NCBI GenBank assembly: GCA_005882635.1 | Contig: VBFG01000043.1 | Location: forward strand, 1,192 to 65,191 | Length of the DNA: 64,000 bases | Source: Chloroflexota bacterium | GTDB taxonomy: Bacteria; Chloroflexota; Limnocylindria; Limnocylindrales; CSP1-4 | Direction: 5' to 3' | Shown: in pieces, positions 1-64,000 of the stretch | How the letters are laid out: every line of letters starts with the position of its first letter | Numbering within the stretch: position 1 is the first letter of the stretch | The notes under the pieces: model-generated | What the model was told of the DNA's origin: nothing | The model's input: the letters and a program-made list of their open reading frames with translations, nothing else | The model's database searches: none | Program-made: the position numbers and the translations under genes

Positions 1-93
1 GATCACGCTGATCCAGGCCGCCTCTGCGACGATGACGAGCGGCAGCGGCGGAAGCTCGACGATCGCGGCGGCGACCCGATCGCTCCGGGTCAC
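1..93 (-). CDS. 5' end of an unidentified membrane-protein gene that continues past the window start
   Basis: GTG at 93-91 overlaps the DUF58 stop (GTGA). It reads VTRSDRVAAAIVELPPLPLVIVAEAAWISVI, which is hydrophobic. Only 31 codons are visible. The third position of MoxR-DUF58 operons is often a transglutaminase-like membrane protein, but that is not testable here. Confidence 0.3.
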   Translation of the reverse strand, partial: MTRSDRVAAAIVELPPLPLVIVAEAAWISVI

Positions 94-1355
94 GTCGCGA
101 TGGCCTCGCCTGTCGCGACCGTCGGGCCGGTAGCGACGACGAGTCGCCCCGCCGACCGCCACGGGCCGTCGAGGCGCGCCGTCCGGGCGGCCAGCCCAGC
201 GGCCCGGGCGTGGGCGGCGTCCCGGTCGGCGTTCGGACCGCAGGCGAGGACGACGACCGGGCAGCCTGACTGCTCCAGCCGCCGCAGGTGCCCGAGGTAT
301 CGCGCCGGGTCGCGGGCCGTGACGACGAGGATCGTGGTCCCGGGCCGCAGGACTCGGGCGATGGTCGCCAGCAGCCGCTCGAACGGGGCGGAGGGGTGCG
401 ACGACAAGCGCGCCAGGAGGTCCAGGACGCGCTCTGCCTGGCCCGGCGCCTCGGACGGCGGCAGGATCGCGAACCGGCTCTCGGCACGGTGGTAGCCCGC
501 GGCGGCGAGGCCGAACGACGCCCGTTCGTCCGCGAGCGACCGGGCGAGGGACGCGGCGACGACGAACAGTGACTCGACCTCCTCCACGTCGAAGGAGGTC
601 TCCCACGCGGCCCCGCCGTGGGTCTGCACGTCGAGGGCGATGAGCACCTCCCGATCGCGCGAGGGTTCGAACACCTTCACGACCGGCCGACCGAGACGGG
701 CACTCGCGCGGGGATGGACTCGGCGAACGGCGTCGCCCGGCGCGTACTCGCGGATGCCGGCGAACCGGGACGGATCCTCGCTGAGTCCGGCCAGGGCCCG
801 GTCCGTTCCGCCCCATCGGTCGCGACGATGGACCCCGGTCGCCCTGACCGTTCGTGGGCGGACGAGGAAGCGATCCGTCTCCGGCCGGGTGGCGGCCGCC
901 GCCTCGCGGGCGAAGAGGTCCCCGACCGACAGGTCGACCGGCCCGAGCTCGTAGACGCCGCGCCGATCCGCACCGACGTGGAACCGCCGGACGACCCGCT
1001 CGAACGGCGCGAGGGTCCACGTGTTGCGGAGGACACCGAGCCCCCGTTCACCCACGATCAACGGCCGCTCGCGGACGACCACGCCGGGGCTCGCCACGTC
1101 GTCGGCGCGGAGCCACGCCAGGGGGAGACCCTTCCGGTTCCAGACCTCGATCGTGGCCGGGATCTCCTCGCCCCAGGTGATCCGGTCCCGTCCCAACGTC
1201 CGGCGATACTGCACCTCCCGGAGACCGTTCCGGTTCCAGAACGCCCGAACGAGCTCCAGCAGGATCACGACGATCGCCAGCACGACCGCGACCGGGACGC
1301 TGAGGATGACCCCGCCGAGGAGGAGCAGGATCGCGAGGAACGCCGTCCCGGTCAC
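90..1355 (-). CDS. DUF58 domain protein (MoxR-associated, vWA-like)
   Basis: 421-aa ORF with an N-terminal hydrophobic segment. REYAPGDAVRRVHPRASARLGRPVVKVFE is a DUF58-type motif. GTG start at 1355 is preceded by GGAG. Lies immediately downstream of the MoxR ATPase. Confidence 0.85.
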   Translation of the reverse strand: MTGTAFLAILLLLGGVILSVPVAVVLAIVVILLELVRAFWNRNGLREVQYRRTLGRDRITWGEEIPATIEVWNRKGLPLAWLRADDVASPGVVVRERPLIVGERGLGVLRNTWTLAPFERVVRRFHVGADRRGVYELGPVDLSVGDLFAREAAAATRPETDRFLVRPRTVRATGVHRRDRWGGTDRALAGLSEDPSRFAGIREYAPGDAVRRVHPRASARLGRPVVKVFEPSRDREVLIALDVQTHGGAAWETSFDVEEVESLFVVAASLARSLADERASFGLAAAGYHRAESRFAILPPSEAPGQAERVLDLLARLSSHPSAPFERLLATIARVLRPGTTILVVTARDPARYLGHLRRLEQSGCPVVVLACGPNADRDAAHARAAGLAARTARLDGPWRSAGRLVVATGPTVATGEAIAT

Positions 1356-1380
1356 CGCGCGACGCCGGCTCCGCGCCGCC

Positions 1381-2322
1381 TCACCCGGGGGCCGGCGTCG
1401 CTGACGTCGGTGGGGCGGCGACCTGGTCGAGGATACCCGTCAGCGCGGCATCGACCGACGCGCCGCGCAGGCTCTGATCGAGATCGACCACGAGTCGATG
1501 GGCCAGCACCGGCCGGACCATCGCCTTGACGTCGTCCGGGAGCACGAACGTCCGACCGTCGAGGAACGCGGAGGCCTGCGCCGCCCGGTACAGGGCGACC
1601 GTTGCCCGCGGGCTCGCGCCGAGCTGGAGGTCCGTGTGGGTCCGCGTGGCGCGGGTGAGCGCGACGAGATAGGCCTCAACCTCGTCCGCGACATGGACCC
1701 GCCGGACGGCATCGCGGAGTTGGAGCAGCATCGGTCCGTCCGCGACGGCGTCGATCGCATCGAGCGGCTCTGCCGCAACCTGGTATCGCCGGGCGATCGA
1801 TCGTTCGGCGACCTCGTCCGGATATCCCAGCCGAATCCGCAGGAGAAACCGATCGAGCTGGGCCTGCGGCAGCGCGAAGGTTCCCTCGAACTCGATCGGG
1901 TTCTGCGTCGCGAGGACGATGAACGGCTCCGGCAGTGGGCGGGTCGTTCCTTCGATCGAGACCTGCCGCTCCTGCATCGCCTCGAGCAGCGCGGCCTGCG
2001 TTCGCGGGGTCGCCCGATTGATCTCGTCGACCAGGAGGATGTTCGTGAAGACGGGTCCCGGGGCGAAGCGGAGCGACCCTGCCTCGTACAAGCTGGAGCC
2101 CGTGATGTCGACCGGCAGCAGGTCGGGCGTTCCCTGGATGCGGTTCGACTGGAGCGCGAAGGCCCGTGCGACCGCTCGGGCGAGCAGCGTCTTGCCGGTT
2201 CCGGGGACATCCTCGACCAGGACGTGCCCCTCCGCGAGCAGCGCGGTCAGGACGAGCGTCAGCGGCTCATGGGCGCCGACCACGACGCGTTCGACCGCGG
2301 TCCGGAGGTCGTCCCACAGCAA
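1381..2322 (-). CDS. MoxR-family AAA+ ATPase
   Basis: Walker A DVPGTGKTLLARA and Walker B LLVDEINRATPRTQ, with MoxR-like overall sequence. The first canonical start is TTG at 2322. The frame stays open upstream to the acnA stop (see findings). Confidence 0.9.
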   Translation of the reverse strand: MLWDDLRTAVERVVVGAHEPLTLVLTALLAEGHVLVEDVPGTGKTLLARAVARAFALQSNRIQGTPDLLPVDITGSSLYEAGSLRFAPGPVFTNILLVDEINRATPRTQAALLEAMQERQVSIEGTTRPLPEPFIVLATQNPIEFEGTFALPQAQLDRFLLRIRLGYPDEVAERSIARRYQVAAEPLDAIDAVADGPMLLQLRDAVRRVHVADEVEAYLVALTRATRTHTDLQLGASPRATVALYRAAQASAFLDGRTFVLPDDVKAMVRPVLAHRLVVDLDQSLRGASVDAALTGILDQVAAPPTSATPAPG

Positions 2323-2478
2323 CCGCGACGCCCGACCTTTGACCGGCGCTGCGGCGGGCGTCGCTCGATCGCCCGCCCCCGGCAGCTCCGGCGGGACCTG
2401 AGGTGCGAGATCGGTGTCCGCGGTGGGCTCCTCGGTCGGGTTCGTCGTGGGTGGGTACGGCGCGGCTGACGCGGGGGT

Positions 2479-5349
<2,871 letters not shown>

Positions 5350-5419
5350 GCGTCCTCCGTCGGTTCGGTCAGTACACTCGCTGCGTGGAAGAGTACCGCC
5401 GACCACGTCTGAGCCGCCG

Positions 5420-6469
5420 ATGAAGGCCTGGGGCGGCCGCGACGAGCGCGCCGGTGGCAGCGATCGCGACGAGAAGATGCGCGCGATCGAGGAGGCCGGG
5501 ATCGACCTCGATCCGACCGCCGACGACGAGCACGACGGCGACCACGACGCTGGTCCCCACAGCCACCCCCACGTCCAGAGCGAGGCGGGCGGGCCGCCGA
5601 TCATCGGGATCGTCGGGGCGGGCGCGGTCGGAACCGCGCTCGGCGTGGCCCTGCAGCGGGCCGGCTGGCCGATCCATGCCGTGGCCAGTCGCGACGCCGC
5701 GCGTCGCGAGCGCTTCCGCGGGCTGGTCCCGGGCGCACGCGGTTTCGCCGACGCCCAGCCGCTCGTGGAGGAGGTCGAGCTGATCATCCTCGCCGTCCCC
5801 GACGACGCGATCCCTTCGGTTGCCGGCGACCTCCACATGTACGGCGGGCAGGCGATGATCCACACCAGCGGCCTGCTCGGGGCAGAGGCGTTGGCCGGAG
5901 CGATGGCGGCCGGGACGCAGGTCGGCTCGTTCCACCCGCTGGTCGCGTTCGCCGATCTCGAGCGAGCCGTGGCGGCTCTCCACGGCGCGACCATCGCGAT
6001 CGAGGGCGACGAGCAGCTCCTCGATCTGCTCGCCCGGATGGCGGAGGTGATCGGCGCGACACCGGTCCGACTCGCCCCCGGCGCGAAGCCCGCCTACCAT
6101 GCCGCCGCCGTCCTCGCCGCGGGTGGCTTCGTCGGGCTGCTCGACGCGATCGCCGAGCTGGGGCGCGTCGCGGGTCTCGACGAGGCCGGCAGCCTGGCGA
6201 TCTACGGCTCGCTCATCGAGCAGACCCTGGCGAACGCCCGCGGCCTTGGGATCGACGCCGCGCTGACGGGTCCGGCGACCCGCGGCGACCGGGGCACGTT
6301 CGTCGCCCACACGGCCGCGATCGACCGCGTCGCACCTGGTGTCGCTGCCCTCTACCGCGACCTCGCGGAGCGCGAGGTCTCGATCGCGGAACGGCGGGGC
6401 GCGCTGACACCGGAAGCCGCCGAAACGCTGCGATCAGCGCTCGCTCCCGCGCTTGCAACGCCCGATTGA
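5420..6469 (+). CDS. Rossmann-fold oxidoreductase-like protein with DUF2520-type C-terminal domain
   Basis: Dinucleotide-binding IIGIVGAGAVGTALG followed by a DUF2520-like C-terminus (AYHAAAVLAAGG..., TGPATRGD). His/Asp-rich N-terminal tail DDEHDGDHDAGPHSHPHV. Start is ambiguous between ATG 5420 and ATG 5477; GC3 is already high from 5420. Confidence 0.6.
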   Translation: MKAWGGRDERAGGSDRDEKMRAIEEAGIDLDPTADDEHDGDHDAGPHSHPHVQSEAGGPPIIGIVGAGAVGTALGVALQRAGWPIHAVASRDAARRERFRGLVPGARGFADAQPLVEEVELIILAVPDDAIPSVAGDLHMYGGQAMIHTSGLLGAEALAGAMAAGTQVGSFHPLVAFADLERAVAALHGATIAIEGDEQLLDLLARMAEVIGATPVRLAPGAKPAYHAAAVLAAGGFVGLLDAIAELGRVAGLDEAGSLAIYGSLIEQTLANARGLGIDAALTGPATRGDRGTFVAHTAAIDRVAPGVAALYRDLAEREVSIAERRGALTPEAAETLRSALAPALATPD

Positions 6470-6488
6470 GGCGCTACCATTGCCGCCC

Positions 6489-6812
6489 ATGGAGCGCAGC
6501 ATCGCCGCACGGTACGCGGCCCGCCAGACCGCGCGGTTCGTGACCCCGTCGGCCCGGGCGCGGGAGCGCCGGCTGGGCCTGCGCGGCGCCGGCTCGTTCC
6601 ATCCCGCGACGACCCGACTGACCGTCCTGCAACGGCCGGGTGACGGCATCCTCGCCCAGCTCCGCGGTGACTGGCGCGCCGTCCGCGCCGCCCAGCCGCG
6701 ACGCGCCGCCAACGGTCGCCTGCGGCCGACCGTCTCGTTCCGCTGGACTGGCTCCGACCCCGCCGGGGCGACCCACCGTTCGAGCGCCGCCACGGCGCCG
6801 TGGCGCGGCTGA
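6489..6812 (+). CDS. hypothetical small basic protein (called on coding potential only)
   Basis: Frame has about 91% G/C at third positions (97 of 107 codons, hand count), unlike true intergenic stretches here at 70-80% in all frames. Arg-rich, no recognisable domain, no SD. An alternative TTG start lies at 6453. Overlaps the NUDIX start by 13 nt. Confidence 0.3.
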   Translation: MERSIAARYAARQTARFVTPSARARERRLGLRGAGSFHPATTRLTVLQRPGDGILAQLRGDWRAVRAAQPRRAANGRLRPTVSFRWTGSDPAGATHRSSAATAPWRG

Positions 6813-7303
6813 GGACGGCCACCGCCACCTCGGCCGGCGGCATCGTCGTTCGCTTCGACGACGGAATTCCCTCGCTCGTCGTCGGTGCCCGCCGTCGCGA
6901 CCGCGACGTCCTCACCTGGACCCTCCCCAAGGGCACGCCGAACCCGGGCGAGTCGCGGGAGCAGACCGCCCTCCGCGAGGTCGCCGAGGAGACCGGTCTT
7001 CAGGTCCGCATCACCGACGAGCTCGAGTCGATCGAGTACTGGTTCGTCCAGCGCGGCAGCCGCATCCACAAGACGGTCCACTACTTCCTGATGGAGCCGG
7101 TCGGCGGCGACCTCGCCGGCCACGACCACGAGTTCGACCAGGTTCGTTGGGTCCCGTTCGACCAGGCCGCCGGCCTGCTCACGTTCGAGACCGAGCGGGC
7201 GCTGGTCGCCAAGGCGGCCGAGGTCGTCGACCCGGGCGCGGCGGCGCGGGCGGCGACCGCGGTGATCCGGCCGACCGCCGGCGCGCCGATGGGCCGGGCC
7301 TGA
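6800..7303 (+). CDS. NUDIX hydrolase
   Basis: Nudix box GTPNPGESREQTALREVAEETGL (GX5EX7REVXEEXG). GTG start at 6800. Confidence 0.85.
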   Translation: MARLRTATATSAGGIVVRFDDGIPSLVVGARRRDRDVLTWTLPKGTPNPGESREQTALREVAEETGLQVRITDELESIEYWFVQRGSRIHKTVHYFLMEPVGGDLAGHDHEFDQVRWVPFDQAAGLLTFETERALVAKAAEVVDPGAAARAATAVIRPTAGAPMGRA

Positions 7304-7316
7304 GCCCGGGCCGACG

Positions 7317-8432
7317 ATGACCGAGACCTCGCTCCAAACGCTCCACGAGACGCCGCTTCAGGACCGCCACGTCGCCCTCGGCGCGCGGCTGATCGACTTC
7401 GCCGGCTGGCAGATGCCCGTCCAGTACGCGGGCATCCTCGAGGAGCATCGCGCCGTCCGCGAGCGCGCCGGCCTGTTCGACCTGTCGCACATGGGCGAGC
7501 TCTTCGTCGAGGGACCCGAGGCGGGATCGGCGCTGGCCTACGCCGTCGTCACGAACCCACCGTCGCTCGCGGAGGGCCGCGCCCAGTACTCGATGATCGT
7601 CGCGCCCAACGGCGGGATCCTCGACGACCTGATCGTCTACCACCTGGCGGCGGATCGCTTCCTCGTCGTCGCGAACGCGAGCAACGCCCAGGTCGTCAGC
7701 GACCTGCTGGCCGAGCGGCTGAGCGGCTTCAAGGCGGTTCTCGACGACCGGTCCCTCGCGACGGCGCTCGTCGCCATCCAGGGCCCCCGCTCCGTCGAGA
7801 TCCTGCGGCCCCTGACCGACGTCGATCTCGATGCGCTCCGTTACTACGCGATCGCCGAGGGCAGCGTCGCCGGGATCCCGGCCCTCGTCGCCCGGACTGG
7901 GTATACCGGCGAGGACGGCTTCGAGGTGTTCGTCGATACCGGCCGCGCGGTCGCCCTGTGGGACGCGCTGATGGCCGGCGGCGAGGGCCACGGCCTGGCG
8001 CCGATCGGCCTCGGCGCCCGCGACACGCTCCGGCTCGAGGCGGGCATGCCGCTCTACGGCAACGAGCTCGATCCGACGACGAACCCGTTCGAGGCCGGCC
8101 TCGGCCGGGTCGTCAAGCTCGACAAGCCGGACGACTTCGTCGGCCGCGCCGCCCTCGAGAAGGTCGCCAGGGAAGGCGTCGATCGGAAGCTCGTCGGGAT
8201 CGTCCTGCGCGGACGGGGGATCGCCCGCCACGGCTATCCCATCCATGCCGGCGAACCCGTCAGCGGGGTCGTGACGAGCGGCACCCAGTCGCCGACCCTC
8301 GGTCAGGCGATCGCCATGGGCTACGTTGCCACGCCTGACGCGGAGCCGGGTACGATGATCGACGTCGAGATCCGCGGCCAACGGGTCCCCGCCGAGGTCG
8401 TGGCCCTGCCGTTCTACCGCCGGGCCCGCTGA
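7317..8432 (+). CDS. gcvT: glycine cleavage system T protein (aminomethyltransferase)
   Basis: 371 aa with GcvT-like sequence (TPLQDRHVALGARLIDFAGWQMPVQY, RDTLRLEAGMPLYGNEL). First gene of the gcv cluster. Confidence 0.93.
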   Translation: MTETSLQTLHETPLQDRHVALGARLIDFAGWQMPVQYAGILEEHRAVRERAGLFDLSHMGELFVEGPEAGSALAYAVVTNPPSLAEGRAQYSMIVAPNGGILDDLIVYHLAADRFLVVANASNAQVVSDLLAERLSGFKAVLDDRSLATALVAIQGPRSVEILRPLTDVDLDALRYYAIAEGSVAGIPALVARTGYTGEDGFEVFVDTGRAVALWDALMAGGEGHGLAPIGLGARDTLRLEAGMPLYGNELDPTTNPFEAGLGRVVKLDKPDDFVGRAALEKVAREGVDRKLVGIVLRGRGIARHGYPIHAGEPVSGVVTSGTQSPTLGQAIAMGYVATPDAEPGTMIDVEIRGQRVPAEVVALPFYRRAR

Positions 8433-8475
8433 CCGGGCGCTCCGGCGCCCGACCCCCGCCCTGTGACGGAGGAGA

Positions 8476-8865
8476 ATGCACGCGATGGTCCCTGCCGATC
8501 TGCACTACACGAAGGACCACGAGTGGGTCCGCGTGGATGGCGACGAGGCGACGGTCGGGATCACCGCCTATGCCGCCGACCAGCTCGGCGACATCGTCTT
8601 CGTGGAGCTCCCGGAGGCGGGCCGGAGCGTCACCCAGTTCGCGGCGTTCGGCGTCGTCGAGTCGGTCAAGGCCGTGAGCGATCTCTTCGCCCCGCTGACC
8701 GGTGAGGTGGCCACCGCCAACGACGCGCTGGCGGGGTCGCCCGAGCTCGTCAACAGCGACCCGTACGGCGACGGCTGGATGGTCCGGATCCGGCTGTCCG
8801 AGCGGGGCGAGCTGGACGAGTTGCTCGACGCCACGGCCTACGACGCGCTGATCGCCGCCGGCTGA
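8476..8865 (+). CDS. gcvH: glycine cleavage system H protein
   Basis: 129 aa. Lipoyl-lysine motif VESVKAVSD. GGAGGAG sits upstream of the ATG. Confidence 0.93.
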   Translation: MHAMVPADLHYTKDHEWVRVDGDEATVGITAYAADQLGDIVFVELPEAGRSVTQFAAFGVVESVKAVSDLFAPLTGEVATANDALAGSPELVNSDPYGDGWMVRIRLSERGELDELLDATAYDALIAAG

Positions 8866-8868
8866 GCG

Positions 8869-10287
8869 ATGCCCTACGGTCCCCATACCGCCGACGACCG
8901 CGAGCGCATGCTCGCGGCGCTCGGCATCGGCGGCGTCGACGAGCTGTTCGCTGATATCCCGGAACCGCTCCGGGCCAGTCGCCTGGACCTGCCGGACCCG
9001 GAGCCGGAGCTCGAGCTGGCGGCGCGTCTGCAGGGGCTGGCGGGTCGCAACCGGACGGACCTCGCCTCGTTCCTCGGCGCGGGCATCTACCGCCACTGGT
9101 CGCCGCCCGCGGTCGACCAGATCCTCCTCCGCGGCGAGTGGTACACCGCCTACACGCCGTACCAGCCGGAGATCAGCCAGGGGACGCTCCAGAGCATCTA
9201 CGAGTACGAGTCCCTCCTCGCCGAGCTGGTCGATCTCGACGTCGTCAGCGCCTCGCACTACGACGGCGCGGCGGCCACGGCGGAGGCAGCGCTGATGACC
9301 TGCCGGGCGACGCGCCGCGAGCGCGTCCTCGTGTCGAAGGCCGTCCATCCCCACTATCGCCAGACCCTTGCCGCGTATTTCGGCGGCGGCCTCCAGCTCG
9401 AGGAGATCCCGCTCGTCGCCGACGGCGAGGCCGCCGGAACGACGGACCTGGCGGCCCTGGAGCGGCTGCTCGGCGACGGCGCGCCGGTCGCCGGCGTCGT
9501 CGCCGCCCAGCCCTCGTTCCTCGGTCTCCTCGAACCCATGGCCGAGATCGGCCGGCTCGCCCACGCGGCCGGCGCCCTCTTCGTGAGCGTCATCGAGCCC
9601 GTGTCCCTCGCGGTCCTCGCGCCGCCGGGTGCGTACGGCGCGGACATCGCCGCCGGCGAGGGCCAGCCGCTCGGGATCGCGCCGCAGTACGGCGGCCCGT
9701 ACCTCGGGATCCTCGCCTCGACAGACGGGCTCGTCCGCCAGATCCCGGGCCGCCTCGTGGGGATGACGACCGATGTCAACGGCCGGCGGGCCTATGTCAT
9801 GACGCTACGCGCGCGCGAGCAGGACATCCGTCGCGACAAGGCGGCCAGCAACATCTGCACGAACCAGGCGCTGCTCGCCCTCGCGGCGAGCGTCTACCTC
9901 GCGACGATCGGCCCGCACGGCCTGCGCGACGTGGCCGCCCAGGGCGCGGCGCGCGCGGCACGGCTCGAGACGGCGCTCGCCGCCGTCGGCGCCGGGCGCG
10001 TCCATCGCGGGCCGTACCTTAACGAATTCGCCGTCGGCGTCCCGGACGCGCGTGCCGTCCATCGCCGGCTCCTCGAGCGCGGCGTGCTGGCCGGGCTGGC
10101 CCTGGCCGACGTCCTGCCGGACGAGCCGTCGCTGTCGGACGCACTCCTCGTCTGCGCGACCGAGCTCACGACCGACGACGAGATCGCCCGGTTCGCGTCG
10201 GGTCTGGCGGCGGAGCTCGCCGTCCACGACCACACGGCCCCGACGATTCCCACTCCGAGCGGCGAGCCCGTGGAGGCCGCCCGATGA
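8869..10287 (+). CDS. gcvPA: glycine dehydrogenase (decarboxylating) subunit 1
   Basis: 472 aa with an N-terminal P-protein half (YTPYQPEISQGTLQ). Followed by subunit 2 through an ATGA overlap. Confidence 0.92.
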   Translation: MPYGPHTADDRERMLAALGIGGVDELFADIPEPLRASRLDLPDPEPELELAARLQGLAGRNRTDLASFLGAGIYRHWSPPAVDQILLRGEWYTAYTPYQPEISQGTLQSIYEYESLLAELVDLDVVSASHYDGAAATAEAALMTCRATRRERVLVSKAVHPHYRQTLAAYFGGGLQLEEIPLVADGEAAGTTDLAALERLLGDGAPVAGVVAAQPSFLGLLEPMAEIGRLAHAAGALFVSVIEPVSLAVLAPPGAYGADIAAGEGQPLGIAPQYGGPYLGILASTDGLVRQIPGRLVGMTTDVNGRRAYVMTLRAREQDIRRDKAASNICTNQALLALAASVYLATIGPHGLRDVAAQGAARAARLETALAAVGAGRVHRGPYLNEFAVGVPDARAVHRRLLERGVLAGLALADVLPDEPSLSDALLVCATELTTDDEIARFASGLAAELAVHDHTAPTIPTPSGEPVEAAR

Positions 10288-11783
10288 GCGTCGTCGGCGA
10301 GAAGCTCCAGCCGACGCTGTTCGAGCGATCGCGCCCCGGCCGCGGCGGGGGCAAGATCCCACACCCGCCTAAGGATGCCCTCGACCGGATCCCGTCCGCC
10401 GCCCGACGGGCGACGCCGCCGGCCCTGCCCGAGCTCAACGAGCCGGAGGTCGTCCGCCATTACGTCAATCTGTCGCACCTGAACTACGCGATCGACACGG
10501 GCTTCTACCCGCTGGGCTCGTGCACGATGAAGTTCAACCCGAAGCTCAACGAGTGGGCGGCCCGCCTCCCCGGCTTCGCCTCGCTCCATCCGCTCGCCCC
10601 CGACGAGATCGCCCAGGGCACGCTCCAGCTGCTGTGGGAGCTCGAGGGGGCGCTCGCCGAGATCAGCGGGATGCGGGCGGTCACCCTCCAGCCGGCGGCC
10701 GGCGCCCAGGGCGAGCTGAGCGGGATCCTGATGATCCGGGCCCACCATCGGAGCCGCGGCGAGACCGAGCGCGACGAGGTCCTCGTCCCCGACAGCTCGC
10801 ATGGGACAAACCCGGCGACCGCCTCGATGGCCGGCTTCCGGACGATCACGATTCCGTCGGCGCCCGACGGTGGTGTCGACCTCGACGCATTCCGATCCGC
10901 CCTCGGGCCGCGGACGGCCGCGGTGATGATCACCAACCCGTCGACGCTCGGGCTATTCGAGAAGCGGATCGGCGATCTCCTCGACGCGGTCCATGAAGCG
11001 GGCGCGCTCGCCTATATGGACGGGGCGAACCTCAATGCGATTCTCGGCCGGTTCAAACCGGGCGAGGCCGGCTTCGATGTCATGCACTTCAACGTCCACA
11101 AGACCTTCTCGACGCCGCACGGTGGTGGCGGCCCCGGCGCCGGGCCGGTCGGGGTGGGCGACACGTTGCTGCCGTACCTCCCGACGCCGCGCGTCCTGCG
11201 GGCCGACGACGGCACGTTCCGCCTGGAGCGCCCCGGTGAGCGGCCCACCTCGATCGGCCGGCTTCGGAGCTTCGTCGGCAACACGGGCGTCCTCGTCCGC
11301 GCGTATGCCTACATCCGGGCCCACGGCGCAGCCGGCCTGCGCGAGGTCAGCGACGACGCGGTGCTCGCGGCGAATTACCTGCGGAAGCGGGTTGGTGAGG
11401 CGTACGAAATCCCCTTCGACCGCCACTGCAAGCACGAATTCGTCGCCTCCGCGGCGGGCCTCAAGAAGCGGACCGGCGTCCGGACGCTCGACATCGCGAA
11501 GCGCCTGATCGACAAGGGCTTCCACCCGCCCACGATCTACTTTCCGCTCACGGTCGAGGAGGGGATGCTGATCGAGCCGACCGAGACCGAGTCGGTCGAG
11601 ACGCTCGATGCGTTCGCCGATGCGCTGATCTCCATCGCCGCCGAGGCGGAGAGCGACCCGGACCTCGTCACGAGCGCGCCGCACACCGCGCCGGTCGGCC
11701 GGCTCGACGAGGCGACCGCCGCCCGCCAGCCGAACCTCCGCTGGCGGCCGATGGCCGGCGCCGAGATGCCCTGCCCGGATTGA
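10284..11783 (+). CDS. gcvPB: glycine dehydrogenase (decarboxylating) subunit 2
   Basis: 499 aa. PLP-lysine motif HFNVHKTFSTPHGGGGPG. ATG overlaps the gcvPA TGA. Confidence 0.92.
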   Translation: MSVVGEKLQPTLFERSRPGRGGGKIPHPPKDALDRIPSAARRATPPALPELNEPEVVRHYVNLSHLNYAIDTGFYPLGSCTMKFNPKLNEWAARLPGFASLHPLAPDEIAQGTLQLLWELEGALAEISGMRAVTLQPAAGAQGELSGILMIRAHHRSRGETERDEVLVPDSSHGTNPATASMAGFRTITIPSAPDGGVDLDAFRSALGPRTAAVMITNPSTLGLFEKRIGDLLDAVHEAGALAYMDGANLNAILGRFKPGEAGFDVMHFNVHKTFSTPHGGGGPGAGPVGVGDTLLPYLPTPRVLRADDGTFRLERPGERPTSIGRLRSFVGNTGVLVRAYAYIRAHGAAGLREVSDDAVLAANYLRKRVGEAYEIPFDRHCKHEFVASAAGLKKRTGVRTLDIAKRLIDKGFHPPTIYFPLTVEEGMLIEPTETESVETLDAFADALISIAAEAESDPDLVTSAPHTAPVGRLDEATAARQPNLRWRPMAGAEMPCPD

Positions 11784-11803
11784 GCCGGCGCTTCGGCGCC
11801 GGT
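11784..11803 (+). terminator. stem-loop immediately after the gcvPB stop
   Basis: GCCGGCGC-TTCG-GCGCCGGT: 8-bp stem (one G-U pair) with a UUCG tetraloop. There is no clear U-tract, so terminator strength is uncertain. Confidence 0.5.
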
Positions 11804-11805
11804 CG

Positions 11806-11831
11806 TGAACCTCTTGACCGGAAAAGCCGTA
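11806..11831 (+). promoter_or_regulatory. putative ECF-type (autoregulated) promoter
   Basis: TGAAC-N17-CGTA upstream of the ECF sigma gene. It resembles group-IV sigma promoters (xGAAC ... CGTx). Confidence 0.4.
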
Positions 11832-11949
11832 CTGTCCGTCCAGATACCGGGGAAGACCATCTCCACACCGGAGACACAACATCACCCACGACGCGGCGCC
11901 TGACAAGGCCGACCTGGGTCGCTGCCGCGACGCCGAGCTGATCCGCCGC

Positions 11950-12525
11950 ATGCAGGCGGACGACCTTGATGCTTTCGAGGTCTTCTTCGAGCGTCACCGC
12001 ACGCTCATCTACCGGACGGCGTACGGCCTGACCGGCGATCGGCTGGCGGCTGAGGAAGTGCTCCAGGACACCTTCGTGCGTTCGTGGAGCCATCGTGCCG
12101 GGCTGCGTCTCGACGTCTCGCCCGTGCCGTGGCTCCATCGTGTCGCGCTGAACCTGTGCTATTCGCGGCTCGACCGCCGCCAGCTGCGGACCGAGCCCAT
12201 CGGCGACGGTGGTGCGATCGCCGGCGTGGCATCGGCGACGGCCGAGCCAGCCGAGCGTGCCGAGAGGCAGGAGCTGCGCCAGATCGTGCGCGAGGGGATC
12301 GCGGCGTTGCCGCCAAAGCATCAGAGCGTCGTCGTCCTTTTCTACCTCCACGGCCTGTCGCTCCAGGAGACGGCCTCGTTCCTCGACATCAGGCTCGGGA
12401 CGGTGAAGTCGCGCCTGCACTACGCACTGCGCTCCCTGCGCAGCCATCTCGAGGGTGACCGCCGCTTCCGCGGCGCGCATGCCTACGCCGACGAGCCGGC
12501 CAAGCTCGCGAGACGGGCCTCGTGA
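11950..12525 (+). CDS. ECF (group IV) RNA polymerase sigma factor
   Basis: Region 2 (LQDTFVRSW) and region 4 HTH (LSLQETASFLDIRLGTVKSRLHYALRSL). ATG 11950 is the first canonical start, but the in-frame upstream codons read like a sigma N-terminus (see findings). Confidence 0.88.
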   Translation: MQADDLDAFEVFFERHRTLIYRTAYGLTGDRLAAEEVLQDTFVRSWSHRAGLRLDVSPVPWLHRVALNLCYSRLDRRQLRTEPIGDGGAIAGVASATAEPAERAERQELRQIVREGIAALPPKHQSVVVLFYLHGLSLQETASFLDIRLGTVKSRLHYALRSLRSHLEGDRRFRGAHAYADEPAKLARRAS

Positions 12526-13058
12526 TGAAGCTCGGGGTGACCTGCGAGACGTACCAGGGCGAGCTCATGGACCTCGCCGATCGCTGGGAGATCCGGCCTG
12601 GGACGGCGACGGCGCTCGAACACATCGGCCGCTGCGCGACCTGCGCGAAGGAGCTGGAGGGCGCCGCGTTGACGATCGTCGGCCTGCGCCGTCTGTACGA
12701 CGAGGTCTCGCGCCTGGAGCCCGAGGGTGACTCCTGGGATCGACTGCGCTCCCGCGTCACCCGCCGGCGGACAGCGACCTATGGCATCGGATCGCCGATC
12801 CTCGGTGCCCTCGTCGCCTGGTCGCTCGTCGCCGCCGTGGGACTCCAGTTCGTGGCGTTCGACGGCGGTCTCGACCGGGGTCGCGGTCCGTCGGCCATCA
12901 CCACCCGCGACGCCTTCGAGCCAACGGTTCGAATGGCGAGCGAAGACGGCGGCGCGACAGCCTCGTCGACCGTCAGACCATGGATTCGCGATGGCGACGT
13001 TACGGTAGGCCGTGCTGACGTCGTCGCGGCGCATGCCCGCCGTGTGTCAAATGCGTGA
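12522..13058 (+). CDS. zinc-binding anti-sigma factor (ZAS / zf-HC2), single-pass membrane protein
   Basis: GTGA overlap with the sigma gene stop. H-x3-C-x2-C motif HIGRCATC. One TM segment, GSPILGALVAWSLVAAVGLQFVAF. Confidence 0.75.
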   Translation: MMKLGVTCETYQGELMDLADRWEIRPGTATALEHIGRCATCAKELEGAALTIVGLRRLYDEVSRLEPEGDSWDRLRSRVTRRRTATYGIGSPILGALVAWSLVAAVGLQFVAFDGGLDRGRGPSAITTRDAFEPTVRMASEDGGATASSTVRPWIRDGDVTVGRADVVAAHARRVSNA

Positions 13059-13126
13059 CGCGGCAAGGGCCAGGCGACAGCGATCAAGGAGGTGTCGACG
13101 ACAGACCCAGTGATCGTCTAGGCCAT

Positions 13127-13156
13127 TTGACAATGGAATGACGGCGTCCCCATAGT
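13127..13156 (+). promoter_or_regulatory. possible sigma-70-type promoter of ABC operon 1
   Basis: TTGACA (13127-13132), 18-nt spacer, CATAGT (13151-13156), in a locally less GC-rich stretch. It would give a 5' UTR of about 145 nt containing the hairpin GTGGCAG-GGGC-CTGCCAC. Confidence 0.3.
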
Positions 13157-13306
13157 ACCGACCACCGTGGCAGGGGCCTGCCACACGCGTCGGTCGAATC
13201 CTCCAGATCGGACCTTTTGATCGGGCTGCAGAGACGGCCCGACGGCCAGGAGGAGGCGGTGGGGAGCCGCCGGGAGACGACCTGAATCGACGGGAGGAGA
13301 CACTAC

Positions 13307-15130
13307 ATGCGGAAACGCTTGTTCACGCTGTTCGCCATCGGGGCGATCCTCGCAGGAGCGTGCGGGCAGGCAGCCAGCCCGTCCCCCTCCAGCGCTCCGG
13401 CCGCGAGCGAGAGCACCGCGCCGAGCAGTCCCGAGGCATCGGCGTCGGCGGCGGCCAGTGGTGGGATCGATCTCACCGCGACCAAGTACAAGGCCGAAGC
13501 CGTCGGCAACAAGGGTGGCAACCTCGTGATCGGCATCTCGGGTGACCCGAGCTCGATCTGGTTCAACACCTACGACACGTTCGCCAACGACTGCGAGGCC
13601 TTCTGCCCGGCTTTCTGGAGTCTGTGGAACAACACCATGGACCTCAAGTATTACGGGCAGCTGACGACCGACGTTCCGACGGTCGCCAACGGTGGCGTCA
13701 CGGTCAACGGCGACAAGATGGACGTCCAGGTCAATTTGATCGACGGCGCGAAGTGGTCCGACGGCCAGCCGATCACCTGCGACGACGTGATCTTCATGCA
13801 GAAGTGGATCCTGGACAAAGCCCAGGTCGGACTCTCCTCGGGGACCTCGGGCTACGAGGACATCACGAGCATCGACGGCGCCGGCACGTCGAAGTGCGTG
13901 CTGCACTTCGGCAAGATCTATGAGCCGTACCTCGGCCTGTTCTCGCCGCTTCTCCCGAAGCACTATCTCGAGAAGTCGTCGGTCGCCGACGCGCAGAAGA
14001 ACCTGTACGTCGACACCAAGCTGACCGATGGCGTCTACAGCGGCCCGTACATCCCGACGGCCTGGTCGCATGACGCCCAGATCAACTACGTCCCGAACAC
14101 CCAGTTCTGGTCGACGATCAAGAAGTCCGATCCGCCGTTCGAGAACGTGACGATGAAGTTCTACGCGGACACGGACGCCGAGATCGCCGGCTTCGCCAAC
14201 AACGAGATCGACGTCGGCCTCGAGTTCAACCAGAACCAGGTCGCCGCGATGTCGGCGGTCGACCCGGCATCCGTGGACAAGGTCCTCGGGCCGACGTACG
14301 AGCAGCACACCTGGAACTACAAGTCACTGACCGACAAGTTCGGTGACGCCGGCGCGAAGGCGATGATGGAGGCCCTCCATTACGGCGTCGACAAGGATGC
14401 GATCAACCAGACCATCACCGGTGGTGCGGTCACCCCGAGCTGCAACGGCATCTACCCCGACGCCTGGTTCTACGATGCGAGCGCCACGTGCTATCAGCAC
14501 GACCAGGCCAAGGCAGAGAAGATCCTTGCCGATGCGGGCTTCAAGAAGGGGGCCGACGGTCTCCTGGAGCTCAACGGGAAGAAGGCCGAGTTCCTCGGCT
14601 GTGCCCGCGCTGACCGGCAGTACCGGATCGACACCCTGAACCTTCTCAACAGCCAGCTCAAGCCGCTGGGCATCAAGATCAATGCCAAGAGCGTCCCGCC
14701 CGCGACCGTGTTCGCCGGCTGGACCGAGATTGCCGCCGACACCCCGTGCAACACGACCCACGGCAACTTCGATGTCGTCGAGTTCGCCTGGGTCGGTACT
14801 CCGGATCCGGGCTCGAACTACTTCCTGTACCACTCGAGCTTCAACCCGGACAAGGGTGACCATGCCGGCCAGAACTACCTCCGGGTCAACAACCCCGAGG
14901 TCGACAAGGACATGGACACCATCAAGACCTCGGTCGACCTCGAGAAGATCAAGGAGGCCATGTCGAGCTTCCAGAAGATCTACACGGATCCGGCGCAGGC
15001 CTTCCCGGAGATCGCCCTGTACAACTGGACGACGGTGATGCTGAAGTCACCGAAGATGCATAACATCGCGAACAACGGCAGCGCGTCGGTCCAGAGCTGG
15101 AACATCGAGGATTGGTGGCGGGATGCCTGA
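13307..15130 (+). CDS. ABC transporter substrate-binding lipoprotein, family 5 (peptide/nickel/opine type)
   Basis: Lipoprotein signal MRKRLFTLFAIGAILAGAC. 607 aa with SBP_bac_5-like sequence. GGGAGGAG RBS. Followed by two permeases and two ATPases. Confidence 0.88.
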   Translation: MRKRLFTLFAIGAILAGACGQAASPSPSSAPAASESTAPSSPEASASAAASGGIDLTATKYKAEAVGNKGGNLVIGISGDPSSIWFNTYDTFANDCEAFCPAFWSLWNNTMDLKYYGQLTTDVPTVANGGVTVNGDKMDVQVNLIDGAKWSDGQPITCDDVIFMQKWILDKAQVGLSSGTSGYEDITSIDGAGTSKCVLHFGKIYEPYLGLFSPLLPKHYLEKSSVADAQKNLYVDTKLTDGVYSGPYIPTAWSHDAQINYVPNTQFWSTIKKSDPPFENVTMKFYADTDAEIAGFANNEIDVGLEFNQNQVAAMSAVDPASVDKVLGPTYEQHTWNYKSLTDKFGDAGAKAMMEALHYGVDKDAINQTITGGAVTPSCNGIYPDAWFYDASATCYQHDQAKAEKILADAGFKKGADGLLELNGKKAEFLGCARADRQYRIDTLNLLNSQLKPLGIKINAKSVPPATVFAGWTEIAADTPCNTTHGNFDVVEFAWVGTPDPGSNYFLYHSSFNPDKGDHAGQNYLRVNNPEVDKDMDTIKTSVDLEKIKEAMSSFQKIYTDPAQAFPEIALYNWTTVMLKSPKMHNIANNGSASVQSWNIEDWWRDA

Positions 15131-15136
15131 TCGGCA

Positions 15137-15216
15137 GTCGTGATCAAGGTCACGACCGCCTGACCGCCTGACCACCGTCAACACCGCGGGACTGTCGCCG
15201 AAGCGGCAGTCCCGCG
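15137..15216 (+). promoter_or_regulatory. two intercistronic stem-loops between the SBP and permease genes
   Basis: GTCGTGA-tcaagg-TCACGAC (15137-15156) and CGCGGGACTG-12 nt-CAGTCCCGCG (15185-15216). This placement is typical for partial termination or mRNA stabilisation after SBP genes. Confidence 0.5.
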
Positions 15217-15238
15217 AACTACATCCGAGGACGGCCGC

Positions 15239-16336
15239 ATGATCCGCTTCATCATCAGACGGCTCATCGGAACGATCCCAACACTGTTCGTGGTGTCCCT
15301 GCTGATCTACAGCATCCTGCAGCTCGCCCCCGGTGGGCCGGAGCAGCGCTTCGAGCAGAACCCCAAGATCACCCCGGCCGCGATCGCGGCGTTCAAGCAC
15401 CGCTGGGGTCTCGACCAGCCGATCCCCGTGCAGTACTGCCGCTGGGTCGGCATCTGCAACCCCGACGGGGAGGGCCTGGGCGTCTTCATCTCGAACAGCC
15501 GCCTGCCGAACTTCCTGCCCGGGTTCCTCGGCGGCGGCGACAACGGGGTCCTGCACGGCGACCTTGGCTACTCGTCCAACACCGGATCGAGCGTCGCGTC
15601 GCTCATCGGCCAGCGTGTCCTGCCGACAGCGATCCTGGCCGGCATCGCGCTCATCGTCTGGGTGTCGCTTGCGCTGCTGACCGGAATCCTCGCCGCGGTC
15701 AAACCCTACGGCAAGCTCGACACCGTGATCACGATCTTCAACTATGTCGGTTTCTCGTTCCCCACCTTCTGGCTCGGGCTCATGCTCATCGTCCTCTTCG
15801 CGGCGAACCTGAGGGTCCTGCCCGCCGGCGGGATGTGGGACGCCCGGACCGTGCCGATCTTCGGCAGCCCCGAATACTGGAAATTCTTCGGTGGGCATCC
15901 CGTCAACGCGCTCGTGGATCTGGGCCGTCACCTGATCCTGCCGGTCATCACCCTGGTGTTCGTGAGCGTCGCCGGTGACTCGCGGTTCGTGCGGGCCGCG
16001 ATGATCGACTCGCTCCACCAGGACTTCGTTCGCACCGCGCGGGCGAAGGGTCTCGCCGAACGGAAGGTCGTGTTCCGGCACGCGTTCCGGAACGCGTTGC
16101 TGCCGGTCCTGACGAATGTCGCGCTGGAGCTGCCGTTCCTGTTCGGGGGTGCGATCGCGACCGAGACGATCTTCAGCTGGCCGGGCATGGGCCTGGCCTA
16201 CATCCAGGCGGTGCGGACCTTCGACTATCCGGTCCTGATGGGCATCCTCATCATCACCGCCCTGGTCGTCGTCCTGGCCAACCTCCTCGCCGACATCCTG
16301 TACGCGGTCGTCGACCCGAGGATCAGCTATGGATAG
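15239..16336 (+). CDS. ABC transporter permease (OppB/DppB-like)
   Basis: 365 aa, multi-TM. N-terminus MIRFIIRRLIGTIPTLFVVSLLIYSIL and an EAA-type loop (FVRTARAKGLAERKVVFRHAFRNAL). Confidence 0.9.
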   Translation: MIRFIIRRLIGTIPTLFVVSLLIYSILQLAPGGPEQRFEQNPKITPAAIAAFKHRWGLDQPIPVQYCRWVGICNPDGEGLGVFISNSRLPNFLPGFLGGGDNGVLHGDLGYSSNTGSSVASLIGQRVLPTAILAGIALIVWVSLALLTGILAAVKPYGKLDTVITIFNYVGFSFPTFWLGLMLIVLFAANLRVLPAGGMWDARTVPIFGSPEYWKFFGGHPVNALVDLGRHLILPVITLVFVSVAGDSRFVRAAMIDSLHQDFVRTARAKGLAERKVVFRHAFRNALLPVLTNVALELPFLFGGAIATETIFSWPGMGLAYIQAVRTFDYPVLMGILIITALVVVLANLLADILYAVVDPRISYG

Positions 16337-17257
16337 CGGCGCGACGCTCGAAGAGCTCGAGCAGAGGCCCGACTACGACGTCCAGCTCGAGTCGCTCAAC
16401 CAGTGGCAGCTGGCGTGGCGCCGGTTCAAGCGTCATCGGATGGCCCTCCTCGGGTCGGCGCTGTTCCTCTTCATGGTCGTGGTCGGGCTGATCGGGCCGT
16501 TCATCATCCCGTACGACGACACGAAGATCGGGCTGCCCGACGCGAAGTTCAACGCCGGCCGGCCGCCCAGCATCGCCCACCTGTTCGGTGACACGGGTCG
16601 CCTCCATCGCGACGTCCTGACCCTCGTCGTCAACGGGACGCGTCTGTCGCTGCTGATCGGCGTCCTCGCGTCCGCGATCTCGGCCATCGTCGGGACCTTC
16701 GTCGGCGGCATCGCGGGCTATTTCGGCGGCTGGCTCGACACGATCCTCATGCGGATCGTCGACGCGCTCCTGTCGCTGCCGTTGCTGTTCGTCATCCTCG
16801 CCTTCAGCCAGTTCCTGGGCGAGGGCCACGCGAGCTGGCCCACGATGGTCCTAATCTTCGGGATGTTCGGTTGGCTGGGCATCGCCCGGCTCGTGCGAGC
16901 GGTGATGCTGAGCCTGCGCGAGGAGGACTACGTCGACGCCGCGAGAGCGGCGGGAGTCTCGGACGTGCGGATCATCTTCCGCCACCTCGTGCCGAACTCG
17001 CTGTCGCCGATCATCGTCGCGACCACGCTGGGTGTGGCCGGCGTGATCATCGGTGAGGCCTTCGTCAGCTTCCTCGGGTTCGGCGTCGATCCGGCGACGC
17101 CGACCCTGGGCAACATCCTCAGTGGCGCCCTCGAGTTCATCAGCCAGGGCAACTGGTGGTGGGCGTTCTTCCCCGGGGCGGCGATCGTCTTGATCGTCCT
17201 GGGGATCAACTTCATGGGCGACGGACTTCGCGACGCCCTCGATCCGCGCGCCAAGGT

Positions 17258-17261
<4 letters not shown>
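16329..17261 (+). CDS. ABC transporter permease (OppC/DppC-like)
   Basis: 310 aa with an OppC-type N-terminal region and BPD_transp_1 core ([25 protein letters not shown]). 8-nt overlap with the upstream gene. Confidence 0.9.
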
Positions 17262-18330
<1,069 letters not shown>

Positions 18331-18334
<4 letters not shown>

Positions 18335-19626
18335 CGGACGGCGCCGCCGCGGCCGGCCCGGCCGCCCCGACCGCCCCCGCCGCGGGCCCGAGGCCCGGGT
18401 CCGCCGACGAACGGAACGGTGAGGCGCTGGTCGAGGTCCGCGACCTCAAGACCTACTACCCGATCAAGGCCGGCATCCTGCGCCGCACGGTCGGCCAGGT
18501 CCGGGCGGTCGACGGCGTCGACTTCGAGGTCAGGCGCGGCGAGGTGTTCGGCCTCGTCGGCGAGTCGGGCTGCGGCAAGACGACGCTCGGGCGGACGATC
18601 GTGCGGCTCGAGAAGGCCACGTCCGGACAGGTCCTGCTCGACGGTGGCGACGTGCTGTCGTTCGACGGCCGCGATCTCAAGAAGATGCGACGCCGGATGC
18701 AGGTCATCTTTCAGGACCCGGTCGGATCGCTCAACCCGCGGATGCCGATCAGCGACATCATCGGTGAAGGGCTGCTCGCCCAGGCCGACAAGCAGAACGG
18801 CTGGGGCGAGCGGAAGGTCCGCGACAAGCGCGTGAGCGACTATCTCGAGGTGGTCGGCCTGCGCCGCGACTACACCCGTCGCTACCCGCACGAGTTCAGC
18901 GGCGGCCAGCGGCAGCGGATCGGGATCGCGCGCGCCCTGGCGCTGTCACCGGAGTTCATCTTCGCCGACGAGCCCGTGTCCGCCCTCGACGTCTCGATCC
19001 AGTCCCAGATCCTGAATCTGCTCATCGACCTCCGCGAGCAGTTCGATCTCACGTTCCTGTTCGTTGCCCACAACCTGTCGGTGGTCCAGTACATCAGCGA
19101 CCGCGTTGGCGTGATGTACCTCGGCAAGCTCGTGGAGATGGCCGACGTCGCCGAGCTCTACGCCCATCCGCGCCATCCGTACACGATCGCGCTCCTGTCC
19201 GCGATCCCGGATCCGGACCCGCGCGTGAAGAGTCGGCGACTCGTGCTGACCGGCGACGTGCCGTCACCCGCGAACCCGCCGTCGGGCTGCCGGTTCCACA
19301 CGCGCTGCTGGTTGCGACGCCAGCTCAACAACCCGGAGAACTGCGAGACGGAGGACCCGCCCTTCCGGGAGCTCGCGTCCGGCCACCGCGTCGCGTGCCA
19401 CTGGGCGGAGAGCGTTGTCGACGCGGCCGTGGCCGACGTCGTCCCGACGGCCGACATCGAGGTCCCGACCGAGCTGCCGACGCCGCAGGACGTCGGGGCG
19501 CCGGTGGTCACCGAGATCGAGACGCCGAGCGTGACGGACGTGGTCGAGCCGGCCGAGGAGGCGGCGGGAACCGCGGGCGAGGCTCGACCCGAGGAGCCCC
19601 AGGGCCCGACGCAGGGCAGGGTCTAG
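18331..19626 (+). CDS. ABC transporter ATP-binding protein (OppF/DppF-like) with long acidic/Pro-rich C-terminal tail
   Basis: GTG 18331 overlaps the upstream TGA, with GGAGG 8 nt upstream. [16 protein letters not shown] and [10 protein letters not shown] motifs. About 70-aa low-complexity tail. Confidence 0.88.
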
Positions 19627-20697
19627 CTAGGAGGCGTCGCCGCCGCTCGCCGCCGCGCCACGGAAGTGGCAGGCGACGAAGTGGAGGTTGCCGGCGTCGA
19701 GCAGCGGCGGCTCCGCCGTCGCACAGATCTCCGGGCCGCCCAGCTCTGCCCGGAGTTGACAGCGCGGGTTGAAGTGGCAGCCGCTCGGCGGGTTGACCGG
19801 CGACGGCACATCGCCGCGGAGGATGATCCGCTTCCGGCGGAGCTCCGGGTCCGGGATCGGGATCGCCGACATGAGCGCCTGGGTATACGGGTGCTCCGGC
19901 GCCCGGAACATCTCGCGCCGGTCGGCGAGCTCGGCGACCTTGCCGAGGTACATGACGGCGACGCGATCGCTGATGTGCTCGACGACGCCCATGTTGTGGG
20001 CGATGAACAGGTAGGTCAGGCCGAGCTCGCGCTGGAGCGCCTTCAGCTCGTTGAGGACCTGCGCCTGGATCGACACGTCGAGGGCCGACACCGGCTCGTC
20101 GCAGACGACGAGGTCGGGCTCGAGGACGAGCGCCCGGGCGATCCCGATCCGCTGGCGTTGCCCGCCCGAGAACTCGTGCGGGTAGCGCCGGGCGTGGTAC
20201 GGCGCGAGCCCGACGAGGTCCATGATCCGGGTGACCTTCGCCCGTCGCTCCGCCGGCGAGCCCAGCCCGTGGATCCGCAACCCCTCACCGATGCTGTCGC
20301 CGATCGGCGTCCGCGGGTCGAGTGACGCATACGGGTCCTGGAAAATGATCTGCATCCGGCGCCGGTAGGGCTTGAGGGCCGACCCGCGGAACGAGGCGAT
20401 GTCGACGCCGTCGAAGACGATCGAGCCGGAGGTGGGCTCGATCAGCCGCAGCAGCAGGCGGCCGACCGTGGTCTTGCCGCAGCCCGACTCGCCGACGAGG
20501 CCGAGGGTCTCGCCGCGCTGGATCGTGAAGCTGACTCCGTCGACCGCTTGAACCGTGGCGACGGTCCGCTGGAGGACGCCGCCGTGGATCGGGAAGTGCT
20601 TGACGAGGTCGCGGACCTCGACCAGCGTCCCTCCGGGGGCGCCGCCGGTGGCGATCCCGCTCGCGGGGGTCGGCACCGGCTCGGGCGCCGCCGCCAT
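19627..20697 (-). CDS. ABC transporter ATP-binding protein (OppF/DppF-like), operon 2
   Basis: ATG at 20697 lies 6 nt after the upstream stop. [16 protein letters not shown] and [10 protein letters not shown] motifs. The track ORF N-terminus (164 codons) is out-of-frame read-through of the preceding gene and was trimmed. Confidence 0.88.
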
Positions 20698-20702
20698 CGC
20701 GC

Positions 20703-21980
20703 TCACGGCTCGGGCTCCGTCGGTTCCGCCCGGTCCTCGTCGCGAGGCGGCTCGACGATGGTTCCCGCGGCCGCTGCCCCGTGATCCGCCGCGGCGCCGG
20801 TCGCGAGGACCTCCTCCGCGGCGACGTCGGTCCGCGGTACCCAGCCGACAGGGCGCGGGATCGGCCGGCCGTTGGCATCGTGGTATAGCCAGCAGCGGAC
20901 CTCGTGCCCGGTCTCCATCGGATGGAGACCCGGGTGGACGTCGAGGGCCATCACGTTGTCCTCGGCCACGCGCGACGCGCAGCGCGGCGCGAAGCGGCAG
21001 CCACGCGGCAGGTCGATCAGGTTCGGGACGTTGCCGGGGATGACACTCAGCGACTCCCGCACGTCGCCGACGACCGGGATCGACCCGATCAGCCCGCGGG
21101 TGTACGGGTGACGCGGCTCCCGGAAGAGCGTCGTCACGTCGGCCTGCTCGACGATCTCGCCGGCGTACATCACCGCGACCCGATCGCACATCTCGGCGAC
21201 GACCCCCAGGTCATGGGTGATGAGGATGATCGCGGTGCCGGTCTGGTCGCGGAGGTTCCGCATCAGGTCGAGGATCTGGGCCTGGATCGTCACGTCGAGG
21301 GCCGTCGTCGGCTCGTCGGCGATCAGCAGCTCGGGCTCGCAGGCGAGGGCCATCGCGATCATCACCCGCTGGGCCATGCCGCCCGACATCTCGTGGGGGT
21401 AGGCCTTGAGGCGGCGCTCGGGGTCGGGGATGCCGACCATCCTGAGCATCTCGAGCGCCCGCTGGCGGGCTGGTCCGCGCTTCATTCCCCGGTGCAGCTC
21501 GAGCACCTCGGCGATCTGCCGGCCGACGTCCTGGACCGGGTTCAGCGACGACTGCGGCTGCTGGAAGATCATGCTCAGCTGGTCACCGCGGAGCTTCCGC
21601 ATCTCGTCGGGCTTGAGCTTCAGGAGATCCCGGCCGTCGAACAGGATCTCGCCGGCCTCGACCCGACCGGGCCGGCCGACCAGGCCCATGATCGACAGTG
21701 ACGTCACGCTCTTGCCGCAGCCCGACTCGCCGACGAGACCCATGATCTCGCCGTACTCGACCCGGAAGTCGATCCCGTCCACGGCACGGACCACGCCGTC
21801 GCGGGTATGGAACGACGTCTTCAGGCCGCGGACGTCGAGCAGCGGCCCGCTCCCCTTGGGCCGCTCCCGCCGCTGGCGCCGGGCGGACGCGGGGATTAGC
21901 TCCTCGACGACCGTCGTGTCCAGGTCCGGCCCGATCGTCGCCGGCGGAGCGGTCGTGGTGATCGTCGGCTGCGTGCTCAC
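20703..21980 (-). CDS. ABC transporter ATP-binding protein (OppD/DppD-like), operon 2
   Basis: GTG 21980 overlaps the permease [19 protein letters not shown] and [10 protein letters not shown] motifs. About 60-aa C-terminal tail. Confidence 0.88.
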
Positions 21981-22915
21981 CGGTTCAGCCGCGGGTCCAG
22001 CGCGTCGCGGATGCCGTCGCCGAGCAGGTTGAACCCGAACACGGTCATCGCGAGAGCGACGCCGGGGAAGAACACGAGGTGAGGGGCGGTGAACAGGTAG
22101 CCGCGGTCCTGGCCGACCATCGATCCCCACTCGGACGTCGGCGGCTGTGCTCCCAATCCAAGGAACGACAGGGCGGCGACGTCGAGCACGGCACCGGCGA
22201 TCCCGAGCGTCCCCGCCACGATCGTCGGGGTCAGGCTGTTGGGGAGAATCCGCCGGAAGACCAGACCGATCGGGCTCTCGCCGAGCGCACGCGAGCCAGT
22301 GACGAAGTCGCTCTGCCGAACGGACAGGACCGACGATCGCATGATCCGGGCATAGACCGGGATCGCGACGATCCCGATTGCGAGCTGGGCGTTGATCAGG
22401 CCCGGCCCCAGGGCGGCGACGATCGCGATCGCCAGGAGGAGGGCCGGGAAGACGAGCAGGACGTCCATCGTCCGCATGATCACCGTCTCGATGCGGCCGC
22501 TGGCGTAGCCGGCGATCAGGCCGAGCAGCGAGCCGATGACGATCGCGAAGCCGACCGTCAGGAAGCCGACCTGGAGCGAGATCCGGGCCCCATGGAGGAC
22601 TCGGCTGAACTCGTCCCGGCCGTTCGCGTCGATCCCGAACAGGTGCTCCGGCGTGGTCGCCGGACAGCCGAGGAGGTGGATGCACGGGGCGCTCAGCCGC
22701 TTGATCCCCTGGTCGAACAGGACCTTGTCCGGGTTGTACGCCGCGACGACGTCGGCAAAGATCGCTGCGAACAGCAGGATGCCGAGGATCACCAGGCCGA
22801 CGCGGGCGTTCCGTTGGCGGACGATGTTCGCCAGCGTGTCGCGCCACAGCGACGCCGTCCGCGTGGTCGTGAGCGGATCGATCAGCCGGTCGGCAGGGGA
22901 AGTGATCGCGGCCAC
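21977..22915 (-). CDS. ABC transporter permease (OppC/DppC-like), operon 2
   Basis: GTG 22915 is preceded by GAGGAA, which overlaps the upstream stop. OppC-like core (FVTGSRALGESPIGLVFRRILPNSL). Confidence 0.88.
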   Translation of the reverse strand: MAAITSPADRLIDPLTTTRTASLWRDTLANIVRQRNARVGLVILGILLFAAIFADVVAAYNPDKVLFDQGIKRLSAPCIHLLGCPATTPEHLFGIDANGRDEFSRVLHGARISLQVGFLTVGFAIVIGSLLGLIAGYASGRIETVIMRTMDVLLVFPALLLAIAIVAALGPGLINAQLAIGIVAIPVYARIMRSSVLSVRQSDFVTGSRALGESPIGLVFRRILPNSLTPTIVAGTLGIAGAVLDVAALSFLGLGAQPPTSEWGSMVGQDRGYLFTAPHLVFFPGVALAMTVFGFNLLGDGIRDALDPRLNR

Positions 22916-22923
22916 GGCGTTCC

Positions 22924-24000
22924 TCAGGAGGGTCGGAGTCTCGGATCGAGGTAGGCGTAGCTGATGTCGACGATGAGGTTGATCACCAGGAACGCCAGGG
23001 CGATCACGAGGACGAAGCCCTCGATGACCGCGAAGTCGTGTGACGTGATCGCGTCGTACGTCGCCTGCCCGACGCCGGGCAGGCCGAAGATCGTCTCGGT
23101 CAGGACGGCGCCCGACAGGAGGCCGCCGATCTGCAGGCCGATGATCGTGACCATCGGCAGCATCGCATTCGGAAGCGCGTGCTTCCGGACGACCCGCCCG
23201 TCCGAGAGGCCCTTCGCCCGTGCGGTCCGGACATAGTCGAGCCCGAGGACGTCGAGCAGGCTCGACCGCGTGATCCGGGCGATGATCGCCAGGGGGATCG
23301 TCCCGAGCGCGACCGCCGGCAGGATCAGGTGGCGGAGCGCGTCGAGGAACAGCCCCCACTGCGCCGACAGCAGGCCGTTCACGGTGTACATGTTCGACAG
23401 GAAGTCGACGATGGCGCGGAGGATGCCGTGGTCGTTCTGCAGGCCCCAGCGGACGGCGAGCGGAACGACGGACAAGCCGGGCGTCAGGCGGCCCGATGGC
23501 GGCAACGCGAACGGCGTGCCTTTCAGCAGGATCGCGAAGGTGAACGCGAGCAGCAGGCCGAGGACGAACACGGGGATCGATACGCCGAGGTTCGCGAAGG
23601 CCATCGTGACGACGTCGACCGCCGAGTTCCGGCGATAGGCCGAGACGACCCCCAGCGTGATTCCGACGATCGTCGCGAACAGGAGCGCAAAGATCGACAG
23701 CTCGAGCGTCATCGGCAGTCGCTCGATCAGGAGCGCCGTCACCGGCCGCGAGTCCCGGAAGGAGTTCCCCAGGTCGCCGCGGGAGACGGACCCGAGATAG
23801 CTGACGAACTGCTGCGAGATCGGGAGATCGAGCCCGTGCGCGTGAGAGAACACGTTGCACGCGGCGTCGGTCGCCCGTTCGCCGAGCAGGATCCGGCACG
23901 GGTCGCCCGGCAGGATCCGCGTGATGGCGAAGACCAGCACGATCACGCCGAACAGGACAGGGATCGTGATGAGCAGGCGCCGGACGATGTAGGTGGTCAC
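22924..24000 (-). CDS. ABC transporter permease (OppB/DppB-like), operon 2
   Basis: 358 aa. MTTYIVRRLLITIPVLFGVIVLVF and YVRTARAKGLSDGRVVRKHALPNAM. Confidence 0.9.
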   Translation of the reverse strand: MTTYIVRRLLITIPVLFGVIVLVFAITRILPGDPCRILLGERATDAACNVFSHAHGLDLPISQQFVSYLGSVSRGDLGNSFRDSRPVTALLIERLPMTLELSIFALLFATIVGITLGVVSAYRRNSAVDVVTMAFANLGVSIPVFVLGLLLAFTFAILLKGTPFALPPSGRLTPGLSVVPLAVRWGLQNDHGILRAIVDFLSNMYTVNGLLSAQWGLFLDALRHLILPAVALGTIPLAIIARITRSSLLDVLGLDYVRTARAKGLSDGRVVRKHALPNAMLPMVTIIGLQIGGLLSGAVLTETIFGLPGVGQATYDAITSHDFAVIEGFVLVIALAFLVINLIVDISYAYLDPRLRPS

Positions 24001-24019
24001 CCGTCCCTCGCGGAGAGAC

Positions 24020-24048
24020 GGATGGGGCGCCCGGTGGGCGCCCCATCC
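24020..24048 (-). promoter_or_regulatory. intercistronic stem-loop between the SBP and permease genes of operon 2
   Basis: GGATGGGGCGCC-cggtg-GGCGCCCCATCC: perfect 12-bp stem. Same placement as in operon 1. Confidence 0.55.
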
Positions 24049-24072
24049 AATTGGGCTACGTCAGTCGTTCGA

Positions 24073-25866
24073 TCACGAACCGCCAACGGCGCACGTCTGC
24101 GCGCCGTCCTTGTCGAAGTTCGGGTTGAGGCAACCCCCGAACAGTGTCGGGAAGTACCAGTTCGCCCCGAGGTTTCCGACGTGGAGCGGATTCTTGACGT
24201 CCCATTGGGCGGCCATGGAGTCAACGACGTCGTTGGCGTCCAGCGTGCCGCCCTTCTGGAACTGCACGCCGTCGCGCAGCTTGCATGTCCACGACGTGAG
24301 GTCGGCATTCGGGTCGCAGCTCGTCGCGAGCGCGGGCTCTGGGTCGAGGCCGGCGACCTTGTAGTTGTAGAGCGAATCGAAGATCTGGCTGCAGATCCGG
24401 AGCGCGTCGCCGTCACTCTCGTCACCGCAGTACAGGCCTGACGGCTCGCTGTTCTGCGACCAGACGAGCTGGGTCCGGTCGCCCGGTGTCATGACGAAGA
24501 AGTACTCGCTGCCGATCGGCGACGAGTGGGCGTTCTGGACGTCCTTCTTCCACGCGGTCGCAGACGCGCCGTGGACGAGCGGGACCATCGGGACGTGGGT
24601 CCGGACCTGGTTGTTCGCGTCGGTGTAGTCCTGGCCGCGCTTGGTCTGGTCGGACTCGGCCGCCCCGGCCGCCAGGGACTTGGTGAGGTCGTCGAACTTC
24701 TTCCCGAAGCCGGAGTTCGCACCGGTGCCGAAGTGGACGTCGAGGAAGTCCGTGACGTCCGGATAGTCGGCACCCCAGCCGAGGAGGAACAACGGGAACT
24801 TGCCCTGCGCCTCGTCGCTCAGATAGGTGTCGTCCTTCTCGACGACCAGGCTGATCTTGACCCCGATGTCGGCCAGCTGCGACTGGAGGTCCGTCGCGAC
24901 CTGGGTCGGGCTCGGGAGATAGCTGCGGACCTTCGTCCGGTAGTGGAAGTCGTAGGTCTTGCTGAAGTCGAAGCCGGCGTCGGTGAGCATCTGCTTCGCC
25001 TTCGCCGTATCGGTCGCGTACCACTTGTCGCCGCCGCAGGCGAGTGGGATGGCACACGGGGTGAAGTAGTCCGCCGCCTCCGATCCGGGCGGATAGAAGT
25101 TGTCGGCGATGCGCTTCCGGTCGAGGCCCATCGCGATCGCCTGGCGGACCTTCTCGTTGTTCCACGGGGCCTGGTTCACGTTGAAGCCGAGATACAGGAT
25201 GTTCAGCGCTTCGCGCGGCAGGATCTGCAGGTTCGGGTCGTTCTGAACCGTCTGGAAGTCATCCGGCGCGACGTTGTCGATGCCGTCGACGGTTCCGGCC
25301 TGGAGATCCTGGAGGCGCTGCGTGGCTTCCTTCGACCATTTGATCACGACCGTCTGGGCTTTCGCCTTGTCGCCCCAGTAGTTCGGGTTGGCTTCGAGCG
25401 TGACCTGGGCGCCGGGGACCCATTCCTTGAGCTGGTACGCCGCGGTGCCGTTGATCGCATCGTGGGTGATGCTCTTGTCCTTGGCGTGGGCGTTCAGCCA
25501 GTCACTGTCCTGGATATTGTTCGAGGCGAAGGCGATCTTCGACAGGAAGGCCACGTCGGCGCTGCAGAGGTCGAACTTGACCGTCAGTTGATCGACGGCG
25601 GTGATCTGCTTGAAGATGCCGGTGTACGTCGCGGAGTTCGATCCGGACGTGTACTTGGGCGGGTTGGCGCAGTCGACTGCGGTCTCCGGATAGGCCTTGG
25701 CGGTGAACGCCGCGGCACTCGCCGCGCTCGCGGCCGGCTGGCTCGCCCCCGTCGAGGGCGCGCCGCCCGAGCTCGGACTCGGGCTCACCGAGCCGGCACA
25801 GGCGCTGAAGACGATCGAGAGCACGCCGAGAGAGGCGAGCCGCGACCATCGCGTGGTACGGGACAT
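24073..25866 (-). CDS. ABC transporter substrate-binding lipoprotein, family 5
   Basis: ATG 25866 is preceded by GAGGAGGAG; the track's TTG at 25884 lies inside that RBS. Lipobox LSIVFSAC. SBP_bac_5-like sequence. Confidence 0.88.
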   Translation of the reverse strand: MSRTTRWSRLASLGVLSIVFSACAGSVSPSPSSGGAPSTGASQPAASAASAAAFTAKAYPETAVDCANPPKYTSGSNSATYTGIFKQITAVDQLTVKFDLCSADVAFLSKIAFASNNIQDSDWLNAHAKDKSITHDAINGTAAYQLKEWVPGAQVTLEANPNYWGDKAKAQTVVIKWSKEATQRLQDLQAGTVDGIDNVAPDDFQTVQNDPNLQILPREALNILYLGFNVNQAPWNNEKVRQAIAMGLDRKRIADNFYPPGSEAADYFTPCAIPLACGGDKWYATDTAKAKQMLTDAGFDFSKTYDFHYRTKVRSYLPSPTQVATDLQSQLADIGVKISLVVEKDDTYLSDEAQGKFPLFLLGWGADYPDVTDFLDVHFGTGANSGFGKKFDDLTKSLAAGAAESDQTKRGQDYTDANNQVRTHVPMVPLVHGASATAWKKDVQNAHSSPIGSEYFFVMTPGDRTQLVWSQNSEPSGLYCGDESDGDALRICSQIFDSLYNYKVAGLDPEPALATSCDPNADLTSWTCKLRDGVQFQKGGTLDANDVVDSMAAQWDVKNPLHVGNLGANWYFPTLFGGCLNPNFDKDGAQTCAVGGS

Positions 25867-26099
25867 GCCCTGTCTCCTCCTCAAACGGCTCCGTGTCCGG
25901 CGATCGTCGCATTCGATCCGGATCGGAGCGTCCGTTCCGCGCGCAATCGGCCCACGGGCCGCAGGTCGCGGGTGCCGCGCAGCCTAGCACGCAAAGGCCC
26001 ACGCGTGGCCGTGCCTGACCTCATCTACGGGCGTCCTCGCGCCGACGTTCAGTTGGCGGTTGCAGCGGGCCGCGCCCCCCGAGCGGCTATCCTCGGGCC

Positions 26100-27119
26100 G
26101 TGCAGACGCTGACCGTCGCCCTCGCCCAGATCGCGCCGAGGCTCGGCCTGTTCGACGAGAACCTGGAGCGGCATCACACGCTCATCGCCGAGGCGCGCGG
26201 GCGCGGCGCCGGGCTGGTCGTGTTCCCCGAGCTCGGGTTGACCGGCTACCTCCTCCAGGATCTCGCCGCGGAGGTGGCGATCCGGCTCGACGATCCGCGC
26301 CTCACCGCGCTGGCGGCCGAGACGAAGAACCTCTCGGCGGTCGTCTCGTTCGTCGAGGAGTCGGCTGACCACCGCCTGTTCATCGCCGCGGCGCTCCTCG
26401 AGGATGGCCGGGTTCGGCACGTCCATCGGAAGCTGTTCCTGCCCACCTATGGCCTCTTCGACGAGCGACGGTTCTTCGCCGCGGGCGATCTCCTCCGGGC
26501 GACGCCGTCGCGGCTCGGGATCGGGCTCGGGCTGGCGGTGTGCGAGGACTTCTGGCACTTGACCGTGCCCCAGCTGCTGGCGCTCGATGGTGCCCAGATC
26601 CTGATCAACGTCTCGTCCTCGCCCGGACGCGACCTCGCGGCGACGAACGAGGTCGGGCTCGGGACCGCGACCTCGTGGCGGACCCTGATGCGGACCTACG
26701 CCCAGCTCACCACGTCGGTGGTGATCTTCTGCAACCGGGTTGGCGTCGACGAGTCCATCTCGTTCTGGGGCGGGTCGGAGGTGATCGCCCCCAGCGGCCA
26801 GGCGATCTTCAGCGCGCCGTTCTTCGAGGAAGGCCTCTTCACGGCCGATGTCCCGCTGGCCGACCTGCGCCGGGAGCGCCTGACGCTCCCGCTCCTGCGC
26901 GACGAGCGACCCGAGCTGGAGGTCCGCGAGCTGACCCGAATCGTGGCCGAGCGCGCCGGTCTCGCACCCGACACGACCGCCGACGATCTCGCCGAGGCCG
27001 GCCTGGACGTGGCCCCGGGCGACCCGATCCACCCGCCGATCGGCTTCCGCGACGAAACCGCGGCCGGGACGGCTGGCCCTCCCCGGCCGCCCAAGTCGCC
27101 GGCGAGGGTGCCGCGGTGA
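26100..27119 (+). CDS. carbon-nitrogen hydrolase (nitrilase-superfamily glutaminase-type subunit, stand-alone)
   Basis: E-K-C triad contexts VVFPELGLTGY, HRKLFLPTYGLFDE and GLAVCEDFWH. GTG start. Sits directly upstream of nadE, in the same order as in fused glutamine-dependent NAD+ synthetases. Confidence 0.8.
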   Translation: MQTLTVALAQIAPRLGLFDENLERHHTLIAEARGRGAGLVVFPELGLTGYLLQDLAAEVAIRLDDPRLTALAAETKNLSAVVSFVEESADHRLFIAAALLEDGRVRHVHRKLFLPTYGLFDERRFFAAGDLLRATPSRLGIGLGLAVCEDFWHLTVPQLLALDGAQILINVSSSPGRDLAATNEVGLGTATSWRTLMRTYAQLTTSVVIFCNRVGVDESISFWGGSEVIAPSGQAIFSAPFFEEGLFTADVPLADLRRERLTLPLLRDERPELEVRELTRIVAERAGLAPDTTADDLAEAGLDVAPGDPIHPPIGFRDETAAGTAGPPRPPKSPARVPR

Positions 27120-27997
27120 CCGATCCGGCCGCCGTCCAGCCGCCGGAGCCGCTGTTCGAGCTCCCGCCGGAGCTGGCGATCGACACGGACGTGGCCCGGC
27201 GGGTCATCGGCGAGTTCATCCGCGGCCAGCTGCGCCAGGCCGGGTTCGAGCGAACCGTCCTCGGCCTGTCGGGCGGGATCGACTCGGCCCTCGTGGCCTA
27301 CCTGGTCGCAGATGCGATCGGGCCCGAGCGGCTGCTCTGCGTCCTCATGCCGTACCGGACGTCGTCGTCGGCCTCGACCGACGACGCGAAGGAGGTCGTC
27401 CGCCGCCTCGGCGCCGCGAGCGAGCTCGTCGACATCAGCCCGATGGTCGACGCGTTCTTCGCGACCGACCCCGATGCCTCGTCGATCCGCCGGGGCAACG
27501 TCATGGCCCGCCAACGGATGACCGTCCTCTACGACCGGTCGGTGACCTGGGGCGGGCTGGTCGTGGGCACCAGCAACAAGACCGAGTCGCTGATCGGCTA
27601 CACGACGCTCTTCGGCGACGCCGCCTGTGCGTTCAACCCGATCGGCGACCTGTACAAGAGCCAGGTCCGGCAGGTCGCCGCCTCGATCGGCGTCCCCGAC
27701 CAGATCATCCGGAAGGCGCCGTCGGCCGATCTCTGGCCCGGCCAGACCGACGAGTCGGAGGCGGACTTCTCGTATCCGGTCCTCGACCGGCTGCTCTACT
27801 GGCGGGTCGACCGGCGGCGGACCGATGAGGAGGTGGCCGCCCTCGGCTTCGACCCGGCGCTGGTGGCGCGCGTGGATCGGTTGATCGCGACGTCCGAGTT
27901 CAAGCGGCAGGTTCCGCCGATCGCCAAGCTCGGCCCGCGGACGGCCGGCGTCGACTACCTCTATCCGCGGCGGCGGCCCGGTTCCGCTCGGCGGTGA
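27116..27997 (+). CDS. nadE: NAD+ synthetase (synthetase domain only)
   Basis: GTG 27116 overlaps the upstream TGA. PP-loop LGLSGGIDSALV and an NadE-like C-terminus. Confidence 0.88.
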   Translation: MTDPAAVQPPEPLFELPPELAIDTDVARRVIGEFIRGQLRQAGFERTVLGLSGGIDSALVAYLVADAIGPERLLCVLMPYRTSSSASTDDAKEVVRRLGAASELVDISPMVDAFFATDPDASSIRRGNVMARQRMTVLYDRSVTWGGLVVGTSNKTESLIGYTTLFGDAACAFNPIGDLYKSQVRQVAASIGVPDQIIRKAPSADLWPGQTDESEADFSYPVLDRLLYWRVDRRRTDEEVAALGFDPALVARVDRLIATSEFKRQVPPIAKLGPRTAGVDYLYPRRRPGSARR

Positions 27998-28884
27998 CCG
28001 CCGGCGCCGAGGACGAGCCTGCGTCGCCGGGCGGGCACGGCCGCCTGTATGTCGTCGCGACGCCGATCGGGAACCTCGCCGATATCACCCTCCGGGCGCT
28101 CGACGTCCTCCGGTCCGTCGCGCTCATCGCCGCGGAGGACACGCGGCTGACGCGCCGGCTCCTCGATCGGCATCGGATCGAGACACGCTCGATGAGCTAT
28201 CACGCCCGCAGCGGGCCGGGCCGGACGCGTGAGCTGCTCGAGCGCCTCCGTGCCGGCGACGATGTCGCGCTCGTGACGGACGCCGGCACGCCCGGCGTGA
28301 GCGATCCGGGGGAAGAGCTCGTCGCGGCCTGGAGCGCCGAAGCGGGCGCGGTGATTCCGATCCCCGGCCCGTCGGCGGTCCTCGCCGCCGTCGCGGCCGC
28401 CGGGATCGCCGGGCCGCGGTGGTCGTTCGAGGGATTCCTGCCGCGGTCGGGACGCGATCGGCTGGAGCGGCTGGCCCGGATCGGCGCCGACCCTCGCGGC
28501 ACGATCCTGTACGAGGCGCCCGGACGTGTCGGGGCCACGCTCGCGGACCTCGCCGCGGCCTGCGGATCCCAGCGACCCGCCGCCGTCTGCCGGGAGCTGA
28601 CGAAGATCCACGAGGAGATCGTCCGGGCGCCGCTCGGCGAGCTCGTCGCCGCGGCACAGAGCGGGGAGCTGACGCTCCGCGGCGAGTTCGCGATCGTGAT
28701 CGGCGCGACCGATCGTCCGACGCCTGGTCGAGGGTCCTCCGGATCACGCGACCTCGAGGCGGCGCTCGCCGAGGTCGAGCGGCGGGCCGCCGCCGGCACG
28801 CCGCGCGGTGAGGCCGCCCGCCAGGTCGCCGCCGAGACCGGGCTTCCGCGGCGGCGCCTGTACCAGGTCCCCGAGGGGCGATGA
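27994..28884 (+). CDS. rsmI: 16S rRNA (cytidine1402-2'-O)-methyltransferase
   Basis: GRLYVVATPIGNLADITLRALDVLRSVALIAAEDTR is the characteristic RsmI N-terminus. GTGA overlap with nadE. Confidence 0.88.
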   Translation: MTAGAEDEPASPGGHGRLYVVATPIGNLADITLRALDVLRSVALIAAEDTRLTRRLLDRHRIETRSMSYHARSGPGRTRELLERLRAGDDVALVTDAGTPGVSDPGEELVAAWSAEAGAVIPIPGPSAVLAAVAAAGIAGPRWSFEGFLPRSGRDRLERLARIGADPRGTILYEAPGRVGATLADLAAACGSQRPAAVCRELTKIHEEIVRAPLGELVAAAQSGELTLRGEFAIVIGATDRPTPGRGSSGSRDLEAALAEVERRAAAGTPRGEAARQVAAETGLPRRRLYQVPEGR

Positions 28885-29972
28885 CGGCCGCGCCGATCCT
28901 CGGCGCCCTGTCGCCGGTCGTCCGCGGCGCGGTGATCGTGGTCGTGACACTGGCGGTCGCGACGATCGTCGTCCACCTGCTCGTCCCGAGCCTCGCCCCG
29001 ACGGCAGTGTTCGGTCTCTCGGCCGTGTCGATCCTCGGCCTCGCCTGGCTCATCGGCCAGGCCACGGAGCGGCTCGGCGAGATCACCAGCCCGCAGCTCG
29101 GCGGGATCCTCAACGCGACGTTCGGCAACGTCGCCGAGCTGATCATCGCGTTCTTCGCCCTGCAGGCCGGCCTGATCGACGTGGTCAAGGCGAGCCTGAC
29201 CGGCTCGATCATCGGCAACCTGCTGCTCGTCCTGGGGCTGAGCGTTCTCGTCGGCGGCCTCCGGAACGGCCGCCAGACGTTCAGCCGCGAGGTCGCCGGC
29301 TCGAACGCCGCGCTCCTCGTCCTCGCCGCGATCAGCCTCCTGATCCCGGCGGTTCTCGCGTTCAGCGGCGGTTCTGCCGGAAACGTCGTCCAGGACTCGG
29401 TCCTCGTCTCGATCTTCCTGATCGCGGGCTACGTCCTGTCGCTCGTCTACCAGTTCACGAATCCCGCCTCGACCCTCGCCGGCCAGGTCCACGACGAGGA
29501 AGCCTCGTCGGGCTGGACCGGCCGCGAGGCCGCCGTCGTCCTGGTGGGCGCGGCGGTGATCCTCGCGATCCTGTCGGAGATCCTCGTGGGCGCGATCGAG
29601 CCCGTGGTCGAGACGATCGGCCTCACGACGTTCTTCGTCGGCGTCGTGGTCCTGCCGGTCATCGGCAACCTCGCCGAGCAGCTCGTCGCCGTCCAGCTCG
29701 CGTTCAAGAACAAGATGCAGTTCTCGATGGCGGTCTCGTACGGCGCCAGCCTCCAGGTCGCCCTGTTCGTCGCACCGGCCCTCGTCCTGGTCGGCGTGCT
29801 GACCGGCCACGAGATGAACCTCGTGTTCGCCCCGCTCGAAGTCGCCGCCGTCGTCGCCGCCGTCGGGATCAGCGCCCTGATCGCCCTCGACGGCGAGTCG
29901 AACTGGCTCGAGGGCGCCCTGCTGACGATCGTCTACCTGATCCTCGCCGCCTCGTTCTTCGAGCTCAGGTAA
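28881..29972 (+). CDS. Ca2+/H+ antiporter (CaCA/CAX family)
   Basis: Two alpha-repeat motifs, GNVAELIIAFFAL and GNLAEQLVAVQLA. About 11 TM segments. ATGA overlap with rsmI. Confidence 0.85.
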   Translation: MTAAPILGALSPVVRGAVIVVVTLAVATIVVHLLVPSLAPTAVFGLSAVSILGLAWLIGQATERLGEITSPQLGGILNATFGNVAELIIAFFALQAGLIDVVKASLTGSIIGNLLLVLGLSVLVGGLRNGRQTFSREVAGSNAALLVLAAISLLIPAVLAFSGGSAGNVVQDSVLVSIFLIAGYVLSLVYQFTNPASTLAGQVHDEEASSGWTGREAAVVLVGAAVILAILSEILVGAIEPVVETIGLTTFFVGVVVLPVIGNLAEQLVAVQLAFKNKMQFSMAVSYGASLQVALFVAPALVLVGVLTGHEMNLVFAPLEVAAVVAAVGISALIALDGESNWLEGALLTIVYLILAASFFELR

Positions 29973-30027
29973 CGGAGCAGCTGGTCGCTCGTTTGCTCAC
30001 CTTCACGACGACGTCGACCTGAGGCTG

Positions 30028-30062
30028 GGACCGGCGACGGGAGGGGGCACCGTCGCCGGTCC
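30028..30062. terminator. bidirectional stem-loop between the convergent cax and ssb genes
   Basis: GGACCGGCGACGG-9 nt-CCGTCGCCGGTCC: perfect 13-bp stem. Confidence 0.6.
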
Positions 30063-30088
30063 GCGGGATCCTTCCGTTCCTGGCTCCG

Positions 30089-30559
30089 TCAGGCTGCGAC
30101 GACCGCCTCATCTCCTTCGGCGATCGGCTCCGCCGCGGCGGCGATCGCGGCTGCCTCGTCGGCGTCCTCCTCCTCGGCGGCCTCGCCGTAGACCGAGGCC
30201 TGGGCCGCCAGCCCGTTGGCGGCGTTCTCGGCCGCGTAGTCCTTCTTCCGGCGTCCGGAGAGCATCTCCACGTGGCTCGCGACGATCTCCGTCTTCCAGT
30301 GCCGTTGACCCCGGTCGTCGTCCCACGAACGGGTCTGGATCCGGCCCTCGATCGCGACCTGCTGGCCCTTGCCGAGGAACTCGCCGCACGTCTGGGCGAG
30401 CCGGTCCCAGGTCACGATGTTGTGGTATTCGGCCTTCTCCTTTCCCTGGCCGATGTACTCGTTGGTGGCGACGCTGAACTGCGTCACGGCCTTGCCGCTG
30501 GCGAGGCTGCGCATCTCCGGGTCGCGCGTGAGGCGCCCGGTCAGAAGGACCTTGTTCAC
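30089..30559 (-). CDS. ssb: single-stranded DNA-binding protein, atypical C-terminus
   Basis: GTG 30559 with GAAGGAGAA upstream. OB-fold VNKVLLTGRLTRDPEMRSLASGKAVTQFSVATNE...VAIEGRIQTRSWDD. The tail ends ...IAEGDEAVVAA and has no D-D-D-I/L-P-F tip. The upstream 149 codons of the track ORF were rejected as junk. Confidence 0.85.
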   Translation of the reverse strand: MNKVLLTGRLTRDPEMRSLASGKAVTQFSVATNEYIGQGKEKAEYHNIVTWDRLAQTCGEFLGKGQQVAIEGRIQTRSWDDDRGQRHWKTEIVASHVEMLSGRRKKDYAAENAANGLAAQASVYGEAAEEEDADEAAAIAAAAEPIAEGDEAVVAA

Positions 30560-30887
30560 GGTCCGCGTTCTCCTTCTCGATCGACCGGCGCTCCGGCCGG
30601 CCGTCGCTGCGTTCCGGCGGGAACAGTGCGGCGGGCGTTCGACGGGTCTCGGTCGACGGGCCCGGCGGGGTGGCTCGGCGGCGAGAGGAGAGGCGCCGGC
30701 CCCGGCGGTCGGGCCATCCGGCGGGTCGGCGGCCATCGGTGGTCGACGGACCGTGGACGTATCGCTCGGCGAGGCCGGCTGGTGCCTGGCGGGCAGCCCG
30801 ACGGTAGCAGGCGACGCTTTGCAGTCACTTACCCGGCGATTTCGTCGGCCCCGGCGATGCCTGATGGCGATCGCCGGCGCCGTCACG

Positions 30888-32501
30888 TCAGACGGCTGCC
30901 GACGCTCCGCTGTCGGCCGCTCCGCCACCGCCACCCGAGCCCGACCGTCGCCGGCGACGCTTCCCGTGGGCGGCCCGGATCGGCGCCGGTGCGTCGGCGA
31001 TCGCAACGAGCAGCGTCTCGACCGACGGCGCCCGTGACGCGAACAAGTCGCAGAACAGGGTCACCAGCTCCGGATCGAACTGCGTCCCGGCGTGACGACG
31101 GAGCTCCTTGACCGCTTCGTCGTGGCTGATCGCCCGCTTGTAGGGCCGGTCGTGGGTCATCGCGTCGTAGGCATCGGCAATTGCGACGATCCGGGCACCC
31201 AGCGGGATGTCGGTGCCCCGCAGGCCGAACGGGTAGCCGTGCCCCGAGTAGCGCTCGTGGTGGTGGAGGATGATCGGGACGGCCTCCTTGAGCGCCGCCG
31301 CCTGTTCGAGGATGACCTGGCCGATCCGCGGGTGCTGGACGACCGTCCTCCACTCCGATGACGTCAGGGCGGCCGGCTTGTCCAGGATGTCCTCGGGGAC
31401 GGCGACCTTGCCCAGGTCGTGCAGGAGCGCCGCAGTCCGGATCCGCTCGATCTCGTTGACCGGCAGGTCGAGGCTGCGCGCCATCGAGGTAACGATCGAC
31501 GCGATCAGCGCCGACGGCTGGCCGCGATAGTGGGGCATCGGGGCGATGACCGAGGTCAGGCTCGCCGTCGCCGCCTCGCGCGCGGCCCGGCCGACCTCGA
31601 TCGCCAGCAGCCGCCCGGCCGGCGAGATCGGCGCGCGGGGCACCCGGGAGTCCTCGTCTGGCTCGGCGAAGATGTACGTCTGGTTGCGGCCGAGTGACTT
31701 GGCCGAATACATCGCGGCGTCGGCGTCGCGGACGAGGTTGTCGGTGCGGAGGGCACCACCGCTCCCGCCGGCGATTCCGATCGAGATCGTGACGCTGATC
31801 TCCTGGCCTGGCCCGATCGCGAACTTCTGCTTCGCGACGAGGTTCCTCAGCTTCTCGGTGAGGACGGCGCCGGCCTCGACGTCGGTCTCGGTCAGGAGGA
31901 GCATGAACTCCTCGCCACCGTACCGGCCGACCGTGTCGGTCGCCCGCAGGTTGCCCTGGATGACCTGGGCGACCCCCCGGAGCACGACGTCCCCGGCAGC
32001 ATGCCCGTACGAGTCGTTTACGGCCTTGAAGTGATCGATGTCGACGAAGGCCACCGACAGCGGTCGCCCGTAGCGGTTCGCCCGGTCGACCTCGTCGATC
32101 AGCGCGACCAGGAGCGTCTGGCGGTTGCTGACGCCGGTGAGCTTGTCCGTCGTCGCCGCATCGGTCGTCTCGACGAGGGCGATCGACAGGCGGTTGATGG
32201 CGCGGCTCAGCCGGCCTTCGAGGCCACCGCCCTTGGGCTTCGAGCGGACGTTGACCCCGAGCTCGCCGTCCGCCAGTCGTTCGAGCGCCTTGACGAGCCG
32301 CGGCAGCCGGAATCGCGCGTAGACGTAGACGAGCATCGCCGTCATCGACACACCGATCAGGCCCGCGATGATCGCGGCCAGGATCGACGGGACCCCCTCC
32401 GAGAACCACGAGTCGACCGCCCGCGGATTCGTGATCCACGCCACGATCAAGCTGAACGGGGCAAGGAGAGTCAGGCCCCCGAGCAGGCGCATCACGCCCA
32501 A
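30888..32501 (-). CDS. membrane-anchored diguanylate cyclase (GGDEF) fused to an HD-GYP phosphodiesterase domain
   Basis: Two N-terminal TM segments plus a HAMP-like linker. GGDEF domain has GGEEF and I-site RATD 5 residues upstream. HD-GYP domain has HDLGKV and HHERYSGHGYP. Start is ambiguous (TTG 32501, GTG 32495 or ATG 32492). Confidence 0.88.
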   Translation of the reverse strand: MGVMRLLGGLTLLAPFSLIVAWITNPRAVDSWFSEGVPSILAAIIAGLIGVSMTAMLVYVYARFRLPRLVKALERLADGELGVNVRSKPKGGGLEGRLSRAINRLSIALVETTDAATTDKLTGVSNRQTLLVALIDEVDRANRYGRPLSVAFVDIDHFKAVNDSYGHAAGDVVLRGVAQVIQGNLRATDTVGRYGGEEFMLLLTETDVEAGAVLTEKLRNLVAKQKFAIGPGQEISVTISIGIAGGSGGALRTDNLVRDADAAMYSAKSLGRNQTYIFAEPDEDSRVPRAPISPAGRLLAIEVGRAAREAATASLTSVIAPMPHYRGQPSALIASIVTSMARSLDLPVNEIERIRTAALLHDLGKVAVPEDILDKPAALTSSEWRTVVQHPRIGQVILEQAAALKEAVPIILHHHERYSGHGYPFGLRGTDIPLGARIVAIADAYDAMTHDRPYKRAISHDEAVKELRRHAGTQFDPELVTLFCDLFASRAPSVETLLVAIADAPAPIRAAHGKRRRRRSGSGGGGGAADSGASAAV

Positions 32502-32599
32502 AGGCTACCGGCCGGGCTCGTCCGGGCGGTCCCACCGGAGGTACCCCCGACGGGCGACCGAAGTCCCACCGGGTCCTCGCCTACGCCGGTCGGGCCTCC

Positions 32600-32646
32600 G
32601 TGACGGGCCGTTGCCGTCCGGTGACGGGCCGCCGCACTGCTATACT
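32600..32646 (+). promoter_or_regulatory. direct repeats plus an extended -10 element upstream of purA
   Basis: GTGACGGGCCG occurs at 32600-32610 and 32621-32631, a 21-bp phase. It is followed by TGc-TATACT (32638-32646). This implies a purA leader of about 190 nt. Confidence 0.4.
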
Positions 32647-32842
32647 CGCCGCGTCCTCGAACCGTCCGCGGGCCCGCCCGCCCTGACAGGAGACCGGCCG
32701 TTGCTCGAGGAAGGCGCGTGGCTCGTCCCGTGAGGCGTCTACGAGTCTTCGAACCGGAGGCGCTCCGCACGCGGGAGACCTGTATCTCGGTCTCGGAACC
32801 TCGGTTCCGGGGCCGTTTCGATTCTGTCGAGGCTCGCGCCTG

Positions 32843-34156
32843 ATGCCCGCCACGATCGTCGTCGGGCTGCAGTGGGGCGACGAGGGCAAGGGCAAGACCA
32901 CGGACTTCCTCGCCGAGCAGACCGACTTCGTCGTCCGCTACCAGGGCGGCGACAACGCCGGCCACACCGTCATGCTCGGCGACGAGGTGTTCAAGCTGCA
33001 CCTCGTCCCGTCGGGGATCCTCTATCCGCACATCGTCCCGGTCATCGGGCCCGGCGTCGTCGTCAACCCGGCGACCCTGATCGACGAGCTCGACGCCCTG
33101 GCCGCTCGCGGTATCGACACCTCACGCCTCCGCGCCAGCTTCGCCTGCCACCTGATCCTGCCGTACCACCGGGCGCTCGACGTCGCCCGCGAGACACGTC
33201 TGGCCGGGGCGAAGGTCGGGACGACAGGGCGGGGGATCGGGCCGGCCTACGAGGATCGAGCGGCGCGCACCGGCCTCCGGCTCGAGGACCTCCTCGACGC
33301 GCGGATCCTCCGGATGAAGCTCGACCGGGTCCTGCCGGAGAAGAACGCGGTCCTGGCCGCGCTGGGCGCGGAAGCGAGGTTCGAACCTGAGCCACTCGTC
33401 GAGCAGGCGCTGGCCTGGGGCCGCCGGCTCGCTCCGCACCTCGTCGACGTCACCTGGCTCGTCCAGGACGCCCTGGCTCGCGGCGACCACGTCCTGCTCG
33501 AGGGTGCGCAGGGGACGCTCCTGGACCTCGATCACGGGTCGTACCCGTTCGTGACTTCGTCGTCGCCGATCGCCGGCGGCGCCTGCACCGGCGGTGGGAT
33601 CGGCCCGCGCCAGGTCGACGAGGTTTTCGGGGTCATGAAGGCGTATGCGACCCGGGTGGGATCGGGGCCGTTCCCGACGGAGCTCGCCGACGACGTCGGG
33701 CTGGGGATCGCGGAGCGCGGTCGCGAGGTCGGCACGACGACCGGCCGGGCGCGACGGGTCGGCTGGTTCGACGCGGTGTCGGCCCGCTATGCGGTGGCGG
33801 TGAACAGCGTCAGCTCGATCATGCTGAACAAGCTCGACATCCTGTCAGGCGTCGACCCCATCCGGCTGTGCACCGCCTACCAGGTCGACGGCCGGCGGGT
33901 GGACGCCTGGCCCTCGTCGGCCGACCTGCTCGCCCGGGCGACGCCGGTCTACGAGGACTTCGCCGGCTGGTCTGAACCGATCCACGCCGTGCGATCGCTG
34001 GCGGACCTGCCGGATGCCGCTCGCCGCTACGTCACGGCCCTCGAGGAGTATGCCGGCGCGCCGATCGTCCTGGTGTCGGTGGGGCCGGAGCGGACGCAGA
34101 CGATCGAGCGGGCCTGGCGACCTGTCCGCAACCGTGTTCCGACGGTGGCCGGATGA
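32843..34156 (+). CDS. purA: adenylosuccinate synthetase
   Basis: P-loop GLQWGDEGKGKTTD, GGDNAGHTV and TTGRGIGPAYEDR. 437 aa. Confidence 0.95.
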   Translation: MPATIVVGLQWGDEGKGKTTDFLAEQTDFVVRYQGGDNAGHTVMLGDEVFKLHLVPSGILYPHIVPVIGPGVVVNPATLIDELDALAARGIDTSRLRASFACHLILPYHRALDVARETRLAGAKVGTTGRGIGPAYEDRAARTGLRLEDLLDARILRMKLDRVLPEKNAVLAALGAEARFEPEPLVEQALAWGRRLAPHLVDVTWLVQDALARGDHVLLEGAQGTLLDLDHGSYPFVTSSSPIAGGACTGGGIGPRQVDEVFGVMKAYATRVGSGPFPTELADDVGLGIAERGREVGTTTGRARRVGWFDAVSARYAVAVNSVSSIMLNKLDILSGVDPIRLCTAYQVDGRRVDAWPSSADLLARATPVYEDFAGWSEPIHAVRSLADLPDAARRYVTALEEYAGAPIVLVSVGPERTQTIERAWRPVRNRVPTVAG

Positions 34157-34389
34157 CGGCGATGCGGGCGACCGACGGGTGTCCGATCGGGCGCCGGACG
34201 ACCGAACCGACACCGGAGGGCCTCTTCATCCGCCCGTTCGGGCGCCGGACGACCGAACCGACTCCGGAGGGCCTCTTCATCCGCCCGTTCGGGCGCCGGA
34301 CGACCGAACCGACTCCGGAGGGCCTCTTCATCCGGCCGTTCGGGCGCCGGACGACGGGCAACACCGAATTCGGGCGGCTTCCGCGATGA
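34153..34389 (+). CDS. 78-aa repeat micro-protein (3 x GRRTTEPTPEGLFIRPF), hypothetical
   Basis: ATGA overlap with the purA stop and ATGA overlap with the purD start. GC3 of the repeat unit is 15/17 in this frame. Both inter-repeat SNPs are synonymous in this frame only. No recognisable domain. Confidence 0.55.
   Translation: MTAMRATDGCPIGRRTTEPTPEGLFIRPFGRRTTEPTPEGLFIRPFGRRTTEPTPEGLFIRPFGRRTTGNTEFGRLPR
34189..34355. repeat. 51-bp tandem repeat, 3 full copies plus a 14-bp partial copy
   Basis: Units lie at 34189-34239, 34240-34290 and 34291-34341 and differ at two positions only (aca/act, cgc/cgg). The unit length is a multiple of 3. Confidence 0.95.
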
Positions 34390-35693
34390 CCCGATCGACC
34401 CAACCCACGCGGATCCTGGTCGTCGGCGGTGGTGGCCGGGAGCACGCGCTGGCGTGGAAGCTGGCCGCCGAGCCCGGCGTGAACGAGGTGGTCGTGGCGC
34501 CCGGATCGGACGCGATCGCCCGCGAGCCGCGCGTTCGACGCGTCGCCCTCGATCCGCTCGACGCAGGGGCGGTCGTGGCCGTCGCGCGGGAGCGCGCGGT
34601 CGAGCTGGCCGTGATCGGACCGGAGGCCCCCCTCGCCGCCGGCCTGGCGGATGCCTTGCGCGCGGCCGGCGTCCCGACTGTCGGACCGAGCGCCGCCGCC
34701 GCCAGGATCGAGAGCTCGAAGGCCTTCTGCCGCGAGGTCGCCGAGGCGGCCGGCGTCCCGATGGCGGCCGGCCGCGCGTTCGCGGCCGCCGATCGCGACA
34801 GGGCTCGCGCCTACGCGACGGATCTGGCCAAGCGGGGCGGCGTCGTCGTCAAGGCCGACGGGCTGGCCGGCGGCAAGGGCGTGACCGTCTGCGACACCGT
34901 CGAGGAGGCAGAAGTCGCGCTCGCCGCCGTCGACGGACCGCTCGTCATCGAGGAGCGGCTCACCGGTCGCGAGGCCAGCCTCATCGCCATCTGCGACGGT
35001 GGCGAGGGCGTGATCGCCCTCCCGCCGGCCCGGGACCACAAGCGGCTCCTGGACGGTGATCGGGGCCCGAACACGGGCGGCATGGGCGCTTACGCCCCGC
35101 TCCCCGATGTCGCCGATGCCGACCTCGGCGCGTTGCTGGATGCGTTCCATCGCCCGCTCCTCCGAGAGCTGAGGCGGCGCGGAGCGCCGTTCCGCGGCCT
35201 CCTCTACGCCGGCCTGATGCTGACGGCGGACGGTCCGCGACTCCTCGAGTGCAATGCCCGCCTCGGCGATCCCGAGGCCCAGGTCGTCCTGCCCCAGGTC
35301 TCGGTCCCGCTGGGACCTGTCCTCGTCGCGGCGGCGTCGGGGTCGCTCGGGACGAGCGCCGCCGACCGGCTGCCGACCCTGCCGGGTGCCACCGTCGGGA
35401 TCGTCCTCGCGAGCGCCTCGTACCCGGCTGCCGCGACCGCGCCCCAGCCGATCGACGGGATCGACGAAGCGGTCGCCCGCGGCGCCATCGTCTTCCACGC
35501 CGCGACCCGCGCGGTTGAAGGCCGGTGGCAGACCGCCGGCGGGCGCGTCCTGACCGTGGTCGCCCGGGGCGCGGATCTCGCCCAGGCCGCCGAGGCCGCC
35601 GATCGGGCCGCCGACGCGATCTCGTGGCCCGGCCTGCAGCGGCGCCACGACATCGGCCGCCTGGCGGCGGTCGGGGCGGGAGCATCGGCGTGA
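34386..35693 (+). CDS. purD: phosphoribosylamine-glycine ligase
   Basis: MTRSTQPTRILVVGGGGREHALAWKLA is a PurD N-terminus, followed by an ATP-grasp body. The longer in-frame track ORF starting at 34014 was rejected. Confidence 0.92.
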   Translation: MTRSTQPTRILVVGGGGREHALAWKLAAEPGVNEVVVAPGSDAIAREPRVRRVALDPLDAGAVVAVARERAVELAVIGPEAPLAAGLADALRAAGVPTVGPSAAAARIESSKAFCREVAEAAGVPMAAGRAFAAADRDRARAYATDLAKRGGVVVKADGLAGGKGVTVCDTVEEAEVALAAVDGPLVIEERLTGREASLIAICDGGEGVIALPPARDHKRLLDGDRGPNTGGMGAYAPLPDVADADLGALLDAFHRPLLRELRRRGAPFRGLLYAGLMLTADGPRLLECNARLGDPEAQVVLPQVSVPLGPVLVAAASGSLGTSAADRLPTLPGATVGIVLASASYPAAATAPQPIDGIDEAVARGAIVFHAATRAVEGRWQTAGGRVLTVVARGADLAQAAEAADRAADAISWPGLQRRHDIGRLAAVGAGASA

Positions 35694-37012
35694 TCCGCCG
35701 CTACACGCTTCCCGAGATGGGCGCGATCTGGACCGAGGAGGCCCGGTTCGAGGCCATGCTCCGCGTCGAGCTCGCCGTGAGTCGCGCCCAGGCGGCCCGG
35801 GGCACCGTGCCGGCGGACGCCCTCGCCGCGCTGGAGGCACGGGCCGCCGTGAACACCGAACGGATCGCCGAGATCGAGAAGACGACCGATCACGACGTCA
35901 TCGCCTTCGTCAGCCAGGTCGCCGAGACCGTTGGCCCCGAGGGACGCTATCTCCATCTCGGCCTGACGAGCAGCGACGTCGTCGATACGGCCCTCGCGCT
36001 CCAGCTCCGCGACGCCGGCGAGCTCCTGATCCGGGCGACGGACGGACTCCTGGCGGCCCTGATCGCGCGGGCCCGGAGCGAGGCCGACACGCTGATGATG
36101 GGCCGGACCCACAGCGTCCACGCCGAGCCGATCACGTTGGGGCTGAAGCTCGCGGGCTGGGCGTTCGAGGTCGAGCGAGGCCGCCGCCGCCTCACGGACG
36201 CCGTCGACGAGATCGCCACCGGCAAGATCTCGGGGCCGGTCGGGACGTACAGCCATCTCGGCCCGGACGTCGAGGCGGAGGTTCTCGCCGAGCTCGGACT
36301 CCACGCCGACCCGGCCAGCACGCAGATCGTCCAACGCGACCGCCACGCCGCGCTCCTCACTGCGATCGCGATCGTCGGCGGCTCGATCGAGCGCTTCGCG
36401 ACCGAGATCCGGAACCTCCAGCACACCGAGATCGGCGAGGTCATGGAGCCGTTCAAGGCGGGCCAGAAGGGCTCCAGCGCGATGCCCCACAAGCGCAACC
36501 CGATCGTCGCGGAGCGGATCGCCGGCCTGGCCAGACTGCTGCGTGGCTACGCCGCGACCGCCCTCGAGGACCAGCCGCTGTGGCACGAGCGTGACATCAG
36601 CCACAGCAGCGCCGAGCGGGTGATCCTGCCCGACGCGACGATCGTCCTCCACTACATGCTCGTCCGGATGACCGGCCTGATCGAGGGCCTGGTCGTTCGG
36701 CCGGAGCGGATGCGCGAGAACATCGAGCGGGGGCTCGGCCTCCATGCGAGCAGCCGGGTCCTCGGGCTGCTCGTCGAGCGGGGCGGGATGAGCCGCGAGG
36801 CGGCCTACGCGATCGTCCAGCGCGCGGCCCTTCGCGCCGCCGACGAGCGGAAGCCGCTGCGCGATCTCCTCGGTATCGATCCGGAGGTCGCGAAACGCCT
36901 GAGCCTGGCGGACCTCGATGCCAGCTTCGACGATCGCACCTTCCTCCGCCATGTGCCCGCCGTGATCGCCCGTCTCGACAGCCTGGAGGCCCAGCTCGAT
37001 GCCGCTCGCTGA
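35690..37012 (+). CDS. purB: adenylosuccinate lyase
   Basis: GTG 35690 overlaps the pur[21 protein letters not shown]-terminus and signature [11 protein letters not shown]. Confidence 0.93.
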
Positions 37013-37904
37013 CACGTTCCTGCGGTCCGGCAAGGTCCGCGACCTCTATGCCGTGTCCGACGACCGGCTGCTGCTCGTCGCCTCGGACCGGCTGAGCGCG
37101 TTCGACGTCGTCCTGCCGACCGAGATCCCGGACAAGGGCCGCGTCCTGACGGGCCTGTCCCGGTTCTGGTTCGCCCGGACGGCAGATCTCATGCCGAACC
37201 ACCTCGTCGGCGTGGCCCCGGAGGAGGTCCCCGGCGGCGCGCCCGCCGACGCCGACGACCTGCGCGGCCGGATGATGCTCTGCCGTCGCGTCCAGCCGCT
37301 GCCCATCGAGGTGATCGTGCGGGGCTATCTCGCCGGCTCGGGCTGGAAGGACTACGGCCGGACGGGCGCGGTCTGCGGCATTCCCCTGCCGGCGGGCCTC
37401 CGCGAGAGCGACCGCCTGCCGGAGCCGCTGTTCACCCCTTCGACGAAGGCCGAGCAGGGCCACGACGAGAACATCTCCCTGGACGAAGCGGCCGCCCTCG
37501 TCGGGCGCGAGGTGGCCGAGCGGGTCGCCGCGCTTGCGATCGCCCTCTATCGGCGCGGATCCGAGATCGCCGAGCCGGCTGGGATCATCCTCGCCGACAC
37601 GAAGTTCGAGTTCGGCACGGACCCGGCGACCGGCGAGCTGATCCTGATCGACGAGGTCCTGACCCCCGATTCGTCCCGCTTCTGGGACGCCTCGGACTAC
37701 GAGCCTGGTCGAGCCCAGGCCAGCTTCGACAAGCAGTACGTGCGTGACTGGCTGGAGACCCAGGACTGGGACAAGACGCCGCCGGGTCCTGAGCTGCCGC
37801 CGGATGTGGTCGCCGGCACGCGGTCCCGCTACGTCGAGGCGTTCGAGAGGATCACCGGGTCGAGCTTCCAGCGCTACTTGGATGACGACGTGGTCGGGGA
37901 GTAG
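36999..37904 (+). CDS. purC: phosphoribosylaminoimidazole-succinocarboxamide (SAICAR) synthase
   Basis: GKVRDLY...LLLVASDRLSAFDVVL and LADTKFEFG motifs. 14-nt overlap with purB. Confidence 0.93.
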   Translation: MPLADTFLRSGKVRDLYAVSDDRLLLVASDRLSAFDVVLPTEIPDKGRVLTGLSRFWFARTADLMPNHLVGVAPEEVPGGAPADADDLRGRMMLCRRVQPLPIEVIVRGYLAGSGWKDYGRTGAVCGIPLPAGLRESDRLPEPLFTPSTKAEQGHDENISLDEAAALVGREVAERVAALAIALYRRGSEIAEPAGIILADTKFEFGTDPATGELILIDEVLTPDSSRFWDASDYEPGRAQASFDKQYVRDWLETQDWDKTPPGPELPPDVVAGTRSRYVEAFERITGSSFQRYLDDDVVGE

Positions 37905-37912
37905 GGAGAGCG

Positions 37913-38191
37913 ATGGAGATCCGTTTCGCGGTCAATGTCCGGCCAAAGCCGGGGATCCTCGACCCCCAGGGCCGGGCGGTCGAGGGCAGCCTCGGCCACC
38001 TCGGGATCTCCGGCGTCGGCGAGGTCCGCGTCGGGCGGCGGATCGAGCTGACCGTGACGGCGGACGACGAGGCATCGGCGCGGGCGGTCGTCGACCGGCT
38101 CGCCGCCGAGCTGCTGTCGAACCCGCTCATCGAGGCCTACGACGTCGAGGTCCTCGAAGGCGCGTCATCGCTCATGAGCACGCGCGCGTGA
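37913..38191 (+). CDS. purS: FGAM synthase subunit PurS
   Basis: 92 aa. VRPKPGILDPQGRAVEGSLGHLG is typical of PurS. Confidence 0.9.
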   Translation: MEIRFAVNVRPKPGILDPQGRAVEGSLGHLGISGVGEVRVGRRIELTVTADDEASARAVVDRLAAELLSNPLIEAYDVEVLEGASSLMSTRA

Positions 38192-38940
38192 GCGTCCGCA
38201 TCGGCGTCGTGATCTTCCCCGGCTCGAACCGGGACGTCGACGCCCTCAACGCCCTCGACGTGTCCGGCGCCCAGGCGGTCCCGCTGTGGCACGAGCAGGC
38301 GTCGCTCGACAGCGTGGCGGGTGTGCTGATCCCGGGCGGCTTCGCCTATGGCGACTACCTCCGTGCGGGCGTGATCGCCCGATTCAGCCCGATCATGCGG
38401 GCCGTCGCCGGCTTCGCCGCGGACGGCGGCCTCGTCCTCGGGATCTGCAACGGCTTCCAGGTCCTGACCGAGGCCCACCTCCTGCCCGGTGCGCTCCTCC
38501 GCAACCGCGGGCTCCGGTTCGTATCGCGCGAGGTGGCGATCGCCGCCGAGCGAACCGACACGGCGTTCAGCCACCGGCTGGGCGAGCGGCGCCCGCTGCG
38601 CATGCCGGTCGCCCACGGCGAGGGCTGCTTCTTCGCCGACGAGGCGACGCTCGACCAGCTCGAGGCGGACGGCCAGGTCCTCTTCCGCTACGTCGACCCG
38701 GCGACCGGGGCGACGGCGGGCGGCGAGGGGGACGCTGCCAATCCGAACGGCTCGCTCCGCGGAATCGCCGGGGTCATCAACCGGGACGGCAACGTCGCGG
38801 GGTTGATGCCGCACCCGGAGACGGCCGTCGAGACGATCCTCGGCTCCGCCGACGGGCTCGGGATCATCTCGTCGTTCGTGACATCGGCCGCCGAGCGTGA
38901 ACAGGCAGCCGGCGCGGCTCTCGTGTCGGCGGCCCGATGA
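38188..38940 (+). CDS. purQ: FGAM synthase glutaminase subunit PurQ
   Basis: GTG 38188 overlaps the purS TGA. Catalytic contexts LGICNGFQ and GLMPHPE. Confidence 0.92.
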   Translation: MSVRIGVVIFPGSNRDVDALNALDVSGAQAVPLWHEQASLDSVAGVLIPGGFAYGDYLRAGVIARFSPIMRAVAGFAADGGLVLGICNGFQVLTEAHLLPGALLRNRGLRFVSREVAIAAERTDTAFSHRLGERRPLRMPVAHGEGCFFADEATLDQLEADGQVLFRYVDPATGATAGGEGDAANPNGSLRGIAGVINRDGNVAGLMPHPETAVETILGSADGLGIISSFVTSAAEREQAAGAALVSAAR

Positions 38941-41336
38941 CGGTCGTGGCCGAGCGACCCGGCACGTCCCAGCCGACCACCGACGCGCTCCATCGCCGGC
39001 TCGGCCTGACCGACGAAGAGCTCGCGGCCATCCGCGACCGCCTGAGCGGGCGCGACCCGAACGAGCTCGAGCTCGCGATGTTCAGCGTCATGTGGAGCGA
39101 ACACTGCTCGTACAAGAGCTCGCGGCCGCTGCTCCGAACGCTCCCGACGGGGACGGCCGCCGACGGCGTCGTCGCGGGCCCGGGCGAGAACGCCGGCGTG
39201 ATCTCGATCGGCGACGGTCTGGCCGTGGCGTTCAAGATCGAATCGCACAACCACCCAAGTGCGGTCGAGCCGACCCAGGGCGCCGCGACCGGCGTCGGCG
39301 GGATCCTCCGCGACATCTTCACGATGGGCGCGCGGCCGATCGCCGTGCTCGACGCGCTGCGCTTCGGCGACCCGGCGGATCCGCGGACGAGGCACCTCGT
39401 CGACGGGGTCGTCAAGGGGGTCGGCGGCTATGGCAACTGCGTCGGCGTGCCGACGATCGGCGGCGAGCTCGTCTTCGACCCGTCGTACGGCGGCAACCCG
39501 CTCGTGAACGTCATGGCGATCGGCCTGCTCGACGAGCGCGACCTGACGCGGGCCGCCGCGCCGGGGCTGGGCAACCACGTCGTCCTGTTCGGCTCGACGA
39601 CCGGTCGCGACGGGATCGGCGGCGCGAGCGTGCTCGCCAGCGCGACGTTCGCCGACGCGGATGCGTCGAAGAGGCCGTCCGTGCAGGTCGGGGATCCATT
39701 CGCGGAAAAGCTGTTGATCGAGGCGTCGCTCGAGCTCATCCGCAACGGGCTCGTCGTCGGGCTCCAGGACCTGGGCGCCGGCGGGATCACCTGCGCCACG
39801 TCCGAGACGGCCGACCGGGCCGGGACAGGCATGCGCATCGAGCTGGCAGCGATCCCGCGGCGGGAGCCCGGCATGGAGCCTTTCGAGGTGATGATCAGCG
39901 AGTCGCAGGAGCGGATGCTCGCGATCGTCGAGCCGGACCGCTGGGACGCAGTCCGAGCCGTCTGCGAACGATGGGGTCTGCCCGTCGCGCTGATCGGCCG
40001 AGTCACGGCCGACGGCGACCTGACCGTGGTCGGGGACGACGGCGCCGAGCTCGCCCGAATCCCGGCGGCCGCGTTGACGAGCGACGCGATCGTCCACGAG
40101 CGGGTCGCGTCGCCGCCGGTCCGTCGCCGTGCCGCGCCGGCGCCGGGCGCCCCGGCCACGGCATCCGACGGGCTTCCCGAGCGCGGCATGGACCCGGGCG
40201 CCGTGCTCGTCGCCCTCCTCGGGTCGGCCAACCTCGCCAGCCGCCGGGCGGTCTTCGAGCAGTACGACTCGACGGTCCAGGCGAACACCGTCGAGGGGCC
40301 CGGTCACGGCGCGGCCGTGATCCGGATCAAGGGCACGACGAAGGGCCTCGTCGCGGCGACCGACGCGAACCAGTCGGTCGGAGCGCTGGATCCGTGGCTC
40401 GGCGCGGTCCTGAGTGTCGCCGAGGCGACCCGCAACGTGGCCATCACCGGGGCGCGGCCGCTCGGCGTCACGAACTGCCTGAACTACGGCGACCCGACCC
40501 GGCCGGAGGCGTTCTGGCAGCTCGCCGAGGGCGTCCGCGGCGTCGGTGACGCGTGCCGGGCGCTGGGCGTCCCCGTCACCGGCGGGAACGTCTCCCTCTA
40601 CAACGAATCGCCGGGCGGCGCGATCGCCCCCACCGCGGAGATCGGCGTCGTCGGGCTGCTCGACGACGTCGCCGCGCTCGTCCGGCCCGGCTGGCGCGCC
40701 AGCGGCGACCGGATCCTGATCGTCGGCGAGGCCACGCCCGGGCTCGCCGGCAGCGCCTATGCCGATCTCGCTGGTCTCGCCGCCGAGGACGGTCCGCCCT
40801 CGATCGACCTCGAGCAGGAGCGCCGCGTCCAGGCGTTCGTCCGCGCGGCAGCCGGCCGCGGCCTCCTCGCCTCGGCCCAGGACGTCTCGGGCGGTGGGCT
40901 CGCCGTCGCGCTCGCCGAATGCTGCCTCTGGGCCGACGGGACCGGCTCCGCCCCGTCGGGCTCCGCGGGTCTCGGCGCGCTGGTCCGGCTGCCGGTCGCG
41001 AGCTCACCGGCCGTCGACCTGTTCGGTGAGAGCCCGTCGCGCGTGGTCATGTCCGCGGCTCGGCGCCACGTCCCGGCGCTGGTTCTGCTGGCCCGCCAGC
41101 ACGGCCTGCCGATCGAGGACGTCGGGGAGGTCGGCGGGATCGGCACGAGCGTCGTCGACGAGGACGCCGATGCACCGCCGCCGCGCCTCGTCGTCGAGCT
41201 GCATGGCGCCGGTGCCACCGGCGCGGCCGAGGATCGTGGCAGCCGCGTCGCCGACGCCCTGATCGTCGGTCTCGACGAGCTCCGCCACGCCTGGGATGGC
41301 GGGCTCGAGCGGGCGCTCGGCTGGGAGCGACGCTGA
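38937..41336 (+). CDS. purL: FGAM synthase subunit PurL
   Basis: 799 aa. SEHCSYKSS, ESHNHPS and DLGAGGI motifs. ATGA overlap with purQ. Confidence 0.94.
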   Translation: MTVVAERPGTSQPTTDALHRRLGLTDEELAAIRDRLSGRDPNELELAMFSVMWSEHCSYKSSRPLLRTLPTGTAADGVVAGPGENAGVISIGDGLAVAFKIESHNHPSAVEPTQGAATGVGGILRDIFTMGARPIAVLDALRFGDPADPRTRHLVDGVVKGVGGYGNCVGVPTIGGELVFDPSYGGNPLVNVMAIGLLDERDLTRAAAPGLGNHVVLFGSTTGRDGIGGASVLASATFADADASKRPSVQVGDPFAEKLLIEASLELIRNGLVVGLQDLGAGGITCATSETADRAGTGMRIELAAIPRREPGMEPFEVMISESQERMLAIVEPDRWDAVRAVCERWGLPVALIGRVTADGDLTVVGDDGAELARIPAAALTSDAIVHERVASPPVRRRAAPAPGAPATASDGLPERGMDPGAVLVALLGSANLASRRAVFEQYDSTVQANTVEGPGHGAAVIRIKGTTKGLVAATDANQSVGALDPWLGAVLSVAEATRNVAITGARPLGVTNCLNYGDPTRPEAFWQLAEGVRGVGDACRALGVPVTGGNVSLYNESPGGAIAPTAEIGVVGLLDDVAALVRPGWRASGDRILIVGEATPGLAGSAYADLAGLAAEDGPPSIDLEQERRVQAFVRAAAGRGLLASAQDVSGGGLAVALAECCLWADGTGSAPSGSAGLGALVRLPVASSPAVDLFGESPSRVVMSAARRHVPALVLLARQHGLPIEDVGEVGGIGTSVVDEDADAPPPRLVVELHGAGATGAAEDRGSRVADALIVGLDELRHAWDGGLERALGWERR

Positions 41337-42835
41337 TGTGCGGCGTGTTCGGCGTCGTCATGCCGCGTGGTGCGGGCTCGGTCGCGAGCGGCGACCAGAG
41401 CGCCGCCGCCCTTGCCTCGCTGGGGCTGTTCGCGCTCCAGCATCGCGGCCAGGAATCGGCCGGGGTCGCGGTCAGCGACGGCGAGCAGCTGATGCTCTAC
41501 AAGGACCTCGGGATGATCGCGTCGGTCCTCGACGAGCGGCGGTTGCCGTCGCTGCGGGGCGAGCTGGCGATCGCCCACTGTCGCTACTCGACCACCGGCT
41601 CGACGGTCTGGGAGAACGCCCAGCCGACGTTCCGTCTCGGCCCGCGACGAGCGCTCGCGATCGGCCACAACGGCAACCTCGTCAACACCCGTGAGCTCCT
41701 CGGCCAGCTGGCCGGCGGCCGCGGGCGACTGCCGGCCTCGACCGACACCGAGCTCCTGACCGCCCTCCTCGCCGACGAGCCGGCGGCCGACACGGTCGAC
41801 GCCCTCATCCGCGTCCTGCCCCGGGTTCGCGGCGCGTACAGCCTCGTGATCCTCGACGAGCGGCGGGTGATCGGCGTTCGCGATCCGCACGGCTTCCGGC
41901 CGCTCGTCCTCGGGCGGCTGCCGGTCGCGTCCTCCGCGGATGGCGCCGTGGCACCCGGGCTCTGGGGCGATTCGGACGACGAGGCGCCGGGATCGGGCTG
42001 GGTCCTCTCGAGCGAGACCACCGGCCTCGACATCGTCGGCGCCGAGTTCGTCCGGGACGTCGAGCCGGGCGAGATCGTCGTCCTCGAGGCCGGTCGACCG
42101 CCGCGGTCGGTCCGCTTCGCGCCGGCCACGCCCGCCCTGTGCGTCTTCGAGCTGATCTATTTCGCCCGGCCCGACTCGTACCTGGAGGGCCGCAACCTGT
42201 ACGAGGCGCGACGACGGATGGGCGAGGAGCTGGCTGGCGAGCATCCCGCCGAGACAGATCTGGTGATGCCCGTTCCGGACACCGGCGCCCCCGCGGCAGC
42301 GGGCTACGCCGAGGCCTCCGGAATCCCGTATCGCGAGGGCCTCGTCCGCAACCGCTACACCGGGCGGACGTTCATCCAGCCGAGCCAGACGATGCGCCAT
42401 CGCGGCGTGACGTTGAAGCTGAATCCGCTCCGCGAGGTCGTCCGCGGGAAACGGCTGACCGTCGTCGACGACTCGATCGTGCGCGGAACGACGACCAAAC
42501 AGATCGTGGCGCTGCTCCGACGGGCAGGCGCGGCCGAGGTCCACGTCCGGATCAGCGCACCGCCGATCTACCACCCGTGCTTCTACGGGATCGACACCCA
42601 GGTCGAGACGGAGCTGATCGCGGCCACCCAGTCGATCGACGAGATCCGTGACTTCGTCGGCGCCGATTCCCTCGGCTACCTGTCGATCCGCGGGGTCCTC
42701 GCCGCCCTCGACCTGCCGTACGACCGGTTCTGCTTCGCCTGCTTCGACGGCAACTACCCGGAGCCGGTCCCGTACGACACGGCCTCACGCAAGTTCCTCC
42801 TCGAGGAGGAAGGAATGCTCGCCGGCCGTGGCTGA
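41336..42835 (+). CDS. purF: amidophosphoribosyltransferase
   Basis: N-terminal nucleophile MCGVFGV, PRTase motif VVDDSIVRGTT. TGATG junction with purL. Confidence 0.94.
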   Translation: MCGVFGVVMPRGAGSVASGDQSAAALASLGLFALQHRGQESAGVAVSDGEQLMLYKDLGMIASVLDERRLPSLRGELAIAHCRYSTTGSTVWENAQPTFRLGPRRALAIGHNGNLVNTRELLGQLAGGRGRLPASTDTELLTALLADEPAADTVDALIRVLPRVRGAYSLVILDERRVIGVRDPHGFRPLVLGRLPVASSADGAVAPGLWGDSDDEAPGSGWVLSSETTGLDIVGAEFVRDVEPGEIVVLEAGRPPRSVRFAPATPALCVFELIYFARPDSYLEGRNLYEARRRMGEELAGEHPAETDLVMPVPDTGAPAAAGYAEASGIPYREGLVRNRYTGRTFIQPSQTMRHRGVTLKLNPLREVVRGKRLTVVDDSIVRGTTTKQIVALLRRAGAAEVHVRISAPPIYHPCFYGIDTQVETELIAATQSIDEIRDFVGADSLGYLSIRGVLAALDLPYDRFCFACFDGNYPEPVPYDTASRKFLLEEEGMLAGRG

Positions 42836-43958
42836 GCGGCCGGCCTACATCGCCTCCGGCGTCGACGTCGACGCCGGTCAGCGGGCCGTCGAGCTGATGC
42901 GGTCGGCGATCGACGGCACCCGCCGGCCGGAGGTCCTCGGCGAGATCGGCGGCTTCGGATCGGCCGTCACGATCCCGCCCGGCTACCGGTCCCCGGTCCT
43001 CATCTCGTCCACGGACGGCGTCGGGACGAAGACCGCGATCGCGACCGCGCTCCGGCGCTACGACACGATCGGCCGGGACCTCGTCGCGATGTGCGCCGAC
43101 GACGTCGCCTGCAGCGGCGCGGAGCCGCTCTTCTTCCTCGACTACGTCGCGGTCGGCGTCCTCGATCCGGACCAGGTCGCCGAGCTCGTCGGCGGAATCG
43201 CGGCGGGCTGCCTCGATGCAGGCTGCGCACTCGTCGGCGGCGAGACCGCCGAGCATCCCGGACTGATGCAGCCCGGCGAGTTCGACCTGGCCGGGTTCTG
43301 CGTCGGGGTCGTCGAGGCCGACGAGCGGATCGACGGGAGCGCCGCCCGCGTCGGCGACGCGATCCTCGGCCTCCGCTCCAGCGGCCTCCACAGCAACGGT
43401 TACTCGCTCGTGCGTTCGCTCATCGCGAGCTGGGATCTCGACCTGGGGCGTCCGTACCAGGAGCAGCTCCAGCGAACGCTCGGCACGACGGCGGCCACCA
43501 AGGCCATCGCCGCCGAACCGGAACACGCGCTCGCGACGCTCGGCGACGTGCTCCTGACGCCGACGACGATCTACGCCCCGCTCCTGGCGGGGCTCCGGGC
43601 GGAGCTCCGGACGGCAGGCCAGGACATCCGCGGACTGGCCCACATCACCGGCGGCGGGCTCGTCGCGAACGTGCCTCGGGCGCTGCCCCCCTCGCTCGTC
43701 GCCCGCGTGGATCCGCGCGGATGGGAGGTTCCGTCGATCGAGCGACTCGTTGCCGCTCTCGGTGGGCTCGACGATGCGGAGGTTCGGGCGACGTTCAACG
43801 CCGGCGTCGGCATGGTCGTCGTCGTCGCTCAGGAGGCAAGCCACCGGGCGATCACGTGGCTGCGTGGCCAGGGCCTCGACGCCGTGGTGATGGGCGACGT
43901 CCTGCCCGACGACGGCGGGCCCCGGTACGTCGAGGACCCGATCGGGCCGCGGCGGTGA
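42828..43958 (+). CDS. purM: phosphoribosylformylglycinamidine cyclo-ligase (AIR synthase)
   Basis: GTG 42828, an 8-nt overlap with purF. AYIASGVDVDAGQRAVE, DGVGTK and FFLDY motifs. Confidence 0.92.
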   Translation: MAERPAYIASGVDVDAGQRAVELMRSAIDGTRRPEVLGEIGGFGSAVTIPPGYRSPVLISSTDGVGTKTAIATALRRYDTIGRDLVAMCADDVACSGAEPLFFLDYVAVGVLDPDQVAELVGGIAAGCLDAGCALVGGETAEHPGLMQPGEFDLAGFCVGVVEADERIDGSAARVGDAILGLRSSGLHSNGYSLVRSLIASWDLDLGRPYQEQLQRTLGTTAATKAIAAEPEHALATLGDVLLTPTTIYAPLLAGLRAELRTAGQDIRGLAHITGGGLVANVPRALPPSLVARVDPRGWEVPSIERLVAALGGLDDAEVRATFNAGVGMVVVVAQEASHRAITWLRGQGLDAVVMGDVLPDDGGPRYVEDPIGPRR

Positions 43959-46219
43959 GCAGCCGAAGCGCGGCGGGCGGCCGGATCGCGGTCGCGGTGT
44001 CCGGCACCGGCTCGAACCTGCGGGCGCTGGCCGCGGCGGCCCGCCGCGCCGAGCTGGGCGGCGACGTCGTCCTGGTCGTCGCCGATCGGTCGTGCCCCGC
44101 GGTCGGGTGGGCGGAGGAGCAGGGGATCGACACGGCGATCGTCGCGGACGGCGACGACGACGGGCTGGCCGAGGCGCTCGACGGCGGGCGCCCGGACATC
44201 GTCGTCCTCGCGGGGTACATGCGGATCGTCGGGCCTCGCGTCCTGGCGACCTACGCCGGGCGGATCCTGAACACGCATCCCAGCTTGTTACCCGCGTTTC
44301 CCGGGGCGCACGCGGTCCGGGATGCGCTGGCACACGGCGCGAAGGTCAGCGGGGCGACCGTCCACCTGGTCGACGCGACGCTCGACGGGGGCCCGATCGT
44401 CGCCCAGGAGGCGGTCCAGATCCTGCCGGACGACGACGAGCCCGCGCTCCACGAGCGGATCAAGGCGGTCGAGCATCGGCTGCTGCCCCGCGCGGTGGCG
44501 CTCCTGCTGGCGGGCGCCATCGCCCCGCCGACGGCCGGTCAGCGGGCCGTCCGCCTCGACGTCGACCGAGCGGAGTCGGCCGTCCCGGTTCCGCGTCGAG
44601 CGCTCCTGTCCGTGTCGGACAAGACCGGGCTCGTCGACCTCGGACGAGGCCTCGTCGCGGCCGGCTTCGAGCTCGTCTCGACCGGCGGCACCGCCCGCGC
44701 GCTCCGCGACGCGCGCCTGCCCGTGACGGACGTCGCGGCGGTAACGGGTGCGCCGGAGATGCTCGACGGGCGGGTCAAGACGCTCCATCCCCGGATCCAC
44801 GCCGGCATCCTCGCCGATCGGCGGCTCGTCGATCATCGCCGCCAGCTGGCAGCGGCAGCGATCGCTCCGTTCGAGCTCGTCGTGGTGAACCTCTACCCGT
44901 TCGCCGCCGCCGCCGAGCGACCCGGGATCACGTTCGACGAGCTCGTCGAGGAGATCGACATCGGCGGGCCGTCGATGGTCCGCGCCGCGGCGAAGAACCA
45001 GGCCAGCGTGGCGATCGTGACGTCGCCCGATCGCTATCCCGCGATCCTCGCCGCGGTCGCCGACGGCGGCCGCGTGTCCGACGGCCTGCGGGCTGCCCTG
45101 GCAATCGAGGCGTTCCGCCACACCGCGGCCTACGACGCCCGGATCGCGACGGAGCTGCCTCCGCGGATGGCGGCCGCCGGCGTCGACCTCCCGGACGAGC
45201 CCGGCCTGCCGGGCTCGGCGGACCCGTTCCCGTCGAGCCTCACGATCGCCCTGGAGAAGGTGGAGACCCTGCGGTACGGCGAGAACCCCCACCAGCCGGC
45301 GGCCCGATACCGCCGGCCCGGGTCGACCCTGGCCGATGGCCCGTTCGCGACCGACGAAGGGCCGCTCCAGGGCAAGGCCCTGAGCTACAACAACGTCCTC
45401 GACGCGTCGGCCGCCGCCGCGATCGGCCGGACGCTGCGGGGCCGGGCCTGCGTCATCGTCAAGCACACGAACCCGTGTGGGGCGGCCGAGCGGGACTCCC
45501 TGCGCGAGGCTTGGGAGGCGGCGCTGGCCGGCGATCCTGTGTCGGCCTTCGGTGGGGTGGTCGCGGTGACCCGTCCCGTCGACCGCGCGACGGCGGAGGG
45601 CCTGGCCAGCCTCTTCCTCGAGGTCGTCGTGGCACCCGGTTTCGACGATGCCGGCCGCGAGATCCTTGCCGCGAAGACGAACCTGCGGCTCATCGTGGAT
45701 CCCGTGCTCGGCGCCGAGGGCGACAGCCAGGTTCGGGCGCCCGATCCCCTGGGCGCGATCCGGACCGCCGGTGGCGCCGCCCTCGTCGGCGCGCCCGATA
45801 CCACCGCCGACGACCCCACCTCCTGGCGGGTGGCGACGACCCGCGGACCGACGGACGACGAACGGCGCGATCTCGATCTGGCCTGGCGGCTCGTCCGCGG
45901 CGTGACGTCGAACGCGATCGTCCTCGTCCGGGACGGCCGGCTCGTCGGGTTCGGCTCGGGCCAGACGTCGCGCGTGGACGCCGCGCGGCAGGCCGTCGAC
46001 AAGGCCCATGCGATCTCCGGCGCCGACTCGCTCGTCGGCGCCGCGTGTGCCTCGGATGCCTTCTATCCCTTCCCGGACGCGGTTGCGGTCTGCGTCGAAG
46101 CGGGCGTCACCGCGTTCGTCCAGCCCGGTGGCTCGAAGAACGACGCGGACACGATCGCCGTGGCAGACGCCGTCGGCGCGACGATGCTGCTCACGGGGAT
46201 CCGCCACTTCCGCCATTGA
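43955..46219 (+). CDS. purN-purH: fused GAR formyltransferase (PurN) and bifunctional AICAR formyltransferase/IMP cyclohydrolase (PurH)
   Basis: Single 754-codon frame. GTG 43955 overlaps the purM TGA. PurN covers about aa 1-190 (NTHPSLLP, HLVDATLDGGPI). A linker of about 23 aa follows. PurH runs from about aa 214 (RRALLSVSDKTGL ... FRH-stop). There is no stop between the domains and no ATG/GTG/TTG ahead of the conserved PurH N-terminus. Confidence 0.85.
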   Translation: MSSRSAAGGRIAVAVSGTGSNLRALAAAARRAELGGDVVLVVADRSCPAVGWAEEQGIDTAIVADGDDDGLAEALDGGRPDIVVLAGYMRIVGPRVLATYAGRILNTHPSLLPAFPGAHAVRDALAHGAKVSGATVHLVDATLDGGPIVAQEAVQILPDDDEPALHERIKAVEHRLLPRAVALLLAGAIAPPTAGQRAVRLDVDRAESAVPVPRRALLSVSDKTGLVDLGRGLVAAGFELVSTGGTARALRDARLPVTDVAAVTGAPEMLDGRVKTLHPRIHAGILADRRLVDHRRQLAAAAIAPFELVVVNLYPFAAAAERPGITFDELVEEIDIGGPSMVRAAAKNQASVAIVTSPDRYPAILAAVADGGRVSDGLRAALAIEAFRHTAAYDARIATELPPRMAAAGVDLPDEPGLPGSADPFPSSLTIALEKVETLRYGENPHQPAARYRRPGSTLADGPFATDEGPLQGKALSYNNVLDASAAAAIGRTLRGRACVIVKHTNPCGAAERDSLREAWEAALAGDPVSAFGGVVAVTRPVDRATAEGLASLFLEVVVAPGFDDAGREILAAKTNLRLIVDPVLGAEGDSQVRAPDPLGAIRTAGGAALVGAPDTTADDPTSWRVATTRGPTDDERRDLDLAWRLVRGVTSNAIVLVRDGRLVGFGSGQTSRVDAARQAVDKAHAISGADSLVGAACASDAFYPFPDAVAVCVEAGVTAFVQPGGSKNDADTIAVADAVGATMLLTGIRHFRH

Positions 46220-46586
46220 CGCGTCGGCCGCCGCGGGAGCCTCGCGAGGGATTCGCGCGCCCACCAGGCGCGACTCCGGAACGGCCGTTCAGGGCTCATG
46301 CCGATTCGCGACCTCGGGCGTCGGATTTCCGCCGGAGCCGTGCACGGATATTCGGAAGATGCGCCTGGGAGGCGCGCGCGGCGGCCGCCGGCCTGCTTGA
46401 CCGGTCGACGCGTGCTCGGCCATGATCGGGCCGTGGATTGGCTCGGGAGCCTGATGGCGATGCCCGGGCGGCCCCGCTCGCGGCAGGTCTGACCGAAGAC
46501 TCGCCCGGCCGAGCGTCGGCCGCCGGATCCTGGGCGCGCCTCGCGGCCGCCCGCCGTCCACCTCCCCGCCCTCTCCAGAGGACCCG

Positions 46587-48227
46587 ATGCCCGACGATCC
46601 ACGCCCGCGCTTCTACCTGACGACCGCGATCGCCTACGCCAACAGCCAGCCCGGTGTCCACACCCTGTACGAGGTGATCGGCGCCGACGTGATCGCGCGC
46701 TGGCACCGGATGCTCGGGCATGACACCCGCTTCCTGACCGGCACGGACGAGCACTCGGTCAACATCGCGATGCGGTCCGCCGAGGAGGGTCAGGACCCGC
46801 GGACGTTCGTCGACGAGAAGGTCGCCCTGTTCAAGCAGGCCGAGGACCTCCTGGGCATCCGCCCGGACCGCTTCATCCGGACGACCGACCCCGACCACGT
46901 CCGGACGGCCCAGGAGCTCGTCCGACGCGCCTATGCGAACGGCGACATCTACGTCGGGACGTATGAGGGCTGGTACTGCCCGAACGAAGGCTTCCGCAAC
47001 GCGAGCGACGTCCTCGAGACCGCCCGCGGCACGATCTGCCCGAACCACCCGGACGTCCCGCTCCAATGGCTGTCGGAGCAGAACTGGTTCTTCCGCCTGT
47101 CGGCCTACCAGGAGCGCCTGGAACGCCACTTCGAGGAGCACCCCGAGTTCGTCCAGCCTGACTACCGCCGGAACGAGATGCTCGGGTTCATCCGCCAGGG
47201 GCTGGAGGACTTCTCGATCAGCCGGGCCGGTGCCGGCTGGGGGATCCCGTTCCCGATCGCCGACAACGGCGAGACCGCCCAGCGCGAGGACGGCTCCTGG
47301 GATCCCGAGGCCGGGACGATCTACGTCTGGTACGACGCGCTGATCAATTACGTGACCGGTGCCGGGTTCGACAGCGATCCCGAGGCCTTCGCGCACTATT
47401 GGCCGGCCGACCTCCACGTCATCGGCAAGGACATCCTCCGCTTCCACACGATCTTCTGGCCGGCGATGCTGTGGAGCGCCGGGCTCGAGGCGCCGCGGAA
47501 GGTTTGGGCCCACGGCTGGCTGCTCGCCGCGGGCGGCGAGCGGATGAGCAAGAGCCGCGGCAACTTCTTCGACCCAGGCGACTTCGTGGCCGCGTTCGGC
47601 TCCGACGGCGCGCGCTACGTCGCCCTCCGCGAGGTCCCGTTCGACAAGGACGCCGAGGTCTCATGGGACGGCTTCGTCCGGCGCTACAACGCCGATCTCG
47701 CCAACGACTTCGGCAACCTCGTCAATCGGACGGTGTCGATGACCAACCGGTACCTGGATAGAGCCCGGCCGGCGCCAGGCCCGGAGACTGACCTGGCGAC
47801 CGAATGGCTGACCGTCCTCGATTCCTACGGCCGCGCGATCGATGGCTGTCTCCTCCACGACGCCCTGGCATCGCTCTGGTCGTACGTCGCCGAGGCCAAC
47901 CGCTACGTCGACGCGGAGAAGCCGTGGGAGCTTGCGAAAGCCTCGAAGGGCGGCGACACCGCGGCCGATGAGCGCCTCCGGGACGTGCTCGGCAACCTCG
48001 TCGAGGCGTGCCGTCTGCTGGGCCTGGCCGCGGCGCCATTCCTTCCGGCGACGGCCCCGCGGGTGCTCGCCCAGCTCGGCTACGCCTACCCCTATGGCGA
48101 TGACGGCAACGGCGGGCCGCCGGTGCTCGATGAGCTGCGCTGGGGCGCGCACGCCGGCGAGCAGGGTCGCGTCGCCGCCCCCGAGCCGCTGTTTCCGCGC
48201 CTCGAGACGGAGATCGCGGCAGACTGA
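46587..48227 (+). CDS. metG: methionyl-tRNA synthetase (short form, no C-terminal dimerisation/tRNA-binding domain)
   Basis: FLTGTDEHS, YVWYDALINY, HVIGKDILRFHTIFWPAML and KMSKS-type ERMSKSRGN. At the HIGH position the sequence is P-GVHT-LYE (see findings). Confidence 0.9.
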   Translation: MPDDPRPRFYLTTAIAYANSQPGVHTLYEVIGADVIARWHRMLGHDTRFLTGTDEHSVNIAMRSAEEGQDPRTFVDEKVALFKQAEDLLGIRPDRFIRTTDPDHVRTAQELVRRAYANGDIYVGTYEGWYCPNEGFRNASDVLETARGTICPNHPDVPLQWLSEQNWFFRLSAYQERLERHFEEHPEFVQPDYRRNEMLGFIRQGLEDFSISRAGAGWGIPFPIADNGETAQREDGSWDPEAGTIYVWYDALINYVTGAGFDSDPEAFAHYWPADLHVIGKDILRFHTIFWPAMLWSAGLEAPRKVWAHGWLLAAGGERMSKSRGNFFDPGDFVAAFGSDGARYVALREVPFDKDAEVSWDGFVRRYNADLANDFGNLVNRTVSMTNRYLDRARPAPGPETDLATEWLTVLDSYGRAIDGCLLHDALASLWSYVAEANRYVDAEKPWELAKASKGGDTAADERLRDVLGNLVEACRLLGLAAAPFLPATAPRVLAQLGYAYPYGDDGNGGPPVLDELRWGAHAGEQGRVAAPEPLFPRLETEIAAD

Positions 48228-48235
48228 GCAACGTC

Positions 48236-49039
48236 ATGCGCCTCGTCGACAGCCATTGCCACCTCCAGGCCGATCGCTTCGACGGCGACGTCGACGAGGT
48301 CCTGGCCGCGGCGCGCGAGGCCGGGGTCGAGCGGATCCTGGTCCCGGGCTGGAACGCCTGGTCGTCGGCGGCGGCGCTCGATCTCGTCGATCGCCATCCC
48401 TGGCTGAACGCCGCCGTCGGGGTCCACCCCCACGACGCGGCGAAGGTCGACGACGACGATTGGGAGCAGATCGCTCAGAGTGCGCGGGATCCGCGGGTCG
48501 TCGCCATCGGCGAGACCGGTCTCGACTACGACCGGGTCTTCTCGCCGATCCTGGCCCAGCTCTCGAACCTCCGGCGGAACCTCGCCCTGGCTGTCGAGAC
48601 CGGCAAGCCGGCGATCCTCCACTGCCGGTCGCCGCAAGGGGAACGCGAGGCGCAGGACGCGCTCCTCCGCGAGCTCCGGATCTTCGGGTCCGATCCGCCG
48701 CGCATCGTGATCCACTCCTACAGTGGCCCGCTCGACTACGCCGTCGAGATGCTCGAGCTGGGCGCCGTGATCAGCGTCTCGGGACTCGCCTTCCGTGAAG
48801 GTGAGGAGTCGACCGCCGACGTCGTCCGGCTCGCGCCGGCCGACCGTCTGCTCGTCGAGACCGACTCTCCGTTCCTACCGCCGCCGGGCGGCCCGCGCCA
48901 CCGCAACACGCCGGAATGGGTGCGGGTGACTGCGTCGTGGGTCGCCGACCTGCGCGGCACGGACCCCGACGAGCTCGGCGATCAGCTTGTCGCGACATAC
49001 GACGAGGTGGTCAGTCGGCCGGTCGGCAGCCGACCGTGA
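48236..49039 (+). CDS. tatD: TatD-family metal-dependent hydrolase/DNase
   Basis: MRLVDSHCHL N-terminus and ETDSPFLPP. metG-tatD is a classic synteny. Confidence 0.88.
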   Translation: MRLVDSHCHLQADRFDGDVDEVLAAAREAGVERILVPGWNAWSSAAALDLVDRHPWLNAAVGVHPHDAAKVDDDDWEQIAQSARDPRVVAIGETGLDYDRVFSPILAQLSNLRRNLALAVETGKPAILHCRSPQGEREAQDALLRELRIFGSDPPRIVIHSYSGPLDYAVEMLELGAVISVSGLAFREGEESTADVVRLAPADRLLVETDSPFLPPPGGPRHRNTPEWVRVTASWVADLRGTDPDELGDQLVATYDEVVSRPVGSRP

Positions 49040-52000
49040 CCGTCGCCGATCCGCTGAGAGATCCGCCCGGCCGGGTCCGGTCGCGGGTCCGCCGGCCGAC
49101 CGCCCTCGACGAGCCGATCCTCGCCGAGCTCTTCAGCGTGGAGCGGCTGGAGGACCATGCCCGGAGCCTGGCCCGTGCCCAGCGCGTGACCGACGAGCCG
49201 CGACGTGGCCACCCGGTCCGGCCGCGCATCGCCGAGAACGGCCGGATCCTGGTCGAGTCGTACCGCGCGCTGGCTCGGGCGATCGCCGAGGAACGGGCGA
49301 TCACGCCGGCCGCCGAGTGGCTCGTCGACAACTTCCCGATCGTCGACGAGCAGCTCCGAGAGATCCGAGACGACCTGCCGCCCGACTACTACCACGAGCT
49401 GCCGAAACTGGCTGAGGGCCACCTCGCAGGCTATCCACGCGTGCTCGGCCTCGCGTGGGCGTACATCGCGCACACCGACAGCCTGTTCGAGCCGGAGACC
49501 CTCCGCCGGATGGTCCGGGCCTACCAGGAAGTGGACCCGTTGACGGTCGGAGAGCTGTGGGCGATCGCCATCAGCCTCCGGATCCTCCTGGTGGAGAACC
49601 TTCGCCGGATCGCCGAACAGATCGTCGGGGCGCGGGCGGCGCGGCAGCGGGCCGACGAGCTCGCCGACAGTCTGCTCGGTCTCGGGCCTGACAGCCCGGA
49701 GACGGCCGGCGCCGCGCTCCGTCGCCTGACTCCCGCGGCGTTCCCGACGGCGGCGCGCGTCCAGCTCTTCCAGCGGCTGCGGGATCAGGATCCCGACACC
49801 ACGCCGGCGCTCCGTTGGTTCGAGGCAGTCGTTACCGGCCAGGACATGCCCCCCGAGGAGATGGTCCGCGTCGAGCACCAGCGCCAGGCAACGATGAACG
49901 TCTCGGTCCGGAACGTGATCACGAGCATGCGACTCATCTCGTGGTTCGACTGGGCGGCGTTCGTTGAGAGCGTCAGCGTCGTCGATGACGTCCTCCGGGT
50001 GCGAAGCCGCTTCGGCGAGATGGACTTCGGGACGCGGGACCGCTACCGGCATGCGATCGAGCGTCTCGCCCACCTCTCCGGCCTGACGGAGATCGATGTC
50101 GCGAGGCGGGCCGCGGCGACGGCCGAGGCCGCGCGACGGGCCGGAGGAGACTCGCCGCCGGCTCATCGCGATCCAGGCTATTACCTGATCGCCGACGGAC
50201 GGGCGGCTTTCGAGCAGTCGCTCGGAATTCGCGTGCCCGTTGGTCTCCGCCTCCGACGGGCGTATGCGCATGCGGCAACCGCCGGCTACCTCGGGACGAT
50301 CACGGTGGTGACAGCGTTCGTCATCGCCCTTCCGATCCTGCTGTCAGTCGCGACGGGGCCCGCGACGACCGGGCTGATCCTCGTCGCGTTGCTCGGCCTC
50401 GGTCCCGCCTCGGATGTCGCCATCGCCCTCGTGAACCGCGCCGTCACCGACGTCCTCGGACCGGTCCCGTTGCCTCGGCTCGACCTCGACGACGGCGTGC
50501 CGGAGTCAATGCGGACCCTGGTCGTCGTACCGACGCTCCTCACCAATGAGAGCGACGTCGAGGCTCAGGTCGCCAATCTCGAGGTCCATTACCTGGCCAA
50601 CCGCGACGGTGACATCCGGTTCGCGCTGCTCTCGGACTGGCTCGACGCAGACACGGAGCACGTCGCTGGTGACGACGAGATCCTGGCGTCCGCCGTCGCC
50701 GCGATCGACACGATCAACCGGCTCCACGGTGAGGCGCCCGGCGGAGGCGCACGGTTCCTGCTCTTCCATCGCAAGCGGCAATGGAACGAGTCCGAGGGCC
50801 GCTGGATGGGGTGGGAGCGGAAGCGCGGCAAGCTCGAGGAGCTCAACGCCCTCCTCCGCGGCTCGACCGGGACCAGCATGTACACGACCGGCCGGGCGTC
50901 GTCGACGCCGCCGCCGGACGTCCGCTACGTGGTCACGCTCGACGCGGACACGCGCCTTCCGCGCGGAGCCGTCGGGCAGCTCGTCGGGACCATGGCGCAC
51001 CCGCTGAACCAGCCCCGGGTCGATCCGCTGACCCGTCGGGTGACCGACGGTCACGGCGTCCTCCAGCCGCGCATCACGGCCTCCCTCCCGGCCGAGCACG
51101 AGGCGTCGATCTACCAGCGGATCTTCTCCGGCCCGGCCGGGATCGATCCGTACTCGTCGGCGGTCTCCGACGTCTACCAGGACATGTTCGGCGAGGGCAC
51201 CTTCACCGGGAAGGGCATCTACGACGTCGATGCCTTCCGTGCGGCGCTGGGCAACCGCGTACCCGACAACACGCTCCTGAGCCACGACCTGTTCGAAGGG
51301 ATCTTCGCTCGAGCCGGTCTCGTCACTGACGTCGAACTGTTCGACGAATACCCGTCGAACTATCTCGTGGGCGCGTCGCGTCAGCACCGCTGGGCGCGGG
51401 GCGACTGGCAGATGCTGCCGTGGATCCTCGGCCACGCCCGCGACGTGACCGGGACGCGCCGTCGGAAGGACATCCCCGGCATCGCCCGCTGGAAGATGCT
51501 CGACAACCTGCGGCGAAGCCTGTCCGCACCCCTGACCCTTGCCACGCTGATCGCCGCCTGGACGCTGCCATCAGTCGCCACCGGCCTCTGGACCGCCTTC
51601 ATCCTCGCCACGTCGATCGTCCCGGCGGCGCTCCCCGTCCTCGCCGGACTCCGGCCCCGCCGCGAAGGGATCTCCAAGCGCAGCCACCTGCGGGCGATCG
51701 GAGAAGACGTCGCGATCGCAGCAGCCCAGGTGGGCATCGGGATCGTGCTCCTCGCACATCAGGCGTGGCTGATGGCGGACGCGATCGTCCGGACGCTCGT
51801 CCGAGTCTACGGAACCCGCCGCCATCTCCTCGAGTGGACGACCGCGGCCGAGGCCAAGTCGATCCACAACCTCGATCTGGTCGCGTTCCATCGCGGCATG
51901 GCGGGCGGCCTGGCAGTCGCGATCGTCGTCGCGGTGGTCGTCACGGTTGCCCGGCCGTCCTCGCTGTGGATCGCGGCGCCGTTCATCGTCCTGTGGCTCC

Positions 52001-55000
52001 TGTCGCCGGCGGTCGCCCGATGGGTGAGCCTGCCTCCGAGCGACTCGGCCGCCGAGCAGCTCTCGATGCAGGACATCGAGACGCTTCGCCTGACGGCCCG
52101 CCGCACATGGAGCTTCTTCGAGACGTTCGTCGGCCCGGAGAGTCACGACCTGCCACCCGACAACTTCCAGGACGATCCGGCTCCGCTCGTCGCGGAGCGG
52201 ACCTCGCCGACCAATGTCGGGATGTACCTGCTGTCGACTGTGGCGGCGCGTGACTTCGGTTGGATCGGAACGCTGGACATGGTCGACCGGCTCGAGGCGT
52301 CGCTGGCCGCGATCAACCGACTCGACCGCTTCCGCGGCCACCTCTACAACTGGTACGACACCCGGACGCTCCAGCCGCTCGAGCCCATGTACGTGTCGTC
52401 GGTCGACAGCGGCAATCTTGCCGGCCACCTCCTCGTCGTCGCGAACGCCTGCCGGGCGGCGCTCGAGCGACCGGTGCCCGTCACCGCTGCTCTTGACGGG
52501 ATCGCCGACGGCGTCATGTTGACCCGCGCCGCCGCGCGCGCGATCGGAGACGACCGCCGGAGCCACACCTTGACGCGACGGCACCTCGCGGAGGCCCTCG
52601 GCGCGCTCACCGACGTCACGTCCGGCCCGCCGCCGACGCTCGCGGCATGGGCCGATCGGCTCGAACAGCTCGCGGGGCATGCCGACACCGTCGCCGACGT
52701 CGCAGCCGCGCTCACCGCGGAACGCGGGGAGGGTCAGGACGGCGAGCTCACCGCGTGGGCCGGGGCTGTCCGGCAGGCTGTTGCGAGCCATGCCCGCGAT
52801 CTGTCCGTGCTCGGACCGCCCGGCTGGCTCGCCATCCCGCCCGACCCTGGCTCGTCCGATGGGCCGGGCCGCCCTGAGGATGGCGTCTCGCCGCAGGCGA
52901 CGGCGCTCGCCCGCCGCCTTCAGGCCATTGCCGACCACGCTCAGCGGCTGTTCGAGGAGATGGACTTCCGATTCCTGTTCGATCCTGTCCGGAAGCTGTT
53001 CTCCATCGGCTACCGGACCCGCGACGGGACACTCGACCCGAGCTACTACGACCTGCTCGCCTCCGAGGCCCGGTTGACCAGCTTCCTCGCCATTGCGAAG
53101 GGCGACGTCCCGGCGGACCACTGGTTCCGGCTGGGTCGGAGCCTGACTCCGGTCGGACGCGGTTCCGCGCTCGTGTCCTGGTCAGGGTCGATGTTCGAGT
53201 ACCTCATGCCGTCGCTCGTGATGCGCGAGCCCGTCCAGAGCCTGCTCGGCCAGACGTTCCGGCTCGTCGTTGCGCGACAGATGAGCTATGCCAGCGAACG
53301 GGGCGTGCCGTGGGGGATGTCCGAGTCCGGCTTCAACGCTCGGGATCTCGAGCAGGCCTACCAGTACTCCAGCTTCGGGATCCCCGGATTGGGCCTGAAG
53401 CGAGGCCTGCGCGAAGAGCTCGTCGTCGCTCCGTATTCAACCGCCCTCGGCGCGATGATCCAGCCGCGCGCGGCGGTCCGGAACATTGCCCGGCTCGTGG
53501 CTGCCGGGGCCGCCGGCCGGTACGGTCTCCGCGAGGCCCTCGACTACACGGCGCGTCGGCTGCCCGAGGGCGCCAAGGTCGCCGTCGTGAAGAGCTACAT
53601 GGCCCACCACCAGGGCATGCTGCTCGTCGCCATCGGCAACGTCCTCAACGACCGAGTGATGCTGGAGCGGTTCCACGCCGACCGCATCGTCGAGGCGACC
53701 GAGCTGCTGCTCCATGAGCGAATGCCACGCGACGTGCTGGTCGCGCGGCCGCGCGCCGAGGAGGCGAAGAGCGCCGCGGACGTCCGCGACCTCGTCCCGC
53801 CCGTCCTCCGCCGATTCACCTCGCCGAATGACGCGATCCCGCGGACCCACCTGCTGTCGAACGGTCGCTACGCGGTGATGACGACGGCCGCCGGCTCCGG
53901 CTACAGCCGCTGGGGCGACATCGCCGTCACGCGCTGGCGGGAGGACGTGACGCGCGACCACTGGGGGAGCTACGTGTTCCTGCGGGACCGAGGCACCGGC
54001 AAGGTCTGGTCCGCCGGCTATCAGCCGACCGGCAGCGAGCCGGATAGCTACGAGGTCATCTACGCCGAGGATCATGTCGAGCTGGCCCGCCGCGACGGCT
54101 CGATCTCGACCGGGCTCCACGTCGTCGTCTCCGCCGAGCACGACGCGGAGATCCGACATCTCACGGTGTCCAACCTTGGCTCCCAGGATCGAGAGATCGA
54201 GCTCACCTCCTACGCCGAGCTGGCCTTGGCGCCACAAGCGGCCGACATGGCCCACCCGGCATTCCAGAACCTGTTCGTGCAGACCGAGTTCGTGCCCCAT
54301 ATCGACGCCCTGCTCGCGACGCGCCGGCCGCGATCCGCCGACGAGCGTCCGATCTGGGCGGCGCACGTGGCGGCCGTCGAGGAGGACGGCGGCGGGATGG
54401 TCGAATACGAAACGGACCGGGCGCGGTTCGTCGGGCGAGGCCGCGCGGTTCGTTCGGCGGTATCGGCGCTCGACGGACGCCCGCTCTCGAACACGGTCGG
54501 GCCCGTCCTGGATCCGATCTTCAGCCTTCGTCGCCGGTTGAAGCTCGCCCCGGGCTCCACGGCCCATGCGACGTTCTCGACCGTCGTCGCGGAGTCGCGC
54601 GAGGATGTCCTCGATCTGGCCGACAAGTTCCGCGAAATCGGCGCCTACGAGCGAGCATCCACGCTGGCGTGGACCCAGGCGCAGGTCCAGCTCCACCATC
54701 TGCGGATCGAATCGGACGAAGCCCACCTCTTCCAGCGGCTCGCGAATCGCATCCTCTACTCCGACTCCTCGCTGCGGCCTTCCTCGGGCCAGCTGGCCCG
54801 GAACGACCGCGGCGCGCCGGCGCTCTGGGCCCATGGCATCTCCGGCGACCTCCCGATCGTCGTCGTCCGGGTCTCCGACGCCGAGGACTTCGACATCGTC
54901 CGACAACTGCTTCGCGCCCACGAGTACTGGCGGCTGAAGCTCCTCGCCGTCGACCTCGTCGTGATCAACGAGCACGGACCGACCTACGCGCAGGACTTCC

Positions 55001-57684
55001 ACGGCTCGCTGGAGAGCCTCGTCCGGACGAGCCAGTCGACGCTCGTCCACGTCGGCCAGCCGGTCCACGGCGGCGTCCACATCCTGCGGGGCGACCAGCT
55101 CACGGCCGAGGATCGCGCCCTCATCCTGTCCGTTGCCCGTGCCGTCCTGCTCGGCCGCCGGGGGTCGCTCGCCGACCAGGTCATCCGCCTGGAGCGACCC
55201 GAGCCGGTCCCCCCGCGAGCCGCGCCAGCCACGCCCAGGCGGGAGGCCACGACGACGGTGACTCCACGGCCCGAGCTCGAGTTCTTCAACGGGCTGGGCG
55301 GATTCGCCGACGGGGGGGACGAGTACGTGACGATCGTCGGGCCCGGCCAGTCCACCCCGGCGCCGTGGGTCAACGTCATCGCCAACCCGACGTTCGGCTT
55401 CCTCGTGTCCGAGTCGGGCTCGGGCTACACGTGGTCGGGCAATAGCCGCGAGAACCAGCTGACGCCGTGGTCCAACGACCCCGTGAGCGATCCACCGAGC
55501 GAGGCCATCCTCGTGCGCGACGAAGAGTCGGGCGAGCTGTGGGGTCCGACGGCTCAGCCGATCCGCATCGACGACGCGACGTATGTCGCCCACCATGGAC
55601 CGGGCTACAGCCGGTTCCGACAGGCCCACCGCGGGATCCAGCTCGACCTGGTCCAGTTCGTCCCGCCCGACGATCGGCTGAAGGTGTCGGTCCTGACGGT
55701 CGAGAACCGATCCGGTCGGTCTCGTCGACTCACGGTCAGCGCGTACGCCGAGTGGGTCCTGGGCACGTCGCGCGGGGAGAACGCCCATCGGATCGTGACC
55801 GACCTCGAGCCCGAGACGGGCGCGCTCCTCGCTCGCAATCCGTGGAACACCGAGTTCGCCGGGCGGGTCGCATTCCTCGATCTCGGCGGGGCTCAGACCT
55901 CGTGGACCTGCGATCGAACGGAGTTCCTCGGGCGGAACGGCTCCTTGGACCGGCCGGCCGGCCTCGATCGCGGGCACCGGCTCAGGAAGGCATCGGGCGC
56001 CGGGTTGGACCCCTGTGCCGCCCTTCAGACCGGCATCGAGCTCGCGAGTGGGGCCAGCACCCGCGTGATCGTTCTCCTCGGCGACGCCCCCGATGCATTG
56101 GCCGCCGCGGAGCTCGTTCGGAAGGCGCGGTCGATGGACCACGACGAGGCGCAACGCACAGTCGCCGGCCGGTGGCGCGACATCCTCGGCACGCTCCAGG
56201 TCCGGACGCCGGACCGGTCCATGGACATCCTCCTGAATCGCTGGCTGGTCTACCAGACGCTCGCTTGCCGGGTCTGGGGGCGCACGGCGGCATACCAGGC
56301 AGGCGGCGCGTTCGGGTTCCGGGACCAGCTCCAGGACGTCATCGCCCTGCTGCCCTCGAAGCCCGACATCGCCCGCCAGCAGATCCTGTCGGCGGCCGCA
56401 CGACAGTTCCTCGAGGGGGACGTCCAGCATTGGTGGCACCCGCCATCGGGTCGCGGCGTCAGGACGCGGATCTCTGACGATCGGCTGTGGCTGCCCTACG
56501 TCGTCGACCGCTATCTGGCGGTCACGAACGACTCGGCCGTTCTCGACGAGATGGTCCCGTGGCTCGACGCGCCTCGTCTGGAGAGCGGCCAGGACGACCG
56601 CTACTTCGAACCGGACGTCGCTGCCGAGCCATCGTCGCTCTTCGATCACTGCGCAGCGGCGATCGAGATCAGCCTGCCGGCCGGTCCGCATGGCCTGCCG
56701 TTGATGGGCTCGGGCGACTGGAACGACGGGATGAACCGGGTCGGTCGCGGCGGTCGCGGCGAGAGTGTCTGGCTCGGCTGGTTCCTCTACGCGGTCCTCG
56801 CCACGTTCGCTCCCGTGGCCGAGGCTCGCGGCCGAGCGGACCTCGCCGAACGCTGGCGAGGACGGATGAAGTCGGTCCGGCGCGCACTGGAGCGGCACGG
56901 CTGGGACGGGGGTTGGTACCGGCGTGCCTTCTTCGACGACGGAACGCCGCTCGGCTCGGCCGTCAACGCCGAGTGCCGGATCGACTCGATCGCCCAGTCC
57001 TGGAGCGTCCTGTCGCGGGCCGCCGATCCCGCCCGGGCAGCGACCGCGATGGCGGCAGTCGACCAGCACCTCGTCAGGCGCGGCGACGGCCTCGTCCAGC
57101 TGTTCACGCCGCCCTTCGACCGGTCAGCGGTCGACCCCGGCTACATCAAGGGGTACGTGCCGGGAATCCGCGAGAACGGTGGTCAGTACACGCACGCGGC
57201 GATCTGGTCGATCCTGGCCTTCGCGGAGCTGGGCGATGGCGACACCGCGGCCGAGCTCTTCTCGCTCTTGAATCCGATCAACCACGCCAGCACTCGCGCC
57301 GGCGTTCATCGCTACAAGGTCGAACCGTATGTGGTGGCGGCGGACGTCTACGCGGAGCCGCCGCACGTCGGTCGTGGCGGGTGGACCTGGTACACCGGAT
57401 CGGCCGGCTGGATGTACCAGGCCGGCATCGAATCGATCCTGGGATTCCGCCTTCGGGGGACGACCCTCGTCGTCGATCCATGCATCCCGCGCGGCTGGGG
57501 AGGCTACGAGATCGACTTTCGGTGCCGATCGACGTCCTACCAGATCGCGGTCGAGAACCCGAACGGCGTGAGCCGGGGCGTCGCGTCGATGGAGCTCGAC
57601 GGCCAGGTCCTGGCCGGTGACGCGGCCGGCATCCCACTGGCCGACGACGGCTCGACCCATCGGATCCGCATCGTGCTGGGCTGA
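49036..57684 (+). CDS. cgs: cyclic beta-1,2-glucan synthase-like giant glycosyltransferase/phosphorylase (GT84 + GH94 architecture)
   Basis: GTG 49036 overlaps the tatD TGA. 2,882 aa. Membrane-spanning segments flank a GT domain with VVTLDADTRLP and QHRWARGDWQ. The C-terminal half is cellobiose-phosphorylase-like (RDQLQD, MGSGDWNDGMNRVG). Size and order match Cgs/ChvB/NdvB. Confidence 0.8.
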   Translation: MTVADPLRDPPGRVRSRVRRPTALDEPILAELFSVERLEDHARSLARAQRVTDEPRRGHPVRPRIAENGRILVESYRALARAIAEERAITPAAEWLVDNFPIVDEQLREIRDDLPPDYYHELPKLAEGHLAGYPRVLGLAWAYIAHTDSLFEPETLRRMVRAYQEVDPLTVGELWAIAISLRILLVENLRRIAEQIVGARAARQRADELADSLLGLGPDSPETAGAALRRLTPAAFPTAARVQLFQRLRDQDPDTTPALRWFEAVVTGQDMPPEEMVRVEHQRQATMNVSVRNVITSMRLISWFDWAAFVESVSVVDDVLRVRSRFGEMDFGTRDRYRHAIERLAHLSGLTEIDVARRAAATAEAARRAGGDSPPAHRDPGYYLIADGRAAFEQSLGIRVPVGLRLRRAYAHAATAGYLGTITVVTAFVIALPILLSVATGPATTGLILVALLGLGPASDVAIALVNRAVTDVLGPVPLPRLDLDDGVPESMRTLVVVPTLLTNESDVEAQVANLEVHYLANRDGDIRFALLSDWLDADTEHVAGDDEILASAVAAIDTINRLHGEAPGGGARFLLFHRKRQWNESEGRWMGWERKRGKLEELNALLRGSTGTSMYTTGRASSTPPPDVRYVVTLDADTRLPRGAVGQLVGTMAHPLNQPRVDPLTRRVTDGHGVLQPRITASLPAEHEASIYQRIFSGPAGIDPYSSAVSDVYQDMFGEGTFTGKGIYDVDAFRAALGNRVPDNTLLSHDLFEGIFARAGLVTDVELFDEYPSNYLVGASRQHRWARGDWQMLPWILGHARDVTGTRRRKDIPGIARWKMLDNLRRSLSAPLTLATLIAAWTLPSVATGLWTAFILATSIVPAALPVLAGLRPRREGISKRSHLRAIGEDVAIAAAQVGIGIVLLAHQAWLMADAIVRTLVRVYGTRRHLLEWTTAAEAKSIHNLDLVAFHRGMAGGLAVAIVVAVVVTVARPSSLWIAAPFIVLWLLSPAVARWVSLPPSDSAAEQLSMQDIETLRLTARRTWSFFETFVGPESHDLPPDNFQDDPAPLVAERTSPTNVGMYLLSTVAARDFGWIGTLDMVDRLEASLAAINRLDRFRGHLYNWYDTRTLQPLEPMYVSSVDSGNLAGHLLVVANACRAALERPVPVTAALDGIADGVMLTRAAARAIGDDRRSHTLTRRHLAEALGALTDVTSGPPPTLAAWADRLEQLAGHADTVADVAAALTAERGEGQDGELTAWAGAVRQAVASHARDLSVLGPPGWLAIPPDPGSSDGPGRPEDGVSPQATALARRLQAIADHAQRLFEEMDFRFLFDPVRKLFSIGYRTRDGTLDPSYYDLLASEARLTSFLAIAKGDVPADHWFRLGRSLTPVGRGSALVSWSGSMFEYLMPSLVMREPVQSLLGQTFRLVVARQMSYASERGVPWGMSESGFNARDLEQAYQYSSFGIPGLGLKRGLREELVVAPYSTALGAMIQPRAAVRNIARLVAAGAAGRYGLREALDYTARRLPEGAKVAVVKSYMAHHQGMLLVAIGNVLNDRVMLERFHADRIVEATELLLHERMPRDVLVARPRAEEAKSAADVRDLVPPVLRRFTSPNDAIPRTHLLSNGRYAVMTTAAGSGYSRWGDIAVTRWREDVTRDHWGSYVFLRDRGTGKVWSAGYQPTGSEPDSYEVIYAEDHVELARRDGSISTGLHVVVSAEHDAEIRHLTVSNLGSQDREIELTSYAELALAPQAADMAHPAFQNLFVQTEFVPHIDALLATRRPRSADERPIWAAHVAAVEEDGGGMVEYETDRARFVGRGRAVRSAVSALDGRPLSNTVGPVLDPIFSLRRRLKLAPGSTAHATFSTVVAESREDVLDLADKFREIGAYERASTLAWTQAQVQLHHLRIESDEAHLFQRLANRILYSDSSLRPSSGQLARNDRGAPALWAHGISGDLPIVVVRVSDAEDFDIVRQLLRAHEYWRLKLLAVDLVVINEHGPTYAQDFHGSLESLVRTSQSTLVHVGQPVHGGVHILRGDQLTAEDRALILSVARAVLLGRRGSLADQVIRLERPEPVPPRAAPATPRREATTTVTPRPELEFFNGLGGFADGGDEYVTIVGPGQSTPAPWVNVIANPTFGFLVSESGSGYTWSGNSRENQLTPWSNDPVSDPPSEAILVRDEESGELWGPTAQPIRIDDATYVAHHGPGYSRFRQAHRGIQLDLVQFVPPDDRLKVSVLTVENRSGRSRRLTVSAYAEWVLGTSRGENAHRIVTDLEPETGALLARNPWNTEFAGRVAFLDLGGAQTSWTCDRTEFLGRNGSLDRPAGLDRGHRLRKASGAGLDPCAALQTGIELASGASTRVIVLLGDAPDALAAAELVRKARSMDHDEAQRTVAGRWRDILGTLQVRTPDRSMDILLNRWLVYQTLACRVWGRTAAYQAGGAFGFRDQLQDVIALLPSKPDIARQQILSAAARQFLEGDVQHWWHPPSGRGVRTRISDDRLWLPYVVDRYLAVTNDSAVLDEMVPWLDAPRLESGQDDRYFEPDVAAEPSSLFDHCAAAIEISLPAGPHGLPLMGSGDWNDGMNRVGRGGRGESVWLGWFLYAVLATFAPVAEARGRADLAERWRGRMKSVRRALERHGWDGGWYRRAFFDDGTPLGSAVNAECRIDSIAQSWSVLSRAADPARAATAMAAVDQHLVRRGDGLVQLFTPPFDRSAVDPGYIKGYVPGIRENGGQYTHAAIWSILAFAELGDGDTAAELFSLLNPINHASTRAGVHRYKVEPYVVAADVYAEPPHVGRGGWTWYTGSAGWMYQAGIESILGFRLRGTTLVVDPCIPRGWGGYEIDFRCRSTSYQIAVENPNGVSRGVASMELDGQVLAGDAAGIPLADDGSTHRIRIVLG

Positions 57685-57715
57685 TCGGCGTCCGACGCTG
57701 AGGGCGACCTCGGGG

Positions 57716-57745
57716 TTGACACTCGGAGGACCGATTCGCTACAGT
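57716..57745 (+). promoter_or_regulatory. sigma-70-type promoter of groES-groEL
   Basis: TTGACA (57716-57721), 18-nt spacer, TACAGT (57740-57745), abutting CIRCE. Confidence 0.65.
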
Positions 57746-57771
57746 TAGCACTCTCGCATCGAGAGTGCTAG
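57745..57771 (+). promoter_or_regulatory. CIRCE operator (HrcA binding site)
   Basis: TTAGCACTC-N9-GAGTGCTAG, against consensus TTAGCACTC-N9-GAGTGCTAA (one mismatch at the last base). Confidence 0.9.
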
Positions 57772-57958
57772 CGACACCGAATCTGTGGCCCAGGAGGGGG
57801 CAAACCGTCCGCGGACGGCCCGCCGAGAGACCGGCAGTCGGTTCCATCGCGGCACCTCACCACAACCGCCCGGGGACGCCGCCGGTTCGCCCGACGCGCA
57901 CCCCAGCCTATCGAGCAGCGACGGCAGCACGGAGCCGCCGTTCAAGGAGGAATGCACG

Positions 57959-58273
57959 TTGGCCACCGCCACCGCTTCCACGACGAAGCTTCGCCCCTTG
58001 GGTGACCGGGTCGTGATCCAGCCCACGCCGCGCGAGGACATGACGAAGAGCGGCATCGTCTTGCCGGACACTGCCAAGGAGAAGCCCCAGGAGGGGCTGA
58101 TCATCGCCGCCGGCCCCGGCCGGATCCTCGACGACGGCAAGCGCGAGGCCATGGACATCAAGAAGGGCGACAAGGTGCTCTACGCGAAGTACGCCGGGAC
58201 CGAGTTCAAGGTCGACGGCGACGAGCTCCTCATCGTCAGTCAGAAGGACATCCTCGCGATCGTCGCGGACTGA
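57959..58273 (+). CDS. groES: co-chaperonin GroES
   Basis: TTG 57959 lies 8 nt after [19 protein letters not shown]...[17 protein letters not shown]. The track's longer ORF from 57785 was rejected. Confidence 0.92.
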
Positions 58274-59950
<1,677 letters not shown>

Positions 59951-59968
59951 GTCCACCCGCACAAGTTC

Positions 59969-60000
59969 GAAGGCCCCTCCCGGCGACGGGAGGGGCCTTC
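59969..60000 (+). terminator. intrinsic terminator after groEL
   Basis: GAAGGCCCCTCCCG-gcga-CGGGAGGGGCCTTC: 14-bp perfect stem, followed by TTCGTCT. Confidence 0.8.
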
Positions 60001-60029
60001 TTCGTCTATCCCGCGGCTGGCTCGGTTCC

Positions 60030-60054
60030 AGCTGAGTCGCGTTGCGACTCAGCT
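60030..60054. other. perfect 11-bp hairpin
   Basis: AGCTGAGTCGC-gtt-GCGACTCAGCT. A third copy of GCGACTCAG lies at 60129-60137. Confidence 0.6.
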
Positions 60055-60211
60055 TGCCGCCGCGCACGCTCGCCACGGCCCGAATTCGCGCGTGGCCAAG
60101 CGTGCCGCCAGCAGATCCGAGTCGTCTGGCGACTCAGCGCCTCGCTCGTGCGGATCCGGATCGGATCGGCGCCGAACGTGGGCGATCGAACGCCCAGGTC
60201 AGGCCGGCCGG

Positions 60212-60460
60212 TCAGCCGACCGGACAGGCGTCCTTGTCGGCCGTCGCCAGGAAGACCTTGACCTCCTGGCCCAGGTTCGGACCACCAAACGTCAGGTCGC
60301 GCACCTCGGGGACGACGATGACCCGGCCGAACGGCCGAACCGCTTGCGCCGTGGCGCTGGCGAACTGGGCGGTGCAGCTCGGACCCGCGGCGGCCGACGG
60401 CACCAGCCCGAAGAGCAACATTCCCGCGACGATGAACGCACCGGCGATTCGAGCTCGCAT
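60212..60460 (-). CDS. small secreted protein (82 aa precursor, two Cys), hypothetical
   Basis: ATG 60460 with GGGGAGG upstream. Signal peptide MRARIAGAFIVAGMLLFGLVPSAAA. GC3 about 85%. Mature part of about 57 aa with Cys near each end. No recognisable domain. Confidence 0.6.
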   Translation of the reverse strand: MRARIAGAFIVAGMLLFGLVPSAAAGPSCTAQFASATAQAVRPFGRVIVVPEVRDLTFGGPNLGQEVKVFLATADKDACPVG

Positions 60461-60636
60461 GCTGGACCTCCCCTCATCTCCCCGGCGGTCCCGCGATTCT
60501 AGTCGCGGCTGCAACAAGGCCAGCCCGGACCCGGGCGTCTCGGAGCGGAGCCGGACCGGGACCATCGACCGTTTGACATGTGGCGGCCATCGCGGCGACC
60601 CTGTCGACCGTCAGTCCGTCACTCCAGGGGGAACCC

Positions 60637-61419
60637 GTGACCCGCCGTCCACTCGCGCTCATGCTCGCCGCTCTCGTCGCGAGCCTCGTCGTCATCCTCG
60701 GTGCCTGCAATTCGACGCCGGCCGCCCCGCCGCTGACCGATCCCAAGGAGATCCTGACCAAGGCGCTGACCTCGCTGCCGAGCGTCAAGACCTTCGAGTT
60801 CACCAGCACGTTCACCGGCACGGCCAAGATCCCGCAGCTCGGCGACATCGACCTGTCGACCGTCAAGCTGACGGGCGCCCTCGACGCCGGCAACAAGAAG
60901 GCCAAGGCGAGCCTCGACGCGCCGACGTTCCTCGGAACGAAGATCGACGCGCTCCTGATCGACAAGACCGCCTACTACAAGGTCGCCGGCCCCCTGGCGA
61001 TCGCATTCAAGGCGACGTCCGACAAGTACACGAAGGTCGACGTCCCGGCCAGCTCCGACAACCCGACCGGTAACGTGACCGACATGAGCAAGGCCGTCAC
61101 CCAGGTCCAGCAGTGGCTCGACAAGCTACCCCAGCCGCCGGTCAAGCAGGCCGACGAGAAGTGCGGCGACCAGGACTGCTACCACGTCACGATCAAGGTC
61201 TCGGCGGCGGACCTCAAGACGCTCGACCCGACGGCGAGCTCGCTCGACGGCGAATTCGCGATGGACGTCTGGACCCGCAAGAGCGACTACCGCCCTGCCA
61301 AGCTCGTCCTGACCGTGACGACGCCCGACATGGGGACGTTCGGGATGACGTTCGAGCTGACCTACGACGTCTCGGTCTCGGTCGACGCTCCGCCGGCGGA
61401 CCAGGTCGTCAGCCAGTAA
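60637..61419 (+). CDS. lipoprotein, possibly LppX/LprAFG-like (LolA-type fold)
   Basis: GTG 60637 after GGGGGA. Lipobox VVILGAC. The beta-rich mature part resembles LppX_LprAFG family members, but the family assignment is tentative. Confidence 0.65.
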   Translation: MTRRPLALMLAALVASLVVILGACNSTPAAPPLTDPKEILTKALTSLPSVKTFEFTSTFTGTAKIPQLGDIDLSTVKLTGALDAGNKKAKASLDAPTFLGTKIDALLIDKTAYYKVAGPLAIAFKATSDKYTKVDVPASSDNPTGNVTDMSKAVTQVQQWLDKLPQPPVKQADEKCGDQDCYHVTIKVSAADLKTLDPTASSLDGEFAMDVWTRKSDYRPAKLVLTVTTPDMGTFGMTFELTYDVSVSVDAPPADQVVSQ

Positions 61420-61441
61420 CCCAACATCGCTCTCAACGCAT

Positions 61442-61471
61442 CGAGGCCCGGGTCAACCGATCCGGGCCTCG
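61442..61471 (+). terminator. stem-loop after the lipoprotein gene
   Basis: CGAGGCCCGG-10 nt-CCGGGCCTCG: perfect 10-bp stem with no strong U-tract. Confidence 0.5.
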
Positions 61472-61541
61472 CGATTCACAGCGAACGTTCGCCAAGCGCC
61501 GAGATGGGCCTTCGTGAAGGGTCGCAACCTACAATGACGAC

Positions 61542-64000
61542 GTGAGTCCCTCGTCCCGTCGGCGGCGTGTCGGCAGCCTCGCCGACGAGGCGCCGATCGA
61601 GGCTGGCACCCACATTTCCGATGCCCCGCCGGAGGCTGCGACCGTCGCGCCGGCAATGCCCGACTGGCTGCGCGAAGCTCCCCAACCGGGCGACCTGACG
61701 GACGAGCTGACCGCCGACGAGCGGCGCGCCCTCGAGGACGCCCAGCGGGCGGAGCGAACGACCCGGGCCGCTGCCCGCGCGCGAGAGATCGCCGGTCGCC
61801 TGAATCCCGAGCAGCAGCGCGCCGTGACCACGACCGAGGGCCCGCTCCTGATCCTCGCCGGCGCCGGATCCGGCAAGACGCGGGTGCTGGCCCACCGGAT
61901 CGCCTACCTGGTCGGCGTCAAGGACGTCCGGCCGTGGTCGGTCCTCGCCGTGACGTTCACCAACCGTGCCGCGGGCGAGCTGCGCGAGCGGATCATCAGC
62001 CTCGTCGGCGAGCCCGGGCGCGACGTCCAGGCCGGGACGTTCCACTCGCTGTGCGCGAGGGTCCTCCGCCGGGACGGCGAGGCGATCGGCATCGACCGGC
62101 GGTTCGTCGTCTACGACACCGAGGACCAGACGAGCCTGATGAAGCAGCTCCTCCGGGAGGAGGACCTGCCCCTGACCGGCGAGTTCCGCCCGAGCGCGGT
62201 GCTCGGCGCGATCAGCCGGGCGAAGAACGAGATGCTCGACGCAGCGTTCCTCCGCGAGAACGCCGTCAACCTCCACGAGCGGACGGTCGCCCGCCTCGCC
62301 GTCCGCTACGAGGAGCGTCTCCGCAAGGTCGGCGCGCTCGATTTCGACGACCTCCTGCTCAAGGCGGTCGAGCTGTTCGACCGGGCGCCGGAGGTCCTCG
62401 CCCGGTACCAGGATCGATGGCGCTACCTCCACGTCGACGAGTACCAGGACACGAACCGGCCGCAGTACCTGTGGATCCGGGCGCTGGCGGCGAAACACCG
62501 CAACCTCGCCGTCGTCGGCGACGACGACCAGTCGATCTATCGCTGGCGCGGCGCCGACATCCGCAACATCCTCGACTTCGAGCGGGACTACCCGGACGCG
62601 ACCGTCGTGAAGCTGGAGCGGAACTACCGCTCGACCCAGCTGATCCTCGACGCCGCCCACGCGGTCGTCTCGCGGAACACCGAGCGGACCGACAAGAAGC
62701 TCTGGACCGAGCGATCGGGCGGCGCCAAGATCCAGCGCTTCGAGGCGTACAACGAGGAGGAGGAGGCCGAGTGGATCGCCCGCCAGGTCGAGGGCCTGGT
62801 CGGCGGCCGCGGCTCGGTCCTGACGCGCCGCGCTGACGACGAAGACGCCGGGACGCTCCGCGCTCGCGACATCGCCGTCATGTACCGGATGAACGCCCAG
62901 TCCCGGGCGATCGAGGAATCGTTCCTCCGCTACGGGATCCGCTACCAGCTCGTCGGCGGGACGCGGTTCTACAGCCGGCGCGAGGTCAAGGACGCGCTGG
63001 CCTATCTGCGGGTCCTCCGGAGCGACGCGGACAGCGTCAGCTTCGAGCGGATCGTCAACGTCCCGGCGCGGGCGATCGGGGAGAAGACGATCGAGGCGAT
63101 CCGCGGCGCGTCGCTCCGCGGCGGGATCACGACGTGGGAGGCGATCGACGCTGCCGGCCGCGGGGAAGTCGAGGGGCTCACTCCTCGGGCACGGACGAAC
63201 CTCGCCGACTTCGCGGCGTTGATCCGTCGGCTCCGGTCAAGGGTCGGCGTGCTGACGCTCCCCGAGCTGCTCGACGAGACGCTCGAGGCGTCGGGCTACC
63301 GGGCGATGCTGGCCGACGGCTCCGAGGACGGCGAGGAACGCTGGGCCAACCTCCTCGAGCTGCGGTCGGTCACGACGCGCTACGACGACCTGACGCCCGA
63401 GGACGCCCTCGACCGGTTGCTCGAGGAGACCGCGCTCGTCGCCGACCAGGACTCCTACGAGGGCGACGCCGACGCGGTCACGCTGATCACCCTCCACGCG
63501 GCGAAAGGCCTCGAATTCCCGGTCGTCTTCATCGCCGGGCTCGAGGAGGGCGTGTTCCCTCACAGCCGGGCCCTCGACGACGAGAAGGAGCTCGAGGAGG
63601 AGCGCCGCCTCGCGTACGTCGGCATGACCCGGGCGATGCGCCGGCTGTACCTGTCGCACGCTTGGCGCCGGGCAACGTGGGGGATGGGCCAGGCCTCGCT
63701 GCCGTCGCGGTTCCTGCTCGAGATTCCCCCCGACCTGATGATCGGGCCGGACCTGAGCACCGGCGCGGCCGGCCTCGACGTCGACCTCGATCTCGCGTTC
63801 GGGGCGCGCGGCACGACCCGCTTCGGGCGGCCCTTGGGCGGCGCGGGCCGGAGCCCAGCTCAACAGCCTGCCTACCGGGAGGCGAGCGGCGTCCCCGGCG
63901 CTCCGCAGCCCGGCGAGCCATTCAGGCCGAGTCGCGACCTCGCGGCCCGCCGCGAGGCCTTCGAGGCGGGCGCCCGGTCCGGGTCGTTCGAACCGACGCC
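61542..64000 (+). CDS. pcrA: ATP-dependent DNA helicase PcrA/UvrD (3' end beyond window)
   Basis: Frame is open from 61518 to the window end. LNPEQQRAV, AGAGSGKTRVL, DEYQDTN, VGDDDQSIYRWRGA, TLHAAKGLEFPVVF and YVGMTRA motifs. GTG 61542 is the first start; an alternative ATG lies at 61656. Confidence 0.9.
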   Translation, partial: MSPSSRRRRVGSLADEAPIEAGTHISDAPPEAATVAPAMPDWLREAPQPGDLTDELTADERRALEDAQRAERTTRAAARAREIAGRLNPEQQRAVTTTEGPLLILAGAGSGKTRVLAHRIAYLVGVKDVRPWSVLAVTFTNRAAGELRERIISLVGEPGRDVQAGTFHSLCARVLRRDGEAIGIDRRFVVYDTEDQTSLMKQLLREEDLPLTGEFRPSAVLGAISRAKNEMLDAAFLRENAVNLHERTVARLAVRYEERLRKVGALDFDDLLLKAVELFDRAPEVLARYQDRWRYLHVDEYQDTNRPQYLWIRALAAKHRNLAVVGDDDQSIYRWRGADIRNILDFERDYPDATVVKLERNYRSTQLILDAAHAVVSRNTERTDKKLWTERSGGAKIQRFEAYNEEEEAEWIARQVEGLVGGRGSVLTRRADDEDAGTLRARDIAVMYRMNAQSRAIEESFLRYGIRYQLVGGTRFYSRREVKDALAYLRVLRSDADSVSFERIVNVPARAIGEKTIEAIRGASLRGGITTWEAIDAAGRGEVEGLTPRARTNLADFAALIRRLRSRVGVLTLPELLDETLEASGYRAMLADGSEDGEERWANLLELRSVTTRYDDLTPEDALDRLLEETALVADQDSYEGDADAVTLITLHAAKGLEFPVVFIAGLEEGVFPHSRALDDEKELEEERRLAYVGMTRAMRRLYLSHAWRRATWGMGQASLPSRFLLEIPPDLMIGPDLSTGAAGLDVDLDLAFGARGTTRFGRPLGGAGRSPAQQPAYREASGVPGAPQPGEPFRPSRDLAARREAFEAGARSGSFEPT

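Follow-up and report, generated by a model that had tools for sequence, protein, structure and literature searches.

In the 64-kb stretch of DNA analyzed here (hereafter the window), the purA and purD genes of a pur operon are linked by a 78-codon ORF, which starts on the stop codon of the former and ends on the start codon of the latter. We propose that this is most probably a relay ORF, i.e., one that hands ribosomes over from purA to purD without making a useful protein. In evolutionary terms, an ancestral purA–ATGA–purD overlap would have been split by an old insertion near the 5' end of purD. A ribosome terminating purA translation at the UGA at 34154–34156 would now reinitiate at the overlapping AUG at 34153, translate through the spacer, terminate at the UGA at 34387–34389 and reinitiate again at the overlapping purD AUG at 34386. 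The relay would keep purD in the translationally coupled chain of cistrons of the operon, with selection acting on an open, in-register frame rather than on the peptide. The ORF is now filled by three near-identical units of 51 nt, which would have arisen by slippage or unequal recombination, in a recent and species-specific event, from a single copy of an older spacer repeat, itself imperfect and of ~51 nt. Such an expansion would be tolerated because 51 nt amounts to 17 codons with no stop in the relay frame, leaving the copy number free to vary with the relay unbroken.

Anatomy and polymorphism of the purA–purD junction

The upstream gene, purA (adenylosuccinate synthetase, 437 aa; forward strand, 32843–34156, with its TGA stop at 34154–34156), was delineated from the ORF list and identified by the match of Pfam PF00709 to the identical gene of another locus (L001), together with the alignment of its C-terminus with those of relatives. 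The downstream gene, purD (phosphoribosylamine-glycine ligase, 435 aa; forward strand, 34386–35693), starts 8 codons upstream of RILVVGGGGREHA, as it does in relatives. Between them, the relay ORF (34153–34389, same strand) is bounded by the two ATGA motifs that the preliminary description of this DNA had claimed: at 34153–34156 its ATG overlaps the purA TGA and at 34386–34389 its own TGA overlaps the purD ATG. Same-strand overlaps of −4 (NTGA) or −1 are a mark of cistrons coupled by termination–reinitiation and are present at both relay junctions; the distances along the chain of the operon are −4, −4, −4, −14, +8, −4, −4, −1, −8 and −4. The preliminary description had also seen no convincing Shine–Dalgarno (SD) sequence for purD, and the SD-like match that we recovered is indeed weak (−5.8 kcal/mol against CACCUCCUUU), with SD strength offering no separation of the junction types. 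The host is an uncultured soil Chloroflexota with a genome of 70% G+C.

The same nucleotides could be read differently, as an N-terminal extension of PurD from a GTG at 34178–34180, the repeat then being translated as APDDRTDSGGPLHPPVR; no stop interrupts the purD frame as far back as 34014. We find this scarcely credible, given that the spacers of 6 of 12 relatives contain stops in the purD frame, that all PurD homologues begin about 8 residues ahead of RILVVGG, that no database protein shows such a reading and that gene callers place the purD start at 34386 on 9/9 other contigs.

Most of the relay ORF is taken up by a 51-nt tandem array (34183–34355, forward strand), for which Tandem Repeats Finder reports a period of 51, 3.4 copies, 97% matches and a score of 325, as against a score of at most 59 for all other repeats of the window. 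The unit is found three times at one mismatch or fewer (dinucleotide shuffles yield 0 matches) and has no second copy in the window. Each of the in-frame units (34189–34239, 34240–34290 and 34291–34341) encodes GRRTTEPTPEGLFIRPF, and a relay product molecule would hold three of the repeat's tryptic peptide, TTEPTPEGLFIR; the repeated 51-bp unit and the thrice-identical peptide of the preliminary description are thereby upheld. The tail of the ORF (34342–34385, forward strand) comprises a diverged last unit (GRRTTGNTEFGRLPR) and contains CCGAATTCGG, which is also found in the spacer of a relative (L098).

The array varies in length within the species. An identical 78-codon product is encoded on three other, independent metagenome contigs, and six contigs carry a 61-codon allele with one unit fewer (2.4 versus 3.4 copies); soil samples ERZ28573530, ERZ27285635 and JGI 3300026536 are the sources of such contigs. 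Counting the window, there are four sequences with the longer and six with the shorter allele; their flanks are 99.4–99.9% identical, which makes the array a variable-number tandem repeat (VNTR) and supports the preliminary reading of a recently expanded in-frame VNTR. The flanking haplotypes are mixed. An assembly artefact, which had been named beforehand as one way in which that account could fail, is dismissed: the repeat is real, its count being reproduced on independent assemblies. A collapse of short reads is a conceivable source of the 61-codon allele, yet this allele is present in six assemblies.

Two compositional arguments for the relay frame had been offered earlier, and their numbers stand: of the 17 third positions of the unit, 15 are G or C in this frame and 11 in that of purD, and both changes that distinguish the units (ACA/ACT and CGC/CGG) are synonymous in the former and non-synonymous in the latter. 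Their weight as evidence does not, as the basis is one 17-codon unit and two substitutions. One antisense frame also scores 15/17, so that the third-position count cannot tell the coding strand, and the chance expectation for both changes, just two in number, being synonymous is ~1/9.

Conservation of the proposed relay frame in relatives

The relatives considered here are 80 metagenome loci retrieved via the PurA C-terminus, together with the contexts of PurD homologues. The closest among them were taken from metagenomes, a scan of genome contigs with PurD having been saturated by universal motifs, with its best relative at 60% identity. In those relatives that bear the name Candidatus Limnocylindrales, the purA–purD junction is either a direct NTGA overlap or a spacer. 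An ORF of 24–83 codons bridges this spacer, from purA stop to purD start, in 12 diverged lineages. More generally, whenever an ORF starts on the purA stop with purD starting elsewhere, it always ends by NTGA or TGATG at the conserved purD start; the lengths of such bridging ORFs are 6, 10, 24, 35, 60, 60, 62, 63, 65, 66, 72, 78 and 83 codons. Across the 12 lineages (ORFs of at least 24 codons), 0 stops fall in the relay frame, while the remaining two forward frames have 10 and 9, and the spacer lengths are all 3n+2 across at least nine distinct lengths. Multiplying the probability of an open frame by 1/3 over the lineages gives ~10^-9 if these are taken as independent, a value that overstates the support since the relatives are not phylogenetically independent. 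Even the sole long spacer without an overlapping start (L113) retains the homologous open frame, with an internal GTG leading to an ATGA at purD.

With regard to the conservation check suggested by the preliminary description, the frame and the overlaps at its ends are kept, while the length of the ORF varies and many close relatives lack it, having the direct overlap instead. Its reading of a coupling ORF, on which purD would depend via termination–reinitiation, is supported by the spacer-bearing relatives, in which the frame always stays open all the way between the purA stop and the purD start. From this comparison, we infer that the relay ORF is translated and that the translation of purD depends on it.

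The case rests on the relatives, since at 70% G+C a 78-codon open frame is not rare and the window by itself is no proof: dinucleotide shuffling of its spacer leaves the relay frame open in 82% of cases, and the actual spacer has no stop in any of its three forward frames. These figures are what would be expected of an untranslated intergenic minisatellite or structured spacer, with an open frame that is merely a by-product of G+C content and a purD that initiates alone. The spacers of several relatives likewise form unusually stable hairpins (z of −2.4 to −3.5). We nevertheless judge this alternative unlikely. It is countered by the distribution of stops across the three frames, by the uniform 3n+2 lengths with NTGA or TGATG overlaps at the ends, and by the weak SD match of purD. 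Moreover, the window spacer folds no more stably than its shuffles (z of +0.7 and +1.1), and searches against Rfam at E ≤ 1 gave no match, either in window positions 32500–35000 or in the spacers at ten loci of relatives; the features of a described structured RNA, such as a riboswitch or leader, are absent from the window spacer. The sole Rfam match, Atu_Ti3 (E = 0.13), lies ~2.6 kb downstream of the junction in a relative (L094) and was set aside. A consensus fold of the relatives' spacers shows compensatory changes in 13/36 pairs, with many pairs broken and a covariation term of +0.33. The spacers also diverge more slowly than purA third positions (e.g., 20% versus 31%), which together with the hairpins indicates some constraint at the nucleotide or RNA level that goes beyond the relay explanation.

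Absence of marked constraint on the putative relay peptide

The encoded peptide shows a near-absence of amino-acid constraint. In four pairs of relatives, the substitutions at codon positions 1, 2 and 3 of the relay ORFs are 13/12/15, 9/6/7, 21/12/25 and 16/7/15, with no third-position excess in any of them; in the adjoining purA or purD, the same pairs give 10/5/40, 6/4/29, 16/16/39 and 7/4/29. In this comparison, the GC3 of the relay ORFs is 0.70–0.78, equal to the bulk G+C, versus 0.85–0.90 for purD. The retention of the relay frame with no third-position excess and a low GC3 argues that the frame is selected and the product is not. Pooled over the four partly overlapping pairs, the relay substitutions number 37 at position 2, and 59 and 62 at positions 1 and 3 (chi-square, p ~0.03); this lower rate of change at position 2 leaves room for a weak constraint, either at the peptide level or for the avoidance of stops.

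The undescribed repeat micro-protein entertained in the preliminary description, i.e., a 17-aa repeat peptide active in itself, is not supported, and we regard it as very improbable. The window relay ORF does have a GC3 of 0.87, the differences within its array are both synonymous and the relatives show the slight conservation of position 2. Further, related tandem repeats of 17 aa occur in two more soil ORFs recovered by an exhaustive phmmer search (P0130 and P0141, from read-level catalogues with no contigs); P0122, P0137 and similar phmmer matches are unrelated repeat proteins. Against this, the peptide is an orphan, with only its own one-unit-shorter allele as a homologue among 5.8 billion proteins, and it lacks any Pfam domain. 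In relatives, the orthologous ORFs range from 24 to 83 codons and are mostly unalignable as peptides, when they are not missing altogether, as in many close relatives. Neither a third-position excess nor a GC3 raised above bulk G+C, both of which would typify a conserved small protein family, is seen, and the GC3 signal of the window is one 17-codon unit counted thrice and equalled by an antisense frame.

A relay under such selection would make this junction a clear case in nature of selection acting on translation as such and not on what is translated, in that the length (6 to 83 codons) and sequence of the ORF drift, with the frame and both stop/start overlaps kept. It would also advise caution in annotation, since small genes of this kind that are called hypothetical proteins are probably relay cistrons. 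A more speculative proposition, to which we give little credence, is that the relay copy number (2 or 3 full units, and possibly more) tunes the passage of ribosomes from purA to purD, or that the repeat peptide or the hairpin of the relatives is regulatory. If copy number does affect the output of purD, then the repeat would offer a simple and heritable means of tuning expression, by which a population might set the ratio of the AMP-branch to the de novo-branch enzyme.

Origin of the spacer and known counterparts

The closest relative, L096, has a spacer-free site, with ATGACGGCGATGCGGGCGACC joined to CAGCCGACGCGGATCC (MTAMRAT and QPTRILVV), in which the first seven codons of purD are the first seven of the relay ORF in the window (MTAMRAT; 34153–34173, forward strand). 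The BLAST alignment of L096 with the window stops exactly at 34173 and, along with direct reading, it delimits a 227-nt segment (34174–34400, forward strand; 227 = 3n+2) that is missing from L096. The 5-nt direct repeat CGACC bounds this segment at 34169–34173 and 34396–34400. Comparable empty sites are seen in many direct-overlap relatives. Elsewhere, the relay ORF begins with a duplicate of the 5' end of purD, at 14/17 nt in L110 and 13/17 in L094 (control 5.2 ± 2.2). This duplication is limited to the first ~20 nt, and an origin of the spacer by tandem duplication and decay of the 5' part of purD is rejected, the match of the spacer to the first 400 nt of purD being no better than that of shuffles in 11/12 cases.

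With regard to the repeat, two imperfect copies of a motif resembling RPTRQTTAE..P...F are present in five relatives (L126, L110, L098, L094 and L099), and nhmmer searches with the window unit recovered the purA–purD junctions of those relatives as their only non-self matches (E = 0.15–0.29). We read the window array as a recent, frame-neutral expansion of this older imperfect repeat, of which the segment at 34342–34385 is probably an unexpanded copy.

One account of the spacer's origin, compatible with the relay, is that it is a mobile MIRU- or MITE-like element, which inserts at start codons and carries its own coupled ORF. Filled and empty sites coexist among close relatives; the spacer is flanked by direct repeats, namely ATGA on either side, CGACC for the window and as many as 14/17 nt for L110; and relatives have long G+C-rich inverted repeats, visible as reverse-strand self-matches and hairpins. 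Such traits are listed for mycobacterial interspersed repetitive units, or MIRUs (PMC3184786, PMC12548453). We treat this account as a possibility that is open to considerable doubt: nhmmer searches with 12 spacer queries over 1.1 Mb of fetched DNA found purA–purD junctions only, with no dispersed second copy, and the unit is unique in the 64-kb window. Translated in the other four open frames, the repeat has no protein match at E ≤ 1, such that no protein bears it in any of the five open frames. Further, the long spacers cluster in one clade, which one old insertion followed by losses would fit equally well.

Irrespective of its origin, the closest known counterpart of the relay repeat appears to be the mycobacterial MIRU (MIRU-VNTR; Supply et al. 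1997, as summarised in PMC12548453 and PMC3184786). MIRUs with a −4 spacing are described in PMC12548453, as are short ORFs that serve solely to drive the gene after them (for which it cites Shell et al. 2015 and Huber et al. 2019, 2023). The MIRU and the relay repeat share tandem units of 40–100 bp between co-directional genes of an operon (here 51 nt between purA and purD); a copy number that varies among strains (here 3.4 or 2.4 on conspecific contigs); an ORF through the repeat that overlaps the neighboring stop and start at a −4 spacing; empty and filled sites with short direct repeats (here ATGA, CGACC and the 13–14/17 nt of L094 and L110); related copies with G+C-rich inverted repeats; and a proposed role in keeping the downstream gene translated. 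However, MIRUs occupy ~40–50 loci per genome, as against one locus here (in the 64-kb window and 1.1 Mb of fetched loci), and the host is of a different phylum, being a Limnocylindrales-like member of the Chloroflexota; the likeness drawn here is one of arrangement. The relay spacer is, moreover, orthologous and persists across a clade, its frame being kept through many length changes. We know of no documented case of such clade-wide frame conservation for MIRUs. The relay junction would extend the MIRU-type arrangement, namely an open-frame minisatellite coupled on both sides, from mycobacteria to uncultured soil Chloroflexota. A single copy per 64 kb would still suit the density of MIRUs.

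Two other classes of systems bear comparison. As in termination–reinitiation coupling (PMC12548453), both junctions are −4 NTGA overlaps, the downstream SD is weak and the short ORF gives no sign of a functional product; in contrast to an upstream leader, the relay ORF lies as a link between two coupled genes for enzymes and is filled by a VNTR. The Rickettsia palindromic elements, RUP and ERIC-like elements (PMC3184786) are similar in being small open-frame repeats that lie within a coding region or at its margin and spare its expression; whereas those are fused in frame to a host protein, the relay spacer is out of the purD frame (3n+2) and forms a separate cistron.

The proposed relay ORF and its variable array

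The purA gene (32843-34156, plus strand) closes with ...GGA TGA; this stop is joined in an ATGA overlap to the ATG at 34153, which opens an ORF of 78 codons, the relay ORF, so named as it would pass ribosomes from purA to purD. Its TGA (34387-34389) shares a second ATGA with the purD ATG at 34386; the sequence and the ORF list agree with the preliminary description in these respects. The ORF is filled by a 51-nt tandem array (34183-34355; Tandem Repeats Finder: 3.4 copies, 97% matches, score 325), the remaining repeats of the 64-kb window all scoring at most 59. Allowing a single mismatch, the unit is found three times in the window and never in shuffles; the copies at 34189, 34240 and 34291 each encode GRRTTEPTPEGLFIRPF, confirming that one 17-aa peptide is specified three times. 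The third-position G+C (GC3) of the unit, 15/17 in the relay frame (that open from the purA stop to the purD start) against 11/17 in the purD frame, and the synonymous differences between units had been adduced as gene-like. These figures are correct, but they come from a single unit and two substitutions, and one antisense frame likewise reaches 15/17.

Three independent metagenome contigs (L001-L003) carry gene calls for an identical 78-residue product. The sole other resembling protein among 5.8 billion is a 61-residue form, shorter by exactly one 17-residue unit and present on six more contigs (L004-L009). As each of the nine contigs matches the window at 99.4-99.9% identity in the flanks, they and the window represent one species. 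The unit carrying the ACA/ACT site differs among contigs, and flanking SNP haplotypes are mixed across the 78- and 61-codon alleles, with one linked site (36082). Short-read collapse is a possible source of the allelic difference, but each allele recurs in several assemblies, which, with the 78-residue product on L001-L003, also argues against the array being an assembly artefact. The array is real and a VNTR, and the earlier suggestion of recent expansion is borne out by alleles one unit apart within a species.

Conservation of the frame across purA/purD junctions

Junctions were analyzed by script in 80 metagenome loci gathered via alignment of the PurA C-terminus, along with PurD homologue contexts and one genome locus. 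They display: (i) a direct NTGA overlap of the purA stop and purD start, the commonest type (type A); (ii) a short gap without overlap, restricted to a separate clade (type B); (iii) a spacer between the two genes (type C). In all type C junctions with a start overlapping the purA stop, the ORF runs to the conserved purD start, which always lies 8 codons ahead of RILVVGG, and its stop overlaps that start by NTGA (by TGATG in one case); hence, the frame and double overlap first noted in the window are kept in these relatives. The relay ORFs of these relatives span 6, 10, 24, 35, 60, 60, 62, 63, 65, 66, 72, 78 and 83 codons, as against 61/78 in the window species. The 6-codon form is seen in five sequences from two tree lineages and the 10-codon form in two lineages, these mini-ORFs being kept in 17- and 29-nt spacers with NTGA at both ends (L108, L111, L121, L130, L118, L122, L164). 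Across the 12 lineages with at least 24 codons, the relay frame has no stops, whereas the two remaining forward frames have 10 and 9, and the spacers, of at least nine different lengths, are all 3n+2. The chance of all being in register and open is ~10^-9, a product over 12 lineages taken as independent, which they are not fully, such that it overstates the support. One long spacer (L113) lacks the overlapping start; there, the homologous frame is still open and an internal GTG leads to the ATGA at purD.

Briefly, we propose that ribosomes ending purA would reinitiate at the overlapping AUG and read the spacer; they would then terminate at the UGA overlapping the purD AUG and reinitiate there, rendering purD translation dependent on the relay ORF. 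The weak SD-like match of purD, and the double overlaps and open frame kept in relatives, are consistent with such coupling, whereas translation of the ORF and the dependence of purD on it are what we infer. Since each unit comprises 17 codons with no stop in the relay frame, slippage of the array would alter copy number while leaving the relay intact; the harmlessness of such changes would explain the persistence of a minisatellite at this site.

Selection on the spacer and its origins

Substitutions at codon positions 1/2/3 of the relay ORF number 13/12/15 in the pair L094/L099 (purA 10/5/40), 9/6/7 in L107/L113 (purD 6/4/29), 21/12/25 in L098/L126 (purD 16/16/39) and 16/7/15 in L126/L110 (purA 7/4/29). 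The relay ORF GC3 (0.70-0.78) equals bulk G+C, that of purD being 0.85-0.90; no domain was found in the relay peptides, which are hardly alignable across lineages. The frame is thus kept, but its product is at most weakly constrained. The undescribed repeat micro-protein earlier considered is rejected on the same grounds, the 61-residue allele being its only match in the protein search. The pooled changes at position 2 (37 versus 59 and 62; chi-square p ~0.03, with pairs that partly overlap) raise the possibility of a faint constraint, perhaps stop avoidance. The spacers also diverge more slowly than purA third positions. Those of several relatives (L099 1764-1945; L107 598-785; L126 298-488; L090 2783-3000, e.g., GCGTTACGTCGAA...TTCGACGTAACGC; L113 2741-2872) contain long imperfect hairpins far stabler than shuffles (z -2.4 to -3.5), with modest covariation support. 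The window spacer has no such stable fold (z +0.7 and +1.1 versus shuffles) and has lost this structure; no Rfam family matches at E <= 1 in the spacer of the window or in those of the ten relatives' loci scanned.

L096, the nearest relative, lacks the spacer and shares 91% identity with the window along purA. There, purD begins with ATGACGGCGATGCGGGCGACC followed by CAGCCGACGCGG (MTAMRAT and QPTRILVV), the first seven codons being those of the window relay ORF. The alignment stops exactly at 34173 and restarts at 34396, with the 5-nt CGACC at both edges; thus, the window has 227 extra nt (3n+2). L096 (1-5210) is itself a mosaic, 91% identical up to the purA/purD junction and 80% downstream, with the switch exactly at the junction, reflecting recombination at this point or else a chimeric assembly; hence, it does not discriminate between insertion in the window and deletion in L096. 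The first ~17 nt past the relay start repeat the first ~17 nt of purD in L110 (14/17) and L094 (13/17; control 5.2 +/- 2.2), implying duplication of the purD start region, second ATGA included, on both sides of the spacer. In a rough neighbor-joining tree, the long spacers group in one clade with a few members showing direct overlap, a pattern compatible with a single old insertion and subsequent losses; insertion on more than one occasion is also possible.

The spacers of L094, L099, L126, L110 and L098 are mutually homologous (E from 1e-24 to 1e-3), as are those of L106/L109 and L107/L113. Several have two imperfect copies of a ~17-codon motif (...RPTRQTTAE..P...F...) that the window unit resembles, and the only non-self nhmmer matches of that unit are these junctions (E 0.15-0.29). 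The three near-identical units of the window hence represent an old repeat that has recently expanded again. An exhaustive phmmer search recovered P0130 (FAHSAGEPAPEAPFLRP x3; read catalogue SRR6185503) and P0141 (FGRRATE..PER.L.RR x3.5; SRR2546425), two further soil ORFs carrying related tandem repeats of 17 residues; they suggest that this unit expanded in parallel in other lineages.

Mycobacterial parallels and the operonic setting

Among described elements, mycobacterial MIRUs come closest. They are units of 40-100 bp in intergenic regions of operons, whose ORF ends overlap the adjoining genes, with filled and empty sites, tetranucleotide direct repeats and G+C-rich inverted repeats (PMC3184786). 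They are thought to enter at start codons, their ORF coupled at -4 spacing with the least effect on expression (PMC12548453). The purA/purD element has all these traits bar interspersion, which defines the class: the 64-kb window, 1.1 Mb of fetched DNA and the called proteins (searched with the repeat in five frames) yielded no further copy. It appears to work like a MIRU and is at most a putative member of a MIRU-like mobile family. The relay ORF is, then, real, and its explanation is an ordinary one of a type already known. The comparative signature of frame-only selection is unusually clear here, and we know of no such case described in this phylum.

The relatives of this PurD reach at most 73% identity, the named ones being Candidatus Limnocylindrales or Chloroflexota; the window is 70.7% G+C. 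The relay ORF (x) sits within purA-x-purD-purB-purC-purS-purQ-purL-purF-purM-purN/H (32843-43958 and beyond), eleven cistrons with junction distances of -4, -4, -4, -14, +8, -4, -4, -1, -8 and -4. Stop/start overlaps chain this operon almost throughout, the only gap being at purS, with a GGGAGAG SD. From 43955 onward (L001 19803 onward), purN and purH are apparently fused into a 754-residue product with Formyl_trans_N, MGS and AICARFT_IMPCHas domains. In the leader, ~20 nt ahead of purA, a terminator-like hairpin of 12 pairs followed by a T-run (32788-32825, plus strand; no Rfam match) could be an attenuator. Finally, a scan of the ~74 long ORFs of the window yielded a single further double-overlap small ORF, the 10-codon VRRRGAGVAR* (1352-1384, minus strand), with GTGA at both ends between two long minus-strand ORFs.
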